Of a stretch of 38,226 nt of DNA, positions 1 through 38,226 are shown piece after piece. The translations under genes were made by a program, and so were the position numbers. The notes under the pieces were generated by a model that did no database searches, was not told the DNA's origin, and saw nothing but the letters and a program-made list of their open reading frames with translations. Origin of the DNA: Candidatus Nomurabacteria bacterium (GTDB lineage: Bacteria > Patescibacteriota > Minisyncoccia > Phycocordibacterales > UBA9973); contig JAQBRC010000043.1 in NCBI GenBank assembly GCA_028286705.1, positions 1-38,226 of the forward strand, written 5' to 3'. The stretch's first letter is position 1; every line of letters starts with the position of its first letter.

Positions 1-719
1 CCCCAGTCAAGTTCAGAAATGTGTACAAGTCCTTCAAGACCGTCTTCGATCTTAAGGAATACACCAAAGTCAACGATACCAGTTACTTCGCAGTCTAGTT
101 CGTCTCCAACATTGTACTTGCTCACCACTTCCTGACGCTCTTCCGGAGAACCGTCCTTTTCAGAGAAGATAAGCTTGCCGTCCTTAGGATTTGCAGAAAT
201 CATTGTAACTGCAAACGAGGTACCGATAAGCTTCTTAAGCTCTACAAGAATCTTGTCCTTGTCAGAGTCTTCTACGCGAGGATAGTGCTCAGGCTTAAGC
301 TGAGAGGCTGGAAGGAATCCAGACACACCCTGCCAGTCAATGATAAGTCCGCCTTTGTTGGCATCCTTGATAGTAAGGTTAAACATCGCCTTTGACTTGA
401 TAGCTTCTTCAGCTTCGTTCCAGATCAATGCCTGCTTAGCTTCCTTCAATGATAGTTCAACATAACCGTCTTCGTTTTCGATATCAACGACTTTCGCCTT
501 GATAACGTCACCGATGTTTGTCTTTCGGATCAGGTCACGAGCCGCGATGAATTCGCGACCGTAAATGATACCTGTACCGAACGGCTTAAGGTCAACGTAG
601 ATAGCAGCCTTATCAACTGCGATTACGGGACCTTCAACGATCTCATCCATCATTGCGCGGTGTGGTTCGTTGTTTACTACTTCTTCAGTAGCGATTACGT
701 TTGTTTCTTCTTCGTTCAT
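1..719 (-). CDS. rpsA: 30S ribosomal protein S1, 5' part (gene runs off the left edge of the window)
   Basis: Hand translation of the minus strand from ATG 719-717 stays open to base 1: MNEEETNVIATEEVVNNEPHRAMMDEIVEGPVIAVDKAAIYVDLKPFGTGIIYGREF...FNLTIKDANKGGLIIDWQGVSGFLPASQL...VGDELDCEVTGIVDFGVFLKIEDGLEGLVHISELDW. These are three consecutive S1/OB-type repeats. It is missing from the ORF track, which I attribute to its having no stop codon inside the window. Confidence 0.85.
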   Translation of the reverse strand, partial: MNEEETNVIATEEVVNNEPHRAMMDEIVEGPVIAVDKAAIYVDLKPFGTGIIYGREFIAARDLIRKTNIGDVIKAKVVDIENEDGYVELSLKEAKQALIWNEAEEAIKSKAMFNLTIKDANKGGLIIDWQGVSGFLPASQLKPEHYPRVEDSDKDKILVELKKLIGTSFAVTMISANPKDGKLIFSEKDGSPEERQEVVSKYNVGDELDCEVTGIVDFGVFLKIEDGLEGLVHISELDW

Positions 720-732
720 AAAATTAAAAAAT

Positions 733-762
733 GCCACCTCGAAGGTGGCTAAAAACCACCTT
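733..762 (-). promoter_or_regulatory. rpsA 5' leader: GC-rich hairpin plus U-run abutting the start codon, with a competing upstream hairpin
   Basis: RNA sense (minus strand): AAGGUGG(762-756) UUUUUA GCCACCU(749-743) UCG AGGUGGC(739-733) AUUUUUUAAUUUU AUG(719-717). The middle segment can pair with either flank. Confidence 0.4.
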
Positions 763-849
763 TCGGATTCCAACCTGACTGCCTCAAAGGCTTGGTCGGG
801 GAGGGGTTAGTCCAAAAGGGCTGTGATTAATACTCGGTTGAGTAATGGA

Positions 850-878
850 AAGATAGCATTAAAAATAAGGATTTGCAA
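850..878 (-). promoter_or_regulatory. candidate promoter for rpsA
   Basis: Minus strand reads TTGCAA (878-873), 17 nt spacer, TGC-TATCTT (-10 at 855-850). This would give a leader of about 120 nt. Confidence 0.3.
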
Positions 879-900
879 GGGAAATGGGAAGTAGGGTTCA

Positions 901-929
901 TTGACTTTTAAGTCAAAATGTGTTATTAT
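901..929 (+). promoter_or_regulatory. sigma70-type promoter for ORF 969..1415
   Basis: TTGACT (901-906), 17 nt, TATTAT (924-929) with TG at 921-922. The -35 lies inside the palindrome TTGACTT-tt-AAGTCAA (901-916). Confidence 0.5.
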
Positions 930-968
930 CTTAATTAAGAAATTTCATTTAAAAACTAAATATAAATC

Positions 969-1415
969 ATGGAAATAAAAGACTTATTGGCAAAAGCCAA
1001 AGAAAAGAAGAGCATGACTGCCGCAAACCTCTTTACCTGTCTTATTGTTATGGCCGCAGGGGCTGTCTTAGGCGGTATATTTTTGCGAAGCAATATCAGT
1101 CTACCTGTCTTTCATTCAAAAGATAATAATGATATTGCCACTACCATAATTGTGATGATTGTTACTGCTGCCATTATGATTAGCCCGTATGTTAGGAACA
1201 CTTGGGTGAAAGAAGCAATGGTTGAATATCTTGAGGGTCTGCAGGAAGACAGTGAAAAAGAAATTGTTGCTATCTCAAAGGAATTTTTTCTTGAAGTAGC
1301 TAAAGAGTCTGCTGAAGTCTCAGGTTATTTCTTGCAAAAGATTAAAAAGAGTGTTGAAAAACTGAATTTGATCGGAGCATCAATCGAAGAGCTTGAAAAA
1401 AAGAAAAAAGTATAG
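969..1415 (+). CDS. hypothetical membrane protein (2 predicted TM helices, acidic/lysine-rich C-terminal helix)
   Basis: 148-aa ORF with a promoter upstream and a strong terminator downstream. Hydrophobic segments are LFTCLIVMAAGAVLGGIFL and IATTIIVMIVTAAIMI. No recognisable family. Confidence 0.5.
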   Translation: MEIKDLLAKAKEKKSMTAANLFTCLIVMAAGAVLGGIFLRSNISLPVFHSKDNNDIATTIIVMIVTAAIMISPYVRNTWVKEAMVEYLEGLQEDSEKEIVAISKEFFLEVAKESAEVSGYFLQKIKKSVEKLNLIGASIEELEKKKKV

Positions 1416-1433
1416 TGCATTACTATACACTCG

Positions 1434-1468
1434 ATAGCCTTCTCTAATATAGAGAAGGCTATTTTTTT
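1434..1468 (+). terminator. rho-independent terminator
   Basis: ATAGCCTTCTCT-aatat-AGAGAAGGCTAT (12 bp stem, 1434-1462) followed by TTTTTTT. Confidence 0.8.
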
Positions 1469-1496
1469 ATTCTTCCATTTTTGGTATAGTATCCCC

Positions 1497-2135
1497 ATGG
1501 TTATCACATATTTCGGAAAGTCCTATTTTAAACTGACATTAGGAGATCTTACTATCGCTATCAATCCTCCCTCAAAGGAATCTAAGGCATTTGCCAAGAT
1601 TCCTCGCTTTGGTGCTGATATCGCTCTCGTTACGACTAATACTATAGACACCAACGGTCCTGAAACCGTTACCCTTGGCGACAAGGAACCTTTCGTACTA
1701 GACGGGCCAGGGAACTATGAAGTTCGCGAGCTACTTATTAACGGTGCACCAAGCACTGTCGTGCTAGACGGCAAGACATACAATAACACTGTGTATGGAT
1801 TTGAGCTTGATGGCATCAAGATTGCGTTCCTTGGATTGCTAACAGATGACAAGACTATGTCTGCGGATGCAAAGGAAATTGCATCAAATGCTGACATGAT
1901 CTTTGTGCCAGTTGGCAGCGACTCATTGGAGCTAACTGCAGCTAAGGCATACAAGACTGCAGTGTCATTTGATCCTAACGTAGTTATTCCTTATGAATAC
2001 AATGCTGCAAACCTCAGTCTCTTCTTGAAGGAAGGAGGTCAGGACAAGAACGAACCGCAGGATAAGGCAACGCTGAAGCGCCGTGATCTTGATGGAAAGG
2101 AAGGATATATCTTATTACTAGAGCCTCAAGGATAG
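1497..2135 (+). CDS. MBL-fold (UPF0173/YtkL-like) protein with a degenerate metal-binding motif
   Basis: The N-terminus MVITYFGKSYFKLTLGDLTIAINP...GADIALVTTNTIDTNG matches by eye the beta-lactamase-fold UPF0173 hydrolases (ITYxGHS...i.iDP...aDvvLlTHgHxDH). The HxHxDH position reads TTNTID. Confidence 0.5.
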   Translation: MVITYFGKSYFKLTLGDLTIAINPPSKESKAFAKIPRFGADIALVTTNTIDTNGPETVTLGDKEPFVLDGPGNYEVRELLINGAPSTVVLDGKTYNNTVYGFELDGIKIAFLGLLTDDKTMSADAKEIASNADMIFVPVGSDSLELTAAKAYKTAVSFDPNVVIPYEYNAANLSLFLKEGGQDKNEPQDKATLKRRDLDGKEGYILLLEPQG

Positions 2136-2140
2136 CATCT

Positions 2141-2344
2141 ATGAGATTCCTGCAGGGAAAACCATTACACGTTCGTACCCGCATTGCCACTATTGCAACT
2201 GGCTGTATTGCAGGAGTTCTTATCATTATTATGATTTATACCTACGCGCGTCCTGCTGCTCCAAAGCATGATCCAGAGGCTGCAATTACCTCTGCTTATG
2301 CAACACTTTTAGAAAAAATCCAATCGCTTTTTAGCTCAAAATAA
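2141..2344 (+). CDS. small hypothetical membrane protein (1 TM)
   Basis: 67-aa ORF starting 5 nt after the previous stop. TM segment is IATIATGCIAGVLIIIMIY. No family recognised. Confidence 0.35.
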   Translation: MRFLQGKPLHVRTRIATIATGCIAGVLIIIMIYTYARPAAPKHDPEAAITSAYATLLEKIQSLFSSK

Positions 2345-2363
2345 GCTATAATACCTACACTAT

Positions 2364-4823
2364 ATGGCTAAGAAAGAACCTGTAATTGAAGCTGTTCCAG
2401 CAGAACCACGTCAGAATGTCGTTGCGGTGAATATCGTGACAGAAATGCGCGAGTCATTTATTGACTATGCCATGTCTGTTATTACTGACCGTGCACTTCC
2501 TGACGTTCGTGACGGCTTGAAGCCCGTGCATCGACGTATTTTGTATTCGATGTATGAAAACGGCCTTACAGCAACTGCGAAGTATCGTAAGAGCGCGACT
2601 GTTGTCGGTGACGTGCTTGGTAAGTATCACCCGCACGGTGATTCATCTGTATATGATGCGATGGTTAACCTTGCTCAGGATTTCTCAATGCGCTATCCGC
2701 TTATTCAGGGGCAGGGTAACTTTGGTTCAATCGATGGCGATAATGCGGCTGCAATGCGTTATACCGAAGCTCGTATGTCTAAGATTGCATCTGAACTGCT
2801 TCGCGATATCGAAAAGGATACCGTGGACTTCCGTCCTAACTATGACTCGACCCGAAAGGAACCGTCAGTGCTTCCTTCAGCGGTACCAAACCTGCTATTG
2901 AACGGTACTTTGGGTATTGCCGTTGGTATGGCAACGAACATTCCTCCACACAACCTTGGAGAAATCATCGATGCCTGTTTGATGTTGATTGAAAAGGATG
3001 ACGCTACTAACGAAGACATTGCGGAAATCGTTAAGGGTCCTGACTTCCCAACAGGAGGACTAGCCTTTAACAAGGCTGACATTTTGCATGCCAGTGCAAC
3101 TGGCCGTGGAGGCGTTGTCTGTCGTGGTGAAGCGGAAATCATTGAAATGAAGAACGGTTCATACCAGATCATCATTACTTCACTCCCATATCGCGTGAAC
3201 AAGGCAACATTCGTTGAATCTATTGCAGCGCTCGTACAGGAAAAGAAACTTGAAGGAATTAAGGGGCTTGATGAGCTTTCAACTAAGGATATGCGCGTTG
3301 TTGTTACGCTTAAGAGCGGTGTAAACCCTCAGAAGGTATTGAACTTTTTATACAAGCACACTCAGCTCGAACAGAGCTTCCACTACAATATGGTGGCACT
3401 TGTTGATGGAACTCCACAGACGCTTTCAATGAAGTCTATTTTGACGTACTTCATTGCACACCGTGAAGTCGTTGTACGTCGCCGTACGGCTTATGACCTT
3501 GCGAAGGCAAAGGATCGTGAGCATATCTTGCTCGGTCTGAAGAAAGCGCTTGATCATATTGATCGTGTTATCACTATCATCCGCGAATCAAAGGATGCTG
3601 CATTGGCTAAGGTTAACCTGATCAAGGAATTCAAATTCTCTGATCTTCAGGCAACTGCTATTTTGGAAATGCGTTTGCAGAAGCTTGCTGGTCTTGAACG
3701 CAAGGCTGTTGAATTGGAATTGAAAGAAAAACAGACATTGATTGCTGAACTTGAAGCATTGCTTGCAAGCGCAAAGAAAATCTACAAGGTTATCGGAGAT
3801 GAGCTAGTTGAAATTCGTGACAAGTATTCGGACGAACGAAAGACAAAGATTGTTAATACTGGCAACAAGGCTATCTCAGATGAAGACTTAGTTCCTGAAA
3901 AGGATTCAGTCTTGGTATTTACTGCAGGGGGATACGTAAAGCGTACTGACCCTACAGAATACAAGATCCAGAAGCGTGGCGGTGTTGGAGTTATCGACCT
4001 TGAAACAAAGGAGGAAGATTTTGTAACAATTTTGTTAACAACAGATACGCACAGCGACTTGCTGTTCTTCACCAATCGCGGAAAGGCATACCAGATCAAG
4101 ATGTATGAGTTGCCAGAAGGCAAGCGTGCGACAAAGGGCAAGTCTATTATGAACTTCCTTTCATTGAGCGCTGATGAGCAGGTGACTTCTATTCTTGCTG
4201 TGCCTAAAAAGGCAAAGGCAGAAAAGGCATCTCTTATGCTTATCACCAAGCAGGGAACTGCCAAGAAGATCTCGTATGAGAGCTTTAAGGATGTTCGCCG
4301 CAGCGGTATTATCGCTATCCGTCTTGAAGAGAAGGATGAGCTTGAAGCAGTGCTTCGGGTACAGGAAGGCAGCAGCGTTATTCTTGCAACAGCGCTTGGT
4401 CAGTCTATTCGTTTCGAAGAGACAGACATTCGTGAGATGGGACGTACTGCCGGAGGCGTGCGTGCAATGAAGCTGGGCAAGGGTGACGTGATCATCGGTG
4501 CTGATGTCGTAGTGTCAGAAGACAATAACTTCTTCCTCGCAATGAGTGCTAACGGTATCGGCAAGAAAACTGCCATGAAGGAATACAAGATTCAGAAGCG
4601 CGGCGGTTCAGGTATCAAGACTACTAAGGTAACTGCGAAGACAGGAGCACTTATGGTAGGAAAGGTTGTGCAGAATGACATGGAACTTGTTGCAATGTCT
4701 AAGAAAGGACAGGTGATTCGTGTTGATTTGAACACTGTTCCATCAAGTGGGCGCCAAACTCAGGGCGTTACCATCATGAAGCTTCGTGCAGGCGACAGTC
4801 TGGCATCAGTCACTTGTCTCTAG
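2364..4823 (+). CDS. gyrA: DNA gyrase subunit A
   Basis: 819 aa. Motifs: [32 protein letters not shown], active-site [10 protein letters not shown], and C-terminal beta-pinwheel repeats (QKRGGVG / QKRGGSG). Confidence 0.97.
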
Positions 4824-4833
4824 TGCAATATTG

Positions 4834-4860
4834 ATAGCTTGAAAAAAATTTTCAAGCTAT
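4834..4860 (+). terminator. AT-rich hairpin after gyrA (weak terminator candidate) overlapping the next -10 box
   Basis: ATAGCTTGAAAA-aaa-TTTTCAAGCTAT is a perfect 12 bp stem. There is no trailing T-run, and the 3' arm overlaps TATACT at 4858-4863. Confidence 0.35.
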
Positions 4861-4869
4861 ACTATGTGC

Positions 4870-5394
4870 ATGTTCATGGATCCTCTCGAAACGCTTGGGG
4901 CTGTACACCTTCAGTCAACCAATACCGTTGCTGACTTTGGTGCGGGAAGCGGTTTTGTTTCGTATGCCGCAGCAGGTCTTGTCCCCCAGGGGCAAGTATT
5001 TGCTATTGAAATAAAAAAAGATCAGGTTACGAGAATCACTCGTGATGCGGATGATCGCAAGCTAACTAATCTCCATGCATTATGGGGAGACATAGAAATT
5101 AATGAAGGCACTAAACTCGCTAATGAAAGCGTGGATGTTGTGCTGTGTTTCAATGTACTGTTTTTGCTTGATGACAAAGCCTCAATGCTCAAGGAAGCAT
5201 TTCGTGTGCTGAAGACCGGCGGCAAGATTGCTGTAGTTGATTGGACTGAATCATTTGGCGGTATGGGGCCACAGCCGCACCATGTGTTTAACCAAACAAT
5301 GGCAGAAACATTGTTGACTACCGTTGGGTTTAAGAAATTAGCAGATGCGCTGCCAGCCGGTGCACATCACTATGGTATACTTTTTGGTAAGTAA
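4870..5394 (+). CDS. class I SAM-dependent methyltransferase
   Basis: Motif I VADFGAGSGF, then DVVLCFNVLFLL and LKTGGKIAVVDW. The start is moved from 4864 to the in-frame ATG at 4870 because TATACT (4858-4863) lies 6 nt upstream of it. 4864 and 4876 remain possible. Confidence 0.8.
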   Translation: MFMDPLETLGAVHLQSTNTVADFGAGSGFVSYAAAGLVPQGQVFAIEIKKDQVTRITRDADDRKLTNLHALWGDIEINEGTKLANESVDVVLCFNVLFLLDDKASMLKEAFRVLKTGGKIAVVDWTESFGGMGPQPHHVFNQTMAETLLTTVGFKKLADALPAGAHHYGILFGK

Positions 5395-5400
5395 ACCTTT

Positions 5401-6690
5401 ATGAAATCATCATTTCAAACTATTCTCATCATCGTATTCATCGTCGGTTTCGTCATCGCAGTTGCGGTATTCTCTGGTATCTTTTCTTCATCATCAACAA
5501 CCACTTCCACTACACCAGCAGGTTCTGTGGTGGTGTGGGGAGTACTTCCTATGTCAGAAATGCAGAAGTATGTTGATAACTTTAATAGCGAGAACTACGG
5601 CTATACGCTCAACTATACCCAGCACAGTCCTGATACGTTTTATCAGGAACTGATTACTACCCTTGCTGACGGTCAATCTCCTGATTTGGTATTAATTAAC
5701 GCCGAGCAGTATCCGCAGTTAAGCAGCAAGCTGTACACAATTCCGTTTAGTGCATATACAGAGAGAACGTTTCGCGACACTAATATTGATGGCGCACAGC
5801 TATTTCTATCTGCGACTGGTGTAGGCGCATTGCCGCTGCTGGTTGACCCAATGGTTGTCTATTACAACAAGGACATCCTTGCGTCTAAGAACTTTCTTTC
5901 TCCGCCAAGTACATGGGACGATCTTCAAGCTACTATTCCTTTGCTCACGAAGCGTGACGCTCGTCAGCAAATCACACAAAGCGCAATTGCGATGGGGCAG
6001 ACGACAAATGTCTTGCACTTTAGAGACATTCTCTCAACCTTGTTCTTGCAGACGGGAAATACCATTGTTACCAACAAGCAGGTAACACTCAATCAGGGTA
6101 CAAGTGCAACGGAGGTTCCTCCAACTGTTGAAGCCCTTAATTTTTATACTAGCTTCTCAAACCCTACAACTAACAACTATACATGGAATGGTTCGCTCTC
6201 AGAGAGCTTACAGAATTTCTTGGCAGGGAAGAGCGCCTTCTACATCGGACGTGCTAGCGAACTCTTTACCATTCAGTCTCAGAATCCGAACTTGAACTTT
6301 GACGTTACCAAGATGTTCCAGAGTTCGGCAACAGGCCGTGCCGTTACCTACGGATCTTTCATTTCAGTTGGCATCATGGCAAAAGCCCCTAATCCTGTTG
6401 CCGCATATGCTGCAGCTAGCCAGATGGCTGCTAGTACCAGCATTGATGCATTGTCTAAGCAGTTCTCATTGCCCCCGGTGCGTCGTGACTTGCTGCAGAT
6501 CTCGCAGAGCAATCCGTACGTATCAGTATTTTTCCAGTCTGCTCTATCGGCATTTTCATGGCCCGATCCAAATCCTGCTAGTACCAAGGTTATCTTCCGT
6601 GATATGATTAACAACGTAAACAGCAACACTGCTGATACGCAAACAGCCATTTATGATGCAACACGCGACCTTCAAAGTACGATTAATTAG
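5401..6690 (+). CDS. extracellular solute-binding protein (ABC-type, family 1-like) with N-terminal TM anchor
   Basis: 429 aa. It has an N-terminal TM helix plus a Ser/Thr linker, then VVVWGVLP...QSPDLVLINAEQ...VYYNKDIL...TWDDL, which is typical of MalE-like SBPs. No permease or ATPase gene is adjacent. Confidence 0.65.
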   Translation: MKSSFQTILIIVFIVGFVIAVAVFSGIFSSSSTTTSTTPAGSVVVWGVLPMSEMQKYVDNFNSENYGYTLNYTQHSPDTFYQELITTLADGQSPDLVLINAEQYPQLSSKLYTIPFSAYTERTFRDTNIDGAQLFLSATGVGALPLLVDPMVVYYNKDILASKNFLSPPSTWDDLQATIPLLTKRDARQQITQSAIAMGQTTNVLHFRDILSTLFLQTGNTIVTNKQVTLNQGTSATEVPPTVEALNFYTSFSNPTTNNYTWNGSLSESLQNFLAGKSAFYIGRASELFTIQSQNPNLNFDVTKMFQSSATGRAVTYGSFISVGIMAKAPNPVAAYAAASQMAASTSIDALSKQFSLPPVRRDLLQISQSNPYVSVFFQSALSAFSWPDPNPASTKVIFRDMINNVNSNTADTQTAIYDATRDLQSTIN

Positions 6691-7471
6691 ATACTCCAGA
6701 GTACTTGCTATTGCGCTGTTTGTCGTCACCCTCGTACTGCCTTTGAACAGGGTGCATGCTGACTCTTTCGGTTGTACCGCCAGTCTGGTTGGGGTAGATA
6801 TTGCGCGGCTGACTATCGCGTCAAATACAGAGGCGTATCGCATGAGCGGGGTAACGGTATATCTTCTTCAGGGCAAGACTACCGGTGCCGCCTCTACTGA
6901 CCTTATAGACGCATACAATGTATTCGATACTCCGGATGGCAAGGCTGTAATTTACGCCTTTCAATCGCTGAAAGCCGCAACCCCATATCGTGTTGTAGTT
7001 CTTGATGCCAACCACAAGTACATTGAGGATATTACAAGCTGTGCTTTTACAACCCGCACAGATCAAGAAGCTGTACCTGCTACTACGACAACCACAAAGA
7101 CAGTTACTCCATCTACTACGACAACTACAACCCCTGCGGCTCCCGTAGTGTCCTCAACGGCATCAACTGGCTCAGGACTTATTCCGTGCGATGGTCCTGA
7201 CTGTAACTTAAATTCCGTTATGCAGCTGGCTAACAACTTGTTGTCATTTTTCTTTAAGACACTACTGTTACCGTTGTTTGTTATTATGGTTATCTATCTT
7301 GGCTACAGCTATATTGCTGCTCAGGGAAAGCCAGGCCAGCATGCGAAGTTGGGGAGCATGGCTAAGAAAATGGTATTGGGATTGTTGCTCATGCTCTGTG
7401 CGTGGGTCATTGTCCGAACACTTTTATTCGCCCTAGGGTATCATGACGACTTATTCTTCTTCGCAAATTAA
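6653..7471 (+). CDS. VirB2/TrbC-like pilin paralog 1 (signal peptide, beta-rich domain, Thr-rich linker, C-terminal TM hairpin)
   Basis: 272 aa. Signal peptide ends LPLNRVHA. The linker is TTTTTKTVTPSTTTTTTPAAP. A CDGPDC motif follows, and the C-terminal module is LLPLFVIMVIYLGYSYIAAQGKPGQHAKLGSMAKKMVLGLLLMLCAWVIV. It overlaps the upstream gene by 38 nt, and the only in-frame ATGs are 6653 and 6656. Confidence 0.6.
   Translation: MMQHATFKVRLIRYSRVLAIALFVVTLVLPLNRVHADSFGCTASLVGVDIARLTIASNTEAYRMSGVTVYLLQGKTTGAASTDLIDAYNVFDTPDGKAVIYAFQSLKAATPYRVVVLDANHKYIEDITSCAFTTRTDQEAVPATTTTTKTVTPSTTTTTTPAAPVVSSTASTGSGLIPCDGPDCNLNSVMQLANNLLSFFFKTLLLPLFVIMVIYLGYSYIAAQGKPGQHAKLGSMAKKMVLGLLLMLCAWVIVRTLLFALGYHDDLFFFAN
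7081..7130 (+). repeat. 17-nt direct repeat inside the Thr-rich linker of paralog 1
   Basis: tactacgacaaccacaa (7081-7097) and tactacgacaactacaa (7114-7130) differ at one base, with a period of 33 nt. Confidence 0.6.
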
Positions 7472-7474
7472 TAT

Positions 7475-7927
7475 ATGATGTACAGTATGAAAAAACTTTT
7501 TATGTTCGGATTTCTAGCAATGCTCGTGTTGTCACTAGGTACGGCTGCATATGCACAGGCTCCAGATCAGACATTCGGTGGGGTTAAAACAACCGCATCA
7601 CCAGATCAGACATTTGGGGGAGTTAAAACTACTCCTGCGACAAACCAGGGTCTCAACATTCAACTTCAAAACCCTCTTAGCGGCATTAGTACTATTCCAG
7701 AAGCAATTAATAAGATATTGAGTATCGTTATTCGCATCGCATTGCCGTTGATTATCCTTGCCTTTATTTGGGCAGGCTTGAAGTTCATTTTTGCTCGCGG
7801 AAAGCCAGACCAGTTGAAGGAGGCAAAGAATATGTTTCTGTATACCATCATAGGGACGCTGCTTATTCTGGGAGCATGGACCATTACCAGTGCCATTGTT
7901 GGAACAGTTAATAGTATAGTTAAATAG
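7475..7927 (+). CDS. VirB2/TrbC-like pilin paralog 2
   Basis: 150 aa. Signal peptide ends TAAYA. A duplicated 13-aa peptide follows, and the C-terminal module is ALPLIILAFIWAGLKFIFARGKPDQLKEAKNMFLYTIIGTLLILGAWTIT. Confidence 0.65.
   Translation: MMYSMKKLFMFGFLAMLVLSLGTAAYAQAPDQTFGGVKTTASPDQTFGGVKTTPATNQGLNIQLQNPLSGISTIPEAINKILSIVIRIALPLIILAFIWAGLKFIFARGKPDQLKEAKNMFLYTIIGTLLILGAWTITSAIVGTVNSIVK
7562..7639 (+). repeat. in-frame 39-nt tandem duplication (PDQTFGGVKTTAS / PDQTFGGVKTTPA)
   Basis: Copy 1 is 7562-7600 and copy 2 is 7601-7639. Across the shared PDQTFGGVKTT stretch the differences are all synonymous third-position changes (ttc/ttt, ggt/ggg, ggg/gga, aca/act, acc/act). Confidence 0.9.
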
Positions 7928-7928
7928 T

Positions 7929-8675
7929 ATGAAAAAAATCTTTATTGCCCTTCTTGTACTTAGTTCTATATTCCTAGGAGCTCCTCGTGTTAACGCACAG
8001 GAAAGTTGTGGAGCTATTAATAGTGCCAACTACGATGCGTGCTGCAGTCCATCGCTTGATACAAGTGCGGTGAATGACAAGCAGTGTACTACGTACGAAG
8101 CATCGTTAAGCACTGCTGCTGCTCAGCAAGACGGGGAAACTCCTCCTGATTCTGCGTGTATGCCTCTAAATCAGCAGAATGAATATGCCTGTTGTCATAC
8201 AGGGGGAACGCTTAGTACCACCATGCAAAGAGCGTGTATAGACTATGAGCCTACCGTGAGTGGTCAAACAGCTCCAAGATCCAGCACTGTTAATACGGAT
8301 AACGCGTCATATAATGCAGCGCTAGCTCCAAGCACAGCTGACCAAAAGGCTGCAGCCACTTGTAGTGCCATTAAGTTCAAGACACTCCTTGATATTGCTA
8401 TTTGGGCAAAATGTATTATCGGAGCAATTATTATCCCTGGTATCTTCACATTGGCATTCGTAGTCTTTCTATGGGGTGTATTCAAATTTGTCCGCTCATC
8501 GGAAAAGACCGACAAGGAAGAAGGGAAGCAGTTTATCTATATGGGACTTATCGGATTATTTGTTATGGTATCAGTCTGGGGAATCATCCGTATCGTTACT
8601 ACCACCTTTGGTCTGGATACTGCCGTTCCACTACTCCAGACTGACCCCCTGAGCATTGATAAGGCGTCTAAGTAA
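7929..8675 (+). CDS. VirB2/TrbC-like pilin paralog 3 with duplicated Cys-rich ectodomain
   Basis: 248 aa. Signal peptide ends PRVNA. Two copies of C-x10-CC-x13-C-x2-YE follow, and the C-terminal module is FTLAFVVFLWGVFKFVRSSEKTDKEEGKQFIYMGLIGLFVMVSVWGIIRI. Confidence 0.65.
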   Translation: MKKIFIALLVLSSIFLGAPRVNAQESCGAINSANYDACCSPSLDTSAVNDKQCTTYEASLSTAAAQQDGETPPDSACMPLNQQNEYACCHTGGTLSTTMQRACIDYEPTVSGQTAPRSSTVNTDNASYNAALAPSTADQKAAATCSAIKFKTLLDIAIWAKCIIGAIIIPGIFTLAFVVFLWGVFKFVRSSEKTDKEEGKQFIYMGLIGLFVMVSVWGIIRIVTTTFGLDTAVPLLQTDPLSIDKASK

Positions 8676-8750
8676 TCCACTGCTAGACAAAGCGTTTCGT
8701 GGTATACTTTTTATACCTGTACTTAACCAGGAATAAGCAAATAATTAATT

Positions 8751-9167
8751 ATGAAAAAAGCAATTTTTAATGTTAGTGCACTCTCTACTCTTCTTGTACC
8801 CGCTGTAGCTTTGGCTCAGAACCCAAATTTTAACTATATTAACTCATTCGTTGGTCAGGGTCTTGTATACCTTCGTCTAGCAGTGACTGTCCTCACTATC
8901 CTGATGACAGTGTACTTCTTGTACAACGTATTGCGTTTTATCATGAACACAGACGCAACTAAGGTTGCTGATCTTCGCAAGGCGATGATCAACGGCTTGA
9001 TCGGCTTGTTTGTTGCAACTGCTGTATGGGGAATCATCCGCCTAGCAGGAAGCGTAACTGGCGTTGATACTATGTCTGGCTCACCAGCAGTTACTTGTCC
9101 TCCAGGATTGAAATACAATCAGGCGGCAGGTACTTGCGGCACATCTACATCAGTCCTAGGAATATAG
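8751..9167 (+). CDS. VirB2/TrbC-like pilin paralog 4
   Basis: 138 aa. Signal peptide ends AVALA. The module is LTILMTVYFLYNVLRFIMNTDATKVADLRKAMINGLIGLFVATAVWGIIRL. A C-terminal tail carries 2 Cys. TGGTATACT sits at 8700-8708 upstream. Confidence 0.6.
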   Translation: MKKAIFNVSALSTLLVPAVALAQNPNFNYINSFVGQGLVYLRLAVTVLTILMTVYFLYNVLRFIMNTDATKVADLRKAMINGLIGLFVATAVWGIIRLAGSVTGVDTMSGSPAVTCPPGLKYNQAAGTCGTSTSVLGI

Positions 9168-9174
9168 TGTTGTC

Positions 9175-9519
9175 ATGATCGCCTATGCCGCCACACAAAC
9201 AGGGGACGCGCTAGACGTTACGCTTTCTAGGGTTAATGCAAACATCGTCAATCCGGCAATCGAGTTTGCATTCATCGTTGCGTTCGTTATATTCATCTGG
9301 GGTGTGTTTCAGTTCATCCGAAACGCTGGCGATAAGGATAAGCGTCAGGAAGGCAAGGATCATATGCTTTGGGGAATTGTGGGGTTTGTGATTATGTTTA
9401 GCGTCTTTGGTCTCATCACACTTCTAGGCAATACGCTTGGACTTAGTGGTCTCACCATTAACGGCAAACAACAAACGTTCGTTCCTCCGTCAGTTACTGA
9501 ACTGCAATATCCTAAATAG
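9175..9519 (+). CDS. VirB2/TrbC-like pilin paralog 5 (no obvious signal peptide)
   Basis: 114 aa. The module is FAFIVAFVIFIWGVFQFIRNAGDKDKRQEGKDHMLWGIVGFVIMFSVFGLITL. TATAGT (9163-9168, overlapping the stop of paralog 4) lies 6 nt before the ATG. Confidence 0.6.
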   Translation: MIAYAATQTGDALDVTLSRVNANIVNPAIEFAFIVAFVIFIWGVFQFIRNAGDKDKRQEGKDHMLWGIVGFVIMFSVFGLITLLGNTLGLSGLTINGKQQTFVPPSVTELQYPK

Positions 9520-9528
9520 GCAAAGAAA

Positions 9529-9565
9529 AAAGACCTTCGGTATATACCGAAGGTCTTTGGTTTTT
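9529..9565. terminator. bidirectional rho-independent terminator
   Basis: AAAGACCTTCGGTAT/ATACCGAAGGTCTTT forms a perfect palindromic stem (9529-9558). A-run lies upstream and GGTTTTT downstream. It sits between convergent genes. Confidence 0.85.
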
Positions 9566-9579
9566 GTGCAAAGAACAGT

Positions 9580-10287
9580 TTAGTTAAAAGGAGTGTTTGC
9601 TAGCTCTATGTCGCAGTCTGTGTCTGTGACAATAATAGCGTATGATCCGTCACCAATTCTTTCTTGAACAACGTTTACATGTCTTGGGGGCTTAATAATA
9701 TGTCCGTACATTATGCCTTGATATTTACATGTATCCTTTGCCTTGAAGTGTCGTGTTGTACCCGCATATACGGTTGTATATTTAGGATACGGATCACTGG
9801 AGGTTTCTGAGGCTTTCATTTCTGTGGTTTTTGGAGGCAAACTCGGGGTAGGAACTTTTTCCTTACCGTTGTATACGTCATATCCCCACAGGCAAACTCG
9901 CCACACGATTACAATGGATGCAATAATCGCTAACACTAATAAGGTGTTGCACCATAATGCAGACCAGCTTTTAATCCCAAAATCCATTTTCCATGAAAAG
10001 GAAAACAAATCTCTTGGAAAAAACATCCAGATTAGAACCACTGCTAGTATTAGAAGTAGTGCCCATAGGATGTACCAGCCGAATAAGTGCCATAGCATAA
10101 CGCTTCCCCCCAATACGATTATTAATAGGAAGATTAAAAGATAAGGAATAATCCCTAAATTTTTGAACGTTTGCGCTCGCTTCCGTAACATCTTTCTTCC
10201 AAGGAAGAGTAGAATGAGAATTAAAGCGCAAAAGATGAATGGAGGAGTATTAATCGTTGCGAAAATTTTTTCAAAAAAATTAAGCAT
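9580..10287 (-). CDS. hypothetical 4-TM membrane protein with about 95-aa C-terminal soluble beta-rich domain
   Basis: The start is set at ATG 10287-10285 (MLNFFEKIF...) rather than 10362. It overlaps the upstream stop as ATGCTTAA and is preceded by AGAAGGGGGG. Four hydrophobic helices are followed by ...YTTVYAGTTRHFKAKDTCKYQGIMYGHIIKPPRHVNVVQERIGDGSYAIIVTDTDCDIEL. Confidence 0.55.
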   Translation of the reverse strand: MLNFFEKIFATINTPPFIFCALILILLFLGRKMLRKRAQTFKNLGIIPYLLIFLLIIVLGGSVMLWHLFGWYILWALLLILAVVLIWMFFPRDLFSFSWKMDFGIKSWSALWCNTLLVLAIIASIVIVWRVCLWGYDVYNGKEKVPTPSLPPKTTEMKASETSSDPYPKYTTVYAGTTRHFKAKDTCKYQGIMYGHIIKPPRHVNVVQERIGDGSYAIIVTDTDCDIELANTPFN

Positions 10288-11329
10288 TTTTAATTTCCCC
10301 CCTTCTTTTAAATGGCCGTCTTCTTTGATCAGTACCATCATCTGCAAAATCGGTAATCTCAAGATTTGCTTCTACCAAGTCTTGCATAGGACTTGCGTGG
10401 TTGCCACCTAAATACAAACGGTCTAGTCCTTTTTTCCCGCCCCAGGCTGCATTGATTTTAGCTAAGCCGTTAGCAGATTGTTTAACCATTTTGATTTTGA
10501 TGTCAGCGTCTCTTTCGCGGAATTTAAGTTCTGTGTCATTCTGTGCATCTTGAAGTTTGTTAAGCTCAAGGCCAGTTTGTTTAGTGAATACCGCTGCTTT
10601 AGATTTATTTTCTTCTTTTGCAATATCTTGCTCAGAATCAAGAAAACCCTTTGAGCGTTCCGCAATATCAACTGCGATAACTGCCACTTTGCATACATTA
10701 AATCCTACGGCACCAAACTCTTTCTTGTTCAAAGCATCTATTCTGTCCCAGACATCGTCTTTTACAGTAGGGTCGTCATTGGTATTAATAGCTCTATTTT
10801 GTATAAAACTATGTTTATTTCCCCAGAGACGAAATGCTTCAACCACAAAGGATGTGCCATACACTAAGAAATCTTCAACCGTCTTTGTTAAAAGAGGATG
10901 CAGAATTTCAAATGAAATTTGAAGGATCATTTCGATACTCGCACCGTCGTTTGTTGTAATTTCTACAACTGCTGGGTGTGACTCAACTTTATTTAAGTGG
11001 TCGACAAACTCTTGGCGAGTGCCAATTATTAAATTAGAGGTGAGAAATTTTCGATAAGATTTGTATTTCTGCTTACCGTGGTCTGGATTACCAGGATTAT
11101 CAATTGTCGCACTCTTTGCTGTTTCTTCGTTAGAAACGAGCTCTGTAAATTCTAGTTTGGTCAAACCTTTTCCGAATGGCCATCCTAATATTATCAGGGA
11201 GGGAGGATTCTTTGTTGGGTCCGTCGTATTCTTTGGATCATACATAAAGGAATCAATCTCCTTGTCAAATTTGGTGGTGATGTACCAGTTCCCGGCTTTG
11301 GGAGAAAGGAACGTGATTAATTTTGGCAT
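10280..11329 (-). CDS. SPFH/band-7 (stomatin-prohibitin-flotillin)-like protein, no TM segment
   Basis: 349 aa. The pattern read by eye is ...ITTNDGASIEMILQISFEILHP...FVVEAFRLWG...FGAVGFNVCKVAVIAVDIAERSKGF, followed by a charged coiled-coil stretch (EQDIAKEENKSKAAVFTKQTGLELNKLQDAQNDTELKFRERDADIKIKM) and a basic tail. The family call is tentative. Confidence 0.45.
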   Translation of the reverse strand: MPKLITFLSPKAGNWYITTKFDKEIDSFMYDPKNTTDPTKNPPSLIILGWPFGKGLTKLEFTELVSNEETAKSATIDNPGNPDHGKQKYKSYRKFLTSNLIIGTRQEFVDHLNKVESHPAVVEITTNDGASIEMILQISFEILHPLLTKTVEDFLVYGTSFVVEAFRLWGNKHSFIQNRAINTNDDPTVKDDVWDRIDALNKKEFGAVGFNVCKVAVIAVDIAERSKGFLDSEQDIAKEENKSKAAVFTKQTGLELNKLQDAQNDTELKFRERDADIKIKMVKQSANGLAKINAAWGGKKGLDRLYLGGNHASPMQDLVEANLEITDFADDGTDQRRRPFKRRGEIKNA

Positions 11330-11365
11330 ATCTTTAGTTTTTAAGTTACAAATTTATTTGTTTTT

Positions 11366-11394
11366 ATCATAGCACAAAATTGTCAAATTGTCAA
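11366..11394 (-). promoter_or_regulatory. near-consensus sigma70 promoter of the SPFH-like operon
   Basis: Minus strand reads TTGACA (11394-11389), 17 nt, TGC-TATGAT (-10 at 11371-11366). A second TTGACA copy sits 8 nt downstream (11386-11381). The -10 lies 36 nt upstream of ATG 11329, implying a leader of about 30 nt. Confidence 0.65.
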
Positions 11395-11421
11395 TGAATA
11401 TAAGGGATTTTGAGACAACAC

Positions 11422-11446
11422 AAAAGCCCCATAAATATGGGGCTTT
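11422..11446. terminator. bidirectional terminator downstream of the tRNA cluster
   Basis: AAAAGCCCCAT-aaat-ATGGGGCTTTT, with U-runs available in both orientations. Confidence 0.75.
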
Positions 11447-11457
11447 TGTGTGTAATG

Positions 11458-11533
11458 TGGTGCGCTCAGAGGGATTCGAACCCACGACCGTCTCCTTAAG
11501 AGGGAGCTACTCTACCAACTGAGTTATGAGCGC
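11458..11533 (-). tRNA. tRNA-Lys (anticodon CTT), CCA encoded
   Basis: Reverse complement: GCGCTCATAACTCAGTTGGTAGAGTAGCTCCCTCTTAAGGAGACGGTCGTGGGTTCGAATCCCTCTGAGCGCACCA. The cloverleaf folds by hand, with loop CT-CTT-AA. There is one mismatch each in the T stem and the anticodon stem. Confidence 0.8.
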
Positions 11534-11555
11534 GTACGTGTACCTATGTACAAGG

Positions 11556-11637
11556 TGCTGGGAGGGAGACTTGAACTCCCAAGCCTTGCGGCATTAGTTC
11601 CTAAGACTAACGTGTATACCAATTCCACCATCCCAGC
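11556..11637 (-). tRNA. tRNA-Leu (anticodon TAG), long variable arm
   Basis: Reverse complement: GCTGGGATGGTGGAATTGGTATACACGTTAGTCTTAGGAACTAATGCCGCAAGGCTTGGGAGTTCAAGTCTCCCTCCCAGCA. All stems pair. CCA is not encoded. Confidence 0.9.
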
Positions 11638-11692
11638 ACCTTGTACACAGCAAGTGAAATAATACCCTAAAAGGTATTTTATTTCAACAGGG

Positions 11693-11775
11693 TGCCCGGG
11701 GTGGGACTCGAACCCACACCCGCTAAAGCGGAAGACATTTTAAGTGTCTCGTGTCTACCATTCCACCACTCGGGC
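11693..11775 (-). tRNA. tRNA-Leu (anticodon TAA), long variable arm
   Basis: Reverse complement: GCCCGAGTGGTGGAATGGTAGACACGAGACACTTAAAATGTCTTCCGCTTTAGCGGGTGTGGGTTCGAGTCCCACCCCGGGCA. There is one A:C mismatch in the acceptor stem. Confidence 0.85.
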
Positions 11776-11805
11776 ATTAGCTATTCGTATTGTTAAACAG
11801 TACGG

Positions 11806-11877
11806 AGGTCTGGGCGAGAATCGAACTCGCGTATAGTTCTTTTGCAGAGAACCGCCTTACCACTTGGCCACCAGACC
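11806..11877 (-). tRNA. tRNA-Cys (anticodon GCA)
   Basis: Reverse complement: GGTCTGGTGGCCAAGTGGTAAGGCGGTTCTCTGCAAAAGAACTATACGCGAGTTCGATTCTCGCCCAGACCT. The discriminator is U, as is typical for Cys. Confidence 0.9.
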
Positions 11878-11900
11878 CGATTACGGGCCTCACTATCTTA

Positions 11901-12242
11901 CTATTGTTTCAACAGTTCGTCGATACGTCGGCTAGCCTTTTCTCCTAGATCAATTTCTACGTCCAGGAAGGGGATAGTACGGATCTTGAGGAACTTCTTT
12001 ATCTCGTCACGCATGTCAGCACGCTTGCGCTTCAGGAAGTTTAAGGCTGACTCTTCGCCGGTTTCTGGCATGACAGTGATGTAGATGGTAGCGCGACGAC
12101 CCTTTTCAAATAATTCAACGCGGTTAACGGTGATAAGAGCAGTCTTGTTGCTTTCGCGTTCAATAACGCGAGCAGCCATTTCCTTTACCTGTTCTTCGAT
12201 CTTCTGGTCACGTGGTGACTGTTTTGCTGCTAGTTGTGTCAT
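11901..12242 (-). CDS. rbfA: ribosome-binding factor A
   Basis: 113 aa: ...RDQKIEEQVKEMAARVIERESNKTALITVNRVELFEKGRRATIYITV...LNFLKRKRADMRDEIKKFLKIRTIPFLDVEID. It lies directly downstream of infB, which is the conserved order. Confidence 0.85.
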   Translation of the reverse strand: MTQLAAKQSPRDQKIEEQVKEMAARVIERESNKTALITVNRVELFEKGRRATIYITVMPETGEESALNFLKRKRADMRDEIKKFLKIRTIPFLDVEIDLGEKASRRIDELLKQ

Positions 12243-12243
12243 T

Positions 12244-13725
12244 TTATTTTGTTACGTAGATAAACGCTTCTAAGATGTCACCAGGAGCGATGTCGTTCTT
12301 GCATTCAACAAGGATGCCGCACTCTCCGTCAGTTACTTCACGCACCTTCTGCTTAGCCTGCTGCAGTTCAACAACAGTACCGGTTGTCAGGTTGAATTCA
12401 CGACGAATCACTGACACCTTTGCGCCGTCAGTGATGCTGCCGGATTCAACACGGCAACCAAGCACCTGACGCTCCTTAGTTTTTGAGAAAGTCTTCAGTA
12501 CTTTTGCGGTACCAATCACTTCACGAGTCTCAATGCGAGGACGACGCTTTTCAAGCTCAACCTCAAGCCATTCTGTGAGCTTGTAGATGATGTCGAAAGT
12601 TTGCACAGTTGCCTGAACCTTTTCCTGAATATCGTGTGCACTCTTATCAATAATTACATTGAAACCAAGGATAATAGTATCCTTGTCACCCTGAGCATGC
12701 TTAATATCAGCCTCGCCGATGTTTCCAACGGCTTTGGTGATAATGCGGATATGGAGTCCTTCCACGTTCATCTTCTTGATCTCGCGCTCTACAGCCTCTG
12801 CAGTGCCGTATACGTCAGTCTTGATGATGATAGGAACAACCTTCTCGCCATCCTTTGTACGAGCATCAGCAGTCTTAACTGTTGCTGTCTGCTCTTCAAT
12901 ATAGTTCTCAGCGTCACGCTTCTTGTCGAAGACAACTACAGGAACACCAACACTTGGCATTTCGTCAAAGCCAACTAACTGTACTGGAGTGCTTGGGCCT
13001 GCTTCAGCAATGGTCTTGCCGAGAAAGTTTTCCATAATACGGGTTGTTGTGATTGCTGTACCAGCTACAACGAACTGACTCTTCTTAAGGGTACCGTCTT
13101 TAACCATAAGAGTAGCCGTAATACCACGCTGCTTGTCGAGCTTTGATTCGATAATAATCCCTTCCGCATTCTTGCTTGGAGTTGCCTGTAGTTCTTCAAG
13201 ATCTGCAACCAAGAGGATTGTTTCTAGCAGTTCTGGAATACCGGTCCCAACTTTAGCTGAGATAGCATTCCATGGAATGTCCCCACCATATCCTTCAACC
13301 AACACTTCCTGTTCAGCTAGCATCTGCTTAGCCTTTTCGATGTTTGCACCAGGACGGTCAATCTTGTTGATTGCAACGATAAAAGGAATCTTTGCATTGC
13401 GGATAGTGTTAAGTGCCTCAATTGTCTGTGCCTTTACGCCGTCTTCAGCTGAAACCACAAGAATCGCAATGTCAGCAGCAATAGCGCCACGCTCGCGCAT
13501 GCCCGTGAAGGCAGCGTGTCCTGGAGTGTCGAGGAAGGTAATGCCACGTTCGGTACCCTGATAGGGAATACTGATCTGGTACGCACTCAGGTGCTGAGTA
13601 ATACCCCCAGCTTCTCCTGCGGTTACGTTTGCGCTACGAATGTAGTCGAGCAGTGTCGACTTGCCGTGGTCGATGTGACCCATGACTGCGACTACTGGTG
13701 GACGAATTGTTGTGGTGTTGTTCAT
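12244..13725 (-). CDS. infB: translation initiation factor IF-2, minimal form starting at the G domain
   Basis: 493 aa: RPPVVAVMGHIDHGKSTLLD, DTPGH, NKID, then domains II-IV. There is no N-terminal extension. The start overlaps the upstream stop (ATGA). Confidence 0.95.
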   Translation of the reverse strand: MNNTTTIRPPVVAVMGHIDHGKSTLLDYIRSANVTAGEAGGITQHLSAYQISIPYQGTERGITFLDTPGHAAFTGMRERGAIAADIAILVVSAEDGVKAQTIEALNTIRNAKIPFIVAINKIDRPGANIEKAKQMLAEQEVLVEGYGGDIPWNAISAKVGTGIPELLETILLVADLEELQATPSKNAEGIIIESKLDKQRGITATLMVKDGTLKKSQFVVAGTAITTTRIMENFLGKTIAEAGPSTPVQLVGFDEMPSVGVPVVVFDKKRDAENYIEEQTATVKTADARTKDGEKVVPIIIKTDVYGTAEAVEREIKKMNVEGLHIRIITKAVGNIGEADIKHAQGDKDTIILGFNVIIDKSAHDIQEKVQATVQTFDIIYKLTEWLEVELEKRRPRIETREVIGTAKVLKTFSKTKERQVLGCRVESGSITDGAKVSVIRREFNLTTGTVVELQQAKQKVREVTDGECGILVECKNDIAPGDILEAFIYVTK

Positions 13726-14198
13726 AAATTGAGAGGTTGTTTAGCTTGTGTAAGTGCGTCTGCTTCTTCGTTAGTGAGGGAAGTCTCTGGCTTACCAGCG
13801 ATAATTTTCTTTGCGTATACGCCGACATGGTTGCGATTGGTGATTACTGAAAGCACATATCCGTCACCAAGTTCATCCAGCAGTCCGGAAGCGAAGCTTT
13901 GTTCGCCGCCAGCGTTATCGTATGCATTGTATCGAACGAGTGAGTATCCACGAATGCTGCGCTTTACGCGTGCATCAATGTATTCCAGTCCTTCCTTGTG
14001 CGCTTCCAGAGTATCTTCCAGCCCAGAGACCTTCTGAGTGAGACCCAAGAGGGTGTCTTCCAAATTGGCACCGTCCTTGCCATTCATGAATACACGAAGC
14101 TTCTTTCGCAGCCTACTTACGAGAAAAATAAGGATACCTACGGTAATTGCGAGCACTATCGTTATCACAACCAGCATTAATGGTATACTTTGTCCCAT
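13722..14198 (-). CDS. DUF4446 family membrane protein
   Basis: 158 aa. An N-terminal TM is followed by a coiled coil, then GYSLVRYNAYDNAGGEQSFASGLLDELGDGYVLSVITNRNHVGVYAKKI, which matches my memory of the DUF4446 signature (RYNAF..GG..SFS.ALLD). Confidence 0.75.
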   Translation of the reverse strand: MGQSIPLMLVVITIVLAITVGILIFLVSRLRKKLRVFMNGKDGANLEDTLLGLTQKVSGLEDTLEAHKEGLEYIDARVKRSIRGYSLVRYNAYDNAGGEQSFASGLLDELGDGYVLSVITNRNHVGVYAKKIIAGKPETSLTNEEADALTQAKQPLNL

Positions 14199-14206
14199 AA
14201 GCAGGC

Positions 14207-14214
14207 ATTATACT
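14207..14214. promoter_or_regulatory. overlapping divergent -10 boxes in a 22-nt intergenic spacer
   Basis: Plus strand TATACT (14209-14214) lies 6 nt before ATG 14221. Minus strand TATAAT (14212-14207) lies 8 nt before ATG 14198. Confidence 0.5.
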
Positions 14215-14220
14215 ATTTTT

Positions 14221-15429
14221 ATGGGTTTTTTCAAGTCTTTTTCAAAAACGACGCTGTTGCCACAAAGCAATCGCATCTATCTCGATTTTGCCTCGAGTAC
14301 GCCACTTGATCAGGAAATGCTCTCGTCATTTCCCAAAGTTTCAACAATGGCACTGCAGGCAAACCCCAGCGCATTGCACAAGGAAGGATTGGCAGCCAAA
14401 AAGGTACTTTCTGATGCTCGGGCACTCGTTGCCAAGACATTGGAAGCGCATAGCGATGAAATTGTTTTTACCTCAAATGCAACTGAATCAGACAATCTGG
14501 CACTCCAGGGAACTGTTCGTGCATTACTTGCACAAGGTGTTGAAAAAGAATCAATTGCCATTGTTACAACTGACACTGAACATTCAGCTGTACTCGAAAC
14601 AGTTAAAATACTTGGAGAAGAAATATCAGTTACTGTTTTAGCAACAGAGCAGGGAATTATCGACCCAAAACAAATTGTTGTTGATGAAGGAATAAAGGCA
14701 TTAGTTGTTTCTGTGATGTACGTGAACAATGAGATTGGGGTTGTGCAGCCAATATATGAGATTGCGAAGCGAATACGCTTCCTACTCAAGCACAATCCTG
14801 ATGCAGCAATCCTTCTGCACGTTGATGCTACACAGGCGCCGCTGCATTTTTCATTGAATGTACAGAAATTGGGCATTGATATGATGACGCTTGGTGCAAC
14901 GAAATTGTATTGTCCAAAAGGAATTGGAATGCTCTATGTTAAAAGAGGTACCCCAATTGCTGCAATTCAGTATGGCGGGGGACAGGAATTTGGCTTGCGT
15001 CCAGGTACTGAACCAATTCAACTCATTCACGATTTTGCATATGCGCTTTCGTATGCTCAAGAGCATGTTGAAGGATACTCTCGTGACATATCAGAACTTC
15101 AATCATATGCAGAATCATTAATTAAAAAAGATATTCCCTCTGCAACAATAACAGCAGAACAGATTGAACGTACTCCGCACGTTACTCATATCGCGTTAAA
15201 GGGCTTTGATAGCGAGTTATTGGTACTAGAACTTGATGCTCGCGGCATTGCTGTTAGTGCCAAGAGTGCCTGCAAAAATGAGGATGTGAATGAATCTGGC
15301 GTTGTCGAACGTATATATGGAGAAGGGTGGGGTGCAGTACGCATGTCATACGGACGAAATACGACCAAAGATCATGTTGCAAAAGCCGTTGCTGCGCTCG
15401 CATCTATCCTGGAAAAATATAGACAATAA
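14221..15429 (+). CDS. cysteine desulfurase (NifS/IscS-like, class V aminotransferase)
   Basis: The start is moved to ATG 14221 (MGFFKSF...IYLDFASSTP). Motifs: HVDATQA, PLP-lysine context TLGATKLYCPKGIGMLYV, and active-site-loop Cys SAKSAC. The 61 codons upstream in the track ORF run antisense through the DUF4446 gene. Confidence 0.85.
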   Translation: MGFFKSFSKTTLLPQSNRIYLDFASSTPLDQEMLSSFPKVSTMALQANPSALHKEGLAAKKVLSDARALVAKTLEAHSDEIVFTSNATESDNLALQGTVRALLAQGVEKESIAIVTTDTEHSAVLETVKILGEEISVTVLATEQGIIDPKQIVVDEGIKALVVSVMYVNNEIGVVQPIYEIAKRIRFLLKHNPDAAILLHVDATQAPLHFSLNVQKLGIDMMTLGATKLYCPKGIGMLYVKRGTPIAAIQYGGGQEFGLRPGTEPIQLIHDFAYALSYAQEHVEGYSRDISELQSYAESLIKKDIPSATITAEQIERTPHVTHIALKGFDSELLVLELDARGIAVSAKSACKNEDVNESGVVERIYGEGWGAVRMSYGRNTTKDHVAKAVAALASILEKYRQ

Positions 15430-15518
15430 TGCTACTATATAAAATATACCGATTCTCTGAATTCAGTTACGGCAGCAGGTCAGAATTCCTTTTACAAAGA
15501 AATTAATTAGACATACCA

Positions 15519-18209
15519 ATGCCACCACTAAATCAATTCACAACGAAAGCAAAGGAGGCAATTAAGCGAGCTCATGAGCTGGCAATTGAACGGGGGCAAA
15601 ATAACGTAAACACCATGCACTTGCTGGCGTCATTGCTCGTTCAGGAAGATTCAAATGTTGTGACATTGCTTGATCACATGGATATCGACAGCATGTTGCT
15701 GACCGACTCAGTTCTTGAAGGAATAGAGTCTGTAGATACTCATACAACCGTTGCTCCGTCATATCAAATGTTTTTGACTGGAGACCTTGCTCAAGCAATT
15801 GAGCACTCATTGAAAGTTGCAGCAGAACTCAAAGATAACTTTGTTTCTACCGAGCATCTCTTTCTTGCACTCTTAGATATTAAAAATCAGGCATCAGAAC
15901 TGCTCGATCAATTTAAAGTTGACCGGCCGGCCTTGGTGCGCGCCATAGAGGAATTCCGTAACAACAAAGGCGGTGAAGCGGGCGGGAATAAAAAGATGCG
16001 TATGCTTGCCAAGTTTACGCGTAACCTCACCACTATGGCCCGGGAAGACAAGCTCGACCCGGTTATTGGTCGTGATAAGGAAATCATGCGTATCATGCAG
16101 ATTCTTTCTCGTCGTACCAAGAACAACCCGATCCTGATCGGAGAAGCGGGAACAGGAAAGACTGCAGTCGTTGAAGGCCTTGCTAACCGCATTGCCAAGG
16201 GCGATGTGCCTGAATCATTGAAGGACAAGGAAATTGTTCTGCTTGATATTGGTTCCTTGCTTGCTGGTACAAAGTATCGCGGCGAGTTTGAGGAACGATT
16301 GAAAAACATTCTCAAGGAAGTTGAACGCATGGAAGGAAAGGTAATTCTCTTTATCGACGAAATCCACAACATTGTTGGCGCAGGAGGAACAGGGGATGGA
16401 GGCAGTGGCGACATGGCGCAGCTTCTAAAACCCGCATTGGCTCGTGGCGAAATTCGCGCTATTGGTGCAACCACTATTAAGGAATACCAGAAACACATTG
16501 AGAAAGACCCAGCGCTTGCTCGTCGTTTCCAGCCTGTATACATCGAAGAACCAAGCAAGGAAGATACCATTGCCATCCTTCGAGGTCTTAAGGAAAAGTA
16601 TGAAATCTTCCATGGTGTACACATCACTGACGATGCTCTAATTTCAGCTGCTGAACTTTCTATCCGCTACATAACTAATCGATACCTTCCGGACAAGGCA
16701 ATTGACCTGCTTGATGAAGCGTCATCTGCGCTTCGCATGGCATTGGAAAACAAGCCAGCTGCCCTTGAAGAGTCACACCGCAAAATTATGCGTCTTGAAA
16801 TTGAAAAGGAGGCACTGAAGAAGGATATTGAAAAGGATAAGGAAGTAAAGATTGCAAAGTCTCGTATCAAGGATATTGAGGCGGAAATTGCAAATGTACA
16901 GGAGCGCACAAAGGAATTGGAATTGAAATGGAAGACTGAAAAGACATTGCTCCAAGATATTGGCAAGATTAAGAAAGATACAGAAACACTTCGTTTGGAG
17001 GCTGAGGCGTGTGAACTTCGCTCAGATCTTGGACGTGCAGCAGAAATTCGCTATGGGCATCTGCCATTGCTGCAGAAGGAACTCGAAACTAAGATGGCTC
17101 GTCTGAAAAAACTACAGAAGTCACGACGTGTGCTTCGCGAGGACATTACCTCAGAAGACATCGCAGAAGTGGTATCACGTTGGACAGGGGTTCCTTTGAT
17201 GAAGATGCTTGAAGAAGAACGAGAGAAGCTTATGAACATGGAGAAGGAGCTGAAGAAGCGCGTTGTTGGACAACCAGAAGCAATTGAAAAGATTGCCCAT
17301 GTCGTTCGTCGCAACCGTGCAGGTATTGGTGATCCAAATCGCCCAATCGGTTCATTCCTCTTCCTAGGACCAACAGGTGTCGGAAAGACCGAACTTACAA
17401 AAACCCTTGCTGAGTTCATGTTCAATGACGATAAGGCACTGATTCGTGTTGATATGAGTGAGTACATGGAACGACACAGCGTGTCTAAGCTTATCGGTTC
17501 GCCGCCAGGATATGTTGGGCACGATGAGAGCGGTCAACTAACTGAAGCTGTTCGTCATCGACCGTATTCAGTTATCCTGTTCGACGAAGTCGAGAAGGCG
17601 CACCCTGAAGTGTTTAACGTATTGCTCCAAGTATTGGATGACGGACGCCTGACAGACTCAAAGGGGCGTGTAGTTAACTTCAAGAACGCTATCATCGTTA
17701 TGACTTCAAACATTGGTTCTGAATTCATTCAGAAGATGGAAAGCATTGGCTTCCATAACAACAATGAAGAGAGAGAATACGTTCAGACCAAGGAAAAGGT
17801 TGAAGGAGCGTTGAAAGACCACTTCCGTCCTGAGTTCTTGAACCGTATCGATGAGATTATTGTCTTTGATATCCTCAGTCCTGAGTCTATCAAGGAAATC
17901 GTATCGATTCGTACTAAGGTTGTACTTAACCGTCTCCTTGAAAAGGGAATCACTATTACAGTACAGGAAGACGCATTGTCATACCTTGCAAAGACAGGAT
18001 ACAATCCGCATTTCGGTGCCCGTCCATTGAATCGTCTAATTCAGACCAAGATTCTGAATCCGATCGCGGAACGTATTATTGCTCGTACCATTAACGACGG
18101 TGATACCGTAGACGTTTCTATGAAAGGGGAGGAAGTTATCGTTACTGTTCAAACCAAAAAGAAGCGCGTTAGTTCTTTCAATCGTAACAAACAGGTACCA
18201 GCCTCTTAG
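15519..18209 (+). CDS. clpB: ATP-dependent chaperone ClpB
   Basis: 896 aa. It has a Clp_N repeat, two AAA+ modules ([15 protein letters not shown]; [15 protein letters not shown]), a long middle coiled-coil between them, and the ClpB-type C-terminal D2-small domain. Confidence 0.95.
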
Positions 18210-18221
18210 TTTACAAGACAC

Positions 18222-18246
18222 AGCCCCCATCAATTTGATGGGGGCT
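18222..18246 (+). terminator. terminator-like hairpin after clpB
   Basis: AGCCCCCATCA-att-TGATGGGGGCT (11 bp). The trailing T-run is poor (TGTCCTC). Confidence 0.5.
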
Positions 18247-18284
18247 TGTCCTCATTATAAGTAGAGTAGTTAATTGCAATATAT

Positions 18285-19064
18285 ATGCCAAAACAATGGA
18301 GTGTACAGGAGAGGCAAAAACATTTTGACCAGCTCAATACAATGTATTTAGATGAGAACAAAACGATCGGAGAGATTGGGAGGCTTTTGAGCGTGAGTGA
18401 CAAGACGATATATAAGCGACTTCTTACATTGGGAATACAAACTAATCGTGCTCAGAAGAAAAGTTATTCGAATCAACAAACAGCAATACTTATACCGACA
18501 GAATATTCGGACGATCTGGCGGAACTTTTCGGAATTTTACTGGGAGATGGATCGCTTTCTCCCACACAAGTTGTCATAACCTTGGGCAATAAGGAAAGGA
18601 GCTATGCGGAATACGTTAAGAATCTAATGCAGAGAGTCTTTAACGTTGCTCCAAAGATAGCCATAAGAAAACTAGGATATATCGATCTATTCCTGGGTTC
18701 AGTTGTGGTTAGTCGATGGCTTGTAAGTGAAGGATTAGTCTACAACAAAGTTAAATCTCAGATTGATGTTCCTCCATGGGTCTTTACTTCAAAAAGCTTT
18801 CAGAGGGCTTTCCTGAGAGGGTTTTTTGATACTGACGGGTCTGTTTACCGGCTTCGTTATGGCATACAACTTTCTTTTACAAATCACTCAGCCCCCTTGC
18901 TTGTATCTTTACAAAGAATGTTAAATACACTAGAATACCAAGCGTCGAACGTAAGTTCGTCAAAAGTGTACGTTACTCAAAAGAGCGCAATATTGAGATT
19001 TTTTAAGGAGATTGCTCCGAAAAATCAAAAGCATATTGATCGCTTTAAAGAATTTCTCGCATGA
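18285..19064 (+). CDS. LAGLIDADG-family homing endonuclease (double-motif, free-standing) with N-terminal HTH-like region
   Basis: 259 aa. The two LAGLIDADG motifs are LAELFGILLGDGSL and RAFLRGFFDTDGSV. The N-terminal segment KTIGEIGRLLSVSDKTIYKRL looks like an HTH. Confidence 0.85.
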   Translation: MPKQWSVQERQKHFDQLNTMYLDENKTIGEIGRLLSVSDKTIYKRLLTLGIQTNRAQKKSYSNQQTAILIPTEYSDDLAELFGILLGDGSLSPTQVVITLGNKERSYAEYVKNLMQRVFNVAPKIAIRKLGYIDLFLGSVVVSRWLVSEGLVYNKVKSQIDVPPWVFTSKSFQRAFLRGFFDTDGSVYRLRYGIQLSFTNHSAPLLVSLQRMLNTLEYQASNVSSSKVYVTQKSAILRFFKEIAPKNQKHIDRFKEFLA

Positions 19065-19066
19065 AT

Positions 19067-19149
19067 GCGTCGGTGGTGGAGCGGTCAATCACGACAGACT
19101 GTAAATCTGTTGCCTTCGGGCTACGAAGGTTCAAATCCTTCCCGGCGCA
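19067..19149 (+). tRNA. tRNA-Tyr (anticodon GTA), long variable arm, CCA not encoded
   Basis: GCGTCGGTGGTGGAGCGGTCAATCACGACAGACTGTAAATCTGTTGCCTTCGGGCTACGAAGGTTCAAATCCTTCCCGGCGCA. All four stems plus the variable arm pair by hand. Confidence 0.9.
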
Positions 19150-19154
19150 CAAAA

Positions 19155-19190
19155 GCAAAACGCCTCATACAATTGTATGAGGCGTTTTGC
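19155..19190 (+). terminator. terminator hairpin after tRNA-Tyr
   Basis: GCAAAACGCCTCATACAA/TTGTATGAGGCGTTTTGC is a perfect 18+18 nt palindrome. Confidence 0.6.
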
Positions 19191-19338
19191 TCGGACGTGT
19201 GGATGGGATATTGTTTTTCATTCAGCTGATGTATGCCAAGAGCGAAATGAACATAATTTACTAAAGGACTTTAATGATTGAAAAAGGATGGATTAATGAA
19301 AAGGAACTCCCCCTTATTGAAGCATGGTATCGTGAATT

Positions 19339-19818
19339 TTAACTATAACGTTGTTTTTTAATACGGGATTCTCGGATTATTAACCATAGGATAATAATGT
19401 CTATGATGGTGAGTACTAATAAAAATAGGGAATAGTGTACTATCAGATTATACAATTGATATAAAATTAGAGAACCAAGCCCAATAACAGAGGCGGTATA
19501 TGCCCACGATTTATTCAAAAATAACCCCCCAATAAGTATTAGTTTTATGATACCATGGAGCAATAAATACCATATAATAAAAATTTTCTCTGTTGGAGAA
19601 AGCTGATAAGCACTCTGTACGAGAATGTGAGAAATTATGTTATTTGGTGATTCAGCCAATTCTCCATATGCAATAAAAAGCATGAACGCTTTTATCGTAG
19701 CAGTGCTTATAATACAAAATACTATTCCGATGATAATCTCTAAAAATGCCTGTATAGCCTTAATTAAGAGAGCAATCTCATATGTTATAAATATCCTTTT
19801 CTCGCCGATCTTATTCAT
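19339..19818 (-). CDS. DUF2127-like 4-TM membrane protein
   Basis: 159 aa and very AT-rich. The architecture and stretches such as YLLLHGIIKLILIGGLFLNKSWAY...ILYQLYNL resemble DUF2127 as I recall it. TATACT on the minus strand (19832-19827) lies 8 nt before the ATG. Confidence 0.5.
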   Translation of the reverse strand: MNKIGEKRIFITYEIALLIKAIQAFLEIIIGIVFCIISTATIKAFMLFIAYGELAESPNNIISHILVQSAYQLSPTEKIFIIWYLLLHGIIKLILIGGLFLNKSWAYTASVIGLGSLILYQLYNLIVHYSLFLLVLTIIDIIILWLIIRESRIKKQRYS

Positions 19819-19963
19819 ACTAATATAGTATACCCTTTAAAAATGAAGCGTATATGAAGTGTTGTTAAAAAATATAATGACGGGGGAAGTGTAAAGAGCT
19901 TAAGGAACTAGCTCTGATTTCATAAGTTCAGTTCGAATATCTTTTATGCTTTAATATAGTGGC

Positions 19964-20512
19964 ATGAATACTAAAATTCGCTGCCCATGGTCAGAAACCC
20001 ATGAACTCTTCACTCCATACCATGACAAGGAATGGGGAACTCCGGAGCATGATGACCGCATGCTATTTGAAATGCTTAACCTCGAAGGCGCGCAGGCTGG
20101 GTTAAGTTGGCTAACCGTATTGAAAAAGCGCGAGAACTATCGCAAGGCATTTGATACCTTTGATGCAAAGAAGATTATCAAGTACACCGATGCGAAAAAG
20201 GAGCAGCTAATGCAAAACGAAGGAATCATTCGCAATCGTCTGAAGATAGCTGCGGTTATTGAGAATGCCAGGGCATTTCTTACGGTGCAAAAAGAGCATG
20301 GAAGTTTTAATAAATATATCTGGAGTTTTGTTAATAACAAAACTATTCCTCATAGCAAACGAGAAGAGGCTATGGCTATTAGCGAAGTGATGAGCAAGGA
20401 ACTTAAGAAAAGAGGATTTAAGTTTGTGGGTGCAACAATCTGCTTTGCATTTATGCAAGCGGTTGGCATGGTTAATGACCATTCTCCTGAATGCTTTAAG
20501 TATAAGAAATAA
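19964..20512 (+). CDS. tag: DNA-3-methyladenine glycosylase I
   Basis: 182 aa: RCPWSETHELFTPYHDKEWGTPEHDDRMLFEMLNLEGAQAGLSWLTVLKKRENYRKAF...HSPEC (zinc-binding Cys/His pattern of Tag). Confidence 0.9.
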   Translation: MNTKIRCPWSETHELFTPYHDKEWGTPEHDDRMLFEMLNLEGAQAGLSWLTVLKKRENYRKAFDTFDAKKIIKYTDAKKEQLMQNEGIIRNRLKIAAVIENARAFLTVQKEHGSFNKYIWSFVNNKTIPHSKREEAMAISEVMSKELKKRGFKFVGATICFAFMQAVGMVNDHSPECFKYKK

Positions 20513-20536
20513 AAAAGAGCCTGAGAGGGCTCTTTT
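20513..20536. terminator. bidirectional terminator
   Basis: AAAAGAGCC-tgagag-GGCTCTTTT lies between convergent genes. Confidence 0.75.
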
Positions 20537-20541
20537 GGTTC

Positions 20542-20832
20542 TTATCCAGTTTGCGCATAATGAGGCTGCCAGAATAACATGTTTTGAATGTTGGTTTTTT
20601 TCCTGTTATGTGTGTCCTCCCTGCACCCACACCTTTCATCGTAAGGGTAGTTGTTTCGGTTAAATTTGTCACGCGCCTCATCGATATTGTTCCAGGTTTT
20701 CTCTACCTCGTCTGGATGATAGGTTTTGACCCGTAGTGTTTTTGATAAAAAATGGATTGCATGCACGTGATGTGCTGTTTCTTTCAGGATAAATATAATC
20801 CCGCCTTTCTTAAGTTTTCTAAAATATATCAT
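20542..20832 (-). CDS. hypothetical protein (no family recognised)
   Basis: 96-aa ORF bracketed by a good promoter (see 20851-20878) and the shared terminator. The sequence is His- and Lys-rich. Confidence 0.4.
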   Translation of the reverse strand: MIYFRKLKKGGIIFILKETAHHVHAIHFLSKTLRVKTYHPDEVEKTWNNIDEARDKFNRNNYPYDERCGCREDTHNRKKTNIQNMLFWQPHYAQTG

Positions 20833-20850
20833 GTACGTAGGTTTTTCTTG

Positions 20851-20878
20851 ATAGTACGTTTTCCATCGGAATTGTCAA
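20851..20878 (-). promoter_or_regulatory. sigma70-type promoter for ORF 20542..20832
   Basis: Minus strand reads TTGACA (20878-20873), 16 nt, TACTAT (20856-20851). The ATG lies 18 nt downstream of the -10. Confidence 0.55.
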
Positions 20879-20923
20879 TTATTGCATGATACAATAGAGG
20901 TATTAGCATAATCTTTTTTATAT

Positions 20924-21829
20924 ATGTCAAAAACAACTTCAGCTTTATTGGGAATTCTTCTATTGGCACTTATTGCACTAGGTATTGTATATGCGGCACG
21001 CCATGCTACCCCGGCTGCAATTATCGATACACCTATTGTTGAGGCGCCTAATACTACTGGTCCTAATACTTCCCCAACACCTCCTCCTTCTGCTCCAACT
21101 ACAACCAAGAATCCTATTATAGGCGGATGGGTGTGGCAGAAAACTATATTCATTACCGGCACTACTAACCCTACAACAGGTTCTGGCGCGGCAGTTGTTC
21201 CTGCAGCAGGAAAATTCGTTGCTACCTTCGGTACAGATTTGAACTTTTCAAGTACGACAGACTGTAATTCTTTAAAGGGAAAATATATCGTTGATAACGA
21301 AGTACTTAGTCTAGGACCTGTTGCTGCTACAAAGATGGGTTGTGCTGCCGGATCACTGGAATCAGAGTATACAAAGGAATTGACTCGCGTACTTTCTTAT
21401 ACAATTAACGGCAATGAGCTTCATCTTAACCTGGCGCGAGATACAGGCACTATGATCTTTACTCGCTACGTTAAGATTGTAGATCCGGCACCTGTAGTGC
21501 AGCTTAATGGTTCAACGTTCCGTTTAATTTCATACAATGGTGCAGCAACAGCTGCTGACTCAAAGTACACACTAGCGTTTAACAATGGGAATCTCAGTGC
21601 AAAGTTCTGTAACGGGCTTGGTGGAAGCTATACATTAAGTAATGGAACCATTAAGGCCTCTCAAATGATTGGCACTCTAATGTATTGCAGCGATTCCAAC
21701 CTGATGAATATGGAAAGCACCTTTAGTTCAGTATTGTCAGCTGGTGCAAAACTTGAGCAGCAGGGAAGTACGCTAACTCTTACGGGGTCCAAAGGAGAGA
21801 AGTTTACATATACGGTATTCATGAATTAA
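20924..21829 (+). CDS. membrane-anchored protein with two tandem META (HslJ-like) domains
   Basis: 301 aa. An N-terminal TM and Pro/Thr linker are followed by two copies of the pattern ...F....L..S..CN...G.Y......L.......T.M.C......E......L (DCNSLKGKYIVDNEVLSLGPVAATKMGC; FCNGLGGSYTLSNGTIKASQMIGTLMYC). Confidence 0.7.
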   Translation: MSKTTSALLGILLLALIALGIVYAARHATPAAIIDTPIVEAPNTTGPNTSPTPPPSAPTTTKNPIIGGWVWQKTIFITGTTNPTTGSGAAVVPAAGKFVATFGTDLNFSSTTDCNSLKGKYIVDNEVLSLGPVAATKMGCAAGSLESEYTKELTRVLSYTINGNELHLNLARDTGTMIFTRYVKIVDPAPVVQLNGSTFRLISYNGAATAADSKYTLAFNNGNLSAKFCNGLGGSYTLSNGTIKASQMIGTLMYCSDSNLMNMESTFSSVLSAGAKLEQQGSTLTLTGSKGEKFTYTVFMN

Positions 21830-21832
21830 TGA

Positions 21833-21860
21833 AAAAGAGCCGGGATATCCCGGCTCTTTT
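21833..21860. terminator. bidirectional terminator
   Basis: AAAAGAGCCGGGA-ta-TCCCGGCTCTTTT. Confidence 0.8.
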
Positions 21861-21861
21861 G

Positions 21862-21990
21862 TTAGTTGCCCTTGTGTATTTTTGGTGGAGCTGATTTAGA
21901 AGTGTTTGGAGTAGGAATGTAATTCCTTTGAGTCATTCGGTTATTTCTTTGCTGATTCCGCATATAACCATTTTTTCTGTTGCTTGCCAT
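21862..21990 (-). CDS. candidate small basic protein (42 aa), below the ORF-track cutoff
   Basis: Hand translation: MASNRKNGYMRNQQRNNRMTQRNYIPTPNTSKSAPPKIHKGN. Extended -10 TGATATAGT on the minus strand (22016-22008) lies 18 nt upstream. The stop abuts the bidirectional terminator. Confidence 0.3.
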   Translation of the reverse strand: MASNRKNGYMRNQQRNNRMTQRNYIPTPNTSKSAPPKIHKGN

Positions 21991-22076
21991 AACGTTCTTG
22001 TTTTCTTGACTATATCACGGTCTTTAATTCTGGCAACCTCAGCTCAATCTTTACCGATTACGTATTGTGTTGTAGT

Positions 22077-22844
22077 ATGCAGGTAATGAAATCTCCCCAA
22101 AAAGACGATAAAGTATACCTGTATGGCAAACATGCATTGCGAGAAGCATTGCTGGCAAAGCCTGCGTCTGTGCAGAAAGTCTTTTTGGATGCAAATGCAG
22201 AAGGAGATAAGGATCTTGCAGGCTTGCTTGCTCAGCACAAGATTGCCTTCACTCAAATGAAGCAGGCTGGAACTCCGAATGTTGGAAACGATGCTGTTCA
22301 CCAGGGTGTTATTGCTGTTATCAATACTGAAAAATTATATACATCACTAGATGAAGTATTAAAATTATTTGATACGGTTGAGCATCCTTGTTTCGTATTG
22401 CTTGATGAATTGCATGATCCTCATAACGTTGGTGCCATCATTCGTTCAGCCGCTGCCTTTGGTGCACACGCCGTACTTATGCCTGAGCATAATCAGTCAC
22501 CAATCACCGGTACGGTTATCAAGACTTCTGCTGGTATGGTATTTCGTATTCCTATCGTGAAGATTGGAAATGTGAATCAGACGGTACGCCTGCTTAAGGA
22601 AAAGCACATGTGGAGTTATGGATTAGTGATGAACGGAGATACTGCACTGAACAAGGCAGTCTTTGATTCAGCGACATTGTTCATTGTTGGAAATGAATCA
22701 ACTGGCATTAGAGAGAAGACATTAGAACTCTGTGACATCGGACTGACTATTCCTATGAATCCTGACTGTGAATCGCTTAACGCATCTGTTGCGGCATCAG
22801 TGGTGCTGTATGAATGGAGCAGGGGAAGAGAGTTAGGAAAATAA
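22077..22844 (+). CDS. rlmB: SpoU/TrmH-family RNA 2'-O-methyltransferase, RlmB-like
   Basis: N-terminal substrate-binding motif YGKHALREAL, then LDELHDPHNVGAIIRSAAAFG, FIVGNESTGI and LNASVAASVVLYE. The first ATG in frame is 22077. The track start at 22065 is TTG, and 22086 is also possible. Confidence 0.75.
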   Translation: MQVMKSPQKDDKVYLYGKHALREALLAKPASVQKVFLDANAEGDKDLAGLLAQHKIAFTQMKQAGTPNVGNDAVHQGVIAVINTEKLYTSLDEVLKLFDTVEHPCFVLLDELHDPHNVGAIIRSAAAFGAHAVLMPEHNQSPITGTVIKTSAGMVFRIPIVKIGNVNQTVRLLKEKHMWSYGLVMNGDTALNKAVFDSATLFIVGNESTGIREKTLELCDIGLTIPMNPDCESLNASVAASVVLYEWSRGRELGK

Positions 22845-22848
22845 TAAA

Positions 22849-22882
22849 AAGCGGTAAAACTAGAAATAGCTTTACCGCTTTT
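22849..22882. terminator. rho-independent terminator
   Basis: AAAGCGGTAAA...TTTACCGCTTT stem with an internal loop, followed by a T-rich tail. Confidence 0.6.
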
Positions 22883-23131
22883 ATGTTAGTCAGTAGTAGG
22901 TAGTCCTATAAACCGCACCATTATTATTAAAAATAATAAAATTGCCGGCAACAGTCTTACCACACTTCCGTTTGCTGAGGGAATCATGTAAACAGAGAAA
23001 ACAATCGCGTACGCTACTAACAACAGAAAAAGAAAGGTTCTTGGACTCATGACTCATGATTTAAGTGTTTCTTTAACTATATAACTCCAGTGTCTTTTGT
23101 CAACGAGCACTTATTTTGGTACTATGCATCT

Positions 23132-24469
23132 ATGGAAAATACTCAGAAAGTAGTTACTCGCTTTGCGCCAAGCCCTACCGGCAAGCTCCATTCAGGAGCA
23201 TATAGGACAGCAATCTTTTCTTATTTGTATGCACGTAAGCACAACGGTACATTTGTATTGCGTATTGAAGATACGGATAAGGAGCGTTCAACAAAAGAAT
23301 ACGAGGATAATATCATGGAAAGCCTGCAGTGGATGGGCATTGATCATGATATATTTGTGCGTCAGTCAGAAAACGTGGAGCGACATCAGACAATTCTAGA
23401 AAAAATGATTGCAGATGGATTTGCCTATATTTCAAAAGAAGAAGCAAAGGACGGTTCCGGTGTAATCAAGGAAATTGTTCGTTTTAAAAATCCCAATGAA
23501 GACATTACATTCCATGATGAGATCAAGGGAAGCGTAACTATGAACACTACAGATCTAGGAGATTTTGTCATCGCAAAAAATATTCGTGAGCCGTTATTTC
23601 ATTTGGCGGTTGTAGTAGATGACTTTGATGTGGGGGTAACGCATGTAGTGCGCGGAGAAGACCATGTTTCTAATACTCCTCGACAAATTCTTATCCAGCG
23701 TGCAATTGGTGCTCCAACTCCAACCTATGCCCATCTTCCTCTCGTGCTAGGTTCTGACAAGCAAAAACTTTCAAAGCGAAAAGGTGCGCTTGCTTTAACC
23801 GAGTATCGTGATTTGGGGTATCTACCCGAAGCACTATTGAATATGGTGGCTATGGTTGGATGGAATCCTGGTACTGAACAGGAATTGTTTAGCAAAGACG
23901 AATTGATTCAAGAGTTTGAACTATCGAAAGTACAGAAGTCTCCTGCAATGTTTAATCCTGAAAAGCTAGATTGGTTTAATCGTGAATATATCAAGAAGCT
24001 AGATTCTGCAGCATTTTGGAATCATGTTGCTCCATGGTTGCCATCAGAGATGTCTGCTAATCAAGATATGCTTATCAAGATCGAACACTTGCTTCGAGAT
24101 CGTATCGAAAAGTTTTCTGACGCAAAGGAATTGCTGGAGAATGAATTCGATTATTTCTTCAAGGCCCCTACTATTGATACGAAGATGATTGTTTGGAAAA
24201 CCCTTAAAGAAGATCCAGAAGGGCTAACAAAGACAAAGGATTATTTGAAACACGTACATGAACTGTTAGAATCAATCGTTGAAACTGAATGGTATAGTGA
24301 GACAAGGGTGGTTGTAATGCCGTATGCAGAACAAGAAGGAAAGGGGAATGTGCTTTGGCCACTTCGCGTATCTCTTTCAGGAAAAGAGAAATCTCCAGAC
24401 CCATTCGAGCTCATGGGTATTTTGGGCAAGCAGGAAACATTGGCTCGTATTGCTGCCGTATTGGATTAG
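23132..24469 (+). CDS. gltX: glutamate--tRNA ligase
   Basis: RFAPSPTGKLHSGAYRTAIFSYLYARKHNGTFVLRIEDTDKERS (HIGH-type motif) and KLSKRKG (KMSKS). The start is set at ATG 23132 because TG-n-TACTAT (23117-23125) lies 6 nt upstream. The track start at 23090 is GTG. Confidence 0.92.
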   Translation: MENTQKVVTRFAPSPTGKLHSGAYRTAIFSYLYARKHNGTFVLRIEDTDKERSTKEYEDNIMESLQWMGIDHDIFVRQSENVERHQTILEKMIADGFAYISKEEAKDGSGVIKEIVRFKNPNEDITFHDEIKGSVTMNTTDLGDFVIAKNIREPLFHLAVVVDDFDVGVTHVVRGEDHVSNTPRQILIQRAIGAPTPTYAHLPLVLGSDKQKLSKRKGALALTEYRDLGYLPEALLNMVAMVGWNPGTEQELFSKDELIQEFELSKVQKSPAMFNPEKLDWFNREYIKKLDSAAFWNHVAPWLPSEMSANQDMLIKIEHLLRDRIEKFSDAKELLENEFDYFFKAPTIDTKMIVWKTLKEDPEGLTKTKDYLKHVHELLESIVETEWYSETRVVVMPYAEQEGKGNVLWPLRVSLSGKEKSPDPFELMGILGKQETLARIAAVLD

Positions 24470-24509
24470 TGCAACAATGTAGACTCTTAAAACGTATTAT
24501 AATATAGGT

Positions 24510-25328
24510 ATGGACATAACTAAAAAAACCCTCGGAACACTTTTTATTATAGCGATGCTTTTTGCGTCACCTGCTTTTGCTGCAACTGACACTTCTTCGA
24601 ACTGGGGAGGATATGTAGTGCAGAATGGCGCGTATACTGGGGTGAGCGGTACATTTGTTATGCCAGAATTAAGTTATTCTTCTAGCCTCGCCTCAAATGC
24701 TACATGGGTTGGTATTGGGGGTCGTACAACTTCTGACCTTATCCAGGCGGGAGTGTATGAGATTGCTGATGCCAATGGTGCCACATATCAGGCGTGGTAT
24801 GAAATGTTGCCTGATGACTCCGTGCCTGTTGATTTGCCTGTGCATCCAAGGGATTCGGTAAGTGTGGCAATTCTTGAAACCTCAACAGATGTTTGGAATA
24901 TTGTTATTACCAATAACACAACCAAACAGCAGTTTGCTAAAACGGTGCAATACCACTCGCTTCATTCCTCTGCAGAATGGATTCAGGAACGGCCCCAGGT
25001 TAATGGAACACTTCCTCCGTTATCAGGATTTACTCCAGTTAAGTTTACAAATGCTTATGCTGTTGAGAATGGGCAGCGTCTAACGCTAAATCAAATGAAT
25101 CCCATTAGCATTAGCCTGCTGGATACCCAGCCAAATATTGCCCTTGCCGTCCCTTCTATTGTCGGTTCTGACAATACGAGCTTTACTGTATTCCGCACTA
25201 GCGCTGTTGCTTCTGCCGCTACACCAATTGATTCTCATGTACCTCAGTATCTTCTGCGTCGTACGGGACATGATATTTTGCCGTCAATACCAGGATGGAA
25301 CTGGACCATATTGTTTCAGCCGAGATAG
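24510..25328 (+). CDS. secreted glutamic peptidase, family G1 (eqolisin / Peptidase_A4-like)
   Basis: 272 aa. Signal peptide ends SPAFA. Then SSNWGGYVV...TWVGIGG...LIQAGV (catalytic Gln context)...AWYEMLP...SSAEWIQERP (catalytic Glu context). Confidence 0.7.
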   Translation: MDITKKTLGTLFIIAMLFASPAFAATDTSSNWGGYVVQNGAYTGVSGTFVMPELSYSSSLASNATWVGIGGRTTSDLIQAGVYEIADANGATYQAWYEMLPDDSVPVDLPVHPRDSVSVAILETSTDVWNIVITNNTTKQQFAKTVQYHSLHSSAEWIQERPQVNGTLPPLSGFTPVKFTNAYAVENGQRLTLNQMNPISISLLDTQPNIALAVPSIVGSDNTSFTVFRTSAVASAATPIDSHVPQYLLRRTGHDILPSIPGWNWTILFQPR

Positions 25329-25391
25329 TATTGATAAAAAATTTATGGAATGCTCAGTTTTTATTGAGTAGGGAATTGCTATACCATGGAA

Positions 25392-28300
25392 ATGAAACTA
25401 TCATTTCCAAAAGTATTTTTTATTATAAGTAGTGTTATTTTTTTAAGCATTGTATCGCATGTGCTATGCGCGCATGCAGAAGAGCTACGAGCTGTTCCTT
25501 CAGACCTGACGTTGAATCCGGATATAACGTATACAATTTCTGGTACCATCTATGTTAATCATGACTCAACATTAACTGTTCCTGCGGGTACCACTATTCT
25601 TTTCGACAAGGCAGCTCGATTGGTTGTGTATGGGAAATTAGATGTTAAGGGAACTACTCAGGACCACGTAGTGTTTGCTAGGGGGAATATGGCAGCAGCT
25701 CGATTTGCCATACCCGCAGAAGTTGAAACAGCACAGGTTGTGCCGTTAGAAATTGATTCCTTCTCCGAAACCCCTGAGGTTAATCCTGTTGAGGTACCAG
25801 CATTGAATGTTTCTATGGGAACGGAAATGGTAACAGTGGATGATAAAGCCGGCAGCATAGTATTTATGAATGGCTCGCTGCCGTCCTCTTTGAAATATTT
25901 GGATATATCAGACTTCAGCATTGCTACATTGGTTGATACATCAGCAATAGTAACGATGGATCATATGACGTTTAAAAATTGCGCTACTGGAATAGAGAAT
26001 ACTTTTGGGACCGTGAATCTCACGCATAGTACTTTTATTGATACGGCTATCCCAGGACAAATTAGCGTTAATGCAGTATTTGAGCACTCCGATACCACAT
26101 TTTCTGGCACGGGATTTAAAGGATGGAATTATGCTGGGAAGGTGGCGGGAGAATTTCATTTGCGTTCCAAAGATGGCCAATATTATGCTGCTGGACTAGA
26201 GGTTATAAATGGCGGTTCTTTATATTTTAATTTTGGAACAACGCTTTTTATTCCAATTGGGATTGCCATAGAGGTTCATGAGTATGGGAAGCTCTTCATA
26301 AACGGAACAGCCTTGTCGCCAGTAACTATATACGGTGAGGGGAATTGTCTGCTTAACACGCCTGCTGTTAATTATGCATTTCAGTCTACTGGCTCTATAG
26401 CCCATGCAAATTTTCATAATTTGTGTACAGGTATTAAATCGGTTAATGCAACAGTTACCGTAACCAACAGCACCTTCAAAGACATTAAAGGTTCCGCAAT
26501 TCATTTTGAGCAGGCAGGGTTACTTACTATTACCGATACTGATATTAGCAAAAGTGGCATAGCTATAGAATTGGTAGATAGTGCGAATATAAAAAATATT
26601 TCCCAAAATACATTTCATGATAATAAGGTCGGTGTTTCCTTGAATAATCTCTATCCGAATGCAATTATAAAAAATAATAGATGGGGCAGTAACAGTGGTC
26701 CAACGATAGCGAGTAACCCTACAGGGACAGGAGATTCTATCCTGGTTAGCGGTGTTCCAGAAGTTATCTATCGACCATGGTTAGGAATGGAAGATGGTGA
26801 ACCTACTACACCAGATAATCCTCCTGAAGAACCTCCTGTAGAAGCTAGAGGCCACGACCCCATAATTATTGTTCCCGGTATTACCGGCTCTGTATTAAGA
26901 AAAGACTATGATGATAATGGAGAGTTGTGGCCCAATCTTACTAAACTTGTAGCGAACCTAGCCGATAGCCATCTTGATGTCTTGGCCTTACTTCAGACAG
27001 GCAAGCCGAGCGCTGTACGTCCAATGGTTGTAGGAGATATTATTCGTAGTGTTAGTTCTGTAGATATATTCGGCGGACTTATTGGCAACTTCAATAATAA
27101 TGGATATGTTGAAGGTACCAATCTCTTTGTCTTGCCGTACGATTGGCGGTTCAGTAATGCTGAGAATCAAAGTAAATTGAAGGATCTTATTGCGACCGCA
27201 TTAGAAAAAAGCGGTAAAAGCAAAGTAAATATTATCGCGCATAGTATGGGAGGATTATTGGTAAAGGAATATCTTGCAGAGAACCAAAATGCACCTGTAG
27301 CGCACATCTTCAATATTGCTGTTCCACATCTTGGAGCGCCTAAAACGTTTAAGACCTTAATGTATGGTGACGATATGGGATTTAAATTCTCATTAACTTC
27401 AGCTCTGAAGGTACCGGTATTAAATGAAAATAGAGTAAAGATGATCACCCAGAACATGCCCTCAGTATATGAATTGCTACCAAGTAAAAAGTATATAGAT
27501 TTACTAGGTCCATATATTGACGACCGAACTCAAGGGTTAATGATGGATATAGAAAATACTCAGAAACTGATGGTTGCTGACGGCAGAAATGCAAAAATGT
27601 TTCCCTTCGCTCAGGCGCTTCACAATAGGATAGATAACATAACGGGTTCATCTATTCCTACGTATAATTTTGCAGGATGTGGTTCAACAGAAACAGTAGT
27701 TGGCTTTACGTTAACCAAAGAACAATCATTAACCTTAACTGGATTCAAACTTGTACCTGAACACCGTTTCAGATATGGTGCCGGTGATGGGGTGGTTCCT
27801 GTTAGAAGTGCCGTTGCTGTTGACGGAGCTCATAACTATTATGTTACTACTGGCTCTCATGGCACCATGCCTTCTCTTGCTGCTATACAGGATGCCATTC
27901 TTGCTATTGCTGGAGGGCGATCTGTTTCTGGACTGTCGGATAGTGCGTCTAGTTGCAATGTACCAGGTACTATTGTTGAAGTTCATAGTCCTGTCTCGCT
28001 TGATATTTATGATCAGCAAGGCAATCATACGGGGCTAACAAATGAAGGGGAAATAGAATATGGTATTCCGAATGTTCAATACGATGTTATCAATGACGAG
28101 AAGTCCGCATTCTTGCCTGTGGGTATCAATTACACCGTGGTTAATCATGCGGAAGCTGCGGGAACATATGATATGTATGTTACTCATCTAAACCAAGAAG
28201 ACACCGTAGACCATCAGTTATATTATCATGCAGTACCACTGGTAAATGAAAAAAGTACCAGCACGTTTGCAATTAATACCAATAATATAAACCCTGTCAT

Positions 28301-28961
28301 TTCAATTGATGATAATGGGGATACTGTTGCAGATCGCACGGTTAATTCATCGTCATCTCTTGATGCGTCTAAAGTGCAAGACAGCATTGCCCCTATAACA
28401 AACGCAAGTGTTGACGATAGCCTTGTTGCGCTTATCGCAACTGATGATAATGCTGGTGTGTTGAATACAAAGTATTCAACTGATAATGTTGTATGGAATC
28501 TTTATACTAAACCATTTAAGGCTCTAGTTGGTACTACTGTATATTTTGTGTCGATTGATAATGCGGGGAATACTGAAGACATCAAACAGGTTGTTGTGGG
28601 AGCGCCGGTATCAAGTAATGGTGGAAATTCAGTAACACCCCCTTCGTCTACTGTAGGTACTGCTACAAATATTCCAGTAAAGACACCAAATGTTCCAGAG
28701 AAAATTCCTGAAAAAACTATAGATGATGATAAGAAAGAGAAGGAGATTCATATTGCTTCTGATAACATCTCAAGAACATATCTTACCGCCCCTGCCCCCG
28801 ATGAGGGAACGGTGATGAGCGACAATCAAATAACTAAAAACAGTCTATTGGCGAGTCTTGCAACAGTGGCAGGAATAGGTAGTACAGCCGTTATTATTAT
28901 AGGGGTTCTGACAGTAGTAGGGATAGGGTTATTTGTAGTATTCAGCAAAAAAGGCAGCTAA
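25392..28961 (+). CDS. large cell-surface protein: signal peptide, parallel beta-helix repeats, LCAT/PGAP1-like alpha/beta-hydrolase (lipase/acyltransferase), Ig/Fn3-like modules, C-terminal TM anchor
   Basis: PbH1-like repeats (e.g. VTVTNSTFKDIKGSAIHFEQ..ITDTDISKSGIAIELV..ISQNTFHDNKVGVSL). Lipase core: DPIIIVPGITGS, LPYDWR (YDWR at 27138-27149), nucleophile elbow IIAHSMGGLL (Ser codon 27243-27245), GAGDGVVPVRSA and TGSHGTMP. C-terminal hydrophobic anchor is at about 28845-28958. The start is probably ATG 25392 (MKLSFPK...); 25386 is also possible. Confidence 0.65.
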   Translation: MKLSFPKVFFIISSVIFLSIVSHVLCAHAEELRAVPSDLTLNPDITYTISGTIYVNHDSTLTVPAGTTILFDKAARLVVYGKLDVKGTTQDHVVFARGNMAAARFAIPAEVETAQVVPLEIDSFSETPEVNPVEVPALNVSMGTEMVTVDDKAGSIVFMNGSLPSSLKYLDISDFSIATLVDTSAIVTMDHMTFKNCATGIENTFGTVNLTHSTFIDTAIPGQISVNAVFEHSDTTFSGTGFKGWNYAGKVAGEFHLRSKDGQYYAAGLEVINGGSLYFNFGTTLFIPIGIAIEVHEYGKLFINGTALSPVTIYGEGNCLLNTPAVNYAFQSTGSIAHANFHNLCTGIKSVNATVTVTNSTFKDIKGSAIHFEQAGLLTITDTDISKSGIAIELVDSANIKNISQNTFHDNKVGVSLNNLYPNAIIKNNRWGSNSGPTIASNPTGTGDSILVSGVPEVIYRPWLGMEDGEPTTPDNPPEEPPVEARGHDPIIIVPGITGSVLRKDYDDNGELWPNLTKLVANLADSHLDVLALLQTGKPSAVRPMVVGDIIRSVSSVDIFGGLIGNFNNNGYVEGTNLFVLPYDWRFSNAENQSKLKDLIATALEKSGKSKVNIIAHSMGGLLVKEYLAENQNAPVAHIFNIAVPHLGAPKTFKTLMYGDDMGFKFSLTSALKVPVLNENRVKMITQNMPSVYELLPSKKYIDLLGPYIDDRTQGLMMDIENTQKLMVADGRNAKMFPFAQALHNRIDNITGSSIPTYNFAGCGSTETVVGFTLTKEQSLTLTGFKLVPEHRFRYGAGDGVVPVRSAVAVDGAHNYYVTTGSHGTMPSLAAIQDAILAIAGGRSVSGLSDSASSCNVPGTIVEVHSPVSLDIYDQQGNHTGLTNEGEIEYGIPNVQYDVINDEKSAFLPVGINYTVVNHAEAAGTYDMYVTHLNQEDTVDHQLYYHAVPLVNEKSTSTFAINTNNINPVISIDDNGDTVADRTVNSSSSLDASKVQDSIAPITNASVDDSLVALIATDDNAGVLNTKYSTDNVVWNLYTKPFKALVGTTVYFVSIDNAGNTEDIKQVVVGAPVSSNGGNSVTPPSSTVGTATNIPVKTPNVPEKIPEKTIDDDKKEKEIHIASDNISRTYLTAPAPDEGTVMSDNQITKNSLLASLATVAGIGSTAVIIIGVLTVVGIGLFVVFSKKGS

Positions 28962-28979
28962 TGATACAATCAGTACTTA

Positions 28980-30665
28980 ATGACCCAAAACCAAGCATTA
29001 ACCATATTGAAGACAGGGGCCAGCGTCTTTTTGACGGGGGAGCCAGGGGCAGGAAAAACCTTCACCATTAATGCGTTTGTGAGCTATTTGCGAGAGCATG
29101 GTATTGAGCCGGCTATCACTGCCTCTACCGGCATTGCCGCTACCCATATTCAAGGCCAGACTATTCACTCATGGAGTGGTATCGGTATTCGCAAGATATT
29201 GTCCCCATATGATCTTGATAAGTTGGCAACCACAGAGTACCTCGTTCGTCGTATCACTAAGACCAAAGTACTTATTATCGATGAGGTTTCGATGCTCGAC
29301 GGGTACACGCTCGATCTTGTTGATGCTGTTTGCAAAACAATTAAACAATCAGCAGATCCGTTTGGGGGCATACAGGTTGTGTTGGTGGGGGACTTTTTCC
29401 AGTTGCCGCCAATTGCACGACATGGGGAGAATGTGCCATTCGCATTTGAAGCGCGTGTATGGCAGGACATGAAGCCATTAGTCTGCTATCTAACAGAACA
29501 GCATCGTCAGAGTGACGAAACGTTTCTAAATCTGCTTGCTGCAATTCGACGCAATGATCGTATGGATGATCATATGATTCATTTGGAGCAGCGTGTTATT
29601 AGTGATGATGACTCATTCGAGCATACTGAAAATATGACTCGTCTATATGCACACAATGCTGATGTTGATACGATTAACACGGCGGCACTAAATGCTATCG
29701 AAGGAGCAACTAATACGTATACGATGTATAGCAAAGGATCAGAGTCTTTGGTTGCTAGCTTGAAGAAAGGGTGTCTATCTCCAGAGAAGTTGGACTTAAA
29801 GATCGGAGCAGTCGTGATGTGTACCAAGAACAATATGCAAAAAGGATTTGTGAATGGAACAACCGGTACGGTCATGCGATTTGAGACAGGAACAAAGTAT
29901 CCGATTATTCAAACTAAGGACAGGGAAGAAATAACCATTGAACCTATGGACTGGAGTATTGAGGAAGACGGCAAGATTAAGGCATCAATTGGACAGGTAC
30001 CTCTTCGTTTAGCATGGGCAATCACTATCCATAAAAGTCAGGGGCTGTCCCTAGACAGCGCCATGATGGATTTACGTCAGGTATTTGAATATGGACAAGG
30101 ATACGTTGCGCTATCCCGTGTGCGTACACTGAGCGGTCTCTATTTGGCCGGTTGGAATGCTCAGACATTTCAAGTGCATCCCCGCATACTGAAGCAAGAC
30201 CAGACATTTCATCAGCAATCTGATTCTGCCCAGGAAATCTTTGCAGGATTGGGGACTGAAGATATTGAAGAAATGCACAAGAACTTTATTCTTGCAGCGG
30301 GCGGTACGTTGGATGCGAAAAAAGTGAAGGAAGGAAAGGTTGAGAAAAAAGATACCTTAGAGTTAACAAAAGAATTGTTGTTAGAAGGGAAGTCTCTTTC
30401 AGAAATCGCCAAGGCTCGCAAGATGGTCGCTGTTACCATCCTTGATCATATTGAGAAACTTATTATCTTGAAGAAGGTGAATTATGACAACATTGCTCAT
30501 TTAGTAGACACAAAACTTCAGAAGGCCCTCCCAACAATTACCGTTGCTTTTTCTGCTTGTGATACGACACTGCTTTCTCCTGTATACAATCATTTGGACG
30601 GCAAGTATACATTTGATATGTTGCGACTAGCGAGAGCAGTTATCTCTTCAAAGAGTAACAAGTAA
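28980..30665 (+). CDS. Pif1/RecD-like SF1B DNA helicase with C-terminal HTH domain
   Basis: Walker A LTGEPGAGKTF, TIHSWSGIG, LIIDEVSMLD, VLVGDFFQLPPI, AITIHKSQGLS and GQGYVALSRV. The C-terminal segment LSEIAKARKMVAVTILDHIEKL is HTH-like. Confidence 0.85.
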   Translation: MTQNQALTILKTGASVFLTGEPGAGKTFTINAFVSYLREHGIEPAITASTGIAATHIQGQTIHSWSGIGIRKILSPYDLDKLATTEYLVRRITKTKVLIIDEVSMLDGYTLDLVDAVCKTIKQSADPFGGIQVVLVGDFFQLPPIARHGENVPFAFEARVWQDMKPLVCYLTEQHRQSDETFLNLLAAIRRNDRMDDHMIHLEQRVISDDDSFEHTENMTRLYAHNADVDTINTAALNAIEGATNTYTMYSKGSESLVASLKKGCLSPEKLDLKIGAVVMCTKNNMQKGFVNGTTGTVMRFETGTKYPIIQTKDREEITIEPMDWSIEEDGKIKASIGQVPLRLAWAITIHKSQGLSLDSAMMDLRQVFEYGQGYVALSRVRTLSGLYLAGWNAQTFQVHPRILKQDQTFHQQSDSAQEIFAGLGTEDIEEMHKNFILAAGGTLDAKKVKEGKVEKKDTLELTKELLLEGKSLSEIAKARKMVAVTILDHIEKLIILKKVNYDNIAHLVDTKLQKALPTITVAFSACDTTLLSPVYNHLDGKYTFDMLRLARAVISSKSNK

Positions 30666-31847
30666 CTAAAATTGGTCGTCAGGTATTGCTGCAAATATCT
30701 CGCTAATTTTTCTTAGAATGAAACGTCGCTGCCATCTTTTTGCATTAATTTGATATGCCTTCTTTAGATCAATATTGAAGAGGTCTTGCAGATGAGTAGC
30801 AAATGTTTGGTCCATAATACCGATATTGTTCTCGACATTGTAAAAGCTGGAACGAGTATCAATGTTCGCTGATCCAATAATTGACCATATTCCATCAGCT
30901 ATCATGAGCTTGGAGTGAATCATAGTGGGTTTGTATTCGTATATCTTAATTCCCGCACCTAGGAGAGACCCGTAAGCATTCTGGCTCGCAGCTTGAACAA
31001 TTTTTGAATCGATATATTTGCCAGGTAATAACAGACGGATGGCGACACCACGCTGGGCGGCGGCAATAAGTTGTTTTTTAAGACGAGGTTGAAGGATAAG
31101 GTAAGGGGTGGCAATGTCGAGTGATATCTTGGTAGCTGCAATAGTTGTAGCGAAGAACGCAGTGAGCTGTTCCATGTCTTGATCAGGCGAGTCATTTACA
31201 ATAGCAACTGATTGTATCCCTTCGTTATTCTTATTCGAAGATTCTATGGCCGACGGTATTATAATCTCTCCAGTTGTACTAGCCCAAATGCGGCTAAAGG
31301 TGTGTTGTATTGAAGTAATAATGGGACCAGTCATCCGAAACATCATATCTCGCCAGTTATATTTATTTAACGCATTGCCTTGCCAATAGTCAGCGATAGC
31401 CATGCCTCCTGTGTAGGCGATAGCATTGTCGATAATAATTGCACGAGTATGGTTGCGTTTGAAGAATTTTAAGAGCAAGCCAATCTTGAAGGGGTGATAC
31501 CATCCAACCATTCCTCCTGCGGCACGAAGAGCCGCAATCTTATCTTGGGGTGCGGCTTTGCCACCGAAGCTATCCAGGATAATTCTCACGCGCACCCCCT
31601 CCCTTGCTTTTTGTATCAGTAGATCAAATACAGTATTGCTGACAACTCCTTTTTTCCAGATATATACACTTAGTTCGATGGAAATTTTTGCATTTTTGAT
31701 ATCGGTATATAAAGCAGGAAAGAACTCATCGCCATTATTGAGAATGGTTATTGACCCGCCCGTAATGATTGAGGAACCAGTAAGCTGGGAAAACGTAGCG
31801 GGAAGATCTTCAATGGAAAGAGATTCGGAAAAAGTGAATTGCTTCAT
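30666..31847 (-). CDS. phospholipase D family protein, cardiolipin synthase-like (no N-terminal TM)
   Basis: ILNNGDEFFPAL. The second HKD motif is intact (IHSKLMIADGIWSIIGSANID). The first reads NHTRAIIIDNAIAYTGGMAIAD, i.e. HxR instead of HxK. Confidence 0.75.
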   Translation of the reverse strand: MKQFTFSESLSIEDLPATFSQLTGSSIITGGSITILNNGDEFFPALYTDIKNAKISIELSVYIWKKGVVSNTVFDLLIQKAREGVRVRIILDSFGGKAAPQDKIAALRAAGGMVGWYHPFKIGLLLKFFKRNHTRAIIIDNAIAYTGGMAIADYWQGNALNKYNWRDMMFRMTGPIITSIQHTFSRIWASTTGEIIIPSAIESSNKNNEGIQSVAIVNDSPDQDMEQLTAFFATTIAATKISLDIATPYLILQPRLKKQLIAAAQRGVAIRLLLPGKYIDSKIVQAASQNAYGSLLGAGIKIYEYKPTMIHSKLMIADGIWSIIGSANIDTRSSFYNVENNIGIMDQTFATHLQDLFNIDLKKAYQINAKRWQRRFILRKISEIFAAIPDDQF

Positions 31848-31890
31848 ATACCTAGTACAATATCATGAAATATGGGATTATTAGAGCCTA

Positions 31891-32271
31891 ATGATAAAGA
31901 ATGCACTCTATAACAAATATAAGGAACAAGCGCGGTTTTTAGTACATGAACGCTTAGAACACTTTAATGCACACTATAACTTTACGTATCACCGCGTTTC
32001 CATTCGTAACCAAAAGACACGATGGGGAAGCTGTTCCAACAAGGGAAACTTGAATTTCAGCTATCGTATTCTTTTTCTTGAACCAGAGGCACAGGATTAT
32101 CTGATTGTGCACGAGCTTTGCCATCTCAAGGAATTTAATCATTCTCAGCGATTTTGGGATTTGGTATCGGAGCAGTCTCCGAACTATAAAAAATATCATC
32201 TGGAATTACGACACAAAAGCAATTTTAAAATACTCTATACTGCGTGGAAGCAATCCTTATTCAATCTTTAG
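31891..32271 (+). CDS. YgjP-like (DUF45 / WLM-SprT-related) zinc metallopeptidase, short form
   Basis: 126 aa: ...QKTRWGSCSNKGNLNFSYRILFLEPEAQDYLIVHELCHLKEFNHSQRFWDLV. It has the HExxH plus downstream His pattern of DUF45, but lacks the usual N-terminal 60-100 aa. Confidence 0.75.
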   Translation: MIKNALYNKYKEQARFLVHERLEHFNAHYNFTYHRVSIRNQKTRWGSCSNKGNLNFSYRILFLEPEAQDYLIVHELCHLKEFNHSQRFWDLVSEQSPNYKKYHLELRHKSNFKILYTAWKQSLFNL

Positions 32272-32317
32272 CAAAAGTACAGATAGGTTTGATTGGTAGG
32301 TTTATATACTGTCACTC

Positions 32318-32569
32318 ATGCCACAAGGAATTAATATCATTATCCGATATGACAAAACATTACAAGAGATAACGGGAACCGCAGAAGACCCAGCACGCTT
32401 AAGCAGCAATTCAATATTTGCCTGGCTGCTAGAATGTATTTTGATGGAGTATCCAGAAATAGAAGAAAAATATCCTCCTGGGACATTATATTTCCAGGTT
32501 AATGGATATACACCAAAATCATACAGCCCATTGTTTGATGGCGATGAAATATATTTCGGAGTCGTCTAA
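32318..32569 (+). CDS. MoaD/ThiS-like beta-grasp (ubiquitin-like) protein lacking a C-terminal Gly-Gly
   Basis: 83 aa. INIIIRYDKTLQEITGT...LYFQVNGYTPKSYSPLFDGDEIYFGVV* parallels the MoaD pattern (..vlfFa.lre..G....AvN......d..L.dGDEvaffPPvsGG) but ends at GVV. TATACT (32305-32310) lies 7 nt before the ATG. Confidence 0.45.
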   Translation: MPQGINIIIRYDKTLQEITGTAEDPARLSSNSIFAWLLECILMEYPEIEEKYPPGTLYFQVNGYTPKSYSPLFDGDEIYFGVV

Positions 32570-32596
32570 ATTGATCTTTTCTGCTAGTATGCAGAC

Positions 32597-33166
32597 ATGA
32601 ACATTACTTCTGCACAATTTATTAAAGGGGTGACTGACGGCAACGAAGTTGCAGATCTGCAATTTCCGCAGGTTGCCTTTATTGGGCGTTCTAACGTAGG
32701 GAAGTCTAGTACTATCAACGTCCTTACCAAAGTTAAAGGATTGGCTAAAACCAGTTCTTTCCCTGGGCGTACTCGTCAGATTAATGTCTTCCTGATTAAC
32801 AATAAATTCTATCTCATTGACCTTCCTGGATATGGCTATGCCAAGGTATCGAAGGTTGAGCGTGCGGAAATTGAAGAAGTAATTCGCAGTTACTTATTCA
32901 ACCCGATTATTCATCAGAAAAAGGTAGTATTAATTATCGATGCATTTGTTGGTCCCACGGAATCAGATCTTGAAATGCTTGATGCATTGCTTGAAGATAA
33001 TAAGGATGTGATTATCCTCGCAAACAAGATTGATAAGGTGAAGAAATCAACTCGTCAGGGGGTACTCGCTAAAATTAAGGAAACACTACACGGTCAGTTG
33101 GTTATTCCATTCTCTGCGGAAGAGAAAACAGGAATTAGTGAGGTGTTAGAACAGATGGGGAAATAA
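32597..33166 (+). CDS. engB: ribosome biogenesis GTPase YsxC/EngB
   Basis: FIGRSNVGKSSTIN (G1), DLPGYGYA (G3), NKIDK (G4). Confidence 0.92.
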   Translation: MNITSAQFIKGVTDGNEVADLQFPQVAFIGRSNVGKSSTINVLTKVKGLAKTSSFPGRTRQINVFLINNKFYLIDLPGYGYAKVSKVERAEIEEVIRSYLFNPIIHQKKVVLIIDAFVGPTESDLEMLDALLEDNKDVIILANKIDKVKKSTRQGVLAKIKETLHGQLVIPFSAEEKTGISEVLEQMGK

Positions 33167-33169
33167 GCG

Positions 33170-33979
33170 CTAGGCTTCTTTCAGCTTACTTACGTCCGCT
33201 TCGCCCAACTTTCTTGCAGAGCCCGCCTTCATTGAACCAACATTAAGAAAGCCGATATCGGTTCTTACAAGATCTTCCACTGTAAGGTGACATGCATCCG
33301 CCATTCGGCGGATTTGATGTTTGCGGCCTTCGTGCAGGACAATAGAGAATGAAGTGCGGGAAAGACGCTGCACAATCGCTGGCTTTGTTTTTACTTTATC
33401 CAACATGATACCGTTTGTCATCTTTGCAATTGTTTGGTCAGTAACATTTTCTCGTACTGTCACAACATATGTCTTGCTCACCGTTGAATTTTCTTGTGTA
33501 AGAGCACGGGCAAGAGTCCCGTCATTAGACATGATAATCAACCCTTCTGACTCCTTATCCAATCGTCCAATTGGAGAAAGGTGCTTGAACTTAGGAAATT
33601 GATCATGAAGATCTTCTGCTTTATCAGTTGTCTTGCTGGTTTCAATACCCCGAGGTTTATATACAAGTACTGATTCCTTGCCTTCACGAAGTGTGCCGCC
33701 CTTGATGTCGATGACATCAACACCAACCTTAATGCCAAACCCTGGTTCCTTGATGACTTTGCCATTAACCTTAACTGATCCTTGTGAGATGAGTGCCTTG
33801 GCTTCGCGGCGAGAAGCAACGCCATCGTGGGCGATAGCACGCTCTAGTCTTTCAAGTCCTGGAGCAAGTGTACTCTCTAGCTTCACTGCTTTTTTAAAGA
33901 CCGGCTTGATGAAGGTCTTGTTGAGCTTTTGTGCCGGCTTTTTGGTTCGGTGTTGTATCTGACTACTGCGCTTTTGCAT
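33170..33979 (-). CDS. pseudouridine synthase, RsuA/RluB family (S4 domain plus catalytic domain)
   Basis: S4 segment RLERAIAHDGVASRREAKALISQGSVKVNGK. The catalytic Asp motif is PIGRLDKESEGLIIMSNDG. The N-terminus is basic. Confidence 0.9.
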   Translation of the reverse strand: MQKRSSQIQHRTKKPAQKLNKTFIKPVFKKAVKLESTLAPGLERLERAIAHDGVASRREAKALISQGSVKVNGKVIKEPGFGIKVGVDVIDIKGGTLREGKESVLVYKPRGIETSKTTDKAEDLHDQFPKFKHLSPIGRLDKESEGLIIMSNDGTLARALTQENSTVSKTYVVTVRENVTDQTIAKMTNGIMLDKVKTKPAIVQRLSRTSFSIVLHEGRKHQIRRMADACHLTVEDLVRTDIGFLNVGSMKAGSARKLGEADVSKLKEA

Positions 33980-34037
33980 ATTGTGGCTACTATAGCACGG
34001 ATTTGACAGGTGCTGACATCTCTATAAAATACTGGCT

Positions 34038-34460
34038 ATGAACACTGTTGAACAGATGCTCCAAGTCGCTCAGGACTTGCAGGACAAGGGCAAGATAGAA
34101 GAAGCATTGGCACAATACAGCAAGTCTTTTGACTTGCTTATTGATGAAGCAGGGAAGTATGCCAAGGAGCAGGAATCTGATATTACTGACCTACCAGAGC
34201 TTCGCAAGATTGCTGACAAGCTATTTGAGCACTCAAAAATCTATCTGAAGAGAAATATTAACGCTGCGTATATTCTCAATGCTATGGGCGTACTCTTTGC
34301 TCAGCTCAAGGATTATCCCAATGCACAACAGCGATTAGTTGAGGCAATGGAATTTATTCCTGATGGGACAGATTACAGCGATCCGGCGGATAACCTAGAA
34401 CGTATTAGTGGGGAAGTTGCAGCGGCACGAGCTGCCGCAGATGAAGAAGAATCAGAATAA
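34038..34460 (+). CDS. hypothetical helical (TPR-like) protein with acidic tail
   Basis: 140 aa. KGKIEEALAQYSKSFDL and NAMGVLFAQLKDYPNAQQRLVEAMEF look like TPR-type helices. No firm family. Confidence 0.4.
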   Translation: MNTVEQMLQVAQDLQDKGKIEEALAQYSKSFDLLIDEAGKYAKEQESDITDLPELRKIADKLFEHSKIYLKRNINAAYILNAMGVLFAQLKDYPNAQQRLVEAMEFIPDGTDYSDPADNLERISGEVAAARAAADEEESE

Positions 34461-34527
34461 TTGCTATAACTGGATAAATCGTTAGTGCTTTTGTACACCA
34501 TGGCTGTATACTTGGTGCATAAAACAC

Positions 34528-35700
34528 ATGGCCCAACAAGGAAACTCAAACTTTAGAACTGTTGCGATCTTTATTATAGTTTTCGTTGCTGCAGGGTGCG
34601 GATGGTATGTATACGGAAGCAGTATCACTCATTCGAATATGGTTGCAGGAGTAAGTACTGAGCAGGTTGTTCAGGATACGGTTCCTGAACCAGTTATTGC
34701 TACACCTCCTCCTGTTGTCCATATTGAAACACCTACAACAGTGCGCGCAATCTATATCTCTAGTTGGAGTGCCGGTACAACGTCTAGCATGGTGCATATT
34801 AATAATTTACTCGATGGAGAGGAGGTGAATGCGGTAGTTATCGACATTAAGGATGCAACTGGACGAGTATCGTATATTCCAAAGGATGCTGATTTGCTAG
34901 CGAGTGGCGTTGGCACCAAGCGCATTGCTCACCTCGATACTCTCATCAAGTCACTGCATGATCGACACATTTATGTCATCGGACGCATCGCAGTATTTCA
35001 AGACCCGTACTGGCCAACAGTGCATCCAGAAGATGCATTGCAAGACACCACTACCGGCAAGCCGTGGAAAGATAAGAAAGGACTGACATGGCTACGTGCT
35101 GACAACCTAAAGGTATGGAGTTATATTGAAAGCATTGCTACTGATGCCCATGCTCAGGGGTTTGATGAAATCAACATGGACTATGTTCGTTTTCCAACTG
35201 ATGGCGCAATACATAATATTGATCAGTCGACTTTCAAAACATCTAAGCAAGATATCATAGCAAGCTTTTTTGCCGATCTTGATACAACATTGCGACAGCA
35301 AGAACATATCCCGTTATCTGCTGACATCTTTGGCTTAACGGTAAGCGCAGAGGATGATATGGGCATTGGGCAAAAGATTGAATTGATTGCTCCCCATGTT
35401 GATTATATTTGCCCAATGATTTACCCCTCACACTTTGCTAATGGCAGCTATGGCTTTAGCAAGCCGGCTGAACATCCGTATGAGATTATTCATAAGGCAT
35501 TGACTGATGGCATGGCAAAACTAACTGCAGCAAATATTCCCACAGAAAAAATTCGCCCATGGTTGCAGGACTTTGATCTAGGGGCAATTTACACTGCTGA
35601 CATGGTACAGGCTCAGATTGATGCAACATATGCTGTTGGGCTGAAGTCATGGTTAATGTGGGATGCGAGCAACAAATACACTTTGTCTGTATACAAATAG
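34528..35700 (+). CDS. membrane-anchored putative glycoside hydrolase-like protein (DUF4015 family)
   Basis: 390 aa. N-terminal TM, then VRAIYISSWSAG...VNAVVIDIKDATGRVSY...IYVIGRIAVFQDPYW...KVWSYIESIATDAHAQGFDEINMDYVRFPTDG, as I recall the DUF4015 signature. Confidence 0.65.
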   Translation: MAQQGNSNFRTVAIFIIVFVAAGCGWYVYGSSITHSNMVAGVSTEQVVQDTVPEPVIATPPPVVHIETPTTVRAIYISSWSAGTTSSMVHINNLLDGEEVNAVVIDIKDATGRVSYIPKDADLLASGVGTKRIAHLDTLIKSLHDRHIYVIGRIAVFQDPYWPTVHPEDALQDTTTGKPWKDKKGLTWLRADNLKVWSYIESIATDAHAQGFDEINMDYVRFPTDGAIHNIDQSTFKTSKQDIIASFFADLDTTLRQQEHIPLSADIFGLTVSAEDDMGIGQKIELIAPHVDYICPMIYPSHFANGSYGFSKPAEHPYEIIHKALTDGMAKLTAANIPTEKIRPWLQDFDLGAIYTADMVQAQIDATYAVGLKSWLMWDASNKYTLSVYK

Positions 35701-35740
35701 TTGCTATACTACTATTGTTATTAAGTAATATAATTTGCAC

Positions 35741-35803
35741 ATGGCCAAAGGCGTACGATCTCAAAAAGAAGCAAAGAAACCGAAGAAAGAAAAAAAGAAA
35801 TAA
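35741..35803 (+). CDS. candidate 20-aa lysine-rich micro-protein
   Basis: MAKGVRSQKEAKKPKKEKKK*. TATAAT (35729-35734) lies exactly 6 nt upstream of the ATG, and a terminator hairpin starts 15 nt after the stop. Confidence 0.3.
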   Translation: MAKGVRSQKEAKKPKKEKKK

Positions 35804-35818
35804 TTCTTCACTTACATG

Positions 35819-35848
35819 AAAAATCCGAGGGTACTGCCTCGGATTTTT
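35819..35848 (+). terminator. rho-independent terminator
   Basis: AAAAATCCGAGG-gtactg-CCTCGGATTTTT. Confidence 0.7.
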
Positions 35849-35866
35849 CTCTGCTATACTATGGAT

Positions 35867-36391
35867 ATGGAAAAAAATAACATTACCCCAATTTCACTAA
35901 TTATTACTGGTGTAGCAGTCATCGGATTTGCAGCCTTGTTTATCAGTGCTAAAAAGCAGCAGGACATAGCCGTTACTCCAGCGGCTGATACTACTCCTAG
36001 CTCACTCTGTTATGTGCTTAACAAGAATGGCGATACGGCATTCTTGAAGCTTACAACTACAGATGGCGGTTTGACCATTACTGGTGACCTCGCTACCTAC
36101 CCAGCGCAAAAAGATTCAATGAAGGGTACATTGTCTGGAGTCGCAACAAACGTTGATGGCGATGCTGTCTTTGATGGTCAATATGCTAACTCTGCTGAAG
36201 GTATGAACAACATCAGTGAACAGTTGATTAAACTTGATCCTACTCAGGCTCAGATTGGATATGGAGAAATGGTAGAGGCCGCTGACGGCACTTACGACTA
36301 CAAGGACAAGACTAAGGTGACATATTCACTTACTCTCCCTGCTGTTGATTGTACACAGTATGACTCATTGAAAACTGCTGCAGGGCACTAA
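35867..36391 (+). CDS. hypothetical membrane-anchored protein
   Basis: The start is moved to ATG 35867 (MEKNNITPISLIITGVAVIGFAALFI...). The track start at 35816 would translate through the terminator hairpin. TG-n-TATACT (35852-35860) lies 6 nt before 35867. Confidence 0.5.
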   Translation: MEKNNITPISLIITGVAVIGFAALFISAKKQQDIAVTPAADTTPSSLCYVLNKNGDTAFLKLTTTDGGLTITGDLATYPAQKDSMKGTLSGVATNVDGDAVFDGQYANSAEGMNNISEQLIKLDPTQAQIGYGEMVEAADGTYDYKDKTKVTYSLTLPAVDCTQYDSLKTAAGH

Positions 36392-36397
36392 ATACTG

Positions 36398-36440
36398 CAA
36401 ACAAAAAAACACCGAGCTATGCTCGGTGTTTTTTTGTTTG
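36398..36440. terminator. bidirectional terminator
   Basis: CAAACAAAAAAACACCGAGC-tat-GCTCGGTGTTTTTTTGTTTG (20 bp arms) lies between convergent genes. Confidence 0.85.
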
Positions 36441-36442
36441 TT

Positions 36443-37906
36443 CTAGTACTTTCCAATTTCAGTTGCGCTGATGCGCCATTCGTTGTTTACGTTAACAACT
36501 GTGAAAGTGACGGGTTGTGCATTGATGAAATGGTCTTGGGGATTGCTAGTCATCTCAATGATATCAGCCGTTACCGTATAGCTACCATCTTCATTCTTTG
36601 ATACTTCATCAATACTGATATGGTCAGGATATGGACTTGAAGTTTGACGACCCAAAGCGATATCAGGATTGTTCTGCCATTGCTTCAATAGTTCAGGAGT
36701 AAGGTATGAACCATACACCTTTTCCATCTGAGGCTTAAGGGTTGCTGCTGGAGCTAGCAGCGACACCTGCTGCAATGTTTCTCCAAAATGCTGTACGGTA
36801 TCTCGCACAGCCTGCTCGTTCTGATTTTCTGTAGCCGAGGTCGGATCACAGAAGTAATTTCCCCCGATGCAGAATTCATGATGAGCAATCCAGAAATCAG
36901 TTCCATATGGAGCATAGGTCTTGTGTTGATCTGACAAAGATTTAATGCCGATAATAGCAGCAAAGCCGATAGCTATTAACCAGATGATGAGACTAATAAT
37001 TTGGCCAACAGGATGCTTTTTGCCAGTGATATTCCAAGTGTGACGACGTGCTTCATTTACCATTTTTCTGATGGGCCAGCTAATAATATAGACGCAGGCG
37101 GTGATGAATAATGCCAAAAGAATAGGGGAGGCTCCAATGAGAAACTTGTTGCCGAACATGTGATGATCAACAAGTGCGCCCCACATCATGATGCTGTACA
37201 CGATACCGATGCCTATGAGAGCGATTGTTCCAAGGAAGGTAAAGATACCTGTACCAATGCGTGTAAATCCTACCCATGCATTACCGACTTTCTTTGCATA
37301 TTCTGTATGTGAATCAGCATATTTTTTCCAGTACCCTTCTTCGGTATATTTTCCATACTTTGCCTTCATCTCCTCGATAAATTCTTGGGTGTTGAACTGC
37401 TTTCCCTGTGCGTACGCTCGCTCTTCTAGAGTGTCAGCAGCAGGTACGAAGAATGCCATAAGAATATACAGGCCGATAAATCCTCCATGGGTAAATATGC
37501 TCAGGACGATAAAGATAATGCGCACAATTTTTACATCCATCCCAAAGAATGTAGCAATCCCATTACATACACCTGCAATCCATGCCCCTTCGCGAATACG
37601 ATACAATCGCTTTATCACAGGTGCCCCTGTTTCTGCATGATCTCCTTTTTCACCGCCTTCAATTGGTCCCATTTCGGCAATGATAGTTTTTACTTCAGCA
37701 CTGCCAACAACGTTCTTATGCGCACTGATGTATTTGTCGCATTTCTCTGCAATAGCCTGCTCGAAGTCTTTGATGATTTCATCTTGATCGGGATTGTCGT
37801 TTAAGTTGTGCCGTACTTTAGCAAGATATGAGTGCAGCAATGCATACCCTTCTTCTTCGATTTGATAGGCTTTGCCGTTTAGATTTATGGTTATAACTTT
37901 GTTCAT
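36443..37906 (-). CDS. PspC-domain membrane protein with N-terminal DUF1700/HAAS-like domain and C-terminal extracytoplasmic domain
   Basis: 487 aa. The N-terminus ...YLAKVRHNLNDNPDQDEIIKDFEQAIAEK...SAEVKTIIAEMGPIE is DUF1700-like. The PspC motif is KRLYRIREGAWIAGVCNGIATFFGMDVKIVRIIFIVLSIF. Several TM helices follow. The start lies 4 nt after the PadR stop. Confidence 0.7.
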   Translation of the reverse strand: MNKVITINLNGKAYQIEEEGYALLHSYLAKVRHNLNDNPDQDEIIKDFEQAIAEKCDKYISAHKNVVGSAEVKTIIAEMGPIEGGEKGDHAETGAPVIKRLYRIREGAWIAGVCNGIATFFGMDVKIVRIIFIVLSIFTHGGFIGLYILMAFFVPAADTLEERAYAQGKQFNTQEFIEEMKAKYGKYTEEGYWKKYADSHTEYAKKVGNAWVGFTRIGTGIFTFLGTIALIGIGIVYSIMMWGALVDHHMFGNKFLIGASPILLALFITACVYIISWPIRKMVNEARRHTWNITGKKHPVGQIISLIIWLIAIGFAAIIGIKSLSDQHKTYAPYGTDFWIAHHEFCIGGNYFCDPTSATENQNEQAVRDTVQHFGETLQQVSLLAPAATLKPQMEKVYGSYLTPELLKQWQNNPDIALGRQTSSPYPDHISIDEVSKNEDGSYTVTADIIEMTSNPQDHFINAQPVTFTVVNVNNEWRISATEIGKY

Positions 37907-37910
37907 ATAA

Positions 37911-38226
37911 TTAGAGAGAGTTAATGCTGGTGATAATGGTTGATAAGTATTGTTCGAGTCTGTGCATTTCCTTGCGACCTTTTTCGGTCAGGGAATAGTA
38001 TTTTCGAGGAGGTCCTGATTCTGATTCGACCCATTCGTAATCGAGGAGTTCCTCGCGTCGTAGTCGGGAGAGCAGGGGATACAGCGTTCCTTCCTGTGTC
38101 TGAAACTCTGTTTCTGCGAGACGAGAAAGGATATTTGCCACATATACCTTCTTCTTGCTGATAATCTTTAGCAGCACCACTTCAAGTAGGCCTTTTCTTA
38201 ATTGTTGTAATTTGTCTGGTTGATCC
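37911..38226 (-). CDS. PadR-family transcriptional regulator (5' end beyond the right edge of the window)
   Basis: The frame stays open upstream of the track start to the window edge: ..DQPDKLQQLRKGLLEVVLLKIISKKKVYVANILSRLAETEFQTQEGTLYPLLSRLRREELLDYEWVESESGPPRKYYSLTEKGRKE. This is the classic PadR winged helix. Confidence 0.85.
   Translation of the reverse strand, partial: DQPDKLQQLRKGLLEVVLLKIISKKKVYVANILSRLAETEFQTQEGTLYPLLSRLRREELLDYEWVESESGPPRKYYSLTEKGRKEMHRLEQYLSTIITSINSL

What the first reader, a model, noticed from the sequence alone, without database searches (positions are those of the whole stretch)
6653..9519. Five tandem VirB2/TrbC-like pilin paralogs with unrelated ectodomains and no assembly machinery nearby
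Seen in sequence: five same-strand ORFs (272, 150, 248, 138 and 114 aa) are separated by gaps of 3, 1, 75 and 7 nt.

All five end in the same module:
- A hydrophobic helix.
- A short charged loop: AAQGKPGQHAKLG / FARGKPDQLKEAK / VRSSEKTDKEEGK / MNTDATKVADLRK / RNAGDKDKRQEGK.
- A second hydrophobic helix ending in an aromatic-rich patch: CAWVIVRT / GAWTITSA / SVWGIIRI / AVWGIIRL / SVFGLITL.

The N-terminal parts are completely different:
- Paralog 1 has a beta-rich domain plus a poly-Thr linker.
- Paralog 2 has a duplicated 13-mer peptide.
- Paralog 3 has a duplicated 4-Cys module.
- Paralog 4 has almost nothing N-terminal, but carries a C-terminal Cys pair.
- Paralog 5 has no signal peptide.

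Established knowledge: a two-helix hairpin with a basic loop behind a signal peptide is the architecture of conjugative T4SS pilins, and such pilin-like genes are frequently annotated in CPR genomes. Inference: this is a cassette of alternative or co-assembled surface-filament subunits that display different tips. That is a plausible host-attachment organ for an episymbiont. No VirB4/B6/D4, relaxase, or PilB/C/D gene lies within 38 kb, so how these subunits are assembled remains open.
Basis: partly seen in the sequence, partly recalled or inferred. Interest (0 to 1): 0.7.

Follow-up and report, generated by a model that had tools for sequence, protein, structure and literature searches.

The report
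Tandem VirB2-like pilin genes, Patescibacteria

Summary
Five same-strand ORFs (272, 150, 248, 138, 114 aa; gaps 3, 1, 75, 7 nt) each end in a homologous two-helix hairpin. All five hit Pfam PF18895 T4SS_pilin; P1, P2 and P5 pass the curated cut-off, and P2 also passes PF04956 TrbC/VirB2.

The window is a chromosomal contig of a Nomurabacteria/Paceibacteria-type genome. No VirB4, VirB6, VirD4, relaxase or type IV pilus gene was found in its 38 kb.

Tandem arrays of 2-11 divergent VirB2-like pilins are already published for Patescibacteria: 441 arrays, about 25% mean identity, and essential in Southlakia epibionticum. The finding is therefore a new member of a known kind.

What I add:
- The array is an old, vertically inherited block, MBL-GyrA-MTase-SBP-pilins, present in all 24 related loci examined; 18 hold its start and end, none with T4SS machinery within 10 kb.
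- The five genes have one-to-one positional orthologues. This argues against interchangeable cassettes and for co-assembly.
- The hairpins are conserved, while the ectodomains at positions 1 and 3 are gained, lost and shuffled.
- A conserved promoter-like motif precedes genes 4-5.

Filament formation, dependence on a T4SS encoded elsewhere, and a role in host contact remain inference.

The parts
5401..6690 (+). Membrane-anchored family-1 solute-binding protein (SBP) gene. Its 3' end overlaps the P1 start by 38 nt, so it is a possible operon partner of the array.
   Evidence: PF13416 and PF01547 match. Distant matches to sugar-binding SBPs in the PDB. No ABC permease or ATPase gene in the window. 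An SBP gene lies directly upstream of the array in all 23 related loci that hold the array start.
6653..7471 (+). P1: signal peptide (aa 1-36), FN3/Ig-like beta-sandwich (aa 39-133; nt 6767-7051), Thr-rich linker (aa 140-178), conserved GLIPCDGxxC motif and pilin hairpin (aa 185-260; nt 7205-7432).
   Evidence: PF18895 26.9 bits against a cut-off of 26.6. AF2 model. Foldseek matches to FnIII and Ig domains, E 3e-5. Alignment of homologues.
7475..7927 (+). P2: signal peptide, duplicated 13-residue repeat (aa 30-55) and pilin hairpin (aa 74-149; nt 7694-7921).
   Evidence: PF18895 44.1 bits and PF04956 TrbC 35.2 bits, both above their cut-offs. AF2 hairpin with pLDDT above 90. Orthologues are named 'pilin' or 'TrbC/VirB2 family protein' by NCBI.
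7929..8675 (+). P3: signal peptide, two 4-Cys modules (aa 27-53 and 77-103; nt 8007-8237) and pilin hairpin (aa 150-229; nt 8376-8615).
   Evidence: PF18895 20.9 bits, below the cut-off. Paralogous to P5 at E 4e-14. Internal repeat scores 55 against 25 +/- 5 for shuffles.
8700..8731 (+). Conserved motifs in the P3-P4 gap: an extended -10-like TGGTATACT (8700-8708) and a small CCTG...CAGG inverted repeat (8716-8731). Candidate internal promoter and 5' UTR element for P4-P5.
   Evidence: TGnTATAMT and CCTG..CAGG are kept in the equivalent gap of all 7 gaps compared (the window and L001, L002, L003, L005, L020, L022), although the flanking proteins have diverged to about 40-50% identity. Function is inferred, not shown.
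8751..9167 (+). P4: signal peptide, almost no ectodomain, pilin hairpin (aa 33-103; nt 8847-9059) and a C-terminal tail with a Cys pair (C116, C129).
   Evidence: PF18895 22.5 bits, below the cut-off. Paralogous to P3 at E 4e-10. 88% identical to the L002 orthologue.
9175..9519 (+). P5: no signal peptide, a short acidic N-tail beginning M-x-AYA, and a pilin hairpin (aa 18-92; nt 9226-9450).
   Evidence: PF18895 42.1 bits. NF045849 38.8 bits against a cut-off of 40. The 30 aligned orthologues all lack a hydrophobic leader, and the orthologues listed are mostly about 109-116 aa (range 81-141). An in-frame stop at 9157-9159 rules out an upstream start.
9529..9558 (.). Bidirectional intrinsic terminator (13-bp stem) that closes the array and the convergent downstream genes.
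   Evidence: Terminator scan and the sequence itself.

Best explanation
This is a chromosomal array of five anciently diverged VirB2/TrbC-superfamily (Pfam PF18895) pilin-like genes. It sits in a Nomurabacteria/Paceibacteria-type Patescibacterium and belongs to the kind already catalogued across that phylum.

Shown here:
- All five proteins share a homologous two-helix hairpin with a short charged loop.
- P1-P4 carry Sec-type leaders. P5 has none.
- The hairpins are conserved, while the extracytoplasmic N-terminal domains are variable.
- The five genes are one-to-one positional orthologues across a deeply conserved MBL-GyrA-MTase-SBP-array block.
- No T4SS machinery lies within 10 kb in 21 of the relatives.

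Inferred mechanism:
1. The proteins insert into the cytoplasmic membrane with both termini outside and the basic loop inside.
2. A patescibacterial monoderm-type T4SS (VirB4/VirB6/VirB3/VirB8), encoded elsewhere in the genome, extracts and assembles them into one surface structure. That structure is either a pilus or a short stalk.
3. The small, well-conserved P4 and P5, which have their own promoter-like element, form the bulk of it.
4. P1-P3 are minor subunits. They display fast-evolving binding modules for contact with the host cell: an FN3/Ig-like sandwich on a Thr-rich stalk, Cys-rich modules and short repeats.
For: Family assignment:
- PF18895 hits on all five proteins, and a PF04956 hit on P2.
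- Paralogy among the five.
- AF2 hairpin model.
- NCBI names orthologues 'pilin' or 'TrbC/VirB2 family protein'.
- The module profile matches 48,444 clusters at 50% identity, E up to 1e-3.

Known kind: 441 arrays of 2-11 pilins with mean identity 25% (PMC12102498). The array is essential in Southlakia epibionticum (PMC10633639; PMC12857230).

Co-assembly rather than alternatives:
- One-to-one orthologues in the same order.
- The block is kept in 24 loci, with GyrA identity down to 52% and SBP identity down to 27%.
- Gene spacing is tight, and a single strong terminator follows P5.
- Natural fusions of 2-16 hairpin modules in one polypeptide exist in the family.

Core versus minor subunits:
- Against L002, identity is 88% for P4 and 78% for P5, but 45-59% for P1-P3.
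- Against L002, the P1-P3 hairpin modules are 78-89% identical and their ectodomains 37-38%.
- The position-1 protein ranges from 128 to 572 aa, while the last-position protein stays at 81-125 aa.
- Ectodomain modules are shuffled between positions.
- A conserved extended -10 motif precedes P4.

Machinery elsewhere: VirB4 was found in 2,417 of 3,035 Patescibacteria assemblies, including Nomurabacteria examples. Pilins are near virB4 in only 1,135 of 1,948 assemblies.
Against: - No VirB4 or VirB6 could be located for this organism or its close relatives, because the window is a whole 38-kb contig. T4SS dependence is therefore borrowed from the literature.
- Similarity to bona fide VirB2 is only at profile level. 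Foldseek against the PDB is not significant (T-pilus 8exh_A, E 3.2, TM 0.59). A family HMM finds no PDB chain at E up to 10. tblastn finds nothing in 72,556 plasmids.
- P3 and P4 fall below the Pfam cut-off.
- No T4SS pilus has been visualised in any Patescibacterium. Monoderm T4SSs normally lack pili (PMC12102498, PMC12857230).
- The major/minor subunit assignment rests on conservation and a promoter-like motif, not on expression data.
- Ectodomains of 100-400 aa on a VirB2-type subunit have no structural precedent.
Confidence: 0.55

Rival explanations
1. The hairpins are membrane-embedded anchors or channel components and do not form a filament. They never leave the membrane. They oligomerise side by side, as a ring or platform in or next to a monoderm T4SS channel, or they simply anchor surface adhesin domains. 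No extended pilus is built.
For: - Patescibacterial VirB4 nests in the monoderm MPF-FATA class, whose systems lack pili (PMC12102498).
- The best NCBIfam matches are to the Mollicutes ICE 'Mbov_0395 family pilin-like conjugal transfer protein' and a pLS20 conjugation membrane protein, not to Gram-negative pilins.
- Single polypeptides with 2-16 tandem hairpins exist. These are easier to reconcile with side-by-side membrane packing.
- There is no machinery nearby.
- The structural match to the T-pilus is not significant.
Against: - P2 passes the curated TrbC/VirB2 threshold.
- The hairpin with a basic loop and both termini outside is exactly the pre-assembly state of VirB2.
- A simple anchor would not need five co-conserved paralogues, two of which (P4, P5) have essentially no ectodomain to anchor.
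Confidence: 0.25
2. The array is an alternative-subunit (antigenic or host-range variation) cassette. The five genes are interchangeable major pilins used one at a time, as proposed for the VirB2 paralogue arrays of Bartonella and Anaplasma.
For: - The paralogues are tandem, divergent and have different exposed parts.
- The literature suggests this versatility might aid adaptation to different host strains (PMC12102498).
- The ectodomains evolve fast.
Against: - One-to-one positional orthologues persist over deep divergence, with no recent duplication or conversion. Paralogues are 12-43% identical, whereas orthologues are 45-88% identical.
- The genes are tightly coupled in one transcription unit, with no invertible or recombination elements noted.
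- P4 and P5 are as conserved as housekeeping neighbours.
Confidence: 0.1
3. The array works with the SBP as a contact or uptake device, largely independent of a T4SS. The orphan membrane-anchored solute-binding protein and the hairpin proteins form one functional unit, for example a host-contact conduit or receptor platform for scavenging host metabolites.
For: - The SBP stop overlaps the P1 start by 38 nt.
- SBP-then-array order is kept in all 23 related loci that hold the array start, down to 27% SBP identity. One of these is a record named Andersenbacteria.
- There is no ABC permease or ATPase in the window.
- Reviews speculate about uptake through the patescibacterial T4SS or pilus (PMC12857230; PMC11665869).
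Against: - GyrA and the methyltransferase are conserved in the same block. The adjacency may therefore reflect general synteny rather than function.
- No case was found where the SBP stays with the array while other neighbours change.
- There is no precedent for an SBP partnering VirB2-like proteins.
Confidence: 0.08
4. The similarity is a chance product of hydrophobic composition. The profile hits reflect generic transmembrane bias and the ORFs are unrelated small membrane proteins.
For: - Two of the five PF18895 scores are below the gathering threshold.
- Helical hairpins carry little structural information.
Against: - Family-level hhalign gives E 4.7e-8, and paralogue E-values reach 4e-14.
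- Specific motifs are conserved, and each gene has dozens of orthologues carrying precomputed PF18895 hits.
- There are no matches to phage holin or other membrane families.
Confidence: 0.02

Closest known systems
VirB2-like pilin arrays of Patescibacteria (Quinonero-Coronel et al. 2025, PMC12102498: 441 arrays of 2-11 genes in 383 assemblies)
   Same: Tandem PF18895/PF04956 genes in a Patescibacterium. Paralogue identity is about 25% here (12-43%), matching the published mean of 25% and maximum of 54%. The location is chromosomal and no relaxase is present.
   Different: This array is detached from virB4. It is embedded in a deeply conserved gyrA-methyltransferase-SBP block. Its positional orthology, ectodomain turnover and internal promoter-like motif were not described in that survey.
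Pilin series in the essential T4SS cluster of Southlakia epibionticum ML1, SEML1_0006-0019 (Wang et al. 2023, PMC10633639; reviewed in PMC12857230)
   Same: Several sequence-divergent, structurally conserved VirB2-like pilins encoded side by side in a monoderm epibiont, with a proposed host-interface role.
   Different: In Southlakia the pilins lie inside the T4SS cluster, next to VirB4/VirB6/VirB8-like genes, and are shown essential by Tn-seq. Here no machinery lies within 38 kb and nothing is tested experimentally. The class also differs: Saccharimonadia there, Paceibacteria-type here.
Canonical conjugative pilins VirB2 (Agrobacterium T-pilus, PDB 8EXH) and TrbC (RP4), Pfam PF04956
   Same: A signal peptide followed by two hydrophobic helices joined by a short basic loop. 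P2 passes the PF04956 gathering score (35.2 against 27.9 bits).
   Different: There is no significant sequence or structure match to solved pilins. The proteins carry large N-terminal ectodomains, and one paralogue lacks a leader. They are not linked to virB genes. The envelope is monoderm. Cyclisation and lipid-bound polymerisation are unknown.
VirB2 paralogue arrays of Bartonella and Anaplasma phagocytophilum (cited in PMC12102498)
   Same: Tandem amplification and diversification of VirB2 genes, interpreted as variation of host-exposed surfaces.
   Different: Those arrays are lineage-specific amplifications inside virulence T4SS loci of diderm intracellular pathogens. Here the five copies are ancient, positionally orthologous and probably non-redundant.
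Mbov_0395 family pilin-like conjugal transfer protein of Mollicutes ICEs (NCBIfam NF045849)
   Same: A small two-helix membrane protein of a monoderm T4SS. It is the best NCBIfam match for four of the five proteins (P5: 38.8 bits, E 5.5e-10).
   Different: All scores are below the family cut-off of 40 bits. That family is a single-copy ICE component with no ectodomain.

Membership tests
VirB2/TrbC pilin superfamily (Pfam PF18895 T4SS_pilin / PF04956 TrbC) | Profile match at or above the curated gathering score | tested here: met
   PF18895 scores: P1 26.9, P2 44.1 and P5 42.1 bits, against a gathering score of 26.6. P2 also scores 35.2 bits on PF04956 (gathering score 27.9). P3 (20.9) and P4 (22.5) are below the cut-off. 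They are tied in by paralogy: P3-P5 E 4e-14, P4-P3 E 4e-10, and hhalign of the P2 family against the P5 family gives E 4.7e-8.
VirB2/TrbC pilin superfamily (Pfam PF18895 T4SS_pilin / PF04956 TrbC) | Two hydrophobic alpha-helices joined by a short charged (net basic) loop | tested here: met
   Hydropathy finds two segments in each protein. The AF2 model of P2 has helices 74-106 and 111-149 with pLDDT above 90; P1 has helices 185-222 and 229-260. Each loop carries 3-5 K/R residues.
VirB2/TrbC pilin superfamily (Pfam PF18895 T4SS_pilin / PF04956 TrbC) | N-terminal cleavable Sec signal peptide on the propilin | tested here: inconclusive
   P1-P4 have an N-terminal hydrophobic segment followed by an AXA-type site (VHA/D, AYA/Q, VNA/Q, ALA/Q), read from sequence and hydropathy. 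No SignalP was available. P5 and all 30 aligned orthologues lack a leader.
VirB2/TrbC pilin superfamily (Pfam PF18895 T4SS_pilin / PF04956 TrbC) | Structural similarity to solved conjugative pilins | tested here: inconclusive
   Foldseek against the PDB puts T-pilus VirB2 8exh_A at rank 6, with E 3.2 and TM (target) 0.59. No hit reaches E 1e-3, because hairpins are uninformative. A profile search of PDB sequences finds nothing at E up to 10.
VirB2/TrbC pilin superfamily (Pfam PF18895 T4SS_pilin / PF04956 TrbC) | Genetic linkage to the T4SS assembly genes (virB4, virB6, virB3, virB8) | tested here: not met
   None was found in the 38-kb window. None lies within up to 10 kb of the array in 21 related loci. 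Whether the genome encodes them elsewhere could not be tested.
VirB2/TrbC pilin superfamily (Pfam PF18895 T4SS_pilin / PF04956 TrbC) | Polymerisation into an extracellular pilus | not testable with these tools
   This needs multimer modelling, cryo-ET or biochemistry. No T4SS pilus has yet been seen in Patescibacteria (PMC12857230).
Patescibacterial VirB2-like pilin array (as defined in PMC12102498) | Two or more pilin genes in tandem, or separated by at most one non-pilin gene | tested here: met
   Five consecutive genes with gaps of 3, 1, 75 and 7 nt. There is no sixth copy in the window.
Patescibacterial VirB2-like pilin array (as defined in PMC12102498) | Low identity between the paralogues of one array (published mean 25%, maximum 54%) | tested here: met
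   Hairpin modules are 12-43% identical pairwise.
Patescibacterial VirB2-like pilin array (as defined in PMC12102498) | Host genome is a Patescibacterium | tested here: met
   The closest loci are Candidatus Nomurabacteria and Paceibacterota MAGs, with GyrA 94% and SBP 80% identical.
Patescibacterial VirB2-like pilin array (as defined in PMC12102498) | Genome also carries a patescibacterial-clade VirB4 | not testable with these tools
The paper's Table S1 lists VirB4 = Yes for Nomurabacteria and Andersenbacteria examples.
Type IV pilins (T4P, PilA-like) | Class III signal peptide (G/FTLIE-type prepilin peptidase site) followed by a single N-terminal hydrophobic helix | tested here: not met
   No such motif is present in any of the five sequences, which instead have two C-terminal helices. 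There are no Pfam pilin or PilB/C/D hits in the window.
Mbov_0395 family pilin-like conjugal transfer protein (NCBIfam NF045849) | Score at or above the curated cut-off (40 bits) | tested here: not met
   P5 38.8, P2 25.9, P4 17.7 and P3 14.6 bits. The relationship is close but below the threshold.

The most novel reading that the evidence does not exclude
The gyrA-methyltransferase-SBP-pilin block is an ancient, self-contained functional unit, conserved from Nomurabacteria-type genomes to a record named Andersenbacteria. In this reading, five non-redundant VirB2-like subunits build an ordered heteropolymer: a P4/P5 shaft carrying P1-P3 adhesin-bearing minor subunits. This would be a pilus architecture unknown for T4SS pili, which are homopolymers with a VirB5 tip. 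It would work together with the translationally coupled orphan solute-binding protein as a host-contact and nutrient-capture organ. It might also be assembled independently of the distant VirB4 machine.
Probability: 0.12. Interest if true: 0.7.

Novelty: new member of a known kind. Interest (0 to 1): 0.35.

Why it matters
Patescibacteria are obligate epibionts, and how they touch and feed on their hosts is largely unknown. Their T4SS and its pilin series are essential in the one species tested, but nobody knows what structure the pilins build.

This locus does not open a new category. It does give a clean comparative example:
- A stable five-subunit set with positional orthologues.
- Two conserved ectodomain-poor subunits and three fast-evolving subunits with ectodomains, two of them with modular, shuffled domains.
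- No adjacent machinery.

That pattern favours a heteromeric surface structure over antigenic-variation cassettes. It also nominates specific subunits for structural and localisation work in cultivable relatives: P4/P5 as the core and P1-P3 as host-binding parts.

Tried and rejected
Locating the assembly machinery failed.
- The one genome-contig scan went on the SBP, to get taxonomy and synteny.
- The one metagenome scan went on the P5 family.
- All three word-index protein searches returned only orthologues of the same block.
- As a result I had no clade VirB4 sequence to search with. Walking along the roughly 630-kb contigs at 10 kb per look-up was not feasible.
- The paper's Table S3 is cut in the stored supplement, and the accessions I had are absent from it.

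Other attempts that led nowhere:
- Fetching R388, to build a bona fide VirB2 profile for hhalign, failed because the accession is not in the collection.
- tblastn of P2 against plasmids found no match.
- hmmsearch of the P2 family against PDB sequences found none.
- Foldseek of the P2 model gave only non-significant hairpin matches.
- PADLOC and PHROGs scans gave nothing relevant.

Readings considered and rejected:
- Type IV (PilA-type) pilins, because there is no class III leader.
- Holin or phage membrane proteins, because there are no PHROG hits.
- A mobile element or ICE remnant, because the neighbours are housekeeping genes, synteny is stable, there is no relaxase or integrase, and GC content is unremarkable.
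- An upstream start or frameshift that would give P5 a leader, because an in-frame stop lies at 9157-9159 and orthologue N-termini are conserved.

Full report
**1. Observation**

The ORF listing reproduces the five + strand ORFs exactly: P1 6653-7471 (272 aa), P2 7475-7927 (150), P3 7929-8675 (248), P4 8751-9167 (138) and P5 9175-9519 (114). The gaps are 3, 1, 75 and 7 nt. The quoted loop and helix-end peptides are present.

Each protein has two hydrophobic segments near its C-terminus. P1-P4 also have an N-terminal one.

The modules are related beyond chance.
- phmmer and blastp give P1-P2 at E about 1e-10, P3-P5 at 4e-14, P3-P4 at 4e-10 and P4-P5 at 2e-6. The two subgroups are bridged by P2-P5 at 4e-5.
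- A profile-profile comparison of the P2 orthologue family (58 sequences) with the P5 family (30 sequences) gives probability 94.9%, E 4.7e-8, over 66 hairpin columns.
- Module identities are 12-43%.
- There is no sixth copy in the window.

The N-terminal descriptions all hold.
- P1: a beta-sandwich at residues 39-133 (pLDDT 85-92), then a disordered Thr-rich stretch. Foldseek matches FnIII and Ig-type domains at E 3e-5 to 1e-3.
- P2: PDQTFGGVKTT appears twice, 13 residues apart.
- P3: two 4-Cys modules with identical spacing score 55, against 25 +/- 5 for shuffles.
- P4: a C-terminal Cys pair.
- P5: no leader. An in-frame stop at 9157-9159 excludes a longer ORF. All 30 aligned orthologues lack a leader; the orthologues listed are mostly 109-116 aa.

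**2. What the proteins are**

All five hit Pfam PF18895 (T4SS_pilin) over the hairpin. P1 (26.9 bits), P2 (44.1) and P5 (42.1) pass the gathering score of 26.6. P3 (20.9) and P4 (22.5) do not. P2 also passes PF04956 TrbC/VirB2, at 35.2 against 27.9 bits.

The best NCBIfam match is the Mollicutes ICE 'Mbov_0395 family pilin-like conjugal transfer protein'. It stays just under its cut-off, with P5 at 38.8 against 40 bits.

AlphaFold2 on the P2 family alignment gives a confident helical hairpin, with helices 74-106 and 111-149 and pLDDT above 90.

The link to solved pilins is weak.
- Foldseek lists the Agrobacterium T-pilus VirB2 (8exh_A) at rank 6, but with E 3.2.
- A family HMM finds no PDB chain at E up to 10.
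- tblastn finds nothing in 72,556 plasmids.

The assignment to the VirB2/TrbC superfamily therefore rests on curated profiles, not on structure.

Orthologues in public data already carry the NCBI names 'pilin' and 'TrbC/VirB2 family protein'. A profile of the five modules matches 48,444 clusters (50% identity) at E up to 1e-3.

**3. Context**

Pfam scans of the 33 non-shadow ORFs of at least 110 aa in the window show a housekeeping chromosome. The genes include GyrA, a methyltransferase, an SBP, RbfA, IF-2, ClpB, GltX, a Pif1-type helicase and others. There is no VirB4, VirB6, VirD4, relaxase or PilB/C/D.

The closest genomes are Candidatus Nomurabacteria and Paceibacterota MAGs, with GyrA up to 94% and SBP up to 80% identical.

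I examined 24 related loci, all from the same block.
- Seven came from species-representative genomes.
- Five came from look-ups of pilin orthologues (L020-L023 and L026). These include a 629-kb JGI contig, a 353-kb NCBI contig and a record named Andersenbacteria.
- Twelve long loci came from a metagenome scan. Two of them lie on contigs of 637 and 624 kb.

The gene order is the same in every one: MBL-fold hydrolase, GyrA, methyltransferase, SBP, then the pilin genes. Where the contig runs on, variable minus-strand genes and RbfA-IF-2 follow. The 18 loci that hold both the start and the end of the array have 4-8 pilin genes. This order holds while GyrA identity falls to 52% and SBP identity to 27%.

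No T4SS gene was seen within the flanks of up to 10 kb in the 21 loci checked for this. The large unassigned ORFs in those flanks are LigA, an amidase, a PriA-like protein, or have no Pfam match.

A 13-bp-stem bidirectional terminator (9529-9558) closes the array.

**4. Orthology and evolution**

Each of P1-P5 has a best-matching orthologue at the same position in L001-L005. The array is therefore five old lineages, not a recent amplification.

Identities to the nearest full locus (L002) are 45% for P1, 59% for P2, 47% for P3, 88% for P4 and 78% for P5. For comparison, the SBP is 80% and GyrA 94% identical.

Within P1-P3 the hairpin is 78-89% identical to L002, but the ectodomain only 37-38%.

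The position-1 protein has no ectodomain in L001 and L003 (132-135 aa). It has one beta-domain here and in L002, and several domains in L004 (572 aa) and L005 (427 aa). Across all loci it spans 128-572 aa, whereas the last gene stays at 81-125 aa.

Some P1-type proteins (P0106-P0108) carry a Cys-rich module like that of P3, either instead of the beta-domain or in addition to it. Ectodomain modules are therefore shuffled between positions.

The 75-nt P3-P4 gap keeps an extended -10-like TGnTATAMT and a CCTG..CAGG inverted repeat in all seven gaps compared (the window and six related loci). This suggests an internal promoter serving P4-P5.

**5. What is already known**

- Quinonero-Coronel et al. 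2025 (PMC12102498) found VirB4 in 2,417 of 3,035 Patescibacteria assemblies. They found VirB2-like pilins, using PF04956 and PF18895 among other profiles, in 1,948 assemblies that also had VirB4.
- In that survey the pilin gene lay near virB4 in only 1,135 of those assemblies. They also reported 441 arrays of 2-11 pilin genes with mean identity 25%.
- Wang et al. 2023 (PMC10633639) showed that the pilin series in the Southlakia epibionticum T4SS cluster is essential.
- A 2025 review (PMC12857230) discusses the possibility of a pilus in this monoderm group, and of uptake through it.
- Table S1 of the survey lists VirB4 = Yes for the Nomurabacteria and Andersenbacteria examples I saw.

The finding is thus a further example of a described phenomenon.

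**6. Mechanism**

Shown:
- Five homologous hairpin proteins.
- Leaders on four of them.
- Variable extracytoplasmic N-terminal domains.
- Positional orthology.
- A compact transcription unit with one terminator.
- Detachment from T4SS genes.

Inferred:
- The proteins insert with both termini outside and the basic loop in the cytoplasm, following the positive-inside rule. P5's short acidic N-tail can be translocated without a leader.
- A T4SS encoded elsewhere extracts and assembles them.
- P4/P5 are the bulk subunits, and P1-P3 are minor subunits that present binding modules to the host.

The positional orthology argues for co-assembly of different modules. So do the natural fusions of 2-16 modules in single polypeptides elsewhere in the family.

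I put the family identity at about 0.9. The full mechanism, including a T4SS-built surface polymer, is about 0.4-0.5.

The main rival, at 0.25, is that the hairpins never form a filament and act as a membrane platform or channel part. That would fit monoderm T4SSs, and the multi-hairpin fusions fit it as well. The alternative-cassette reading (0.1) is disfavoured by orthology. An SBP-coupled device (0.08) cannot be separated from plain synteny with the present data.

**7. Verdict**

The window is a whole contig and the collection scans were exhausted. The literature makes a distant T4SS the default expectation.

Interest is 0.35. The novelty rating is 'new member of a known kind'.

Noticed in passing
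window 5401-6690 (and the equivalent gene in 23 related loci: L001-L007, L020-L023, L026, L032, L033, L035, L039, L046, L050, L051, L055, L056, L064, L065): An orphan, membrane-anchored family-1 solute-binding protein gene overlaps the first pilin gene by 38 nt. It precedes the array in every related locus that holds the array start, down to 27% SBP identity. No ABC permease or ATPase gene lies in the window. The adjacency may be functional coupling or just conserved synteny with gyrA and the methyltransferase.
   Followed up: partly
window 8700-8731: The P3-P4 intergenic gap keeps an extended -10-like TGnTATAMT motif and a CCTG..CAGG inverted repeat in all seven gaps compared (the window and six related loci), despite strong divergence of the flanking genes. 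It is a candidate internal promoter and leader for the last two pilin genes.
   Followed up: partly
window 9175-9195 (P5 N-terminus) and alignment A4: P5 and its orthologues have no hydrophobic leader, yet nearly all begin M-x(1-4)-AYA (AHA, AFA or AYG in a few). This resembles the AXA end of a signal peptide and may be a relic of a lost leader or a short processed propeptide.
   Followed up: partly
proteins P0109-P0258; L026 9824-11584; L025 10001-15328: Many family members are single polypeptides with 2-16 tandem hairpin modules, for example P0119 (1775 aa, 16 modules), P0121 (1147 aa, 11) and the 527-aa, 6-module gene in the Andersenbacteria-named array. P0119 sits in an archaeal-looking context with ribosomal protein L39e and Cas4. 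A related cluster member is labelled Altiarchaeales.
   Followed up: partly
window 9580-10362 (-) and 10280-11329 (-): A convergent, overlapping, fast-evolving gene pair with no Pfam, NCBIfam or PADLOC match. One is a multi-TM protein with a C-terminal soluble domain; the other is a 349-aa soluble protein. For the 349-aa gene, sequence-detectable positional equivalents exist in L004, L005, L020 and L022. From memory the pair resembles an NfeD/SPFH-type pair; this was not tested.
   Followed up: partly
window 18285-19064 (+): A free-standing LAGLIDADG-domain ORF (PF14528) lies directly downstream of clpB.
   Followed up: no
window 25386-28961 (+): A 1191-aa protein combines a right-handed beta-helix with an LCAT-like alpha/beta-hydrolase (lipase/acyltransferase) domain. 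It lies next to a Peptidase A4 gene (24510-25328) and may be another host-directed surface enzyme.
   Followed up: no
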